DNA of 64,000 nucleotides, from assembly GCF_031769215.1 (NCBI RefSeq), contig NW_026781917.1, positions 2,294,001-2,358,000 on the forward strand, written 5' to 3'. The stretch's first letter is position 1, and the number at the start of each line of letters is the position of its first letter. This DNA is from Ylistrum balloti (taxonomy: Eukaryota). The notes beneath the pieces were generated by a model. It was not told the DNA's origin and made no database searches. It was given only the letters and a program-made list of their open reading frames with translations. The position numbers and the translations under genes are program-made. Of this stretch, positions 1 to 64,000 are shown piece by piece.

Positions 1-193
1 TTTATTATTAAAATTGTATCAAGGGTCTTAGTTAGTTGAAAACTAGAATAGTTAACTCGGTTTTTTAACCGGAATGTAGACTAAATTTACATAGATATTC
101 AATGTAGAAATAAACAACACACTGTAGGTCTTTGCTATTCTTGAATCTTGTTAATTTCTGTACAGGAATGTTTGAAATCCAATCAACGTTAAA

Positions 194-391
194 ATGCCAG
201 GGGATTCAAGGAAAGAATACCTGTTGGCAACAACAGCCAACTATTTTGGTGTGCCACCCACAGATGGCGTCATCACAACTCTTGGGGATACTCCTTCAAT
301 GAATAGTTTCCTAGATGATGGAAACGTTCCAGTATTGGTGGCACGACCAGATGCTCGTACCAGTGGGAGACGTCTGCTTCTTTCAAACAAG
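194..391 (+). CDS. DYNC2H1: DYNC2H1 coding exon 1
   Basis: AAAATG start, [19 protein letters not shown]...LSNK, donor GTGATT. Confidence 0.92.
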
Positions 392-3300
392 GTGATTAGT
401 TTTGGACATGCAAATTGTTAAGGCTTTCTACATGTGTATAACACATTTCAGTCCTATACTTGTTTTCTTTTAACCTGAGTTTCTCCTGTCTTAAGCACTA
501 GTAAGTTCTTTTATTGAAATGGTGAAAATATTTTGATCATGCCAGATATCCACAGTACATGAATTTGTCAAATTGTTTTGAAGTTGGGATGGGGCCAGAA
601 AAAGCTTGAATAGCTATTTGTAATTATTAAGTTTAAAAACCATCAGTGTTAAGAGTGATCTTTCTTCTCATATTTGTTCTTCAAAATTAATGAACTTTTG
701 TTTTGTTGTGTAGTGTCTGTCAGGTGATTATTTAGGTTCAAAAGGTAAAAAGCAGACATAGAGCAGCTTATTACTCCTTTAGTGTTGTTCTCTATGGTAA
801 TCCTTGATTTATTTCACAGGTGATATTGCTACCATATAATCTACTTTGTCAACTGGCCATAGATCTTACAAAGAAGGAGTTGGTTGATAAATGCCTTTTT
901 ATTTTTCAGATTGAACCCAATGATCAGAAAGAAAAGGTGATAGTTTTCTTTAAAATCCGTCCTGATGTGATTACGCCCGATGACCTACATACAAACATCA
1001 TTGTGTCTACAATGGTAGACTCCCCACTCAGCACTCTCTACCATGCTGTCCAGAAGGTTTACGCTCCTCTTCTTCTTGAAGATGGTAAATGGAGTCGCAA
1101 TCTTGACCCGAAACTGCAGAGCTTGATAAGCGAGCTGGAGGCAGGACTGGGGAGTGCTATCAGGAAGCAAGATGCTTCCTTCAGTGGCAAATCAAAGGAT
1201 GGTGACAACTTGGGATGTAAGTAGACTATATCTTGTTATAAGTCCATTGAGCCCACACGTTATCTAAACGGGGCTTATGTTGGTCTTAGTTGCAAATAAG
1301 TTAGTATGTCTCTTTGAGTGAATGAGGTGCATTATCTATAAACAGCTATGATGTTGATACTGCTGTACCGCTGACATCCCACATTGAGTATTTTAACTTC
1401 AAGTACAGAACATTTTCAGGATGGATGCTCAGTCACTGCATGTCCAGCTCATCTATAGTAAACAACCATGTTTTCCATTTTATTGATATTCAGAAATTCT
1501 GATTCATCAAAAATGTAACACAGAATTTTTTGATTGGACAATCAGTTGTTTATAATAAAGGACTATATAACCAAAATTTACTATCTTCTTTGCATGTGTA
1601 TGAAAATTTTGTGTATCAATAAAAAAATGTTTATTTTGAATTTGCAGCTATCCTGAGTCCTTCGGATGAGTTTCAGTACTGGGCAGATCAGGCTAGAAGT
1701 AGTGAACGGGCAGCTAACTTTGTAGACTTGTTCAAGCCAATTTCTAAAGAGTTTGGGGGATTAGATGCCATGGGACTCCAGGATGTAATGGAACTGGTAG
1801 AAATCACACAAGATACACTGGATGAAGTTTGGAAAGGAGAAGACAGAAACCCATACCCAGAGGATAGAATGAAACATCTTATGGACATCATAGGTTTGTT
1901 TAATTCTAACAAAATCAAACCTTGATTTGTAACTCTGTCTGTAGTTTTAGCACATTTTACACTGTTGTTAAATCTACTGGAAAGTTAATACTGTTCAATA
2001 GAGTTCAATAATTGAGTCTATAGTAAGACATATTTCAAAACAAGAATTCTTTTCAGACATTTCATCTCTTATCATGGATAGTCATAATGGCTAACACAGT
2101 TTTGAAGTCAATATTCTTAATTTCAGAAATGGAATAAATATTTTTAATGTTTATAGGTTGTGAAGATTTCTTGACTCCAGGGAAACAAGGACTTTCTTTG
2201 TGTATCATGATATGCAACATTAACTAATTCAGGGTAATCTAGAGTTAGAGTATCTGTATCCTGAACCATATTTTGTTTTGTACATCAGGAGGTTCCCTGG
2301 GGCGGTATGTCCAGAGAAAGCTGGCAGAAGAAGACCTTTGGCAGGGTGATTACGGACAAGTCAAGGAATCTCTAAGGTCAGGTGTAGCCATTTGTGAACG
2401 CTTTGTTGGAGTGTGTGAAACCTTGACCACTCAATTCTGGAAGAACTTTCGTCCAAATCCCTGGAAAGGAGAACGATTCACACCTGAGAACCTTAAAAAG
2501 CTGGCACAGAGATTAGAAGAGGTTTGTTGTAATAATTTTGATTTACAGCTATTGTCATCTAAATTTATTTTTTTTAAAGAATTACTTTAAAATTAAGAAA
2601 TAAAAAAGGATGAGTTCCAACTCCTGCAGTCAGGTAGCCATTAGTATCATGCATTATTCTACTTTTTGAAATAGCTGAATGGACGAAAATTACTAAATGG
2701 TTACTAACTTCAAAGGTTTAATGATGTAAAAACATATTTCTTTTGTTCTGTTGATCCTGAGTCATTGTAGTTAGGAAGATTAGTGTCGTTTGTTATATTT
2801 GCTTAGAAATTATGCTAACTGATTTTAATTTGCTAAGAAAGGGTTTTCTGTAAATATAAATAACAAAAGTAGAAATCCTTTAAAAATGTGAATTTGAGGT
2901 TTAAGTGATACATTTAACTGTCATCTGCTGTAACACATAATTACGCACTCCTTCAAACTTCTGTAAACAGATTTTGACACTGAGGATTGTCCATGAACAG
3001 CAAGTACAGTTGTTGAGCTCCCAGGAGCAGAAAGAACTTCGTACGACTGATGCCTTCTCCCCGTTCGTAGGCTTGAACCCCCTTCAGTACAACCCCTACA
3101 CCATGCCACTCTGGAATGCTGCTGTTGCTCAATATGATAAAATCATGTCGCCTGTTGAACAGAAAATAGCAGGCAAACTGAGAAGCCAAGTAAAGGCTCT
3201 TGAAGGTTACCCACAACAGGTAGGAGAAATCACTTGTTTTTACTTGGTTATCTGTCACAATCAATTGAGAGAGGTGATATGTGAAAACCAAGAGTTCTTT

Positions 3301-6300
3301 CACATTTTGTGGTTCATTAGACAGAATTATTTCAGTTTATAAAGTCTGAAAGCATTTTGAATCTTGATCTTGCCATTGCAGTTGTTGAGAGAGTTTCAGC
3401 GGTACAAGGAACTCATCAAGAGACCGAATATCAACAAAGAAATGGTGTCAGAAAGGTGAGGGTTAAAAAATAGATTTTCTTGTTGAATTACACATATCAA
3501 TTTTCAATAACTTTCGTATTATGTTGGCAAAGTCCTGAATAATTGATTTATCAGTTTGAATGTAGTTCTCAAATTTGGTTTGGAAATTTATTCCAGATAT
3601 GTACAATTGATGATACAGGTTATAACAAATGTTATTTCAAATTTGCCCCAAGAACAGTCTTGTGAGCTGTGTGTTTGAATTATCTCCCTTGCATATATAT
3701 ATTGAGGAATCACCAATAACATTTGAGCTAACTTATTCATTGAGTCAGTTTCCATAGCTAGTAATACATACCTGTGCATCTTGTTTGAAAAAAGAAGTAA
3801 TTTTTGAAGTTAATATATACCCTATATCCCAAAATATCTATAAACATGTACTTGTGAATTGTAGAGAGACACTGCTGGGCCAACTGAATGTCAATGTTAA
3901 AGAGGTGGAGAATGATTTCCAGAAACGTACTGGACAACGGCCGGGAGGCAAAGGAGTTCCTAAGGGCAAGAATTTGCCAGAGATTGTTAACAACATGGTA
4001 TTTGTTAGGCAACTTGAGGCACGGGTAAGTCAAACAAAGGAGAGGTAGGGAATTTCGGTAGAAAATTGGAAAAAAGGAGCAATGGAGGAAAAGGAGATTC
4101 AATGGATAGGAGTTATCAGAAATTGTCTACAATGGGGCACAAAACTAGGGAGATTAAGTTAACATCACATATTAAAAAAGTGATCCAATTTGAGTGTCGT
4201 AGATGTTGTGAGATTTTTTATATGTGCATGCAAGATAAGAAAAGGAGACACTTTGTTAGATTTTTAAACATTACATTGTACATATATATGTAAGGGATGT
4301 AAACTGTATGTGTTTTCTTGGTTAAAAGATACAAGACTTTCCTAATGGACAGAGGATGAAAAATCTACAGAGCAAAGTTTTGTTGATATTGTACATTGTA
4401 TACCTTACTTTGCTTACGCCTGAACATCCATATAGAAAATCCGTATCACTGTCCATTAACTAATTTCCTTGACGATGGCTTAACTACCATCAAATGTAAT
4501 TACCAAGTTCATCATTTTTCTCATTTCTTTTTTTTTTATGTGAGTGATTTTATAGGATAAATAAAGTTTATTTTCTGTTTGCTCACAGCTTTTGTTCTTA
4601 TGATTTATCTACATCCAGTAAAATAAAGTATAAATATTCTGACAGTATGATGCTACATTTGAAATCTACTTCAAGGACTTTAACTTTACATTCATCCAGG
4701 TTGAAGAAACCATTAAGACAGCTGAGACCTTACTTGGAGATCTCTCTGGGTTTAAGAAGTTCAGGAAGGATGCACAGGAGCTTCAGGACGAGTTACTGAA
4801 CTGGCGAACAGAGACTTATGATGACTGGACACGTGATATGCTTGACCGCATCAATGACACCAGGGAACCACTCAGGTAGTCAGGTTTTATTTGTCTGTGT
4901 CTCATACTTGCTCAACTGTCTCAACAGTCAAATTAAAAAAAAAAGATTTTTTTGAATTATTCAGCAACTTAAATGACTACCATAGCAATGTAGTGAAGGC
5001 ATTAATTGAAAGTGAAAACAGGGATTTAGTGACAAATTTTCAATTATGTTTCATATAAGTCTTTAATTTATTATTATCTAGTCCAATATCAGAAATGTAA
5101 AAGCCTTGCTGCAAGTGTATATCCCCCGATCTATGTCTATATCCATTAAAATTTTTCTGAAAGTCAGAAATTCTTCAAATTTCATATTACGATATTGTTA
5201 AGTGATACATTTGTCGAAGCTCATTTTTCTTGGTTTTACAAAGAAATATTATTTTGTTGATACTTAATTTTATGCCATACAGCTCAATATATAGATGAAA
5301 AATTTACTTATGCTAATTTCAATATTTTGTGTATATATGAATTCTTGGATTACACATACTCTTGAGGTCCATGAAAATTAATTACTTTAATGCAGTATAG
5401 ACAATGTTCAATACAGGCCCAAGAAGTTCATAAATTGAGGTCATTTTCTATAAACAGACAGAATAAGATACTCTCAAGCATGGTGGATATACTTCTTAGT
5501 ACAGGTACATCTCTGTGTAGACTTGATGTTATTTAAACTTAAACTAAAATTGAGTGATAGACCACAGACAAATTCTGATTATATTTGATATTTATGTTTT
5601 AAGCTTGGAAACTAATGGCCGTCTCATGGAATTGAACCACAACACTGGTAAACTGAGAGTAAACTATGGCGACCGCCTGGTGACCTTGATGAGAGAGGTC
5701 AGACAACTTGGCTCCATGGGATTTGTTATTCCTGCCAAGATCATGCATGTATCGAACACGGCACAGAAGTTTTACAGGCATGGTGTTGTACTCAAACAGG
5801 TAAGATATAGAACGTGGAGCACAATTCTTTAACACTTATAAAGAAATAAGATTTACCCCAGCAAGTTAATATTAATGCCTGCTTGTCATGATTATAATAC
5901 AATCATTATTTTATAAACCAGATATGAAATATCAATTTTTGTTCCAGTTCAATGCGAATGTATTTTATGCTTGAATTTTTTTCTCCGTTATTTTCTACAT
6001 GTGTTTTTTTAAAATAAAGTAGAACATTTCTTCCTTTGAATGTGAAGAGATTCTTGCAGGGCTAAGATAAAAAAAGTTCTCCGATTGCTAGATGATTATT
6101 GATGTTATTGCTTTGCATCCAAAATGTTAATCTTAATGATTATAACCTAATCAACAGGTGGCCCATTTCTACAATACCATCGACCAACAGATGATAACAA
6201 GCCAACAGGCTATGATGTTGAACTCTGCCCTCGCATTCGAGAAACTTGTCAAAAACCCAAAGTCTGGTAAGTTACAAGTTAGATGAAAGATCTTTTATAA

Positions 6301-9300
6301 GTATTTCATATTGAAGAAAGATGTACTGATAAATTCAATATGATTAAACTATCAAGATGGATTTGCATAAGTAAACAAATTAAAGGGAGATAATTGTTAA
6401 AGTATCATGAATGTATTATAAATTGTGTATTAACTTTTATCAAGGAGATGGAAAAAGATAAAATATGAGAGTGATGGAGATCACAGATAGGTGCTACCTT
6501 TTTCCTTTATTCTGTATGTTTTTTGATGGGGAGGAAAGGTAGATGGGAAAACACTGATTTAGATATTGAAAGAAGTGAGACTTGAATTAACAATAGTATT
6601 ATTTTTATCTAGGGAGTAAATCTAAGGGAGAGAATGTGGAGATCACCTGGGACAATCCAGATGAGCTTGACCATTACATCAAGAAGCTGCAAAAGGCAGC
6701 TGAGAGGCTGACCACTGAGAATCGTCGACTGAGGAAATCTCACAACACTGTCTGTGATAAGGTAGAGATGTGTATTTGTAGAATTATTATTACAGAAGAC
6801 TAAAACTGTACACTGCTGGGAGTATTGTTATAACTACAGATATAGATCTGAACAGAAGATCTGATATGAGTGTCGACTTACATTTATGAGTTAAATATTT
6901 TGACATGTTTGTAAGATTCCATGTAATATAGACAGGTTTCAATTTAACATTATACTTTTCAGTCTGTAGACAAGTATTTAATATCATTTTATAATGATTT
7001 CACAAGGAGTTTGTTTGATTATATCATACAGTTACCTGGTATTGGGTTTTAGTAATTATAAGTATGATATATCAGAACTCAATAAATTTGATAGCTAAGT
7101 GTTTCTTACATCATCTCTCATCATACAATGTTAATTTACTTGTTTTGCGAACAGTTCTGAGCCTGTTGGCTATGTTCAGTCAATTAGTCTATTACTGCCT
7201 TACCTACCACATACAAAATAATATTACAATTTATTTTGTCTGGGGAGATAATAATATTTAAAGTGTAACGCCACCAATTAACTGAAAAGTTTTACCAAAC
7301 ATATCCTGCATGCATATTCTCTTCACGTTGCTTGAATCTGATATCTGATACATACAAAATAATCCTTTGCTACAACATTCAAAACTGAGAGGAATCTTTT
7401 GTGTTTTCTGTGTTTGTATTTATTGCCTGTATAAAATTCTTTCCAGTAGTGCATTATATGTTTGTCCTTTATTATAATAATGCTTGCACCTAATTGCTGT
7501 GAACTTTACATAGGACAAACAGGAAGTGAACTTTTAGAAACAATTTTAGTCTACATATGCTTACATATTTGGATGATACACAATGTCTTTTAGAGACTAA
7601 ATTATTTGATAACATCTACATGTATATCAATTTAAAACTGAACTTTTTGCGACACAGACCCAACAGCTGATGGGCATTGACTTGCTGAGACAACAACAGA
7701 AATGGAAAGATGGACTGATGGACATTCGCCATCTCATGGCCAGTCTTGTCCAACAGGTAAGACAAAAAAACCAGGAGGAGTATAATCACACACCTCTTAC
7801 TTATTGTCTTGATTGTACTAGAAACTACATCTCTTTAGTTAGAGGTCACTGATACTATATAATGTAAAAAAAAAAAATTGTGAATCTTCATTTAAGTGTT
7901 AAGATTTGTCTTGCCAGGTTATTTGGCTTTAATTTCTAGCCCTGTTTATTTGGTAATTAGCTCACCCACATCTTTTACAGGTCCACTAGAACTGCAACCA
8001 AAATGTAATTGTTATGTTATAAACCCATATCCTTAATATCAAAAATAGCCTAGTATGGCTCAGCTCCCTGGCTTAATGGAATTTAATTTTGTGTACAGGG
8101 CTTTTCTTCGGACAATATGAAGCCATGGAAGGCTCACTGGGACAGACAGCTGTACAAGGCACTGGAACACCAATACCAAATGGGACTTGAGGCCTTGAAC
8201 GAAAACCTACCTGAGATCAAGGTTGAGCTGACTTTTAGACAACAGCAGCTGCAGTTCCGTCCGCCCTTTGAGGAGATCAAGGCCAAATATTTCCGTGAGA
8301 TGAAGCGTTTCATCAGCATCCCTAACCACTTCAAGGGCGTAGGGGACGAGGCTACAAACCTCATATTCCCCGCGATCATCGATCGCAATGCTGAAGGCTT
8401 CATAACATGCTACAGGAAAGCAGACGTCTTGTTTAAACGTCTGTATGCTGCTCAGGAACAATTCAAGGTACTTACATGTACCCGGTAGTATTGATTTGAT
8501 AGTAAATCACCTGTAGTAAACTACTAGATGGATGATTTGGTTTTGTAAATTAAGGTTACAATATTTTATCATGGATAAGAGTGCCATTCATTTAATGGCC
8601 CATAGGAGTCATGTGGGGATTCTTGATAAGGCTGGTGTTGGCCTGCTAGAGAATATTTTTGATAAACAGTTTTTGGTTTAAACAGTGTTGGTTTTAAACA
8701 GAGTGTACCATATATGTAACCATAGATCTTAAACATATAGAGATTTAAGTAAGTTTAATTATTTTCTCACTATCATAATCCTTGCTGTTTTTTTTTTCAT
8801 TCTCCACTTGTTTGAACATATGTTGTGTTTTGTCTGTTATTGAATCTTTGTTAGTTTTCAACCTATTTCTGATCTTTTTGATAGCATGTTGTGTTTTTTT
8901 TCTAATAGGAATGGGTGGTCCTAGGGGCTATAGACCTTGATCAGTTTGTGGAGGATAATCTAAAGGAGCTTTCAGACTGGGAGAGAAACTTCAAGGGACT
9001 CAAGGCACGAGGCAGGGATGCAGAAAAACTGCCAAAGTAAGTAAACTTTCTGAAAGACAACAGAGTTGATGTGCTTCATTAGTAAAGTATATGATTGTAT
9101 TTTCCCTGTCAACAAGATCAGATTCCAATTGTTTTTTGTGACACGGTTGAAATGGTCCAGGTGACATTGATTTATATATCCATTTGTATATGGAAGGATA
9201 TATCGAGACTTCAAAGTGAAAAAATGTTTGTAATGAATAATCTTTATTGTATTGCTACAAATATGGGTGTACAACACTTTTTTCATACAGAAATTCTGAA

Positions 9301-12300
9301 AACAAATGATATACATCTGTTAGTTTCAAACAGACTTAGCAAACCCCTCAACCACAAGTACTGAGTATTCCACTAGTCTATTTCAGTCCTAATCTGTACA
9401 GTCATTTTGCCTTCAAATGCAGGCGATTTCAGAGTGGGAATTAATTTCAAATATTATTTTACTCTTTCACTGTTGGGGAACAATTAGATTCAAGTCATGT
9501 TGTTTAACCTTCTGTTGTTTAGGAATGAAAATTTGAATCAATATTAATTCAACATTTGCACATGTTTACAGTCAGTTGAAGATTGACTGTCTGACCGTCA
9601 ACACAACTCCAGTGAAAGCAGTCATTGATGACCACATACAGCGACTGTTCGATGCCCTCGTCAACTCCCTACGAAAAGCTATTAACAGTGACGTGACCAC
9701 CATCGACACCTTCCTCAAAGGTGCCATGGAAACGCTGTCCAACAGACCACAGACAGTGGAGGAGATAGGTGTCGCTAATGCAAAGCACGCTGAATTCGCC
9801 AAAGAGCGAAAAGAGGTATGGTCAATATTTGCTTACATAATTGTTTCTGAAGTTGTTATTGGTTACAGTAAAGACTGTTGTTTTTAAACAGTTCTATTTT
9901 TTGTTTAAACTGTAAAATAGATAACTGGAAAACAAAATTAGAAAAGAAAACAATAATTATTACAATAGTCTCTTGTAAAAAAAATACATTCCTTTCATAT
10001 CAAGGTTTTGGTAAAATCACAAAAGTTTTCCCCCTTTCCCTCCTAAAATATCACATTTACAATAATTTCATGACCTGTTGAATATTGTGTATTGAAATTA
10101 CAAATGTAATTTTCAATAACAAAATTAATCAAAATTGCAATAAATATTTTCAATTAGGTTCAGCCACTGTTTGAGCGTGCAGACTTGAAGAACAAACTGC
10201 TGCGGTCAGTGGCAGGAGGTGGTGTAGACTCCTTAAACCAGCTACAGGGATTCTGGGATAAGTTTGAACTTATGATGGAGAGTCACCAGCTGATGGTCAA
10301 GGAGCAGGTCAGTGGTTATTGATCAGATTCTTATACTGTATTTAGCCTGCAATAAGCCTAGGGGACTGAAACACTTCTTGGTAATTTTACTCAACAGAAG
10401 TATATATAAGTGACCTTATTACAAGACATAGGCTTATTGTCCAAGAGATACAGTAATAAAAATGGATGATGTTTTTGGTAACTGGATAATTATACTGACA
10501 TAATGATTGTTTAGCTGTTCACATAACTTACACGGCTAAGCGTCCAGTTAGACATATTCTTAGACTAATGGGTAAACAAATGGTTGGGTTTTTTTCAGTT
10601 GATTAAAACAAAAAAGAAAAAAATGTTTTGCACTCCAAAATTATTATTTTCAATTCATTATTTTTTTTACTTACCTGGTAAATCTGTTTTATACCTGTGT
10701 TGATGAAAATGATACCCTTTTGTTAAAATTTTGTCAAAATTTTCAAGGTGGATGTGATGAAGAGCAATGTAGACTCGCGTGTAAAGGCCTTCACACAGGA
10801 GGTGGAGAAGTTTGCTGCCAGATGGCACCAGCTGAAACCAGGAGATGATGCTCTAGATGGGAACCAGAAGAAATGTGAAGCTGCTATGCAGATCATCAAA
10901 GACAAGCGAGAAGAGTTTGCTGAACTGGAGAAAAATAGGCAGTCTCTAGTGTAAATACTTTTTTTTGTTATCTGCTAATTAGTCTACAGTTGAACTTGCT
11001 GGAAAGTTTTTAGAGAGAGTTCCTTTTTTAAACACATTTTTCTGGACAGCTGAGCTGGATAATTCTGAACATTTTCTTCAGGTTGATATTAGCTGTAGAA
11101 TAAAAGTGGTTGTGGTATAAGCAGTTTTATTCTAGCTGAAATAGATGGTAGACATTTTGGTTAGATTTAGTGTTTGTCTACATTTTTGTCAAGGCAAACA
11201 ATATCAAAGTCAAGGTTGGGCAGTCATTTGCAGTGTTTTCTTTAATTTTGCTTGTTTATAATGTATGTGTGTAGCAATTTGTAGACGACAGAAACTCTTG
11301 TACTTTTACTGGAAACTTTCTTATCTACCAAATAAAGTTTTAAAAGGCTTGTAAACTTTTTGCTTCAGTAATGACTGCGAACATTTTGGGATGGATCTGC
11401 CTGAGATGGAACTTGCAGATGAGCTCCGAGCTGACATGGCTCAATACGAGAGCATGTGGGGCTTGTATGAAGAGTTCAACAAGGGCTTACAAGAGCTTGC
11501 AAAGGAGGATTGGATCTCCTTCAGGTAAGCCTTTCTCATAGCTAAATATGTTGAACTTTTTAGATGTTATATTTTGCCTTCATGGATAAAATTTTCAGGT
11601 TTTTGTTGTATGTATTGAAATCTGTAATTAAATGTATTTATTGAAAAATTTTGTTGCTATGCCAACAGGAGTAGGACATACATGTTTGAAGAATTCCTCA
11701 GCAACTGGTATGAGAAGCTCAAATCTGATGAAGCAACAACGATGACTGTCAAGCTTCAGAAAGACATAGAAAAATACAAGGTATACTGTAATCTAGGTTA
11801 TTCAGATGCTTTTCTCCTGATTTAAATTATTGTCATAAAATGACACAGGATTTTAAAATCTTTCCATTTTTGTTGAAAGCAATCTTAATATTTTCTGCAT
11901 GCATAATGTTTTAAGCATTGATTGATATAAAGTTAGTGTAATAACACAGAAAGAAAGAAGTCACATTATTTCCCCAAAGTGAATACTTAAAAAGTGTCGG
12001 TGTTGTAATTTATACATATTTAAGTTATTATAACATTTGTTCTATTGTGTCATGAAATTGAGTTATGTGATAAATAGAATCTTACACTGTGAAATGCATG
12101 AAATAATCCTTAATGTCACTCATTGGAAGGCCTTTAACATATTAGGCTGTGAAGCTCATTAACAAATCTCTTATCATACTGCCACTCGTAAAAGATATGT
12201 ATATTCACATATGAACACCGAGAAAGATCAATGATAGACAAGCAGATATTCAATAGACCTTTGCATTGTATACAGTAAAAGAGAAAGAATTTTGCTTGTT

Positions 12301-15300
12301 ATCTCTGGTATCTTTACAGAATGTGTTGCCAGTTCTGAAGTGGGTCCGTGGTGAGCCTCTCTCCCAGGATCACTGGATGGAGCTTTTCCAGATGCTTGGA
12401 ATGCCCCGTGGTACAACGCTGGAAAAACTGAACTTTGGAACTGTCCTCGGGGCTAGTGATGCTATCATTGCAAATGCAGATGCTGTGAAGGTAGACAATG
12501 TTGTTGTATTTTTTAAAGATGATTTTTATTTTTTTCCGTAATATAACCTTTTTTTCATGTCTTGTTTTGATAATGGGCATATGGTGTTATCCAATTAGCA
12601 ATCAATTGATCGCATCCCTCCTGTCTTTATAAATGTTGTCTTAGTGTCTCAGTATACTAAAACATCTTAATATTATGTGGATTAAAAAAATCATCCCAAT
12701 ATCCAATAGGAAAATACTTTGGGTGCATCCATCTTTGTAGTTTCAAGGTCAATACTTAGCATATAATTTTGAATGAAGGATATCACTTGCTACAGATATT
12801 TATAGATTTTTATATCAACAGAGACAGTTAGTCACAGAAACAAGCATATTAAACACAATTGACATGTAACATTCATAATGAAATTATTTGATGTTTTTAG
12901 GAACTGAACCAGAGAGCCCAAGGGGAGGTAACTATAAGAGAGGCCATCCGTGAGCTTGACTTGTGGGGTGCTGGGGCTGTCTTCACCCTCACAGAGTATG
13001 AGGACAGCAATAAAAACAGCATGATGCTCATCAAAGACTGGAAGGATCTTGTGAACCAGGTAAATTATGATGTCAAGTGGTAAATAACTGAAGATTTATA
13101 GATAAGATTAGTGTATGAAATAACATATTAGGCCTACCCTAAGTTCAGGGGCTAATATTTGGAACTAAAATTTTTGTCTTTGCAAATGTTGATTATTTTT
13201 ATCTATACAAATTGTTTCCTTGTGTCAACAGGTAGGAGACAACCAGGCCCTGCTCCAGTCCCTGAAAGACTCCCCCTATTACAAGAGTTTTGAGGACAAA
13301 GCATCAGTATGGGAACAGCGTTTGGCTGACCTGGATGAATACCTACACAATCTTAACCAGATCCAGAGAAAGTGGGTCTACCTTGAGCCCATATTTGGGC
13401 GTGGAGCTCTCCCGAAGGAACAGGGACGCTTTAAGAGAGTGGATGATGACTTCAGGTGAGTGCTAATACAATAAGAACATCATTATGTATATTATTATCA
13501 TGTCAATGCATCAATTTTTTGTTTATTTGTCTTAGAGAATGAACTACCCTATTTGATATGTCATTATATCCATGGTTAACCCATGACAATTTGACCTGTC
13601 TAGAAAAGCAACATTGACAATGAGACATTTATATGATCTGCTTAATCATGATTAATGAAATCTAAAAAATATTTTCACATTTTCTTCTGATCGATTTTTT
13701 GTAACAGAAACATCATGATGGATGTAAGAAGAGATAATCGGGTTGTTTCAATGACCCAGAAAGCTGGTCTGCGCAATCTCCTTACCACTATGCTTGACCA
13801 GCTACAGAGATGCCAGAAGTCCCTCAACGAGTTCCTTGAGGTTCGTGACACTGCTATTAAATTTGTTTTTGTTTTTCAACAGAGATGACAAAACATGCAA
13901 TGATTTATACAAAGAAATTGGAGAAAATTTTTGCAAGAAGAAAACTTTCCTTGGGTCAGGTTAACAAGTTATTAACCATGTTATGGAAGCTAACTTAAAA
14001 AGAAGAAAATTACAGCTTATGATCGTTAGAGGAAAATTTTGACTCTTATCAAAAAGAGGAAAAATATGCAGTATTCATGTTTTTTTTAAGCAGTACTTGA
14101 GTGAAAAAAGTAAAAATGGATATTATGGCATTTCATATTTGTAATGTAATATTCAGAATTTTGTTAGTTTAAATTCAAGTTAGGCTATATTCTTAGTGAA
14201 GATATATGAATGGAACCTACAACCTGGACTCAGACTCTTTTCCATTATCAAAACTGTTATTCAGGTATGTTTGGAAATAAACTTGTAAACTTTTCTAGGC
14301 TCCTGAAAACAATAAAAACATCAAAAAAAAAAAAAAAAACCAAATGAACAAAAGAAAATGCTAATACAAAACAAACAAAAAAAGCTATTAGAAAAAAGTT
14401 ATTGAAGATTGATATAGGTTGACACTTATCATGTAAACTTGTATGATGTGGACATAAATGACTTTTTTTTTAGTTCCTGAAGTTCCTTCCTAATATTATA
14501 AATATGTATTTATTACTGGTGTTGATGGTTCAACTTTAATGTTTTAGACTTCAGTAAATTTACCTTTCACAATGTATTGTTTCAGGAAAAAAGATCCCTG
14601 TTTCCACGATTCTACTTCATTGGAGACGACGATCTTCTGGAAATCCTCGGCCAGTCAACAAATCCCAGTGTAATTCAGACACACTTGAAGAAGCTGTTTG
14701 CGGGGATCCACTCTGTGGATTTTGATGAAAACAGCCAACATATTCTGGCCATGAAGTCACTGGAGGGTGAAGTTGTGCCGTTGAAGAAGAAAGTCAAGAT
14801 AATGCCGGAAGTGGAAGTGAGGATCTAGTTTTAAGCTGTTTGTAGTGTTTGTCTTGATTCCGCAGTTATTTGTAGCGACCGTAAAGTCATATTATTTCCT
14901 GTTTGGAGAACAGAGACTTTTATCATACCCTTGGCAGTGGTTTGGGGTTTGATTCCTACTATGAGTGGTTTGTATTTCTCTGAAAGCTGACTTGAATGTG
15001 TCCTTAGGCATGACACTGTATCCTAGTTGCATGGGATAGCTCATAATGTGCCTCTCATATGATGTTCATTGAGAAAACCACCAGCAACTGCAAGGAGAAG
15101 GCCACCTGAAATTGAACCCAACTGTTGACAGAGCATTTGATTTTCAGTAAAGTTCGAACAGAACAAAAAAACCTGATCATTTCCGTGCTTAGGGAAGTTT
15201 TAAGTGACTATGACACTGAAGCTTTGCTCATGTGTAAAATGATTAGTTAATCTGTATTGAATCAATTGAATGTTAATCTTTTTTTGTTATTTACCTACAG

Positions 15301-18300
15301 ACTTAAGTGACTAGTGATGATATTTTGTTGTGTAGGTATGGCTGAGCAAACTTGCTGAGGAGATGAAAGCAACATTACAAGAGCTTCTCCGTGAGTGTCT
15401 ACAGGACTCAAAAAAGAGCCAAGGAGGGCTTGATCCAAGCAAATACCCTTCACAGGTAAGTTTATAAACTTGTCAAATATGTGTCTTAAAGCTATAGTCT
15501 CAAGTTTTTTTTTAACAATTTGTAACTATACCCAAACCAGGTTAAGATTTTGTACATGTGCTTGGTTCACACCACGGCTGATATATTAGATGCCCAACCT
15601 CACCTCGTGATTTGCTACTTAAAAACTTCCCTTATTCCCCCTTCAGAGTAAAACCTCACTGTTTAACACCCAACAAAGGCTATACAAATTTCTATTTTTG
15701 AGGATGAATGAATAAATTTTGATGTTCTCATCATAGGTGCTGTGTCTGGCTGAACAAATCCGATTCACCGAGTCGTGCGAGAATGCAATTAGCAAGGGCA
15801 ACCTACCTGGTTACCAGCGGGAGCTGGAGGCACAACTTGAGTCATACACCAGTGTGGACTTGAGTGAGGAAAGTGGGGTCGAAGGTCATGTCCTTGACCT
15901 TAAACTCAAAGCCCTGATTCTGGACACGATTCATGCCATAGATGTGGTACAACAGCTGACCAAGCAGGGCTGTCGCAATATCCAGGATTGGATGTGGAAC
16001 AAACAGCTCAGGTATAGATCTCCTGGACCTGTTATATTGTATTGTTTGTTTTTGGTTGGACAAGGGTGTTTTCTTATTTGTAAGTCTAGCAGAATTTGCC
16101 CCAAAAGTGTTTAGTCATTCTATATAAAGGGATATGTCTGTGTAGTGGCTATAAGAGGTGAAATTATTAATTTTCATAGTAGTTTTATTGTCATTTATTT
16201 CATGGTTACTATTAACTTATGAGTTTTTATGTCTACAAACTGTTAAAAGTAGTGTCAGCAAATTTATTTTTATCAACAAAATCTTCAATCTTTTAAATCT
16301 TGAAAATTGAGCCTATGAAAATATCTGATTTCACAGTAGTTAAAGGTAAGGTAAGAGAAGAGAAGTACAAGGCATGTTGGCAAGATGATAGTTTACAGCA
16401 ATGAGGAATTCTGTTTTATTGGCTCAACAACTGTTTATTTTCTGGATTTACATACATTTGGTTGAAGTTTTAGGTCAAGTGTTGCTCTTAAAGGTATTTT
16501 CACAAAAAATAAAATTAAATGACAAGATATTTAGAATTATAGATCACCGATCTAATTATACTTTGGAGTAATGGAATCCTGATTGCAAAGAAATAAGGAA
16601 TTGAAACTAAATGAAAAAATAAAAAAAATAAAAAAAAACTTAAAAAGTACATTTTTTAGATGGTATAAGAAACTGAAAACATCTTGTTTCATTTGATCTT
16701 TATACCCTGTAGGTTTTACCTGAAGCGGGATGGTACGTGTGGCATCAGAATGGTGGACGCAGAGTTTGACTATACGTATGAGTACCAGGGCAACGCCCAG
16801 AAGCTGGTACACACCCCTCTTACTGACAAATGCTACCTTACTCTAACACAGGGTAGGTACTGTACAGGGAATACTTACTATATTTACTATTCAATAAACT
16901 CAGGCTCATAAATAAGCTCATCCATATATATTGCTGCTTGGTAGGATTGCAAAATAAGTTAGGTCATTGTACATTAATAAGCCCACTTATTTACCTAGAG
17001 TTTGATAGGATGTTTTGGTCCACCTTGCTGGTTAAGTTCTGTATGAACTATTGGATAGTTGGAAATATTCAAATGTGATTTGATTTCACTAAGTTCAGGG
17101 TCATAGAAGAGAGCATGAAATAAGATACCTGACAAATGATTTTACACTCAATATAGATCTCTGAATATGTATGTAATATGCCCAGGTACATAGGTATCAC
17201 ATTTCACAAAATTTACTTTGAATAACTTGCCCCAACCAGGACAAATGTGTAACTGCCAAATTGAAGTAACTAGAGAGTCTTATATTGAAATTTGAAATGT
17301 GACATATTTTTAGGTATGCATATGGGGTTGGGAGGAAACCCCTATGGTCCTGCTGGTACAGGTAAAACAGAATCAGTGAAGGCCATTGGAGGACTGTTTG
17401 GACGACAAGTGCTTGTATTTAACTGTGATGAGGTACGTCATTCTAAAGTTTTACTGAAATTGAAAATGGAGGGTGGAGGTCAAATGAATGTTTGAGAATT
17501 GGGAAACTGGCTAATTTTTTCTTTTGATACACCAGTTTAGATTAAGAATCATTAATAAACACCGAAAAAAAAAATATTTCTAAGCAATTAAGGTTCTATC
17601 TTTTCTGAAATTCTGAAAAAGTTCTGTAAATGTACATTTTATATGGCTTATACATTTTTTAAATGCTTTTATGCTTAGAATTACATTACATTAAATAAAA
17701 AAGAAAAAAGGGGAAAAAAAATGAAAAAAAAAAAAAATGAAAAATAATTGCTGAAAATGTCCAAAAGTTAGCACATTTGCCTTTCAACAAAGCAAATGAG
17801 ATTTGTTTCCTCCTTCAGGCAATTGTAAAGATATGACTTGACCTGCAAGACTACCTGGCTTTTTCTTTGATTAATCCCATATTCAGAACTCCTGCAAATA
17901 TTCAACAAGTAACTGATCATGAAGTTGTGGACTGGTTTGAAAAATTTATATTTGAAAGATGAATATATTTTGATAAGACATTTGACCTAACAGAATTGTA
18001 AATATTTTTTTAATCTTTTGCTAGGGTATCGATGTAAAATCGATGGGCCGTATCTTTATTGGTCTGGTGAAGTGTGGTGCGTGGGGATGTTTTGACGAGT
18101 TTAATCGTCTAGAGGAAGCTGTGTTGTCTGCGGTATCCATGCAGATCCAGATAATCCAGGACAGTATCAAAAACAGGGTACCCTTCGCAGAGCTTCTCGG
18201 CAGAAATGTAAGTCTTCATTCACAAAATTATGGGAAGAAATCTTCGGACAATATATTGTCATTTTATTCTTGCTTTTTTAAAAGTTGTCAGTAATGTTTG

Positions 18301-21300
18301 TAGGATCTTTTCAAGCACTGGATATGTCAACTTGGAACTTGATTAAAATCTAAATCTCTGTTTTTCACTCCACAATTATAACAGGGAGATAAATTAGTTT
18401 TGAAAATTTGCAAATGACATCCAGTTTCCAAGAAAGGAAAAGAAATTTATCTTTACATGTATCTATCATATCTATCCTGAAATAAGACTAGGGGGAACAC
18501 TTAACGTTTGTTTCAAGGTCAGGGGGTGGGCTTATTACAGGACATTTGTTTGTAATTCTATTGATGATAATATATATAGATTAAAAAATATACTACTATG
18601 TGACATGGCATAGCATTAGATATATATATCACATGTTATACATTACATTCTCTGATCAAAGGTTGACATCGACCACAACTCCGGCATCTTCATCACCATG
18701 AACCCAGCAGGAAAGGGATACGGAGGTAGACAGAAACTCCCCGACAATCTCAAACAGCTGTTCCGTCCTGTAGCCATGTCTAGGCCAGACAATGAACAGA
18801 TTGCTGAGGTCATTCTTTTCTCAGAAGGGTTCAAACAGGGCAAAGAACTTGGACGTAAACTCGTGGCCATTTTCAACCTTTCAAAGTGAGTGTGATAGTG
18901 GGTTTCGAGTGGCTTGCTGTTTGAATTCTTTCTGAGTAAAACTTAATCACTCATTAAAGCTTTGTGGACTACAAAATCTGAGATTTCCTATAATATACAA
19001 ACATATTTGGGATCTCATGTAGAGATTGTTAATTCCTGTAGGTTATCATTGATGATTTTACTAGAAATGAAATCCTAAGTCAAAAGTAAGATATAAAAAA
19101 CCACTGGATTTGAAAGAAAACCTGTTAAAAACAAACACATTCGCGACCATCAGTTTCCTTAGACATACTGTGTAGGTAATAGTTTTTTGGAAATGTAAAT
19201 TTGTTGGATGATGCAGAGGACTTGTTGTGGGTTTTTTTGTGTATGTGTCTCTTTGTCTTATGATACAAATGTTAAACATTTAGGTCCATTGATTTGTTAC
19301 TTGTATTGTATAACTGAATGTACAAAATTCACAAAACTTTATGATATTATTGAATTAGAGGTCTATGTTACCTATATTATTACAATGTAGGTCATCAGGA
19401 CCTATTTTCTACCTCACTGTTTTCAATTAGACTTTTAATTTAGGTCTGTTGCAATCCAAGCATATTCAGCAAAAATGTTGTAGACATACTTGACCTTGTT
19501 AACCTTATTGACCTGTTAGCCTTCAATCTTATTGACCTATTAACCTTCACCCATATTGACCTATTAACCTTGCCACTTATTGAATGAATGTTGATTGTGT
19601 TAGGGAGCTGTTGACACCCCAGCAACACTATGACTGGGGACTGCGTGCCCTGAAAACTGTCCTTAGAGGGTGTGGTAACCTTCTACAAATGCAAAAGAGG
19701 AAAGGAAGTGAGTACTTTCTGAAACAGATTTAATCTATAATTGTTTTCATGGTAAAGTTGTTGAATTTTAAATTTAAGAAGTTATTTATCTTTAATACAC
19801 TTCATCTCTCTTGGATCTGTTTCATTTATGTCTATATTATGTTTGCATTGAGAATTGGTTTCTTTCAAATTTTATATTTAAGAATCATTAAACACCTAAT
19901 ATAACTGTAAAAAAAACTTGAGAGTAAGGCATGCTTAGAAGTTCAAATTAAAAAAAATCTGGTATGTTGTTATAGGTAAAATTGATCCAAAGCTAGAAGC
20001 CAAACTTGTAGTACAAGCTCTCCGCATCAACACTATTTCCAAACTCACATTCTCGGACTGTTCACGCTTCAATGCCCTGGTGAGTGATGTGTTCCCAGGG
20101 ATTGAGTTTAAGGACATTGAGTATGAGGAGCTCGCCCAGGCTATCCGATCAGTCTGTGAGGAGAAAAACCTTCGAGTCAATGAACTGCAGGTAAGGTTGT
20201 TGACAAGTGGGATGTTTTTTGCTTATTTTTTGTCTCTAAAATGAAACTTTCAGCTTTACATGTTTCTGAAATAACATTCTGTTAATAATGAGGGGAAACT
20301 CGGTTGCCATAGTATGTGCTTAATTTCAAGAATGTTCACTTTTGTAAGTTTTTTTTGTGAAGACTGTACTCAATTTGATCTTGGCTTTGATACAATGTTC
20401 AGTGTGACCTTGACCTTTCAATGCTTAGAAATACCTTAACCTTTTACAATAATCTTGAACTTGGAACTAATTGTTTGACTGAGGAAAAATATTAAATATA
20501 ACATATATTCTATTTTTAAAATGACTTTGACTTAGATGAAATATTGAATATGACCTTGACCTTGAAAAGATGGAAATTTATTGTTTGCAATGATAACATT
20601 TCAGCATACTTTTGCTTGGCCTATATTCTCAATGTGACCTTAACCTCTTACTGTATAAATTTGACCTTTGATCCTGGTGAATTTTTAATTTATGCATACA
20701 TGCAGCATGCATGACATAATTAAAATGAGCGTAATCTCTTACTTAATGTGACCTTGACCTTTACAGATTAAGAAGTCTCTAGAGTTGTATGAGCAGCTTA
20801 GACAGAGAACAGGGGTGGTGGTTGTTGGACCCAGTGGCTCTGGAAAATCCACTCTGTGGAGGATATTGAGACAGGGCATGAAGAAGATTGGTAAAAAGGT
20901 GAACAAATACACCATGAATCCTAAGGCCATGCATCGGACACAGGTCAGTTTACCAGATATTTTTTACCCAAACAATGAATTTTCCCAAATATGAGATTAA
21001 CAAGATTTCAAAATAAAAGTTTTAATTTAACATTTTTAATTAATTCATAAAAGAATTTTAAAACAACTGAAATTGATCTTTTCTTTATTGTTTGTAAACA
21101 ATTTTTCTTGAAATGTAATTTTTCTGTTTAAATTCAACTATTCTGAAAATTTTTGAATCATTTGATAAGTTTTACATACAAAATAACATAAAATCATCAA
21201 TTTTTAAAAAATATAACCTGACACATACATCTTATATTGTAAGATTTTTTTATGTCAGTCAATAAATAAATATTTTGCTAAATATTCACAGCTGCTTGGA

Positions 21301-24300
21301 CATATTGACATGGACACAAGAGAGTGGACAGATGGAGTCTTAACCAACAGTGCCAGACAGGTAGTCAAGGAACCCAAAGGTACAACGTCTTTACAGATAT
21401 CCTGCTACTTCAAATTTTGTAACAGATATTGAGTGTATAGTATATTATTGACCAGTGGTCAGTGGTCATTTGGTAAATTGACAGTACCTGAGTATGCTTA
21501 GTTTCCTATCTTAGGTACTGTAAATAAATTCTCTATCATGTGACTTAATTTCTTGATCAAAATCAATTAATTAGAGTTAATTATTTGGAATTAAAAACAG
21601 GGTGATAGAAATCAATTAGGTTATAACAAACTGCAGTCAGTTCCAATAAAGTAAATTGACACAAACTTTTTGTGATGGGAGAATTGAGAAATTTAGAAGC
21701 AGCAAAAAAGTAAATCATCAGAGACTTTGTTGTGATGCAAAAATCAGGAAATGTTTAAGTGAAAAATGGTAAGAAATGATTTTCACTACAAACCAGATCA
21801 TCTCTTTGAAAAAATAGATACGTTCTTGTAAAAATACTTTGTTAACTATACAGACTTTACATTAAAACTCAGAATCTATTCCTGTTTCCTTTTCATTGGG
21901 GTTTCTTTAAAACTGTCTAGAATAGTTAATAGATAAGGCAATATATATATATGTATACATTGACAGAGGTCCAGTCCTGGATTATCTGTGACGGCGACAT
22001 TGATCCTGAGTGGATTGAGTCCTTGAATTCTGTCCTGGACGACAACAGACTCCTCACAATGCCCTCTGGTGAAAGAATTCAGTTCGGTCCAAATGTTAAC
22101 TTCCTGTTTGAGACACATGACTTGAGCTGTGCTTCCCCGGCTACGATCTCCAGAATGGGCATGATTTTCCTCAGGTACACCAAGGTTCCAGCAGTAGAGA
22201 TAGAATTAAATCTTTGTTTTATGGTATCTTCTCTCAAGGCTTTTTACATCCTCAAACTTTTTGCCTGAGTTTGTGCAAATCTACTAGACTATTTCCTGAT
22301 AGTGAGAAAGGACTTAAAAATTGAAATAATTTTATGCAAATCACGAAAATTCAACTAAAACCTTCACCTTTATCAATGGCTGCAGTAACTTGCCTTTGGA
22401 ATGAAAATGTTGACCCAGTATTAATTGATATATCTCGAAATTGTCATATAACTAGGAACAATATTTAACGACACAGAAATCTTGTATCATTTTCAGGAAT
22501 CTTGATTTTTATTTATGATATAGAATCTGTTTGTTTACTTAAGTGTGTTTAGTAACAGATATTAATTGTTTTTGATGGTCAGTGATGAAGACACCGATGT
22601 GAAGGCACTGGTCAGTTCGTGGCTGTCCTCACAACCTGAACATGAACAGCACATTCTGTCTGGCTGGATAGAGGACCATTTCTATAAGGCTGTGGAATGG
22701 GTTCTTCGTGTTGTATGTAAAACTTACCTTGTCTGTCTTCATGGTTATTATACTCTACAAAAAATTGTTCTCTTACAGACAGAATCTTTTACAAAAGAAA
22801 TTTAGACAAATACACATATCTCGGATATCCCTAACTAAGTTAATTTTTCTTGTTTTTGAAATATTTTTGAAAATGTGTTAGCTTTTTAACTGAAAATAGA
22901 TTTTTACAAATAAGCTTCAATATTCAAATAATCATTTTTGTAGGTCTGATTTTTGAAAATGAGAGTTTTAATTTTTATATTTGCAGAATGATTCTGTGGT
23001 AGAGACCAGTAGGATTGGTGTAGTCCTGAACGGTCTGTCACATCTCCACAATGTCAGGAACAAGGCACACTTCGCTGTCTGTCTCATCCACGGACTTGGT
23101 GGAAATCTCAACGAGGGTAGCAGAGAGACATTTGCCAAGGAGGTAAGTACTGACCCATTTCTGTATTTCCCTTTCTAGTGGGCTCTGTATACAGAACGTT
23201 TAGCCAAGAAGATTTGGAGTTCTACTAAATATGATGGAAGTTTCATATATTCTGCTGCAATTTTTCTTCAGTCATTAAAATTGCAATGAAATAATCTTTG
23301 GTTCCTTAAAATTTGCCTCTTTGAAGATTTAAGATCACCAATTAAAACAAAAATTAGAATCAATGTCTGCTCATTTTCAAGACCTGGGCAGGGAACATTT
23401 ACAAAAATTCTATACCGTATTTGTGTAGGAAAATTACCTTCTCATCCAGGTATTTTTGAAGGAATCTTCCTATTTTTATCGAATTAGCAGAATGCTCATG
23501 AGGATTAATGGATTTATTTATGTACAGAATACACGTTAAAATCAATTTCTACAGAGATACCTACATCACCAACCAATTATTTCTAACAACTTGTTACAGA
23601 AACAAAAAATTGAGAATCATCTCAATATTTTCCCAAGTTTAGACTATCTATCGATATAAATGGCTTTTTCTTGATAACAGGTATTTTCCTGGACACAAGA
23701 GTCTCCACCTGACTCACGGCGTCCCCTGGATACTTACTATGATGAGAATATGGGTCGCCTGATGACCTACAGTATGGAGGTAAGAATCAGACCAGAATGA
23801 GGCTGTTGTGCTTCTGGTGTTTAAGGATTGTAGAACATGTTGTAAATCTACACATGGCGATTGGATTACCTCCCCTTACTAAAATCATCTGTTTCAGCCT
23901 GAAACTTGCCAGCATGTCTATCTAATCTCTTATTATGACAACAATTCATCATTATCAAATATCTTGAAATTTGAAAAATATAAAAATACACTGTTTGTAA
24001 CATTTCAGAGGGGTAAGGTTTGTCAAATTTGGAAATTACTACGGCAGGTCTCATTATTTTCTTTGAAAACTTCCCTTAGATCAATATTATGACTCTAACA
24101 TCCATTTCCATTTTGTAAGTTAATAGTGCTTAAGCTTGTCAGATGAGTTACATTTTTGGACTTGTGAAATGAAATTATAAAAGAAATTTATTCTGATACA
24201 GTGTAGCTGGTTATTTTCACAAGTCAAAATGTTCGCGATTCTCTTTTTAACTGATTGAATAGATTATCACAAATTAAGCATTCATCATCTGGATAGAAAA

Positions 24301-27300
24301 AGTCAGTTTCATGTACTGTGAAATAGCACAAATATCATCCCCGAAAACAATATATGGTAGCACTGTTTGTAACATTCTTACCTTGTTTCTTAGATGGTTC
24401 TGTATCAACATGATTCTACTATGATAGCTTGTTGTATAAACCTTTAAACTAAGTTACTGTAAACTCATCATTTTTTGTGAGATTTTATTTTCATCATTTT
24501 GTGGTTGCCTATTCACAAAGTCAGATGTCCATGAAATTATAAACAATTAAAAATTTACTCAAATTTTTAGTGCTGGTGGATTTTGTGAGTCAGATTTTGT
24601 CCACATATTAAGTCAGCTGTCCACGAAACTTTAATCAAAAGAGAAAGAAATCTGAGCCCTTCCTGAATATATGAGTTTACAGTAACCTATGGGAGTGGTT
24701 TGGTTATTTGTAACAATTTCTCTCGTCTTTAAAACTTGATGCTTTTTAATCTATCAGGTTTTATTTTGTACCATATTCATCCTATGATAGGCCCATGTCT
24801 TGAAAATAAGCACACCCCTCCCTTTAGGTGTTCAATAAAATTTACAAAAGATTTTTTCCATGTCCTGTCATACACTCACCCCTATCTACAGCTCTCAATA
24901 GGATTGACAAAAAGCCTTTATCATTGTCCTGCCATATGCCCACCCCTTGATTTGTAAATTTATTGACACCCTAGGCTTATTGAAGGATGAAGGCAGTGAA
25001 AACTATATTGTGATTAATTTTCTGTTTTATTTCTGACACCATATTTATTAACTTTCTCCACCACATTTTTGCATTAGTATTTGTTGTAAGAAAGTGAAAT
25101 CTCACCTTTAATAGAAATTATTGGATGTTGATCATGTGACTTTCAACATATATCAATGGTGGTAGTGGTTTCTGTAGTGAATGTATATAGCTCTTGCTTG
25201 TTGAGTATTTGACTAATTTATCAACCTTCAGATTTTAGCGATTTGTTTGTTTTCCTCTCAGATTGACAGGTCTTATAAAATAGATTTACTACATAACCTT
25301 CCCTGATGTTGCCTTTAATATGTCCTATTCTTGGTAACCACTTTCAATGTCATTATTATTTTTTTGCAGTAACCTTTATGATGTTGTATGAACTTTATGA
25401 TGTTGTACAATCATCCTGTGTATCTTGTATCATATTACAGATTACAGCTTATTATAACGGGGTATGACTCTGTCAGTTAGTTAGTTCCCAAGTTCCTAGT
25501 ATTATGATTACTGGCTATTCCATGTGCTGGTCTCCACCAATATCTCCAAAAACCTTAACATATTCAACTGAAAGAATTTAACTGCAAATGGAACTTTTTT
25601 AGTTTCAGCAAGGAACATCACAAATTTTGAGAGAAAGAAAAAAAATAAGAAAATGACAAAAAAGTTTTTTTTAAAAAAAAATAAGGAACATTCAGTTCAT
25701 CTTCTTTGAAAAAATTGTTCAATTTTTGTACAAAGTGAATTTGAAATGTGAAAAGCTAATTTTAGGCCATATCATCTTTTTTCAAGATACTTGCCTGCTT
25801 TTCAGTCAAGTGTATGATTAGAAACTTGAAACTTTAGTCCAAACAGTGATTTTGTTTGAAATAGAATTCACAATATTAGACCTGAATGTGGTTTGAGGGT
25901 GAGATATTGGTGAATTGGGTCAGTCTTGTATTAATTAGAATATTTGTTGGAAAAGTTTTAAATTTAGTGTTTTATAGTTTGTTGAAAGTTAAAGCTATAC
26001 TTTTCAGGAATGGCTTCTTCACTGCCATGCTTTTTACTTACAGCCAGAAATGTATTGATTTAGAATTACTCCTTAGTTCTCTGACCATGTCTGTCACTAG
26101 CTGTAATAATATGGCTGAGATTTACAAAATATAGACATGGAATTTTAAAGATTGAAAACATTTCTAAGTAGTAAAGCATAAGTCATTCAGATCTTCAGAG
26201 ACATATAGAAATATATATATATATATGTATATGAAGTTTTTTTCTTTTCAACCATTTTTTTGTTCATATAAATGTGTTGCAAAATTTCAAGAACTACTTA
26301 TATTTTTAAAAAAAAAAATTTTTGATTGTTTCCATTTACCTCAATGAATGTCTGTAAAGTACCTCATTTTTTTAGAGAATGTAAAAATTATATGATATTT
26401 TTGCTACAGTTGAAAATGAAACCATTAACTGAGTTGGTTTGAAAGCATTGCTACACATTTATCTGTACAATTCTTCAGTTCTTCAGGATGTAGTTCACAT
26501 CTGTAGCCAAATCTACCTAGTCTATAGGCAACTTCACAGTAAAACAAATTTATCATGAACTCAGTTTGTGAATTTCAAACAAGTTATGATTTTGATATTT
26601 TAGATCTTTAATGCCTATAGAAACAGGCATCATAGACCATATAAGAAATGTTATCTAGTGGAGTTTGACATTAATGTAAGGACACACAGAATCTATAAAC
26701 ACTGTCAGCTGGCCATGTAAGCTGCTCAGCTGTAACCTATTTGGCTCCAAACACATAGCTCTGACTAGTCCAATTACTTATATTGTTAAATCATTCATTT
26801 TCATGATTATCATAAATTACTTAGATTTTACAAATATTTCATTTTGCAAACTTCCTCTAAAGACATGTTCATATATACATGATATTGCAAACGTTGATCT
26901 AGAAATCACTTAAAATTCTCAAATAATGAGCTATTAGTGACCTGAACTTTGCAAGACTCGAATATTGGTAACAGAATCAACATGGATGCTATCCAGAGTC
27001 ATAATTGTACAAATAGTTATGAGGGAGTAGGATTCGCAGTTGACTCTACTCACATATTAACACGAAAATAATTCCTATTCAAAATATACCATTGGTGAGT
27101 GATTTACAGTATAAATCATAAGATTGGTGTGAAACTCTGCTACAATAGAAACATTTATGGTTGTCTTGGGTTCATTATAACAGTGTTTTACTGTAAGTTA
27201 TTAAGAAAGTATAATATTTTTAGCATGGCCTCTACATATATAATATAGATAACATTGGCTGACAACATTCATACTGCTTTTTATTATTGTAGAAATTGTA

Positions 27301-30300
27301 GATCATGTCATGCTTCACAAAATTATATTCAGAAAAGCAGTGGATATAGATATATGTTTTAGTTAGATTATGATGTGTTATCTCCAAAAAGTATAAAAGT
27401 CTTGAACAAGACTTTTTTATTGAAAATATCAAACACATAATGTACCTGTCTTCTCTAGCATTTCTTCATGATGTCTGTTACACAAATTTCTTTAGTTGCT
27501 GATGTGTGAATATAAATATTGATCATTGGTAGGCATGCATGCTATCAATATAAGACAGTTATTTGAAAAAGAATTTGTTTGAACATTTTATTGTATCAAA
27601 ATTTACCTTTCATATAGGGATCTTCAAATTGAATCTTCAGCTTCATATGGCAATGACAGGACATAGTTTTTGTTTTCAATCATTATGTCTTTATATAAGT
27701 CTGATTTACTATAAATTTTGTATAAATTGGTAAAAAATAACTTTTATTTTTTTTTTTTTAAATCTGATTAATCCATTTGTTTTTGTCAGACTTCCGGCGA
27801 TTTGTCTGCAGACAACTTTACTGTGAGTTCATCCTCCCTACCAGTGATACGAACTGGCGATGTTCAGAGAGGACTTGACTACTTTATGCCCTGGCTTCAA
27901 CAGGACAACAAACATCCATTTATTCTGGTGGGACCGGAGGGCTGTGGTAAAGGGTAGGCGCTGTTTAGTGTATTTGCCTGGAAACAAGTCCAGGGGCCAA
28001 TGTGACATGCTATTCAAAGCCAGGGGGCAGGCTAATCGCAGGAACATTTCCCCGAAATTCTATAACCAAGCATGGGCTTATTGGTGGATTATACAGTAAT
28101 CAGATTGAAATGGAAATCTTTTAGTTTTCTCATTTCAGTTTATTTTTGAAAAAGAGAAAATACCTAGTGGTGGTAGGAAATGTATGTATTACCTATGGTG
28201 TCAAAATGGTTATACATCCATATTTTTTGCAATAGAATTTGAAATCATAAAATTATTCCATTTTCAGAGGATTTTCAGTAAGACATGTACTGAAGTCATA
28301 TTGGACACAAAAATTCCTTTATAAAAAATCAGGATTAAAAATTTTGAATTCTGTTCTGTTATTTGTAGAATGTTGCTGCGATACTGCTTTGACCAGCTAC
28401 GTTCAACACAAGTAGCCACTGTCCACTGCAGTGCTCAGACTAATCCAACCCATGTCCTACAGAAACTCAACCAATCTTGTATGGTTCTGAACACAAACAC
28501 TGGTCGTGTGTACCGACCCAAGGATTGTGAACGTCTCATTCTCTACCTCAAGGATATCAATCTACCTAAACCGGACAAGTGGGGCACATGTCAACTCATT
28601 GCCTTTCTACAACAAGTAGTGACCTACAACGGATTCTATGATACTAACCAGGAGTGGGTCGGATTAGAAGGTGTTCAGATTGTTGCCAGTATGAACGCTG
28701 GAACTGGACTAGGAAGGCATCAACTGACCACAAGATTTACCTCTGTTGTTCGGATATCATGTATTGGGTAAGTTCTGGACACAAACTGCATGACCACAAA
28801 ATTCAATTCAGTTGTTAGGATACAATGTAAAGGATAAGTTTTTCAATATCAGTTACTCATACTGACCACAAGATTCACTTAACTGTTAGGACATCCAGTG
28901 TAGAGTAAGGTCTAAACCACTTGTGACATAATTTTAATCTTAGATGTCAGGATGTCCATGGTTTGTACAGAGGATGAAAAGTGCTTGAATTTGCTCTCAA
29001 ATCCACGAAAAAGCTGGAATTCATTCTTTCTTGCTGTAAACTTGCAGTTCCGTTTCAGTGAGAACACAATTGATAAGGAACATGTTTCCAAAATGGAACA
29101 CTTAAAATACTGCGGAAGCTTTATTCTAGTATTAATTTATTATTTTGTAAAAGAAATAAAATGCACAATGGCATATTTGGCTGTGAAATAGAATGTTCTT
29201 TTGTTATTTTAATCATGGTAAAGTTCAAAAATAGATTACGTTTTTATTCTCTGCAAGTTTGGGCTAAAAATGCACTCGGAAAACCAAGTGAAAAGACTTG
29301 AATCTTTGTTTGAAAAATCTATGCAAAATATGATGTCATAAATGACTGCTGGTAGAGAAGAAAAAATTGTAGAGACCAAAACTTTATCAAAGTGGTTAGT
29401 TCGATAAAATCCTACAATAAAGTAGGGCAGCAGAAGGAGTGTAGAAGTCATACTGGATATCCTTCCATCCATTCATTTGTAACCAGTAAGCAGAATTATT
29501 GTAGAAAATGTTCTGATTATCTTGGACTGACTTTCCTGTAACTTGGTACCTATGATCAGATAATGAGATACATGTAGATTTACATTTGTTTTTTACTTTT
29601 TCGTTTCAATAATATTCCTAGGATTTCCGCCTCATCCGTGTATAAAATTCCATGTGTGATAAAGTGAATATTGTCTAGTCTTGGCTTACAATTCTAATTA
29701 TGTGTTGTAGTTATCCCGATCGGGATCAGCTACAGACCATTTATTCGGCGTACCTGCAGCCAATCATTCACAGACAGTTGGTACGCCATCCGGTGTGGGG
29801 AAATTCTTCCAAGGTTCACGCCTTGGCCGGCTCCATGGTTCAGCTGTATGAACAGGTTTGTGTGCTAGTTCAGATTTTAAATGCACTTTTGTGGAGGTTT
29901 AATTGATTTTGTCATGGAAAAATGCGATTTTTCAATTAATGATGGGAATAGGGTCTGTTGTAATAACCAAATTTACACTTTACTCGGAAAATTGTATGTT
30001 GTCCTGACTAACAATTGATGTCAGTTTTTTGTCATTTGTAAAACCATTTTATGCATTATTTAAAAGAATTGAAGAATAACAGATTCTAGAAAAAAAAATG
30101 TGAAAAAATGAAGACATTTGATGCTACACATGTCCAAGATTTATCTGACAAGTGTGTTTATGTACCATCACAGTTACGAGCACGCTTTACCGTGGATGAC
30201 TATAGTCACTACCTGTTTACCCCACGTGACCTGACAAAATGGTGTCTCAATTTCCTGCGCTATGACCTCACTGCTGGAGCGAAGGAAGGATCAAGTGACC

Positions 30301-33300
30301 ATGTCCTCCATATATGGGCGTATGAAGCACGTAGATTGTTTCGTGACAGAATTGTTGGTACCGATGGACTGAACAAATTTGACAGTATTCTCATGTCCAC
30401 TATTCGAGCAGACTGGTCTGCTAATATCTTTGAAGCATTGGAAGGTGAGATGTCATCCAGAATTCTTATCATTGTAAATTACCTGACTTTGCAAGAGAAA
30501 TATAGTTTCTGCATACTACATCTATTCTACTAAACACCAATGGGGCAACTCATAATCTAAGGTTAAAAGTCAGGGAGTGGATTTATTACAGAACAATGAA
30601 ATGACATCTACTGGCATTTCTGTGGAACTGAAACAAATATCAATTACAAGACATATAGATACTATTTTTAGACGGGTAATGTTCAGTTCAAATTTGAAGT
30701 CAACTATAATTTCAACTTAATTTGATAATGAATTATGACCGTGAGTTGTACACCAAACCACTAACAAAAATTGGTGGGATGGGTGATTTTTTTTACTACA
30801 AAATAAATTTAATATATTGACATACTTTTACCGTTATGACTGTGACAGATATACTTTTGAATTTCAGATGAATTTTTCGTGACATGGGGAGCGAGAACAG
30901 AAACTGGAGCTGCAGTTGTTGCTGCAGGAGCACCCCTCCCACCAAATGGCAAACCACTTGGGAAGTTAGGCATTGATGATCTCACAGCAGTCATAGAACG
31001 TGGTTTGAAACTGTATAGTGAGTATTGTCACATTACCTTTATTCCTGATGACCGCTGAATAGCAGCCCTAAACTGATAGTAAATAACAAAACCTGCCTGT
31101 AATGATTCTTTATGATATTTATTGTATTCATAGGAATATTTCATAAAGTTTTGAAATAGACATAATGATAACATTCAGATCTGATAGTGTCATGAAATAG
31201 GAAAATGTGGTTAGAAGATGTTTGCCTAATTAAAGCACAAAGAATTTGTAGATGCAAAATGATGAATTTAAAATTTGTTTTACTGCCACTGGAAAAAATT
31301 GGCTGTGTAAAGATGTTGACAATATGTTCAAGTAGTGTGTATGTGTTGAACATTTAAAGATAAATGAAAGATGTTTTTTCTGAATTTTAGTAAACAAGAT
31401 ATGTTTTAAAATTTGAGGTTAGACAGATAAATGAATCACATGGCCGTATAAAGAAGTTCAATTGATAATAACAGGAACAATATATTATGATCTGAAGTTT
31501 AATTATGCATCGTTTGAATGTTCCTCTAACTCTGGTTTGATGTTTTTACACAGGCAGAGAGAACAGAGATCTAGACATTTTAATTTTCAAAGAAGTGTTG
31601 GATCATATGGCACGAGTTGATCGTGTGCTGACTAGTCCAGGAGGGTCTCTACTCTTGGCTGGACGGAGTGGAGTCGGGCGACGGACAGCAGTCACACTGG
31701 TTGCACACATGCACCAAATGTCTCTATACTCACCAAAGGTGTCTCGTGGATATGCAATGAAGCATTTTAAGAATGACCTGAAAACAGTGAGTTGTCTAGT
31801 AATGACATTTATCGTCAAGATAAACCTTGATCTCATGGAAAATTAGAATACTGAGGATTGAAAAATCATAAAGTAGAATTCTTACTTGTCACAAAAAGAA
31901 CTTTGCTATGCAAATTAATGTCACAAGGACTTTGCAATTTACTACATCCTTTAGTTTTTTATTGATGCATTAGGTAAATTATATGTATCACATATGGATT
32001 TTTTGTTAGATGCTTAAAAGCAATTATACCTTTGACAAGATTAAAACTCTCATTCTAATCTCCATTATTTGGACTTTATGACATGAAGTCTAGGACTCTT
32101 TGTGACTCGCTATGACCCTTGTGACCCTCTATGACCCTTGTGACCCTCTGTGACCTGTATGACCCTCTATGACCCTTGTGACCCTCTATGCCCCTTGTGA
32201 CCCTCTATGCCCCTCTACAATGCTCTAGGACTCCTTCGGCCCTCTCTGATCAGTGTGAACCTCTATGACCCCTAACAACCCTCTATGACCCTTGTGGTCC
32301 TTTATGGCATCTTTAACCAACTCTCTGTGACCCTCTACAACCCTTTATATCCCCCACAACCCTTTATGAACCCTATTATATTTTATGACTCTCAATGACC
32401 CATGTGACAGTTTGTGACCCATGTGACCCTTCTGTGTGACCTGATGTAACCCTTTATGACCCCTTTGACCTTTGTGTTGCTAGGTGATGCAGCAGGCTGG
32501 TATGGAAGATGAACAAGTTGTACTGCTGTTAGAAGACCACCAGTTTATTGAGCCCCAGTTTCTTGAGATGATCAACAGTCTTTTGTCCTCTGGTGAGGTA
32601 CCGGGGCTCTATACCCCAGAGGAACTTGAACCTCTCCTCTCCCCACTCCGGGACATGGCCTCAGAGGTCGGCTTTAGGGGCACTCTGGTCAATTTCTTTG
32701 CCTCCAGTGAGTCTGACATTGATTTAAAATAGCAAATATAAATGTTTCATATTGCACATGGTGTGAAAATTTTAAAATGGTTGATTTTCAAAATCATTGG
32801 CTTGAATTCAGCAGGAAAATTGTTCTTAATTTGATTTATTGAAATTACAATATAAAGTCATGAAAAAATAAATAGAACAAGTTGAAATGATATAAGATTT
32901 TTATTTTTTTGTTTTCATGTAGAATTTGTAAAATAATAATGTTAATAGTTGGTGATTTCAGATGTCATCATTTTTTTTTCAAATTTTTTTGAGGCGACAA
33001 GATTTTTTTTAGTCAATTCGCTATATCTATAGAAAAAAACATTAAAGTTTGCTTTATTTATATTTTTTCTAGGAATCAAAACTAACCTACATATAGCTCT
33101 AATCATGGACTGTACCAACAGTCGGTTCACACTCAACTGTGAGAGTAACCCGGCCTTCTACAAGGAGTGTGCTGTCCAGTGGATGGAGAACTGGAGCAGA
33201 GACAGCATGGTCAAGGTAAAAGGATCACTCATATATGTAAATTCTCAGTAGATGACCACGTCTTCAAAAGAAAAATGACTGCAGACACTGACAAAATGTT

Positions 33301-36300
33301 TTATAAAAATCAAGAGTGTCAGTTGGTTGATCTAGCTCAAATAATAGAGTTGGCTTATTTAAAAGGAAATAGGTTAAAAATATGATGTCTTAATCAATTG
33401 TTATTTATTAGATCAAACAATTTTTCATTACGAAGCCAACTGTGTTTAAAAAAAGTGGATAACGATAGATGAAGAAATATTGAATTAATATGAATATTTA
33501 ATAAAAAATGAAGACCATTTCTGACCTAATGGAAATTAAGGTCATATTAGAAGTTTAAGCTTATCATCCCAATTGTGATGTTACACGTATTAAAATATTT
33601 AAGAAAATGTTGTTTAATCTAAATTCTGACTTTGTTTAGGTACCGTATATGTTGCTGACAAAACCTTCCAAGGTAGAGGGCGCCAGTATCGGCGAGAAAA
33701 AGACACACAAACGAAAACTGTCAGGAGGCGAGGACTTACTCAAATGTTTCCTTCATGTCCACGAGTCATGTGCAGCAGCAAACATGGGAGCCACGCCGAG
33801 GCGTTACATTTCCTTCCTTAATACCTACCAGAAGGTGTACGGTGACAAGAAATCAGGCATTGAGAAAAAACAACAGCATCTTCAGGTAAAACTAGATGTA
33901 TTTATAGTCCTATGAATGCCATTTTCAAAAATTGCAACTCTGAGAACAATTGTTGTCTTTAATATTTGTCTTTTATAATTTTATATCCATATGCAACAAA
34001 ACTACTATATGTGTGTTGACAGGCTGGTGTGTCTAAACTCAATGAAGCAAAACAGTTGGTCGATGAATTGAAGAGGAAGGCTGCTGAACAGAGTATACTT
34101 CTGGCTGAGAAGCAATCAGAAGCTGACTCGGCTCTCCGAGAAATCACTGTTAGCATGCAGGTAAGATGACTGTGATCAACGATCACAATCATAATGTAAG
34201 ATGACATCATGAAGTTGATTACTATCTGTGCATTATTAAAATTCCAAACAAAACTTACAGTGGATGTTACTAAGTTTACGATAAATGAAAAAAAAAAGAA
34301 GATAAATAAGAAAAAAATGTGAAAAATATTTTAAAAATGTTCTTTAATAATTCTTATCAAAATTGATAGTTGTATCATTCATTCCTTAAAATCCGAATTC
34401 ATTTGATTTCAAAAACTTGGAAAAACAACAGTAGTATAGTGAAACTTCTATTAAATAAATTGTTAATAAATAATGGGTGATCCAACACTCCTAATGTAGA
34501 AAAATGCGGTAGTGTCTCCGGGCGGATCCGTGTAGGATTCGATAGAGTTCCTTACTATGGAAACATAAAACAATAAAAAAGGAATCTCCTGATGACGGCC
34601 GCATAGCGGTCGAAACATGTAGACAATGTTCACATGAAGTCTTTGTGGTGTTGAGATTTCTTTTTTATTGTTTTAAATAAATTGTTGTACATTTTAGAAT
34701 GCCAGCGACCAGAAAAATGAGATGGAGGTACTGAAACAACAAGCTGCTGAGGAGGACAAGGTCCTACAGAAACGTAAGAAAGCTATTGATCTAGAGCTAC
34801 AGGAGGTGGAGCCACTTGTTCAATCTGCAAAGAAAGCTGTTGGGAACATAAAGACAGAATCCCTGTCCGAGATTCGATCCCTCAGAGCTCCCCCAGATGT
34901 TATTCGGGATATTCTGGAAGGTGTGCTTCGACTCATGGGCATTTTTGATACATCATGGGTCAGCATGAAAAGGTGAGTATTTCAGTCTGAAAATTTTCTT
35001 ATTTTCAAAATTTAAAGATTTTCATTTGTTTACTCAAAGTGCTTTGTATAAATAAGAATCATTTAAACTATTGATTCAAAGCTTTGATATATATGTTATT
35101 GAAGCATTTACATGACGTAGATTAACATGGTGCCAAAATGACATATTAATGTCACATGACCTACAGCCATGTGAAGAGATTCAGAATAGTGAGAAGTTCA
35201 TGTAAGAAATGTAACTATCCCTGAATTATCTTTTTTTTATGGAACAATTTTTTTTCAGCAATGATTATCAGAATTTTTTTTATTATTTTCATTTCATTTA
35301 GTTTCCTTGCAAAACGAGGAGTCAAGGAAGACATTCAGACGTTTGATGCTCGTAAGATCAACCCTGATATAAGGAAGAGTGTGGAGGAACTCATTAGGAA
35401 AAGCAAAGATTCTTTTGAACCAAAGGTTTGCATTGGTGGCAGGGGAAATAGTTGGCCATAGAACTTGATAAAATACCATATATATCTCTTAAGGGCAATC
35501 CGCCCCCCTCCCCACCTCCCTACACTTGGGTCAGTCATACATTAATTATTTTACAAATTTACTACACATCAGCATTGAATATACATGTACTTCCATTACT
35601 TAGTAAGTAATATATTGATGTTAATTTCGACTCCTGTAAGTAGATGTACATATGTTTGTTTGGTTTGTGTAATCAGATATTTTAATTGTAAATGTCATTG
35701 ATTACCAGAATGCTCGACGTGCCTCTCTAGCTGCCGAACCCCTGGCTGCATGGGTGAAGGCGAATGTCCAGTACTCCTATGTACTGGAGAGGATTGAACC
35801 ACTGGAAACAGAACAGAATGAGCTGCTCAAGTAAGTTGATTCATCAAAAGTGGAAAAAAATGTCGTATTTATATAGAAAAATGATAAATTACCATTCAAA
35901 TGCACATTTTGTTCAAATAATCTGTGTTGGAATTTTTTGCACAAAAAAAATCAGGTCAAGGTTTGTTCTGATGCATTGTAAGGAAACTCTTTTAATTAGA
36001 AGGTATATTTCTCAGTAAAAGGCTGACATCCTTAAGGCCAAATCAGAGCTGTAGAAATCAGCATTATCTGGTATATGATACATCTCATATATTACAAAAC
36101 CCGAAGAGAGATTTATGTGATTATAAAAAGGTACAGGTTAGACTGTACAAGGTAGTGATATAAAAACTGAACTACTGAATTAAAGAAGATGCAAAAAATC
36201 CTAATTTTTGAAGAAGTGTATAACTATCATAATAACAATGATGAAAATATTAACTTTATTTATCTTATAGCGAGTGTAAAACTAGATGTCAGCTTATCAC

Positions 36301-39300
36301 TCTTGCTGGTCCATTGTGTAGGCCTTGTTTAACATACCTATGGAAAGGTGACCGCATGCTTTTCCCTTTTTTTTATTAAGGTGAAAAGCAAGTGTGTTAC
36401 CATTTCACCTGACCATCCCAATTAGTGTATAAATTATACCAGCACTAAATGTTATGTTCTGTTTCTGCAGGAATTTACAAAAGGCTGAGGCTCGAATGGA
36501 GAAGCTGAAGCGAGCCCTCGATGAGGTGGACAGTAAGGTTGCACAGCTGAGAAACAGATTTGAGACCCTTACAAAGGAGGCTGCTGAGCTGAAGATCAAA
36601 CTGGATAAAGAGAACGAGACAATCCAGGCAGCAGAAACTCTTGTCACGAAACTAGAAGGAGAATATCAGAGATGGAGCAGTCAGGTCAGAGTTATCTCCC
36701 TTTTTGTGTCAAACATGAAACATTTATTTATCCTATGGAAAGTAACAGATTCATACAATAATTTTATTAAGTGTTTCCTTTGTTAAAGTATTTTATGAAT
36801 GAAAATGTATATAATTTGGTCTTTTTAAGAAGTCAGTGGATTTCTTTTGTTGTCAGTTCCAAAATGTGAAAAATCTTCTACAGTGGAATTTTTATGTAGA
36901 TCTTTACAAAAATTACTTTTCAGGAAATGGAAATGCAGGATATCTTCATTTTAAAGAAAATTTTTTAATCAAATTTCTGATTGTTTTTAAGGAAAATTTT
37001 TAACATAATATATTGTTTCCCATAAATTTCAAATTTATTTTTATGGGTAATCTTGACTCTATATATGAAAAATAAAATCATTTCTTTTTTTTAAATACTG
37101 TTCAAAGTAAGAATTGGAAAAGAATATATTGGAATACATTGATCAAATCATGTCACATCACTTCTTCTATCTCAAAATACATTGAATATTAGTCATATAA
37201 GTATCATATGATAACACAGGTTGGAGAGCTTACAGCAGAGCTGAAAGAGCTACCAAAACGCACCCTAGTGGCAGCGGCCTTCATCACCTACCTGGCTCAG
37301 GCACCAGAAGATGTTCGTCGTAACTGTATTAACTCCTGGCTTGAGTCAATGGGAGTCAGTAGATTTGATTTCCGCCGCTTCCTCAGCACAGAAAGCGAAC
37401 AGCTGATTTGGAAATCTGAGGGATTGCCGTCTGACACGCTGTCCATGGAGAATGCACTTGTCATCCTACAGGTAAAAAAAACCACAAGTCATCAAAATTA
37501 ATTCCATGAAGGTTGAATGATACATATCAACAAATATATAGGCACAATTGCATGAACATTCAATTTAATGTAAATCATATCCAGAAAAAAATCATAGTGA
37601 AAAAATGCTGTATATTGTTTTTGTATATACGTTTCTAGCACATGTGCATGCTCAGATAATATATACGGTATAACCTTACTCTGTATTACTAGAAACTTGC
37701 GACTAATAATTACTGATCATATCATATTGTTGCCATTTTGGTTGAATTTATCAAACTTGTTATATACATTTGTATGTATCAAAAAAATAAAATAAGTTAT
37801 ATCATTACAAAGCTCACTTTTCAAAAGAAACCAAAACCAAATATGGCTTTTGTTATAAGTGTCACTTTGCATTTAGTGTGTTTGTAGTAAAATTTGTAAA
37901 CATATTTTTTGTCAATTACAAATATACATAACAAGTCTTGATACTAAGCTTTATAAATATTATGGCAAATCACTTTGTCATCGAGAGAGGAGGGGGGCGG
38001 GCATGATGTCAGTTACGTACGTCATGGAGATATGTTTCGTTGTCTTGGGGTGCATGTTGTCACATTTAGATGGTGAAGGATGGATCAGAAATTAAGTTTT
38101 TAGGATGCCCTGTCTCTTCTTATTTTATGATACCTATATTTAGCTTTGAACTTCTTTTTATCTGTTTATTTCTGATTTGTGCCTTTGACAAATTAATTCT
38201 ATATTTCAGACCTGTTTGTTTATATGAAGTGATAGATTGATATCTACTTTAGAAATGTTTTCAGTGAAAAGGCTTTAAAATCTATAAGAAAGAACAATGA
38301 TAACGCACTAATTTTTTCTGTTTTGTCGCAGTACAATTCTTGTGGAACTGATCTTACTACTTTGAATGTGACGTACGAAAACAAGCCATATGAAAACTTG
38401 ATGTTGAAGAAGTTGAAAAACAAATGATTAAAGTATATCTACAGATTGACAAATTATAGATATTTTATTTGCAACACTTTACCTGCTGGCAGAATTTCAT
38501 TATGTACCTTACAAGGACGGGGAAATATGGATGGGACGTTTTTAGTCACTAAGTTGACTTCATCAGTTTTGGATCTTTTCTTTGATAAACTGAGGAGTTC
38601 CCTTTATATTAGGTAGTTTCAAAGATGTGCAGAATTTCAATATTTACATAAGAAGGATTGAACAATCTTGGGGAGTTTTCAAGGTCGAGGTGTTCCTGAC
38701 CGCAAATGTATTTAGTCCTGAAATTATAGAATTTTCATGGGTAAACTTGGGGTATCATTTTCAGATTTAGAAATTTCAAGAATTTATAGAATGTCAGTGG
38801 GTGTAGCCTCACACTAATTTTCATCAGTAAGGAAGCATTAATGAAGACTAAAAGCATGTCTAACCCCAATTCTTATAACTACCTTTTTGAGCTTGTTTGT
38901 TGACTGCTTTGTCTGTTTTTAACTTGCCGTGTCAGATGAATGAGATACCAGCCGGGGTAAGCTATATAATCACACAACTCTTCCACACGTTTGATGTCGC
39001 CCCTGCCTTGCTTTGATCCTCCATACCAATCACTCTTCCATTTCTTAATTCTGGTGTTTGAATGTGATTATACCACACTTATGCTCTTGATAACTTTCTG
39101 TCTAGAATATTTTGTTGTGATATTGTAGCCATTTCTATAAGGTTTTTTTTATTACATTTAGTTTCCGTGAATTATATTACAGGTTTACTGGGATGAAATC
39201 ATAAGAATGTTTTCTCACTTTCTTTTTAATATTTTTTTTTCATTTTTTTCCCTATTTGAATTCCAAAATCTGAGTACACAAAAAGTATAGATAAGATACA

Positions 39301-42300
39301 ATTCTCTCTATAAAAATCCTGATGTTCATTTAAAGAATGAATATATTTGAGATAATTTGAATATATGATTATAATGTAACTTATGCAAAGCATGGATACA
39401 TACTGCCATCAATTTCACAGATATTGAAGAAATTAGTCAGAATTAGTAGAACAAAAACGAAAAAAATAGAATTTAGAAATAAACCCTGGAAACTAAATGC
39501 CAGTATGGAAAATGAAAGGTTGAATAGGTAAATGAAGTGCATGGCATTATATCAAGGTTCTACTGTAGAATTCATTTGACATTATAAGGAGGTTTTTCCT
39601 GTTTACTATTTCCAATGTATACATTGTATGACTCGTTAAGGGTGAAGGAATAGAAAATAGAATAAGAATAGAAATTAATTTCTGATGTTTACTGTATTTT
39701 TCAAATCATCATCATCTTTGATTTTTCTTTGTTTACATATTGTGATAAAGAATACAAAAAAGGAATCAATTCTCTTCTTGCTTTAGTTGTATTCATGATA
39801 TTTCAAAAGCACCATTTCTTTTTCCTGCCACTCTTTGAATCACCGATTTGGCTTTTCTTTCACATGTTCATTGTAGAGTTCAGAAATGGCCGAATTTTGC
39901 ATTGGTCAGTACATGCTATTATGATCACCACATGTCATAATGTTGCTTTGAGCTTCAGAAGGTCAACCCAGGCAACTTCACGATGTTAGTGTAATATATA
40001 AAGCTGGTCATTAGTTAGGTATCTGGCTTGAATAATTATTAAAAAGATAGAGCATGGCTTTAGTTCTTTTGAGCGAGATTCATACTTTGGGAATGTGTTT
40101 TTTGCACCTAGATCTAAGAAATTCTGAAATATTCACCAAACCAAACTGATAAAGAGCAGGTTTTTGTTTTATGAATTTTGATATGTAAAACTGTTATTTA
40201 AGTAGCTCATTGACTCCAAGTATAGATAAAAATTTAAACAATAGGAATTATTTTAAACTTTACTTATACAAATGTAGGTAAGCTTGTATTTTGTCAACAG
40301 CAATATTTAATGAAAGTCTATACATGGAAATAATGGACATGCAAATTTATTCCAAAAACAAATATAAAGTGGAATGATGCATGAATTTCGAAGCAAGACT
40401 TGACAATAAGAGATTTTACAAAATCATGTTCTGTTTGTGGTGCTAAATAGACTCTGAAGAGCCTATTGGTCAGGCCAGAGTAGTTTTGTGGTGCAACTGT
40501 CCTTATTAATCAAACCAACATCACTAATCTGTTTCACTACCAATCCAATGTTTTGTGGGAACTACAATAGATTCTGTGCGTTTTATCTGAACAGTTACCC
40601 ACAGGGAATGCAGTAAGTAGTGACTCAAAGTTGACGCAGTTGCCAGCGTATGCTGAACATATATACCCACAGTTTGTCAAGTGGATTTTTCTTTCTTTAA
40701 ATGTTTTGCTTTCAGTATTTTTCTCTTGAAGACCATGAGCTTTGTCGTGTAGCAATTCTAACTAGTTGCCGTCATTGTTATGAGTTGAAATGTTTGCTTT
40801 GTGATTGTAGTGAATATGACTGGATTTGATTGCCTCCATGATTAGAAACAGATTATGTAAATTGAAAGTGGTATCAGGTCTAGTTAGTGTAACTGATGAT
40901 GATCAGGATGGAAATACTAAAACAATGCATTACTGATGACATCATTGCATTCCTGATGACATCATATGGAAGTTCTCAAATATAAGCATTAAACAAAACA
41001 TCAAGGGAAATAACTCCAATGAATTTGAAGGAGAATTTGAAAGGTAGCATAAACCCTTAAGTTACGTGATGCTAGTAAGAATAAAAAGAGATAAAACTGA
41101 AAGAAATCAGATATTTGTAGCTTTCTCTTATTCCTCATTTTAGCTCTAAAATGAATTTTGAAATATAGGAAGTATTAAATCTTATCTCATAAGTCAATTA
41201 ATAAGTTCATTTGGGATTTTATTTTGTCAACATAAATATTTGAAGACATATCTTTCCAGTAAGTGGTGTTTGTTTTGGAATTTATTTTAATACACTTTCA
41301 GGGTAACAGCAGAGTATACAATGAAAAAATAACTGTTAACTCTTTTATTCATGTATAATTAATTAGAAAAAGATACGTTAATTGTAATAAAAAGTTTTTT
41401 TCTCCTTTTTTTCCTTTGGTTTTGCTACATAATTCTTTAATCCAAACAGAAAGTGTTGTTTTGAATCTTATATTCTCATATCTTGTATGATGTGCTCCCT
41501 CTCTATAGTCTCCTTTGAAGATTGTTAAGAACAAATAAAACATATGAAAGGATTTTTTTAGATTTTAGAATTGACAGAATTAAATATAACCTCACAGGTT
41601 TTTAGATAAAATATGACAAACATTTTTTTCTCATTACAGAGTGCCCTGAGACCATTCTTGGTTGATCCATCATCAAGAGCTACAGAATGGTTGAAAACAC
41701 ATCTAAAAGAGAACCGTTTGGAAGTCATCAACCAACAAGTAAGCTATCAATATGTCAGAATATTTTCTTACATCACAACTCAAATAGAAAAATGGGAATT
41801 TAAATGTTTAGCTCTGCAGTGACCATTATAAAGGACTCGCATAACTGAATCAATCACTGTATGTTATTACTAAGCATTTAAGCTAACAGCATTAATATTT
41901 TAAGTTCAACACAAGTACCAGCTGTCTAGATTCATAGAAACCTACTTGTCAAAGGCTACTAATGGCATAATTTAGTAGGTTGAATAGCACCTCAGACTGT
42001 CTTGCCTTCAGAAGCCAACTATTGGAAGTTTACAAGTGGAACTTACAAACCACGTAGAGAAAAATTCTGACATTTAACTCTTGTCTAAATCTGCCCAATA
42101 TACATTGACATCTGTTAAAACTATACATTTTCATAAAGACAGATAAATGCAGATTTCTTTCAGATATTATAAATTATAAATTTAAACCCCAGAGGGCACA
42201 AACTTTTACTGGTAGATCTCACAGATCTCAATTTAGGTAGGGATTTGGATATGGAAGGGAATCCCAGTCACTCATTGGCTGATTTAGGTGCATGAGTCCT

Positions 42301-45300
42301 TTGAACTGTACAGACAGGATGCAGTATTTTTTTTTCTTTCTTGTTTTTTCAAAAGAATTTAACCAAAATTTGATTATGAAATTTTGGCAGTTTTCTTTTT
42401 ACAAGTGAAATATTTTTTCATAAAAATGGTAAGGATTGATACAATACAGGGGATAAATCAATGCTGGTCAGTCAACCATTTTGATCTACCATGACAGTAA
42501 TGATTTGGTGTTGCAGGATGCAAATTTTTCAACTTCTCTGGAGCTGGCTGTTCGGTTTGGTAAAACCCTCATCATACAGGAGGTAGATGGAGTGGAGCCT
42601 GTACTATACCCATTGCTGAGAGGCGATCTCATGGCTCAGGGTAGGTAATTCTAGAAGTGATCTTGTAACCCCCGGTAGGTAACTCTACATCCAACTCTTC
42701 TCCAGATTTTGTGAATTTTTATTGGGTTGGGGTAAGTAATTCTTTCCAATACTGAGAATGACTCCATAGTTCAGGTAACTTTATCTCTATACTAAAGAGA
42801 GTTCTCATCAAAGATGTGCAACTCATATTCTTTAACATTCAGTTTAGGATTAGTCCAGTCTTAAATGTAAAAGAACTGCGCAGTTTTATTACCCTTCAGA
42901 ATGTTTAATTTATCTTTTTGTGACTTTAGGACCAAGGTACGTTGTCCAGATCGGAGAAAAGACAATTGATTACAATGAAGAATTCAGACTTTTCCTTACA
43001 ACACGTAATCCTTCCCCGGAGATTCCCCCAGATGCATTCTCCATCATCACAGAAGTGAACTTCACTACCACCAGGGCTGGCCTCACAGGACAGGTTAGTT
43101 GTTTTACCTGTGCTTCATATTTTGTATTTTACCTTCATTTACCTGCTGTGTTATAGAACATGATAAAAAGAAAATTTTATATCAAATAATTATGCTTTTG
43201 GTCTGTTATGCAAATATTTTTGGGACTCAGATATTTGAGTCCTAGACTCATACTTTTCCTGTGAGACTCAAATTTTTTAGAACTGACTATATCTCTTATT
43301 AATTTGACTCATCAAAATTTTCGAAATTATGCTCCAAATCTTATAAAATTAGTGTTTATGTCTAAGTGTTGACAATTTCAATTTGACCTTTTTGTTGACC
43401 TTTCATTTGATTCTTAATGTCCACCATTCCTCTCTTGTCCTATTAAATTCTATGTTCACTGATAATCATAACCTTTTTGCTTACAATTCTGATGTCAGTT
43501 TTGACCTCGTGTTTTTATAGCTGCTGGCCAACACCATTCAGAATGAAAAACCTGAATTAGAAGTGAGGAAAACAGAATTACTGAAGACTGAGGAGGATCT
43601 CAAAATACAACTGGCCAAACTAGAGGAGTCACTTTTAGAGGTAAGGATCTGATGATGGGCGGGGCTTATGTGAAGAGGAGGATTCACTACTGGAAGTCAG
43701 GGGTTAATGACAAAGGGCGGAGTCACTGCTTGAGATTAGGGGTTGGGCTGATATAAAGAGGAGAGTCACTAATGGAGGTTAGGGGTTGGGCTGATGTAAA
43801 GGGGAGAGTCACTAATGGAGGTTAGGGGTGGGGCTGATGTAAAGGGGAGAGTCACTAATGGAGGTTAGGGGTTGGGCTGATGTAAAGGGGAGAGTTACTA
43901 ATGGAGGTTAGGGGTTGGGCTGATGTAAAGGGGAGAGTCACTAATGGAGGTAAGGGGTTGGGCTGATGTAAAGGGGAGAGTCACTAATGGAGGTTAGGGG
44001 TGGGGCTGATGTAAAGGGGAGGCATCACTATTGGAGGTTAGGGGTTGGGCTGATGTAAAGGGGAGGCATCACTATTGGAGGTTAGTGGTGGGGCTAATGT
44101 ATAGAGATGAATCATTCCTGGAGGTAAGGGGTGGGGCTAATGTATAGAGGTGAATCATTACTGGAGGTTAGGGGTGGGGCTAATGTAAAGGGGAGAGTCA
44201 CTAGTTGAGACTAGGGGTGGGGCTAATGTAAAGGGGAGTGTCACTAATGGAGGTTAGGGGTTGGGCTGATGTAAAGGGGAGAGTCACTAATGGAGGTTAG
44301 GGGTTGGGCTGATGTAAAGGGGAGAGTCACTAATGGAGGGTAGGGGTGGGGCTGATGTAAAGAGGAGAGTCACTAATGGAGGTTAGGGGTTGGGCTGATG
44401 TAAAGGGGAGGCATCACTATTGGAGGTTAGTGGTGGGGCTAATGTATAGAGGTGAATCATTACTGGAGGTTAGGGGTGGGGATAATGTAAAGGGAAGAGT
44501 TACTAGTTGAGACTAGGGGTGAGGCTAATGTAAAGGGGAGGAGTCACTTCTGACTGGGCAAATGTAAAAATGAGAGTCACTACTGGAGGTTAGGGGTAGG
44601 GCTAATGTGCAGAGGTGAATCACTACTGGAGGTTAGGTGTACAGCTAATGTAAAGAGTCACTACTTGTGGTCTATGACAATCTGTTTTATGGAACTTTTG
44701 TCTTCTGGAACACCTTAAGCCCATAATAGTGGATGTAACACCTGTTAAATGAAATAGATAATTATATAATCTGTAGTCAGAAGTGGGTTAATGTAAAGTG
44801 AAGTTAGGGTAGGGATTAATATTATTATAATAATGAGTAGTTATTTCTATAAGTGGGGAAGGAGTCAAGCGAAAGGCTTAAAGGGGAGGGCCACTACTGG
44901 AAGCTGAGGATTAAGGCAGGGATAATTTAGGAAACTGAGAGTCTTGATTTGGGAATAGTATTATACTTGCTAAAGATGATTTGAAACTTGCTTTAAAATT
45001 CTTTACTTGCTGTTAACCTTTACAGGAGCTGGCAAATGCCAAGGGTAACATCCTTGAGAACAAGGAACTGTTGGATTCTCTGAACAAGACTAAGGCCAGC
45101 AGTATAACCATCACAGACTCCCTCACCGAGTCAGTGAGACTCCAGGCCTCCCTTGACCAGGTCAGTATATAACTATCATTAAAACTATCATAGACTCCCT
45201 CACTGAGTCAGTGAGTCAGTGAGACTCCTCATATCCCTCGTTCAAGTCAGTATATAGCCATCACCAAGTCAGTGAGACTGCACCCCTCCCTCTACCAGAT

Positions 45301-48300
45301 CACTTGGTTTAAAACTAATTAGGATTTCTGGATACACTTGCTTTCCAAGTTATAATCTGATTTTTGATATTGCTAGATGATGTCAATTTTGATCAATGGA
45401 ATTAATTGGCATTGTCATTTTCATCGTTAGTTTATAAGAAAAACAAATTCTGGAAGATGATATTTCTTTAGATAACAGTTTATTTGAATTATGAAATAAA
45501 ATGCAAATCTTTAATTCACATTTGGAATCCCATGCATATTACAAAGTGATCTTTGATTGTGAAATACTCATGATCATCATCTATTGTTCGTCAGCTTTTT
45601 AGTATGTTAAATTGTATTTTGTACAAGGCTCATGTTTGATAATTTCATTTTCTGTTGAGTACAGGAGAGAAATACTTACCTACCATTGGCAGAAAAAGGC
45701 AGCACATTATACTTTGTTATTAGTGACCTTGCCAAGATCAACAACATGTACCGCTTCAGTCTGGCAGCATTTCTGCGACTCTTTGCTCGAGCACTCAGCT
45801 CAAAACAGGTAAGTCATATATTACAATCATTTAATCTCTGAATAACTTTTGTTAAAAGTTTTACATTAGTATTAAATCAGAAGAAAGGATGAAAATTTCC
45901 CTGCAAATTTACCTTAACATTTTTACATGTATTTTGGTTTGTATTTATTTAGGATGGAAGTGGTACAGATCATCGTATTCAGAAACTGGGTCAGCGATTG
46001 CAACAACTTGTGTATGAATATGTGTGTCGTTCCATCTTCAAGACTGACCGTCTCATGTTTGCCTTGCATATGGTTCATGGAATGAGACCTGACCTCTTCC
46101 AGGAAAATGTAAGCAATAAAGTGTACAAATGTAATTACTTGGTTAGGAAAACTTTTCTATGATGTATCCTTTCATCAGAGGAAGGATTTATGAATGAAAT
46201 GCTTTTGTAATACCCAAACATAATATGGCTGAAATTAAGGGTTCCTTCATGGTCCCCATAACAAAGTTTATTGTATGAAACTCTTTCTGGTCTTTTTCTG
46301 TATTAGCAATTTTAATTCTATTAAATTCTAATTTCAAAAATTAGATTTATGATAAAATTACCCACAAATTTAAGACTTCTGTGTCATTCTAGATTGGACA
46401 TTATGTCCTTGAAGAAGATCTTTTGATTTATGATATCTATATGCCGTTACATGTATATAGATTGGAAGATATTCGTTAATTTTTACACATAATATTCATT
46501 TTGAGTGGTTGGGATGAAAAAAATGCCAGTGGATTCCCAAATAAATATATTTCAGGTCTTCTGGTAATTCTAGTAAATATATGGAATTTACACAAAATTG
46601 CGGTGTACAGATGTGTTTATCTGAAAGTCCAGGGAAAGCATTCTATATATCCCTGTGGTACAGCTGTTTATATCCATTACTTATGATACCAAATTGATCA
46701 GCTTGCCTTAAGGAATCTCGGAACAAAAATAATTTGAGTTATGATAAAAACTAAAATGTGAAGATTGTTTTAACAACTCTTGATATAAAAAAATACTGTA
46801 AATCACTCAGATTTCATTAATTCTTTATTTTGCAAACTTTCCTCTGCAGACAAATTTGCAATTTTGTGAATGCTGATCTAAAAATGACTTTAAATTCCTA
46901 AATGATGAGTTATTAGAGACCGCGACTCTTAAAGAGTCCGGTATCAGGAACCAAATTAATATGCATGCCATTCAGAGTTATTTTTTGTACAAATAATTGC
47001 AAGTGATTTGAATTTGTAAATGACCCTCTTCATGTATTAAAGCGAAAATAATTCCCACATGAAATATATATGATTAACAGCACATTCTTTGTAAACAACA
47101 AAATTCTGTGTAAAGCAACGATTGTTTTTGTTTCAATAGGAATGGGAGCTGTTCACCGGGATGCTGGTGGGTGAATCTGATTCTCAGCGAGGACCAAGCT
47201 GGGTGGACCCAGAGCGTATGGCCGCAATGGCCAGTCTTAAGGTTGGTCATCCACTCTTACTGACCACTGTAAATTATGACTCAAAAATGTTTACTTTAGG
47301 TTTCATCTCATTTTATCTCTTCCACTGTAAATTATGACTCAAAAAAATGTGATTAAGTAAATCATGATTTTCAAATGTACTGTATACTTCTAATGTATTA
47401 CAGAAAAAACCAGCTGGAAACTGTAGTTAAAAAGAAAAAGATAAATACCCAGGGTGATAAAAATACATTATCATTGTATTGGATATTTATCACAGTAAAC
47501 TACCACTTTATCTTGTCAAATAAAAAAAAGAATTAGAAAGTTTAGAAAAATCACATGTTTACTTTAGGTTTCATCTCATTTTTATTTCTTCCACTGCAGT
47601 CCAATTTACCCAAACTGTATCAGCAGTTCAACTTTGATGATTCATCCATGTGGTCAAGTTTTTCCCGGAGCAGCGAGTGTGAGACAGAGTTTCCATCAGT
47701 GATCGAGAAAAAGACCACTCTGTTCCAACAGCTGTTAACTGTACAGACCATCAGGCCAGACCGACTTCAGACGGCCATGGGATTATTTGCCTGTAAAGCT
47801 CTTGGTAAGTAACAACTTCCCTGGTGATGTTTTGGCAAATCACATCCCCTTTCCATTCTGTCCTGTCTCATCCTGGTATGTAGAGATTATGCTTATAATG
47901 CTTAGTGATAGGTATTTTCTAACTTGCATATTCAAGTTATAACATCTTTGTGAGGTATTTATATGGCCATTTTAGTGACACTGCCATTTTAAAGGTTATG
48001 CTGTCACTTATGTCTGTCCTCCCATCCCAGTCTGTCCCATTCTGTCATGTCAGGAATCACCATCATCAGTCAGTCTACTTTAGGATTTTTCAATGATTGT
48101 TGGAGATTTGATTTACTTTGCTAATCATTAACTGATAATTTATATCTTGTTTTCCTCAATAAAAATCTTGCCTATCCAGGTGATTAAAGAACATTAAAGT
48201 TTCTACGATCTTATACTGGAATATAAATGAGCTACGGAAATTAATGTTTAATCTTGTATATAGACATGAAGGAACTATCTTCACCATCGGTAAATCTGAA

Positions 48301-51300
48301 GAAGCTGTTTGAGACAGAAACAATGGCTGAGGAACCCATCCTTATAGTAATCTCCCCTGGGGCTGATCCTTCACAGGAGCTTCAGGAGCTGGCAGCAGAG
48401 GTGATCGGCCATGAAAAGTATCACCAGGTATGTTAAACCTATTTACTGTCCCAACATGTATTTCATCAAAATTTGTCTAGCAAAATTTTTATCAACAATA
48501 GCATTTTATGTATTAAATAAGTTAACTGGAATCCAAGAAGTTCTAGTTCTGAACATAAAGAATAATTTTGTTACCTGAAAGTGACAGATTTCTCTTTTTC
48601 CTTCAGTAAATGAAAAAAAAGTTATTGTAACTTGTTTGAGATTTAGATGATATTATATTAAGATGCTAGTTTAATTAGTTGAACAAATGTTTTTCCCTTT
48701 CGATGCCAGACATTGAAACACTAGCATTCAAACTCTGTTCTAGTAATGGAAAAAGAACTAAGGCAGTGTCATATGATATGGTTAAATGAATTAATTTGCT
48801 TCATTATCCTATTCTAAATTTGTAGCCTAAGCTGTGTGGTTTGATAAAATTTTTAGGATGAAATTTTTCTTAAAAATGTTGGAATTGTAGCATAAAGTGA
48901 AAATCATGAATTCTATGTAGGTCGCCATGGGTCAAGGTCAAGCAGACATTGCCATGCAGTTACTGCGGGACTGTTCTCAGAATGGCGAGTGGTTGTGTCT
49001 CAAGAATCTCCATCTGGTGACAGCCTGGTTGCCACAGCTGGAAAAGGTAGGTAACTCTAGATATGATTAACAATGTCTCGGATTATGATACACTAATATC
49101 ATGGCTTGTGTATAGGAGTTGTGATGGGTTAATCGTGATGAATATGTATGGAAATGGACAGGGATGTACTCAAAATATTACTATGTACCGGGAAATTTTC
49201 AGCCCCTTTTATTTTTGTTTTTTCTCCATGAATAGGCAGGGCAAATTTAAGATGGAAGCAAAAATTTGTTTCACTAATGTTACCATTTATACAATCCTCA
49301 GAGGGTGAAATGTACCCATTTATATAATCCTCAGAGGGTGAAATGTACCCATTTGTATAATCGTCACAGGGTGAAATGTACCCATTTATATAATCCTCAC
49401 AGGGTGAAATGTACCCATTTATATAATCCTCAGAGGGTGAAATGTACCCATTTATATAATCCTCAGAGGGTGAAATGAACCCATTTATATAATCCTCAGA
49501 GGGTGAAATGTACCCATTTGTATAATTGTCACAGGGTGAAATGTACCCATTTGTATAATTGTCACAGGGTGAAATGAACCCATTTATATAATCCTCAGAG
49601 GGTGAAATATACCCATTTGAAATATACCCATTTGTATAATTGTCACAGGGTGAAATGAACCCATTTATATAATCCTCAGAGGGTGAAATATACCCATTTG
49701 TATAATCCTCAGAGGGTGAAATATACCCATTTGTATAATCCTCAGAGGGTGAAATATACCCATTTGTATAATCGTCACAGGGTGAAATATACCAATTTGT
49801 ATAATTGTCACAGGGTGAAATGAACCCATTTATATAATCCTCAGAGGGTGAAATGTACCCATTTATATAATCCTCAGAGGGTGAAATATACCCATTTATA
49901 TAATCCTCGGAGGGTGAAATATACCCATTTGAAATATACCCATTTATATAATCCTCAGAGGGTGAAATATACCCATTTGTATAATCCTCAGAGGGTGAAA
50001 TATACCCATTTGTATAATCCTCAGAGGGTGAAATATACCCATTTGTATAATCCTCAGAGGGTGAAATATACCCATTTGTATAATCCTCAGAGGGTGAAAT
50101 GTACCCATTTATATAATCCTCAGAGGGTGAAATGTACCCATTTATATAATCCTCAGAGGGTGAAATGTACCCATTTATATAATCCTCAGAGGGTGAAATG
50201 TACCCATTTATATAATCCTCAGAGGGTGAAATATACCCATTTGTATAATCCTCAGAGGGTGAAATATACCCATTTGTATAATCCTCAGAGGGTGAAATAT
50301 ACCCATTTGTATAATCCTCAGAGGGTGAAATGTACCCATTTATATAATCCTCAGAGGGTGAAATATACCCATTTATATAATCCTCAGAGGGTGAAATATA
50401 CCCATTTGTATAATCCTCAGAGGGTGAAATATACCCATTTGTATAATCCTCAGAGGGTGAAATAAACAAGCAGTTCATGTACAGTGATGAAAATATCTTG
50501 ATATACAGTGAACTTTTTTCTTGGATCATACATCTGTTAAGACTGATTATCAAACCTTCGATGTATCACCAAATTCAGTTGCTGCCCTCCCCTAAACAGT
50601 TCTATGTGTGGAATAGCCTCCAGTAATTATATATGCGAGTCCCCAGACTCAGGATGTTCATTTACAGTTGTTGTATAGTAGCCTCCAGTAATTATATATG
50701 TGAGTCCCCAGACACAAGATGTTCATTTACAGTTCTTGTATAGTAGCCTCCAGTAATTATATATGTGAGTCCCCAGTCACAGGATGTTCATTTACAGTTG
50801 TTGTATAGTAGCCTCCAGTAATTATATATGTGAGTCCCCAGACTCAGGATGTTCATTTACAGTTGTTGTATAGTAGCCTCCAGTAATTATATATGTGAGT
50901 CCCCAGACACAGGATGTTCATTTACAGTTGTTGTATAGTAGCCTCCAGTAATTATATATGTGAGTCCCCAGACACAGGATGTTCATTTACAGTTCTTGTA
51001 TAGTAGCCTCCAGTAATTATATATGTGAGTCCCCAGTCACAGGATGTTCATTTACAGTTCTTGTATAGTAGCCTCCAGTAATTATATATGTGAGTCCCCA
51101 GACACAGGATGTACATTTACAGTTCTTGTATAGTAGCCTCCAGTAATTATATATGTGAGTCCCCAGTCACAGGATGTTCATTTACAGTTCTTGTATAGTA
51201 GCCTCCAGTAATTATATATGTGAGTCCCCAGACACAGGATGTACATTTACAGTTCTTGTATAGTAGCCTCCAGTAATTATATATGTGAGTCCCCAGTCAC

Positions 51301-54300
51301 AGGATGTTCATTTACAGTTGTTGTATAGTAGCCTCCAGTAATTATATATGTGAGTCCCCAGACACAGGATGTACATTTACAGTTCTTGTATAGTAGCCTC
51401 CAGTAATTATATATGTGAGTCCCCAGTCACAGGATGTTCATTTACAGTTCTTGTATAGTAGCCTCCAGTAATTATATATGTGAGTCCCCAGACACAGGAT
51501 GTACATTTACAGTTGTTGGGGTTGCTGTTACCATTTCTATGTGAGACTGACTTTCATATCTGACTTAAGTTTCACTAGCATTCCTTAATTAAAGATTTAG
51601 TATATAAAAATTATGACAAGTTTTTTTTAAAACAGAACATTTTCCTCTTGACAACATCGATATTACGATATAATTGATGTAAACATGCTGGTAGTTTTGG
51701 AAAGAATGCCTTTAATTGATTAATGTTCATGTATCCAAGACCTTTGGAATAATAACTATGTTTATTCTACCATTTTCATCAAGATTTGTGCAGTACTTTT
51801 ATAATTAGTCTAACTTGGTAATTAGTTTAGTTCACTGACTGATAGATACAAACATTTTAAGGACGAGATTTTGTCGTTTGTCTTAAGGAGGCAGAGTTTT
51901 TTATTTTACTTTATACTTTATTTCTACTTGTCTGTAGGAGATTAACACGCTGAAGCCTCATGCTGACTTCCGTTTGTGGATGACAGCGGAGGTTCATCCA
52001 AAGTTCCCCACCATCCTTCTACAGAGCAGCCTCAAGATCACTTACGAGGTAAATCTATCAATCACAAATATCTACACAGGCTTCTTTTGTTAAAACTTTG
52101 TAGAAATTTGTTGGAAGCACACACATTTTGTTCAGAATAATTCTTTGTCAATAGAATTTGTTAAAAAGAGTTTTAAGTGATTAAGTAATTTATCAAAGAA
52201 ATAAATTTTGATTCCTTTCTCTGATTTAAATCAAATTTCTATTTAGTTTATTAAAATGTTGCTTTCCTATTAGTGTTGGTCATTTCTTTTGCTAATAAAG
52301 AAAAATCGTCTCAAAGTTTTACAAGTTGAAAGTCATTTATGTAATTTTGTCCAGTAGGGAATGCTTAATCATTGTTTTTTTTAATTTGGTATCAGGCCCC
52401 ACCAGGTGTAAAGAGAAACTTGTACCGTTCATTCGAGACCTGGAGTCCGGAGTATTTCAGTAAGACTGGCAGTGTGATACGATCTCAGGCTATGTTTGCT
52501 TTGGCTTGGTTCCACGCCATCATGCAAGAGCGACGAGTCTTCATCCCACAGGTTTGTTATATGTATCATCTCAAGTCTTCACATACTGTTCTGTCCGAGA
52601 GTGTTACAGTGAAATTTGTGAGACCTGGCATATTAGACAGATTGGACAAGGTGTTAGCAATCACAGAATTTTTCATTTTTTTTTAAACAGATGTTTAATT
52701 CTTGTTTTCACCAGTTTTTTAAAATTCATAAAAGTTCATAAATGTGCTAAAATTTTTGTACATCAAAATGAATTTGTTCTATAGTAAATGTCTTTTATGT
52801 TTAGGGTTGGACCAAGTTCTATGAGTTTTCTCTATCAGATCTCAGGGCTGGAGCAGACATCATTGATCGACATTGTAAAGGGGGTAAGGCATTTCTTGCT
52901 TTTAAATATGAAATTTTGAACTGTTTTATACGCATCCCCATACCTATTCATGAGAAGAGACCTGAACACAATCATCCTAGAATTTAATGTAATTTTGAAA
53001 GAATTACACATCAATTCTTCAAGGTATGATTTCAGCTGCAAGATTATGAAATTTTAAAATTAAGAAAAAGATATAGAAAAATAAAAAAAGGAGGTGCTGT
53101 CTTCATGCTTATTATAAAAAAGAAATTTGATCTTGAAAACCTTGTTTAAAGATGAATCTTTTTACATCTTTGTCTTACTTACCTCAACATTCACATTAAA
53201 TTTTGTTCTCAATTCTCATCCTTGTGGTATTCCTTCTCCAGGTCAAGATGTCCAGTGGTCGTTCATCCATGGTCTTTTTGAGTTTGCAATCTATGGTGGT
53301 CGAGTGGACAATACATTTGACATGCGAGTGATGGTGTCATACCTTCGACAGTTCTTTGATGCCAACACGTTATCACCCCAGAACAGGAACAAACGGCTAG
53401 GACCAATACGTCTCCCTAATTCCACCAATATATCAGACTTCACGGCTGCAATTGCAGAGCTGCCTGAGTTTGACAACCCATCATATTTTGGTCTACCTGA
53501 CAACATTGACAGGTCAGCCCAGCGTATGGTCAGCTCACAGGTCATTTCGCAACTCAAAGTCCTCCAGCGTGCCAATGTCAAAGCCAGCAGGTTTGACAAG
53601 GAAGTTTGGGCCAATGAACTAAGCCCCATCCTCAATCTCTGGAAAACCCTTAACAAGGTAAAGAATAAGTTATGGTTATAATCCTTAACAAGGTAAAGAA
53701 TAAAGTTATGGTTATAACCTTAAACAAGGTAAAAAATGAAGTTATGGTTATAACCCTCAACAAGGTAAAGAATAAGTTATGGTAATAATTCTCAACAAGG
53801 TAAAGAATAAAGTTATGGTTATAATCCTTAACAAGGTAAAGATTAAAGTTATGGTTATAATCCTTAACAAGGTAAAGATTAAAGTTATGGTTATAATCCT
53901 TAACAAGGTAAAGAATGAAGTTATAGTTATAACACTTAATGAGGTAAAGATTAAAGTTATGGTTATAACATTAAGTTGTGGAGATGAAACTTCAGCTTTA
54001 CATAATAAAAGGCTAATAATCGAGTGACCTAGAAAAAAAAATCGGCAATAATTGTTGGCCACCCATTTTTTCCGTCAGATATTTTATGTTGGTGTGTATA
54101 ACATTTTGACTAATGTAGTATTTATAGCTGTTTAGCTTTGTAATTTAAACTGTAGGTCATCAAACTTTTTATTTCACTATATCTTGAAGGAATTCACACT
54201 TATCGTCACAGTGACCTATATTTTTCACTTCATTTACGTTTTTTGTAGTTCAACATTTAGCACTAGTTTTTTGTTGGACTTTTCTTTCCATCAAAGACAT

Positions 54301-56653
54301 TTTTAGATAAATGAAGATAAAGTTTAAATCTTATCTAACTTTAAGAACTTTTTGGCCTTCCCTAGAGTGTGCTTTATAACATTTTTCGATTTCTTGTGAT
54401 TAAAGGGTTCCCAGATTATCCAGATGAGGATAAGTCCGCCGGTGGCAAAGTCTGGACAGGAGTCTCCGATCCTGTCATTCATCTTCTTGGAGCGCTATAA
54501 TGCTGTCAAGCTCGTCCAGACGATACATCACTCTCTTGCTGCACTGAGCAAGGTGATCAGGGGCACTCAGCTTCTGACCAGTGAGGTCCAAGGCCTGGCT
54601 GCAGCCCTACTCAACCAAGAGGTAACACATGATACTGTCAGAAGGATCTGTTTCTACTGTATGTTACTTGCAATAATCTCTTGCCAGTTTAAGTGATCAC
54701 CATCCTCTGTTACAGTTTCAACAAAAATGCCATCAAATGCTGTATCACTACTTGACACAACTTGCTACAGAATTTGTCATATAGCTAACTTTAGGCCACT
54801 TTTCGCATAACGTAGTTTAAGCGGCCCAGAATTTTCCCAAGATTTATGAACGCAGCTGTACTGGGTGTAGGAACAGTTTTCAGTTAAGCTAAAAATGCTT
54901 GTTTTCGGAATTTCCTGACAAACTTAAAGCATTGAACCAAGACTAAGATATCATCCATTTTAACTCATATTTCATAGCATAGCACCCCTCAATCAGGATA
55001 GGCCAAATATTCAGAAGTCCAGCCTCGGTCCCAATCTGTACTTGGCAGTTTTCTTGCAGGTTCAACTAGTCTAACTGTTTTAAGGGCTCCCTTGAAAGCA
55101 ACTTTTAATATCCAGTTATGGCCATGTTTTAAATTTTCAGAAATAAATTAATGATTTTTTCATGTAATTACTACAACAGTAATATTTCTTTTATGTTTTA
55201 CATTTGCATTAATTAATTTTCTATTTATGTTCTAGACACCTTTGAACTGGCTGTCTAAGTGGGATGGACCTGAAGACCCTATTGTATACCTCCGTGGGCT
55301 TGTAGCCAGGGCAACTGCCATTCAAAAATGGGTTGACAAGGCAGAGAATGGAAGCTTACTACGGGACCAATTAGATTTGTCAGAACTCTTCCATCCAGAT
55401 ACTTTCCTTAATGCTCTCCGTCAACAAACAGCAAGGTACAGTTTCATCTTGGCAAGAATTTCATCTGCCGAAAAAAAGAAACACAAAATGTTTAGGATGA
55501 AAATCGATTTATCAGCTTTACAAAACATATGAAGTAATTCAAAAGGAAAAGTTGATGATAAGAAGGATGATAGAAGCTCTGCTACAACATAAGCTTAATT
55601 ATCTAATTGATCTGGAATAAAAAAAAATTCCCACATGGTATACATAGCTGTTCTTCAGCATATTACTACAAACTGAATTTCAAATGAAATAATTTTGCTA
55701 TCTGGTAATAAATGTCAAAAACAGTTTTGACTTTTGCTACACAATGTACAGACCTGGTATCTACCACAATTCATCATAAACATATCTAAACTGAAGGAAA
55801 TGAGATTTTGTGATTTTAATTTTGACATGATCGTAACTATTGGTTTTGTCTTTTCTATAGAGAGATGGGGTGCTCTATGGACAGTCTGAAGTTTGCTTGT
55901 ACCTGGAAGGGCTCGATCCAGGGAGCACGAACAGTTGTCAAGTTAGGTGGACTTCAGATCGAAGGATGCAACTTTGATGGGTCCAGGCTCTCAGACAACC
56001 AGCGAGACTCGCCTAGTGTAGCTGGTATACCTCCTTGCGTGATCGCTTGGGTACCAAAGGTAGGATTTGTCCAGAGTTACTGCCCCTTGTTTTTTTTATA
56101 AAGTTAATCCTTTCGAATTCAATTAATCTTGGCATTTTCTATGTTATTTCATTTTTAATGGCATTTGCTTTAAGCCTATATGTGTAAGGTTAAGATCAGT
56201 TCAAGTTCAAAGTTCAAATTGTCTATTTTCAGGCTGAACTTTATACAAAGTAAATATGTGAATTTTTGGTAATTTCAGAATTTTGTCAAAAGTAGTCGGC
56301 ATTTGATTAGAGATATGTGTTTGGTAAATTTAACAGAATCAAATTTTATTATCAAGAATTAAGTTTGAAGTAATCAATACATTAAGAAATGTGAATTTTA
56401 CATTTGCTGTTTGTATTAAATATAATATTCACAGTGTTTGGATCCTTAAAATTTCGGGTCTTGTATTTCTATTATATAATTTTTTTACCAACAGGATGCC
56501 CCATCACCATACGGCCTAGATGATGTGATCACCATTCCAATCTACTACAGTGCTGAACGAGATCGTATCGTAACCAGACTTGAGGTCCCGTGTGGCGGTA
56601 ACCAGAATCACTGGCTACAGTGTGGCGCCGCCCTCTTCCTCCGCAGTCAGTGA
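194..56653 (+). CDS. DYNC2H1: Cytoplasmic dynein 2 heavy chain 1, complete 72-exon coding region (about 4,295 aa); exons listed individually below
   Basis: The spliced translation is colinear with human DYNC2H1 as I recall it, from N-terminus (TTANYFG, FLDDGN) to C-terminus ([10 protein letters not shown]). Walker A motifs: AAA1 [11 protein letters not shown]2 [11 protein letters not shown]3 [11 protein letters not shown]4 [11 protein letters not shown]1 Walker B: CFDEFNR. All 71 introns are GT-AG, and the exon lengths sum to 12,888 nt (divisible by 3). Confidence 0.98.
910..1216 (+). CDS. DYNC2H1: DYNC2H1 exon 2
   Basis: AG/GT bounded; [18 protein letters not shown]... Confidence 0.93.
1648..1893 (+). 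CDS. DYNC2H1: DYNC2H1 exon 3
   Basis: AG/GT; [11 protein letters not shown]...HLMDII. Confidence 0.93.
2289..2521 (+). CDS. DYNC2H1: DYNC2H1 exon 4
   Basis: AG/GT; [10 protein letters not shown]...QRLEE. Confidence 0.93.
2971..3219 (+). CDS. DYNC2H1: DYNC2H1 exon 5
   Basis: AG/GT; [10 protein letters not shown]...GYPQQ. Confidence 0.93.
3382..3455 (+). CDS. DYNC2H1: DYNC2H1 exon 6
   Basis: AG/GT; [15 protein letters not shown]. Confidence 0.92.
3865..4024 (+). CDS. DYNC2H1: DYNC2H1 exon 7
   Basis: AG/GT; ETLLGQL...RQLEAR. Confidence 0.92.
4700..4875 (+). CDS. DYNC2H1: DYNC2H1 exon 8
   Basis: AG/GT; [18 protein letters not shown]. Confidence 0.92.
5604..5799 (+). CDS. DYNC2H1: DYNC2H1 exon 9
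   Basis: AG/GT; [10 protein letters not shown]...REVRQL...VLKQ. Confidence 0.93.
6158..6266 (+). CDS. DYNC2H1: DYNC2H1 exon 10
   Basis: AG/GT; [12 protein letters not shown]. Confidence 0.93.
6613..6761 (+). CDS. DYNC2H1: DYNC2H1 exon 11
   Basis: AG/GT; ITWDNPDEL...ENRRLRK. Confidence 0.92.
7658..7756 (+). CDS. DYNC2H1: DYNC2H1 exon 12
   Basis: AG/GT; [17 protein letters not shown]. Confidence 0.93.
8099..8467 (+). CDS. DYNC2H1: DYNC2H1 exon 13
   Basis: AG/GT; [24 protein letters not shown]. Confidence 0.95.
8909..9036 (+). CDS. DYNC2H1: DYNC2H1 exon 14
   Basis: AG/GT; EWVVLG...DWERNFK. Confidence 0.93.
9572..9815 (+). CDS. DYNC2H1: DYNC2H1 exon 15
   Basis: AG/GT; KIDCLTVN...PQTVEEIG. 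Confidence 0.93.
10158..10307 (+). CDS. DYNC2H1: DYNC2H1 exon 16
   Basis: AG/GT; [14 protein letters not shown]. Confidence 0.94.
10748..10950 (+). CDS. DYNC2H1: DYNC2H1 exon 17
   Basis: AG/GT; VDVMKSNV...QLKPGDD. Confidence 0.92.
11369..11524 (+). CDS. DYNC2H1: DYNC2H1 exon 18
   Basis: AG/GT; NDCEHFG...EDWISF. Confidence 0.92.
11669..11780 (+). CDS. DYNC2H1: DYNC2H1 exon 19
   Basis: AG/GT; TYMFEEF...MTVKLQ. Confidence 0.92.
12320..12490 (+). CDS. DYNC2H1: DYNC2H1 exon 20
   Basis: AG/GT; [16 protein letters not shown]. Confidence 0.94.
12901..13059 (+). CDS. DYNC2H1: DYNC2H1 exon 21 (linker)
   Basis: AG/GT; [19 protein letters not shown]. Confidence 0.94.
13232..13455 (+). CDS. DYNC2H1: DYNC2H1 exon 22 (linker)
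   Basis: AG/GT; [18 protein letters not shown]. Confidence 0.95.
13708..13840 (+). CDS. DYNC2H1: DYNC2H1 exon 23 (linker)
   Basis: AG/GT; [16 protein letters not shown]. Confidence 0.94.
14586..14816 (+). CDS. DYNC2H1: DYNC2H1 exon 24 (linker)
   Basis: AG/GT; [17 protein letters not shown]. Confidence 0.95.
15336..15455 (+). CDS. DYNC2H1: DYNC2H1 exon 25
   Basis: AG/GT; [11 protein letters not shown]...YPSQ. Confidence 0.93.
15737..16011 (+). CDS. DYNC2H1: DYNC2H1 exon 26
   Basis: AG/GT; [11 protein letters not shown]...LKLKALILD. Confidence 0.94.
16713..16852 (+). CDS. DYNC2H1: DYNC2H1 exon 27 (AAA1 start)
   Basis: AG/GT; YTYEYQGN...[13 protein letters not shown]. Confidence 0.95.
17314..17432 (+). 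CDS. DYNC2H1: DYNC2H1 exon 28 (AAA1 P-loop)
   Basis: AG/GT; [12 protein letters not shown]...VFNCDE. Confidence 0.96.
18025..18207 (+). CDS. DYNC2H1: DYNC2H1 exon 29 (AAA1 Walker B)
   Basis: AG/GT; [12 protein letters not shown]. Confidence 0.96.
18662..18885 (+). CDS. DYNC2H1: DYNC2H1 exon 30 (AAA1 sensor I)
   Basis: AG/GT; [27 protein letters not shown]. Confidence 0.96.
19488..19572. repeat. Short degenerate tandem repeat, about 24-nt unit (ttattgacctattaaccttca...)
   Basis: Three to four copies just upstream of the exon 31 acceptor. Confidence 0.7.
19604..19707 (+). CDS. DYNC2H1: DYNC2H1 exon 31
   Basis: AG/GT; [17 protein letters not shown]. Confidence 0.95.
19976..20190 (+). CDS. 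DYNC2H1: DYNC2H1 exon 32
   Basis: AG/GT; VVQALRINT...DVFPGI. Confidence 0.93.
20767..20943 (+). CDS. DYNC2H1: DYNC2H1 exon 33 (AAA2 P-loop)
   Basis: AG/GT; [11 protein letters not shown]...MNPKAM. Confidence 0.95.
21292..21379 (+). CDS. DYNC2H1: DYNC2H1 exon 34
   Basis: AG/GT; [18 protein letters not shown]. Confidence 0.95.
21967..22174 (+). CDS. DYNC2H1: DYNC2H1 exon 35 (AAA2)
   Basis: AG/GT; [23 protein letters not shown]. Confidence 0.96.
22583..22712 (+). CDS. DYNC2H1: DYNC2H1 exon 36
   Basis: AG/GT; DEDTDVKAL...WVLRV. Confidence 0.9.
22987..23142 (+). CDS. DYNC2H1: DYNC2H1 exon 37
   Basis: AG/GT; NDSVVETS...GLGGNL. Confidence 0.93.
23681..23779 (+). CDS. DYNC2H1: DYNC2H1 exon 38
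   Basis: AG/GT; [11 protein letters not shown]...TYSME. Confidence 0.92.
24457..24682. mobile_element. MITE (Tc1/mariner-type) with terminal inverted repeats and TA flanks
   Basis: Perfect 16-nt inverted match GTTACTGTAAACTCAT (24453-24468) / ATGAGTTTACAGTAAC (24671-24686); the CTGT...ACAG core is flanked by TA on both sides; no ORF. Confidence 0.7.
25441..25461 (+). other. Weak candidate 21-nt in-frame cassette exon (ITAYYNG) in DYNC2H1 intron 38
   Basis: CATATTACAG, then ATT ACA GCT TAT TAT AAC GGG, then GTATGA; phase-0 intron; stop-free. Confidence 0.35.
27790..27953 (+). CDS. DYNC2H1: DYNC2H1 exon 39 (AAA3 P-loop)
   Basis: AG/GT; [12 protein letters not shown]. Confidence 0.94.
28369..28767 (+). 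CDS. DYNC2H1: DYNC2H1 exon 40 (AAA3)
   Basis: AG/GT; [15 protein letters not shown]...LTTRFTS. Confidence 0.95.
29711..29855 (+). CDS. DYNC2H1: DYNC2H1 exon 41
   Basis: AG/GT; [11 protein letters not shown]. Confidence 0.94.
30174..30444 (+). CDS. DYNC2H1: DYNC2H1 exon 42
   Basis: AG/GT; FTVDDYSHY...YEARRLFRD. Confidence 0.94.
30868..31017 (+). CDS. DYNC2H1: DYNC2H1 exon 43
   Basis: AG/GT; FVTWGA...[12 protein letters not shown]. Confidence 0.93.
31554..31786 (+). CDS. DYNC2H1: DYNC2H1 exon 44 (AAA4 P-loop)
   Basis: AG/GT; [13 protein letters not shown]. Confidence 0.95.
32085..32475. repeat. Degenerate minisatellite, about 19-nt unit (tgaccctctatgacccttg)
   Basis: Directly visible tandem copies, C/T-rich on +, ending at the exon 45 acceptor. 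Confidence 0.85.
32484..32706 (+). CDS. DYNC2H1: DYNC2H1 exon 45 (AAA4)
   Basis: AG/GT; [18 protein letters not shown]. Confidence 0.94.
33073..33215 (+). CDS. DYNC2H1: DYNC2H1 exon 46
   Basis: AG/GT; NLHIALIMD...CESNPA. Confidence 0.93.
33640..33885 (+). CDS. DYNC2H1: DYNC2H1 exon 47
   Basis: AG/GT; [11 protein letters not shown]...HLQ. Confidence 0.93.
34023..34160 (+). CDS. DYNC2H1: DYNC2H1 exon 48 (stalk CC1)
   Basis: AG/GT; [10 protein letters not shown]...ITVSMQ. Confidence 0.94.
34566..34675 (+). ncRNA. Type I hammerhead ribozyme motif, probably from a Penelope-like element
   Basis: CUGAUGA (34589-34595); stem II GGCCGC/GCGGUC; GAAA (34612-34615); palindromic ACAUGU; 23-bp stem 34566-34588 with 34653-34675 directly abutting the core. 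Confidence 0.75.
34698..34972 (+). CDS. DYNC2H1: DYNC2H1 exon 49 (stalk/MTBD)
   Basis: AG/GT; [22 protein letters not shown]. Confidence 0.95.
35302..35425 (+). CDS. DYNC2H1: DYNC2H1 exon 50 (MTBD)
   Basis: AG/GT; [17 protein letters not shown]. Confidence 0.94.
35709..35830 (+). CDS. DYNC2H1: DYNC2H1 exon 51 (MTBD/CC2)
   Basis: AG/GT; [13 protein letters not shown]. Confidence 0.94.
36471..36684 (+). CDS. DYNC2H1: DYNC2H1 exon 52 (stalk CC2)
   Basis: AG/GT; NLQKAE...EYQRWSSQ. Confidence 0.93.
37220..37471 (+). CDS. DYNC2H1: DYNC2H1 exon 53
   Basis: AG/GT; WKSEGLPSD...ENALVILQ (ends at Q3271). Confidence 0.95.
38936..38956 (+). CDS. DYNC2H1: Candidate alternative 21-nt microexon of DYNC2H1 (MNEIPAG)
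   Basis: U-rich tract with UGC motifs then GTCAG, followed by ATG AAT GAG ATA CCA GCC GGG and donor GTAAGC. It lies in a phase-0 intron, is in frame and stop-free, and sits at the ENALVILQ junction where I recall human isoform 2 inserts 7 aa. Confidence 0.75.
41640..41738 (+). CDS. DYNC2H1: DYNC2H1 exon 54 (AAA5)
   Basis: AG/GT; [15 protein letters not shown]. Confidence 0.94.
42517..42640 (+). CDS. DYNC2H1: DYNC2H1 exon 55 (AAA5)
   Basis: AG/GT; [15 protein letters not shown]. Confidence 0.95.
42930..43093 (+). CDS. DYNC2H1: DYNC2H1 exon 56 (AAA5)
   Basis: AG/GT; [10 protein letters not shown]...VNFTTT. Confidence 0.95.
43521..43640 (+). CDS. DYNC2H1: DYNC2H1 exon 57 (buttress)
   Basis: AG/GT; EKPELE...[10 protein letters not shown]. 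Confidence 0.94.
43655..44665. repeat. G-rich 43-bp minisatellite containing TTAGGG, about 23 copies
   Basis: Unit aatggaggttaggggttgggctgatgtaaaggggagagtcact; period of 43 measured at 43771/43814/43857. Confidence 0.95.
45026..45160 (+). CDS. DYNC2H1: DYNC2H1 exon 58
   Basis: AG/GT; GNILENKEL. Confidence 0.94.
45665..45808 (+). CDS. DYNC2H1: DYNC2H1 exon 59
   Basis: AG/GT; [17 protein letters not shown]. Confidence 0.95.
45953..46108 (+). CDS. DYNC2H1: DYNC2H1 exon 60
   Basis: AG/GT; [18 protein letters not shown]. Confidence 0.94.
47140..47241 (+). CDS. DYNC2H1: DYNC2H1 exon 61
   Basis: AG/GT; EWELFTG...PSWVDPER. Confidence 0.9.
47600..47804 (+). CDS. DYNC2H1: DYNC2H1 exon 62
   Basis: AG/GT; RPDRLQTAM. 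Confidence 0.93.
48264..48427 (+). CDS. DYNC2H1: DYNC2H1 exon 63 (AAA6)
   Basis: AG/GT; [17 protein letters not shown]. Confidence 0.94.
48921..49046 (+). CDS. DYNC2H1: DYNC2H1 exon 64 (AAA6)
   Basis: AG/GT; VAMGQGQ...WLCLKNLHL. Confidence 0.95.
49290..50462. repeat. 33-bp minisatellite, about 35 copies
   Basis: Unit ataatcctcagagggtgaaatatacccatttgt; reads as ([11 protein letters not shown])n on - and ([11 protein letters not shown])n on +. Confidence 0.97.
50612..51515. repeat. 65-bp tandem repeat, 14 copies
   Basis: gcctccagtaattatatatgtgagtccccag... recurs every 65 nt from 50616 to 51461. Confidence 0.97.
51938..52048 (+). CDS. DYNC2H1: DYNC2H1 exon 65 (AAA6)
   Basis: AG/GT; FRLWMTAE...[10 protein letters not shown]. 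Confidence 0.95.
52396..52551 (+). CDS. DYNC2H1: DYNC2H1 exon 66
   Basis: AG/GT; [12 protein letters not shown]. Confidence 0.95.
52805..52883 (+). CDS. DYNC2H1: DYNC2H1 exon 67
   Basis: AG/GT; [16 protein letters not shown]. Confidence 0.94.
53242..53657 (+). CDS. DYNC2H1: DYNC2H1 exon 68
   Basis: AG/GT; IYGGRVDN...FGLPDNI...ILNLWK. Confidence 0.94.
53645..53972 (+). repeat. 35/36-bp tandem repeat containing the exon 68 splice donor, 9 copies
   Basis: AG|GTAAA junction at 53657, 53692, 53728, 53764, 53799, 53835, 53871, 53907 and 53943. Confidence 0.95.
54406..54621 (+). CDS. DYNC2H1: DYNC2H1 exon 69 (C-terminal domain)
   Basis: AG/GT; [12 protein letters not shown]. Confidence 0.92.
55236..55435 (+). 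CDS. DYNC2H1: DYNC2H1 exon 70
   Basis: AG/GT; [18 protein letters not shown]. Confidence 0.95.
55861..56059 (+). CDS. DYNC2H1: DYNC2H1 exon 71
   Basis: AG/GT; [11 protein letters not shown]. Confidence 0.94.
56495..56653 (+). CDS. DYNC2H1: DYNC2H1 exon 72 (terminal coding exon)
   Basis: AG acceptor; SAERDR...[13 protein letters not shown] then TGA. Confidence 0.95.
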   Translation, partial: DAPSPYGLDDVITIPIYYSAERDRIVTRLEVPCGGNQNHWLQCGAALFLRSQ

Positions 56654-57310
56654 CGAAGGCTGTGATAGCATGATACAAACTTTATCTTATTTTGGGAAAA
56701 ATAAGATCGCTTTGTTTTGTTGAAAATGATGTGTTTTTTTGAGAAGAACAGTTGTGATTTTTTTGTAAAATTGAACCAATATTGTGATTGTGATGAAACT
56801 GACAACACAGAATTAAGCATGGTGGATATGAGACTGAAATTAACAAATGTTTAATGAAATGTATATTCCTTGGTACAAAAATTTAAAGCTCAAAGTAGAC
56901 TCTACACAGAAAAAAAAATATGCATTGCTAAAAGAAAACCTGAAATACCACTTACACATTTTGTTTATATCATAAGGAAAGTTGTGAACTGCATATCAGT
57001 CATAGTTCAGTTATTTATAAAATGTCCAAGACATTGATATCAATTTTGATATTTATTTATTTTATTTTTTTTTTTTTTTGTGAGTTGAAAATTTGTTTCT
57101 ACATGTATTTGACTTTTATGTGATAGTCTGTGATAAAGTGAACAATTGATACATATTTATTATTATTATCATAATTTCCGTCCATTTTGTAAAGATAAAG
57201 TTGTGAATATTAAGGCAGAATATCAAAGTACCTGTATTAAAGTGTCATAAAATTATGGTTTTGTTTGTGATTATTGGAGCCTTGCATGTTACATGTGGGT
57301 ACCATATAGT

Positions 57311-57316
57311 AATAAA
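57311..57316 (+). terminator. Probable poly(A) signal of DYNC2H1
   Basis: AATAAA about 660 nt after the stop codon, followed by a GU/U-rich stretch (gttgtccatttgtctgttattttgtttt). Confidence 0.55.
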
Positions 57317-57409
57317 GTTGTCCATTTGTCTGTTATTTTGTTTTGGCACAATATCTGTTGGGCCAGATGCACTCAAATTTTACCCTATGCTACTTCAAAG
57401 GAAGTGCTT

Positions 57410-57730
57410 GTGTGGGAGTGATATTTGAGGTCAAAGGTCAAGGTCACTGTTACTATGACTATAAATTATGCTATCATATTATATATTATTCATCATGCTA
57501 TTAGATGATAGAGAATCAAAACATACTCAAATTAGATTTAATTGGCAGCATAAAGGACTGACATTCAGTAAAATCAGAGATCATGGGAGTGATTTTGAGG
57601 TCAAAGGCAAGGATACTGTTACTATAATCAGGAATTATTTTACACAAATTTATCTTATTGGTAGTAGATGATAGAGAATTTCTTTTTTACTGGCACCTTA
57701 AAGGACTGACAATCGGTATTGTCTGAGATG
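57410..57730. repeat. Degenerate tandem duplication, about 150-170 nt, with gaggtcaaagg(t)caagg
   Basis: tgggagtgat...gaggtcaaagg at 57413 and 57584; ggcag/ggcac...taaaggactgaca at 57544 and 57692. Confidence 0.7.
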
Positions 57731-57771
57731 ATGTGATAACCTGTATATTACTGTAGATTATCTATTCCCTC

Positions 57772-58500
57772 TTGATGTCAGCAAAGATAAATTTATTTTC
57801 TTATCCGACCAAACGTTTCTGTTCTTCTTGATGTCAGCAAAGATAAGTTTATTTTCTTATCCGACCAAACACTTCTGTTCTTCTTGATGTCAGCAAAGAT
57901 AAGTTTATTTTCTTATCCGACCAAACACTTCTGTTCTTCTTGATGTCTTATCTGACCAAATGATTCTGTCCCTTTAGATGTCAGTAAAGATGGGTTACTG
58001 TCTTATCTGACCAAATGATTCTGTCCCTTTAGATGTCAGTAAAGATGGACCAAACACTTCTGTTCTTCTTGATGTCAGCAAACATAAGTTTATTTTCTTA
58101 TCCGACCCTTCACTTCTGTTCTTCTTTATGTCAGCAAATATAATTTTATTTCTTATCCGACCAAACACTTCTGTATCTGACCAAATGATGTCAGCTGTCC
58201 CTTTAGATGTCAGTAAAGATGGGTTACTGTCTTATCTGACCAAATGATTCTGTCCCTTTAGATGTCAGTAAAGATGGGTTACTGTCTTATCTGACCAAAT
58301 GATTCTGTCCCTTTAGATGTCAGTAAAGATGGGCTACTGTCTTATCTGACCAAATGATTCTGTCCCTTTAGATGTCAGTAAAGATGGGCTACTGTCTTAT
58401 CTGACCAAATGATTCTGTCACTGTTGATATCTGTAAAGACAGGTTTACTGACACACTGTCTTACTTGACAAATGATTCTGTCCCACTTGATGTCAGTAGA
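57772..58500. repeat. Intergenic satellite with two related unit types (56-bp A and 55-bp B)
   Basis: A: gatgtcagcaaagataagtttattttcttatccgaccaaacacttctgttcttctt. B: gatgtcagtaaagatgggttactgtcttatctgaccaaatgattctgtcccttta. Confidence 0.93.
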
Positions 58501-58571
58501 GACAGATTAAATAAGTCTTTTTGATAATGGCCCCAAAACAATAACAAAAATCAGTTTACAAATATTGTTTT

Positions 58572-58577
58572 TTTATT
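58572..58577 (-). terminator. Possible poly(A) signal of the convergent minus-strand gene
   Basis: AATAAA on -, followed by a U/GU-rich stretch on - (58560-58531); other AATAAA sites lie closer to the stop. Confidence 0.35.
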
Positions 58578-59739
58578 GAGCACTTTATAACTGAAATATT
58601 TGTAGAATTTCATTGATGATGATGATGGTTACCTTTAATAAAAACATAGATAAAATGTTGATCATTTCACATAATGCACAGAAAATGACCAATAACGATA
58701 TAAATTAACTAAAAATAACACATGTTGGAATAATTCTCCAGAAAAAACATGCCATTTTCATGAAATATTGATAAATATTTTTTTCAAAAACTTAAAACAA
58801 AAATCAATGTTTCTACTGCAAAAATATAATACTTAGGACCATCTACAATCCTTGAGACTCAATCCTGCCACCTACAATTTTCTATGAATAAAGAATTGAA
58901 AAAAAAAATAAATAAAAAGGGTCTGAATGGTAAGTAGGATGACCAAATAACTAGTTGATAACTTATTTTAAAGAATACAGATAATTATTTTAAATGTAAT
59001 AGATAATATATGACACTATTGTTTAAGATGAAAGTTCCCAGAGAAAATAATATGTAAAAAATGATTTTATACTCTTTCATAAATTTCTTATTTTTATGCA
59101 CAAGAAATATTCATAATTTTATAACAAGTATTTGAAATCAATACAAATATTTTATTTCAGCAGGAATGTGTGTGGTGTTGTGGAATTAAAAAAAGATGGT
59201 ACCAGTACATTTGTATAAATGAAACATTTTAATGTTCTTTTTCAGTTTGAAACTCAAACAATGAAATGAAAATGCAATGAAAGGAGATTATAAGACATAA
59301 TTTACATGTATGATGTATCAACACATGCCTAGATATGTTCACTCCTAAATAATGTAATGTAACTCCATACTTGTTTTAGGGATGTCCTGCTTATCTATGT
59401 GCAGATTAAAATTTTTAGTTTGATCAATAGCAGAAAGTGCTCCTTTAAATGATTGTAAAGAAAGTCTAAAGATGTACCTTAATCAATATTTAACTATCAG
59501 GAATCTATGCTAAAATAAATACTTCACAAAAAAGGAATAATTTGCGGTAACTCACAACATCATGGAAACATTGATCACCAGGATATAAAAAATACTTTGT
59601 GAATGAGTTTGTCAAGTAATGAATAAAATCATCTTGCTTTAAGTGTATGAAGGACTTTTAAACAGTTATAATTTTGGAATGAATATGGGACAATATAGTA
59701 TTTGTGACATACTACACTGTACTATGCTGTACAACAGTA

Positions 59740-59924
59740 CAGTGGAACTTGTCCAATCTAATCCCACATAAATCTCACAGCCTGTCACATTTAGCATACA
59801 ACTTTTTAACTCTATTCCCTACACAAGCTTCCACATTAAAAACAAAACCTGTGTATTCTGACATTCTGTCTAATCCACCGAAACAGTATATTCATCAGAT
59901 TGTCAGAACCAACAGGTTTCATTC
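59740..59924. mobile_element. Degenerate TA-flanked MITE
   Basis: TA-CAGTGGAACTTGTCC left end and AACAGGTTTCATTC-TA right end (decayed inverted repeat); internal subrepeats cctgtgtattctgac/ctgtctaatcc. Confidence 0.45.
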
Positions 59925-62517
59925 TATACTGAAATGAGCAGAAGTACTCCTACTGTAATATATATATATACACAGCAGTATCTCTATTACCAAGTCCAGT
60001 TAGGAGTGGAAATATTTATAAATATGGCTAAAATATATATCACAGATACGCAGAATAAAATCAATACACACAGTGTATATCTACAGCAATATATATATAT
60101 ATACTGCATTACACCAAGTAGGACCTACCCCAAAGTTAGCAGGTCCAACAATATATTGTCAATCTGATAAAATATTCTTTAATAAGGTCAAGCACACAAA
60201 ATGGCAGCTACATATGACAGCAGAATACTTCCATTGTGATACCTCAAAGTATTTGCAATTAAATTGTATAATCTGTGATGACCAATTAAAACTTCAATGT
60301 ATGTTTAAGTTCAAATTCTAATTAAGAAAAAATAATTGATATGAAAATTCTTTTCTTGAAATGTTAAGTGGAAAAAAAATCAAAAGAATATCAAATTTGA
60401 AATCTTAACTGTTTTGAATTTATTGAGGGCAGTTAGATGTCCTACTGACTCACTATTGAGAAACAATATATCTATAGATCTGAAGTAATATTGACATGGC
60501 TTTGGAAAAAAACCCTTATCTTATACATAAGATGATAAATAGAATATATATATCATTGAAAATGGTAATCAAATTATCAACAGAAACAAAAAACAAAAAA
60601 AATACAATTCAAAGCATTTTGAGTGTTGTTTGCAGATTTGAAATGACAGGAATATAAAGTCTTACTTCCCCTACTAATCAAGTGTGGCATATGAATACAT
60701 ACTATGATCTTTTTTCTTCTATTTCACATTTTCCTTGTTTACTCAAAATCAACAAGGAGAAAAGTTATTATTTTAATTGATTAATTAATTGTTTCAAGGG
60801 TCTTAAATCAATAAAACTATTGAATAATCCATTTCCAATTTCAATATGATGTGTTCACTTTTCCCCTACTTTTATTAGTATTAACCTAACCTTTTTTTAC
60901 AGAAAAACTGGATGAAAATGAAATACCAGTAGTCAATTTCAGAGATGAAAAAATCATATCATTACACATCAATATATCATAACTGGGTCATTTAATCTAC
61001 TTTTAAAATAGAAAGAATTTTCATTAAAAAATCAAAACAAAAAGTACCACCCTTTTACCAGAAGGGAGATAACTCTTAAAGTATTGAGATTGTAAATGAG
61101 ATTACAGGACTAACAATACATTTAAGTCACGAAAATTGGAAGTAAGACTTAACTGCCAACATATCAAATGTCTAGAAATCTTGATTTTGTTATAAAAAAT
61201 TTTACTTAACAACAATCTAGCTATAGACAGACACATTATTTGCTTTGTAGACTATTGTTACACAATAAAAACATTTTTTCTAAGGTCTCTATAAATGTAA
61301 AATTTAAGACTTGCAACATATCAAATAAAATCATTCACAAGAAGAGTTGTAGTTCGGAATGTGGAGATTACGAAATTATCTCCCCTTATTAAGTTTAAAT
61401 AGCTACAACTCCTAGCTATTCACTTACAATATCCTTGTCCAGATCCTTCATAGTCTAGTAGAAGAATCTATGGTCTTAGTATTAAAGAAATGATAGCCAA
61501 TCAACGAATGTATTTTCAAGTCAAGTAAAAAACAAAGCATTTATGTTGTTTACTACTTCTGTGGATGATTTTTCCAATAAATTCCTGTTTATTTATTGTA
61601 CACCAATTTTATTGGATAAAATGAATTTTGTTGAAATCAGATACAGGAATATTTGAGTAAAATGATTTTAAAATGAACAAGTGTACAGAAATCTGTCCAC
61701 ATGCAGTCTATGCTATGATAGTAGTGTAATGTGTATAATAGCTTATTTCAGTAACATATCTGTACCTAAACAATTTTTACTATGATAAATGTTGGCACGT
61801 GAGAGGTCTTTCTACCTATTTATAAATGTCCACATCCATCACTTACTATCTTTATGGCTATTTGTAGACATTGGCTACCATCTAGTTTTATCCTAAAGGG
61901 TATTCATCATATCAACTATGTATGCTAACTTTTCTCTTAAAATTCATGTTTGTCATAAAATTAGTGCTTAATTGGATTTTTCTGGTGTATATATAACACT
62001 GATGTCTGTCTTACATTTCTGTGCTAATTTTTGTTTTAAAAACCAAACATGATCAGGAACAGTCTCCAAGGAATTAGCTTTACCAATAATGCGTGAGTGT
62101 TACTTCACCATGTTTGGGAGATGACAAATACAGCTCCCAGGTAAATTTGGCTTCATTCTGTTGAAGTGCAATTTTTTCACCTTATCTGCCAGATATTGTC
62201 AGGCATGTGCACAATCACAGCTCCCCTGGGCCTCACAATGAATTGTCTCCAATTGTTACGGCAAATGATTGCATCCAAACATGAAAGTTAACACTTAAGA
62301 AATATAATGAAAATAATGGTCATGTTGTTTTTGTTGACACTCACCAATCCTTAATTGTGATATTACTAATTCCTGGTTCTGTATTTGTAACAAAGCAATA
62401 CATTGGTTGACATATTATGACTCGTCAACTCTTGTGACATCACTAACACATACCTGATTCAGTATGTGTAATCATTCAACATATTGGTTCTTCATGTAGT
62501 AATTTCACCGTCACACC

Positions 62518-63294
62518 TCAAACATAACTAGGTTGCTGGCGAGATTTTTTAATATCTGGGCTATATTTTATATAGGGTTTAATTTCTGCCGTCATTGTCA
62601 CTGGTTTGGAATACCTGTAAGAAGATGGAGCTTTCTGCTTCTCCGCAGTGTCCATGTGCCTTACAGAAGCACGCAATTGTTCCAGGGGAGGCAACTGCTG
62701 ATGGTAAGGATCAGGACTATTTGTGGTCAACCTCTGGTTGCTAAGGGAGTACTGAGTCTGTGTGCGTAGTAAGGGAGACATTGTTTGTGGACTCACAAAT
62801 TTGCCACCATTGACCTTGAGTACCATTCGTGATTTGTTACGACTTTCGTTAATTCGGTGTACAACAGAACCTTTACAGAGCCTCTCTTTATTGTACATCA
62901 GAGCTCGCCGTGTTTCTTTGTCCATTGTTTTGTCACTCTTTGGTCGAACAGCCAGACTTCCAGTACACTCTACACCCTCAATTAGGGCAAGGTCATCTTG
63001 TATGTTCTCATTGTATCCGTTCATAACTGTTTTTTTGTCCAGAATGAGTGACTGTCGTGTAGAGCTACGTATGCTCATGGATTTTCCTGTCTGCCGTGAA
63101 ACACTGCGTGTGGTTGCACTGTCAATCCTATCAAACTTTCCAGAATTCATTTGCTTCCTGTTGATGAGCATCCTGTGAAGTTTGTCATTGGTTCGGGACG
63201 ACATGACTGACACTGTGCTCATGTTTGGCGCTTCTGATAAAGTGTTAATCTGTATCGGCTCAAAGTATACATTACCATTGTAGCCATTCCAAGC
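62518..63294 (-). CDS. Terminal coding exon (258 aa + stop) of an unidentified convergent gene; Ser/Arg/Lys-rich, likely disordered C-terminus
   Basis: 777-nt open frame starting at acceptor TTGCAG|GCT TGG AAT (AWNGYNGNVYFEP...QQPSYV*); exon-like GC content; phase 0 matches the upstream donor. Confidence 0.85.
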   Translation of the reverse strand, partial: AWNGYNGNVYFEPIQINTLSEAPNMSTVSVMSSRTNDKLHRMLINRKQMNSGKFDRIDSATTRSVSRQTGKSMSIRSSTRQSLILDKKTVMNGYNENIQDDLALIEGVECTGSLAVRPKSDKTMDKETRRALMYNKERLCKGSVVHRINESRNKSRMVLKVNGGKFVSPQTMSPLLRTQTQYSLSNQRLTTNSPDPYHQQLPPLEQLRASVRHMDTAEKQKAPSSYRYSKPVTMTAEIKPYIKYSPDIKKSRQQPSYV

Positions 63295-63489
63295 CTGCAA
63301 TAGACAACATCTAATCGTTATCATATTTAATAACACTAAGTAAACAATGTGTTAACAGCCTGATGAATTTTAAATGTATGTAAACTTCCTTGAGATTAAA
63401 TCTTTAAAGAAGCATTTATCAAAAATTCCTACAGATTCACCGGTATCATGTGTTATATACCATAACTCTTTCGCTTGAACACAAGTCAC

Positions 63490-63832
63490 AGGTATAATTG
63501 TGCAGTACCATAACACCTGAACTTTAGCATAAATCGCAGGTAAGAAGTGTAAGGTAGGATAACACCTTAAGCACAAATCATCAGTATGATGTGTAAAGTA
63601 CTATAACACTTTAACTCTAGCATAGATTATAGGTATGATGTGTCAGGTACCATAACACCTTAAGTCTAAACACAAATCACACATGTGATGTATAAGGTAC
63701 CATAACACCTTAAGTCTAAACACAAATCACACATGTGATGTATAAGGTACCATAGCACCTTAAGTCTAAACACAAATCACACATGTGATGTATAAGGTAC
63801 CACAACACCTTAAGTCTAAACACAAATCACAA
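63490..63832. repeat. 50-bp tandem repeat in the last intron of the minus-strand gene
   Basis: taagtctaaacacaaatcacacatgtgatgtataaggtaccataacacct at 63661/63711/63761/63811, with degenerate copies upstream. Confidence 0.9.
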
Positions 63833-63948
63833 ATCATACATTGAATTTTAAAATTCTTAACACATGTATCATACTCTTTGTCCCTAACCCCTTTTTTCTA
63901 ATATTTTGAGGTCAAATTTCACAAAAAAAGTTCTAAGGACAAGCTTAC

Positions 63949-64000
63949 CTTGAGGGGTGGCATGGGCCTTGGCTTTTCTTGTGTGACATAATAATACTGA
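63949..64000 (-). CDS. Partial penultimate exon of the same minus-strand gene (cut by window edge)
   Basis: ...QYYYVTQEKPRPMPPLK ending AAG|GTAAGC; joins in frame to AWNGY. Confidence 0.8.

What the first reader, a model, noticed from the sequence alone, without database searches (positions are those of the whole stretch)
34566..34675. Sense-strand hammerhead ribozyme inside DYNC2H1 intron 48, locked by a 23-bp stem
Seen: C-CUGAUGA-C-GGCCGC-AUA-GCGGUC-GAAA-CAUGUA is the hammerhead core, with one extra nucleotide after A9 and a 6-bp stem II. The 23 nt just 5' of the core (34566-34588) pair fully, with one G-U, to 34653-34675. That pairing starts exactly where stem I must start for a GUU cleavage triplet at 34650-34652, with ACAU(34615-18) pairing to GUGU as stem III. 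A second register is the minimal, dimer-forming form (palindromic ACAUGU, cleavage after GUA 34621), but its stem I is weak (UCUC/GACA). Established knowledge: minimal type I hammerheads with palindromic stem III occur in the terminal repeats of Penelope-like retroelements. Inference: GUU|GAG may be a CpG-decayed GUC|GAG. If active, the ribozyme would cut the dynein pre-mRNA co-transcriptionally, 45 nt upstream of the exon 49 acceptor, in the branch-point region. It could therefore affect splicing of the stalk/MTBD exon.
Basis: partly seen in the sequence, partly recalled or inferred. Interest (0 to 1): 0.78.

Follow-up and report, generated by a model that had tools for sequence, protein, structure and literature searches.

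The report
Penelope retroelement hammerhead in dynein intron
The hammerhead-ribozyme motif is real, but it is one young, rearranged copy of the tail of a Penelope-like jumping gene that landed 22 bases before a dynein-2 exon in a scallop; such motifs are already known and abundant, and this copy has lost a helix it normally needs.

Summary
The hammerhead core, the extra C after A9, the 6-bp helix II and the 23-nt inverted repeat are all at the stated coordinates.

It is not a gene-specific ribozyme. Positions 34465-34675 are a single retroelement insertion flanked by a perfect 12-nt target-site duplication. It differs by one base in 212 from other genomic copies.

The family is the 3' end of an endonuclease-bearing Penelope-like element (PLE):
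- A GIY-YIG ORF lies about 0.8 kb upstream in longer copies.
- Copies are 5'-truncated at different points.
- Some carry inverted arms.

The genome holds 88 exact matches to the motif, against 1 for the reversed control. Helices I and II covary. This is the known PLE "min-HHR", which has a bulged nucleotide after A9, a long helix II and a palindromic ACAUGU, and works as a dimer.

The 23-bp stem is the overlap of the inverted and direct arms of the insertion. The inversion replaced the native helix I strand, leaving 2 bp, and there is no second core in the 64 kb.

GUU-GAG is the family consensus, not a CpG-decayed GUC.

The copy is most likely catalytically inert or very slow. It is a new member of a known kind, and interest is low.

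The parts
34453..34464 (.). Left copy of the target-site duplication AAATAAATTGTT
   Evidence: Identical 12-mer at 34675-34686. Direct repeat D1 has a spacing of 222.
34465..34588 (-). Inverted arm: reverse complement of the element's 3' tail, starting at the element's 'long' 3' end
   Evidence: 124/124 identical to the tail in L002 and 123/124 to L008 when reverse-complemented. Seen in the alignment of copies.
34588..34675 (+). Direct arm: hammerhead unit plus the first 23 nt of the tail, ending at the family's 'short' 3' end (…TTATTGTTTTA)
   Evidence: 87/88 identical to L008 and L002. The same 89-nt unit with its own TSDs is found in L004, L009 and L010.
34589..34596 (+). Hammerhead core C3-A9 (CUGAUGA) plus the unpaired C between A9 and G10.1
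   Evidence: The unpaired nucleotide is a stated hallmark of PLE min-HHRs (PMC4209133). It is C in 24 of 30 distinct genomic variants.
34597..34611 (+). Helix II (6 bp, G10.1-C11.1 closing pair) with loop AUA
   Evidence: Pair probability 0.98-1.0. Compensatory variants occur across the genome.
34612..34621 (+). G12 A13 A14, then palindromic ACAUGU (helix III only in a dimer) and A17. The native cleavage site would be after 34621.
   Evidence: Invariant GAAACATGT in all aligned copies. H17 is A in 18 and C in 17 of 41 copies.
34622..34627 (+). GACAAU, the 3' strand of native helix I, orphaned in this copy
   Evidence: Intact copies pair it with AAUUGUC just 5' of the core (5-8 bp). The window has only 2 contiguous bp. 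Covariation of helix I is shown.
34648..34652 (+).
   Evidence: Pairs with ACAU at 34615-18 with probability about 0.15. GTTGAG is the family consensus.
34566..34588 (+). 5' arm of the 23-bp stem (part of the inverted arm)
   Evidence: repeat I1. Mean pair probability 0.99.
34653..34675 (+). 3' arm of the 23-bp stem (start of the tail in the direct arm). The single C>T difference from the family lies here and makes the G.U pair.
34675..34686 (.). Right copy of the target-site duplication (its first A is ambiguous with the last base of the element)
34696..34898 (+). AG acceptor (34696-97) and the dynein-2 heavy chain stalk exon (from 34698)
   Evidence: phmmer to PDB 4rh7 / 6rla DYNC2H1, E about 1e-15, aligned from residue 2 of the translation. 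Pfam MT stalk match is weak.

Best explanation
Positions 34465-34675 are one recent insertion of the 3' end of an endonuclease-encoding Penelope-like retroelement (PLE) into an AT-rich site 22 nt upstream of a dynein-2 heavy chain exon. PLE integration often leaves an inverted, 5'-truncated copy next to the direct one. Here the inverted arm (34465-34588) and the direct arm (34588-34675) overlap by 23 nt of element sequence, and that overlap is the '23-bp stem'. The direct arm carries the element's own minimal type I hammerhead (min-HHR). That motif has a CUGAUGA core, one unpaired nucleotide, a 6-bp helix II, GAAA and a palindromic ACAUGU. In the element it needs a short helix I with the sequence just upstream, and a second copy to build helix III as a dimer. 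In this copy the inversion junction replaced the upstream helix I strand, and no partner motif is nearby. The native ribozyme is therefore disabled (inferred). By accident of the junction, the 23-bp stem, ACAU/GUGU and GUU give a second register that obeys the hammerhead rules. It lacks helix I/II tertiary contacts, and I expect at most slow, high-Mg cleavage (inferred). The right-hand TSD preserves the original last 23 nt of the intron. The element tail adds a pyrimidine-rich run just upstream. Splicing is therefore probably unaffected (inferred).
For: Repeat family: at least 40 scored copies in the genome. Perfect 12-nt TSD, and arms 124/124 and 87/88 identical to other copies. PLE nature: L006 and L007 are 98.6% identical for 1.6 kb upstream of the motif, while L011, L003 and L008 are 5'-truncated at different points. 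A GIY-YIG domain lies on the same strand about 0.8 kb upstream (E = 1.3e-7, above the Pfam cut-off). The inverted-arm architecture recurs in L002, L005, L012, L017 and L020. This matches the published PLE structure (PMC8557442) and the in-vitro extension of both DNA strands from two RT start sites (PMC11167929). Hammerhead nature: 88 motif matches against 1 for the control. Helix II variants are compensatory. Native helices I and II are 82% paired against 24-51% in slid controls, with 7 pairs changed on both sides and a covariation score above 500/500 shuffles. The unpaired nucleotide after A9, the long helix II, G10.1-C11.1 and the palindromic 15.2-16.2 are the published min-HHR hallmarks (PMC4209133). 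Loss of helix I: 2 contiguous bp here against 5-8 in intact copies. There is a single core in the 64 kb. Published assays found that a single min-HHR had no detectable cleavage, and that dimers or helix III-extended forms cleaved weakly, mostly at non-physiological Mg.
Against: 'PLE' therefore rests on the GIY-YIG domain, the insertion architecture and the min-HHR. The alternative GUU register is within 0.2 kcal/mol of the MFE when enforced, and it reappears in a second, diverged copy with the same junction (L020). Residual activity therefore cannot be excluded by computation. A PLE protein has been reported to assist HHR cleavage (PMC11167929), so in-vivo activity might exceed in-vitro expectations. 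No expression or cleavage data were available.
Confidence: 0.85

Rival explanations
1. The reader's register is a working monomeric hammerhead. Helix I would be the 23-bp stem, helix III would be ACAU/GUGU closed by a 29-nt loop, and cleavage would follow GUU at 34652. It would cut the dynein-2 pre-mRNA about 45 nt upstream of the acceptor and lower or modulate use of the stalk exon.
For: All formal rules are met: core, G10.1-C11.1, A15.1-U16.1, H17 = U, and helix I starting at 1.1/2.1. The enforced fold is -41.5 against an MFE of -41.7 kcal/mol, with helix III probability about 0.15. A diverged copy, L020, has the same junction, GUU and a 4-bp ACAU/AUGU. A helix III-extended single min-HHR cleaved in vitro, though weakly.
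Against: The register exists only through the insertion junction and is absent from intact family members, whose upstream strand cannot pair with GAGAUUCC. Helix I is a continuous duplex with no loop or bulge to contact loop II, so by established hammerhead knowledge it should behave as a 'minimal' ribozyme needing about 10 mM Mg2+. A competing hairpin (34616-20 with 34632-36, P = 0.27) and a C34596-G34612 pair (P = 0.74) sequester helix III and G12. GUU is a poorer triplet than GUC or GUA (established knowledge). An efficient cut in an essential cilia gene would be selected against. The insertion is very young, so its persistence says little either way.
Confidence: 0.08
2. The native register works here after all: cleavage after GUA at 34621, through intermolecular dimerisation via ACAUGU with other element transcripts, or with help from a PLE protein.
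For: The core is identical to the family consensus. Dimeric action is the proposed mode for min-HHRs. Protein-assisted PLE HHR cleavage has been reported. Other family copies look young, and intact GIY-YIG ORFs of up to 755 aa exist.
Against: Helix I is reduced to 2 contiguous bp. There is no second core in the 64 kb. The 5' strand next to the core is locked in the 23-bp stem with P = 0.99. Published min-HHR activity is low even in dimers.
Confidence: 0.04
3. It is a chance resemblance, not a hammerhead at all, or the hairpin matters as double-stranded RNA (editing or small-RNA source) rather than as a ribozyme.
For: There is no Rfam hammerhead hit, even at E <= 10. Within the window a loose core pattern occurs by chance in 19 of 100 shuffles. 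The 23-bp stem dominates the fold.
Against: Rfam also misses an intact family copy, so its silence is uninformative for min-HHRs. Genome-wide enrichment is 88 to 1, and helices I and II covary. A 23-bp stem with a 64-nt loop is not a typical miRNA precursor, and the only miRNA hit is noise (15 bits against a gathering score of 144).
Confidence: 0.03

Closest known systems
Minimal type I hammerheads (min-HHR) of metazoan Penelope-like elements (Cervera & De la Pena 2014, PMC4209133)
   Same: Same core, with one unpaired nucleotide between A9 and G10.1, a long helix II (6-7 bp) closed by G10.1-C11.1, no helix III loop but a palindromic ACAUGU, and a short helix I (5-8 bp in intact copies). There are many heterogeneous genomic copies with compensatory changes. 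Most copies are solo and some are pairs on opposite strands. The motif is linked to a GIY-YIG-encoding retroelement.
   Different: This particular copy has lost the 5' strand of helix I at an inversion junction, and it has gained a fortuitous alternative register (23-bp helix I, 4-bp helix III, GUU).
PLE insertion architecture: pseudo-LTRs, adjacent inverted 5'-truncated copy, optional 'tail' (Craig et al. 2021, PMC8557442; Frangieh et al. 2024, PMC11167929)
   Same: TSD-flanked, 5'-truncated, with an inverted arm abutting the direct arm, two alternative 3' ends and an AT-rich target.
   Different: The distance between the two 3' ends is about 102 nt here, rather than the 30-40 bp described. 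The whole insertion is only 211 nt, with no ORF.
Conserved intronic hammerheads of amniotes (HH9/HH10; Rfam RF02275, RF02277)
   Same: A type I hammerhead lying in the sense strand of an intron of a protein-coding gene, and of retroelement origin.
   Different: Those are canonical ribozymes with helix I/II loop contacts that are conserved across species. This one is a very young insertion (1 change in 212 nt) without tertiary-contact loops, and it matches no Rfam model.
Non-LTR retrozymes of animals (Cervera & De la Pena 2020, PMC7229834; Li et al. 2026 preprint, 10.64898/2026.07.22.740005)
   Same: Short non-coding hammerhead-bearing repeats related to PLE terminal regions.
   Different: Retrozymes are tandem arrays with canonical type I hammerheads that give circular RNAs. 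Here there is a single dispersed copy with a min-HHR. The preprint's abstract reports retrozymes as depleted from introns in vertebrates.
5' inversion of LINE-1 insertions by twin priming
   Same: One TSD-flanked insertion made of an inverted 5' segment joined to a direct 3' segment at a microhomology.
   Different: The two arms here overlap by 23 nt and start from two different 3' ends of the template. The enzyme is a GIY-YIG/RT element, not an APE-type LINE.

Membership tests
Hammerhead ribozyme (any type) | Conserved core C3 U4 G5 A6 N7 G8 A9 and G12 A13 A14 | tested here: met
   34589-34595 and 34612-34614. These positions are invariant in the aligned copies.
Hammerhead ribozyme (any type) | Helix II closed by G10.1-C11.1, supported by covariation | tested here: met
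   6 bp in the window (P >= 0.98). Compensatory variants include GGUCGC/GCGGCC, GGCUAGC/GCUAGUC and GGCCUGC/GCAGGCC.
Hammerhead ribozyme (any type) | A15.1-U16.1 pair followed by H17 (not G) at the cleavage site | tested here: met
   Native register: A34615...U34620, A34621. Alternative register: A34615-U34651, U34652.
Hammerhead ribozyme (any type) | Helix I formed by the strand 5' of C3 and the strand 3' of H17 | tested here: inconclusive
   Native register: only 2 contiguous bp in the window against 5-8 in intact copies, so not met. Alternative register: 23 bp, so met, but only because of the insertion junction.
Hammerhead ribozyme (any type) | Match to a curated hammerhead covariance model (Rfam) | tested here: not met
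   No hit at gathering score or at E <= 10. An intact family copy also fails, so the models do not cover min-HHRs.
Hammerhead ribozyme (any type) | Site-specific self-cleavage | not testable with these tools
   Needs in vitro transcription and a Mg2+ assay, or RNA end mapping.
PLE min-HHR (Cervera & De la Pena 2014) | One unpaired nucleotide between A9 and G10.1 | tested here: met
   C34596. It is C, U or A in all 30 distinct variants, and no variant pairs better without the bulge.
PLE min-HHR (Cervera & De la Pena 2014) | No helix III hairpin; palindromic 15.2-16.2 allowing a dimer | tested here: met
   ACAUGU at 34615-34620, invariant in the family.
PLE min-HHR (Cervera & De la Pena 2014) | Resides in the terminal or pseudo-LTR region of an RT + GIY-YIG element | tested here: inconclusive
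   A GIY-YIG ORF lies about 0.8 kb upstream on the same strand in two 98.6%-identical long copies. The RT region lies beyond the fetched loci and could not be fetched.
PLE min-HHR (Cervera & De la Pena 2014) | Large heterogeneous genomic family with compensatory changes | tested here: met
   88 exact pattern matches and several consensus families.
Penelope-like element insertion | TSD, variable 5' truncation, adjacent inverted 5'-truncated copy, alternative 3' ends ('tail') | tested here: met
   12-nt TSD. Truncation points are at 984, 1051 and 1333, plus a cluster just 5' of the core. Inverted arms occur in the window, L002, L005, L012, L017 and L020. Short and long 3' ends are seen.
Conserved intronic hammerheads (HH9/HH10 type) | Canonical helix I/II loop-loop contacts and conservation of the intronic copy across species | tested here: not met
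   Helix I is an uninterrupted duplex. There is no Rfam HH9/HH10 hit. The copy is 99.5% identical to other genomic copies, so it is recent. Cross-species conservation could not be tested.
Non-LTR retrozyme | Tandem head-to-tail repeats each carrying a hammerhead | tested here: not met
   There is a single core in 64 kb, and the copy is a solitary TSD-flanked insertion.

The most novel reading that the evidence does not exclude
The inversion junction of this insertion has rebuilt a complete, monomeric type I hammerhead: 23-bp helix I, 4-bp helix III, GUU cut at 34652. It would be absent from the parent element but would cleave the dynein-2 pre-mRNA just upstream of the branch-point/acceptor region, making carriers of the insertion hypomorphic for, or differently spliced at, the stalk exon. 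A diverged copy (L020) shares the same junction. In addition, at least 6 independent insertions start within 3 nt of C-CUGAUGA. Together these could mean that RNA ends near these positions are produced in the PLE life cycle.
Probability: 0.06. Interest if true: 0.6.

Novelty: new member of a known kind. Interest (0 to 1): 0.22.

Why it matters
As it stands this is routine repeat annotation. It is one more solo Penelope-type hammerhead among at least 88 in this genome, of a class described in 2014.

Two points give it modest value.
- It is a clean, TSD-bounded example of the PLE 'inverted plus direct arm' insertion. The two arms start from two different 3' ends, which fits the recently proposed model of dual-strand extension from internal initiation sites.
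- It shows how such a junction can, by accident, supply a ribozyme core with new helices I and III inside an essential gene's intron.

If the rebuilt form cleaved in vivo, it would be a natural case of a transposon insertion creating a cis-acting ribozyme that competes with splicing.

Tried and rejected
- Rfam at gathering score and at E <= 10 gave no hammerhead hit. I rejected this as evidence against a hammerhead, because an intact family copy is missed too.
- The weak snoRNA, miRNA and Class I RNA hits (E = 2-9, far below their gathering scores) are noise.
- The element tail loosely resembles a tRNA T-arm, so I considered a tRNA-derived SINE. ARAGORN finds no tRNA.
- The junction 17-mer search found only the window and L020 as true family copies. 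The third exact hit (L062) is unrelated sequence, and the 2-mismatch hits are near the control level, 184 against 83.
- A search for an allele or haplotig lacking the insertion, using the upstream flank, found only the window itself.
- CpG decay of GUC to GUU is rejected, because GTTGAG is the consensus in all subfamilies.
- The MAFFT alignment of all variants (A1) misaligns the 7-bp helix II families. I therefore ran the pair counts on 18 gap-free 49-nt copies (A2). I left out the window and the copies whose 5' flank is an insertion junction (L004, L005, L009, L010, L016, L020). I also left out L027, which is 48 nt long.
I did not try another route.
- The large protein searches were not used, because Pfam settled the endonuclease.
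Full report
**1. The observation**

- CUGAUGA lies at 34589-34595, and an extra C at 34596.
- GGCCGC-AUA-GCGGUC lies at 34597-34611.
- GAAA lies at 34612-34615, followed by CAUGUA ending at 34621.
- The 23 nt at 34566-34588 are 96% complementary to 34653-34675. The one mismatch is a G.U in RNA.

As RNA, 34560-34680 folds at -41.7 kcal/mol (z = -6.7). The fold is dominated by the 23-bp stem and the helix II hairpin. The downstream exon starts at 34698 on the + strand. It aligns to the stalk of human dynein-2 heavy chain in PDB entries 4rh7 and 6rla (E about 1e-15). The motif is therefore in the sense strand of an intron, 45-46 nt upstream of the exon.

I confirmed the gene by homology but not the species. 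The window is not human. I did not check the intron number.

**2. It is a dispersed repeat, and the window copy is one bounded insertion**

A search of the window's own 648-Mb genome with 34540-34700 returned 65 matches on many contigs. In the alignment of copies, the family similarity on the right begins at C-CTGATGA. It runs through the core into a 'tail' that many copies continue for about 100 nt more.

The window's left flank, 34465-34588, is the exact reverse complement of that tail. It is 124/124 identical to L002 and 123/124 to L008. The right part, 34588-34675, is 87/88 identical to other copies. The whole is bracketed by a perfect 12-nt direct repeat, AAATAAATTGTT, at 34453-34464 and 34675-34686.

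So 34465-34675 is a single, very recent insertion made of an inverted arm and a direct arm. The two arms share 23 nt of element sequence, and that overlap is the 23-bp stem. The one base that differs from the family (C>T in the right arm) produces the G.U pair.

**3. The element is the 3' end of a Penelope-like element (PLE)**

- Two long copies, L006 and L007, are 98.6% identical over the full 1.6 kb upstream of the motif.
- L011, L003 and L008 are the same element 5'-truncated at different points.
- L008 is flanked by its own 9-nt duplication.
- About 0.8 kb upstream of the motif, on the same strand, the long copies encode a GIY-YIG endonuclease domain (PF01541, E = 1.3e-7, above the cut-off).
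- The genome has at least 51 GIY-YIG matches. These include open frames of 755 aa and a tandem array with a 5.36-kb period.

Insertions made of an inverted arm plus a direct arm recur in independent TSD-flanked copies of several subfamilies: L002, L005, L012, L017 and L020. Copies end at one of two 3' ends, a short one (…TTATTGTTTTA) or a long one about 102 nt further on.

These features match published PLE traits. Craig et al. describe 5' truncation, pseudo-LTRs, an adjacent inverted 5'-truncated copy, an optional tail, and hammerheads in the pseudo-LTR (PMC8557442). Frangieh et al. report cleavage and extension of both DNA strands, two internal RT start sites and AT-rich targets (PMC11167929).

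I did not see the RT domain.

**4. The motif is the known PLE minimal hammerhead**

The pattern CTGATGA-N13-22-CGAAACATGT occurs 88 times in the genome, against once for the reversed control. The matches fall into several consensus families whose helix II differs by compensatory changes: GGCCGC/GCGGUC, GGUCGC/GCGGCC, GGCUGC/GUGGUC, GGCUAGC/GCUAGUC and GGCCUGC/GCAGGCC. All of them have one unpaired nucleotide after A9 and a G10.1-C11.1 pair.

In intact copies the 5-8 nt before the core pair with the nucleotides after GUA or GUC, for example AAUUGUC with GACAAU(U).

I counted pairs on 18 gap-free copies. I left out the window and the copies whose 5' flank is an insertion junction. I also left out L027, which is 48 nt long. 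The results were:
- Helices I and II are 82% paired, against 24-51% when the partner is slid by 1-3 columns.
- 7 of 14 pairs show changes on both sides.
- The covariation score exceeds all 500 shuffles.

Cervera and De la Pena (PMC4209133) list the hallmarks of metazoan PLE min-HHRs. They are the unpaired nucleotide between 9 and 10.1, a long helix II, the conserved G10.1-C11.1, palindromic 15.2-16.2 with no helix III loop, a short helix I, mostly solo copies, and some pairs on opposite strands. All of these are seen here.

Rfam's hammerhead models detect neither the window nor an intact copy. Their silence is therefore uninformative.

**5. What this particular copy can do**

*Native register (cut after A34621).* The inversion junction replaced the upstream helix I strand with …GGAAUCUC, leaving 2 contiguous base pairs. 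That strand is also held in the 23-bp stem (P = 0.99). No second core exists in the 64-kb window to form the dimer. Published assays found no detectable cleavage by a single min-HHR, and only weak cleavage by dimers. I infer that the native ribozyme is disabled here.

C34588-G34653 is the 2.1-1.1 pair. A15.1-U16.1, C-G, A-U and U.G form helix III, and H17 = U. Enforcing it costs only 0.2 kcal/mol relative to the MFE, and helix III has an ensemble probability of about 0.15.

Several points weigh against real activity in this register:
- It arises only from where the junction fell. Intact copies have no partner for GAGAUUCC.
- GTTGAG is the consensus in every subfamily, so it is not a decayed GUC.
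- Helix I is an uninterrupted duplex without the loop or bulge that gives natural hammerheads activity at cellular Mg2+ (established knowledge).
- A competing hairpin (P = 0.27) and a C34596-G34612 pair (P = 0.74) sequester helix III and G12.

One diverged copy, L020, has the same junction, GUU, and a 4-bp ACAU/AUGU. A genome search for the junction found no further true family copy. I regard the second register as a curiosity that only a bench test can settle. I give it about 8%.

**6. Effect on the gene (inferred, not shown)**

The insertion lies 22 nt upstream of the AG. The right-hand TSD restores the original last 23 nt of the intron. The element tail supplies a U-rich run just upstream. 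The 3' splice-site context is therefore largely preserved, which fits a tolerated, neutral and probably recent insertion. No haplotig lacking it is in the assembly.

**7. Verdict**

The feature is a new member of a known kind: a PLE min-HHR in a rearranged solo insertion. It is not a dedicated regulator of DYNC2H1. Interest is low.

The recurring insertion architecture of this PLE family is recorded separately as unexplained. It comprises two 3' ends, a 5' end hot spot at C-CUGAUGA and one shared junction.

Noticed in passing
L004, L005, L009, L010, L017, L020 and window 34588: At least six independent TSD-flanked insertions of this family begin within 0-3 nt of C-CTGATGA. That is a 5' end hot spot just upstream of the ribozyme core, and it is not at the hammerhead cleavage site. 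It is unexplained; possible causes are an RNA 5' end, an RT stop or a transcription start.
   Followed up: partly
window 34465-34675; L002:1498-1733; L005; L012; L017:1425-1648; L020:1440-1665: Insertions with an inverted arm always combine one arm that starts at the 'long' 3' end with one that starts at the 'short' 3' end about 102 nt upstream. It looks as if the two DNA strands were each extended from a different RT initiation site. The window and L020, from different subfamilies, share exactly the same junction, GGA(A/T)TCTC|CTGATGA.
   Followed up: partly
G000 contig C422, 240415-261997 (not fetched): Five GIY-YIG matches on one strand lie at a regular spacing of about 5.36 kb, four of them in open frames of 755 aa. 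This is probably a tandem array of intact Penelope-like elements. Contig C129 has two more 755-aa frames.
   Followed up: no
L006:730-1398 and L007:1704-2372 (minus strand): A second open frame of 223 aa lies between the GIY-YIG ORF and the hammerhead. It overlaps the end of the first ORF in another frame and has only a faint C2H2 zinc-finger signal (E about 0.006). It could be a frameshifted continuation or a separate ORF.
   Followed up: no
L013 (1204-1284 minus, 1501-1581 plus); L015 (1408-1485 minus, 1501-1592 plus); L018; L024: There are head-to-head pairs of hammerhead units on opposite strands, 3-500 nt apart. This is the 'dual min-HHRs on opposite strands' arrangement described for Schistosoma PLEs.
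   Followed up: no
window 34653-34697: The element tail places a U-rich run (UUUCUUUUUUAUUGUUUU) directly upstream of the duplicated target site and the AG. The insertion may now contribute to the polypyrimidine tract or branch-point region of this acceptor.
   Followed up: no
G000 contig C414, 980465-980973 (L064-L068): The 17-mer AGGAATCTCCTGATGTC recurs five times within 500 nt. This is an unrelated short tandem or dispersed repeat picked up by the junction search.
   Followed up: no
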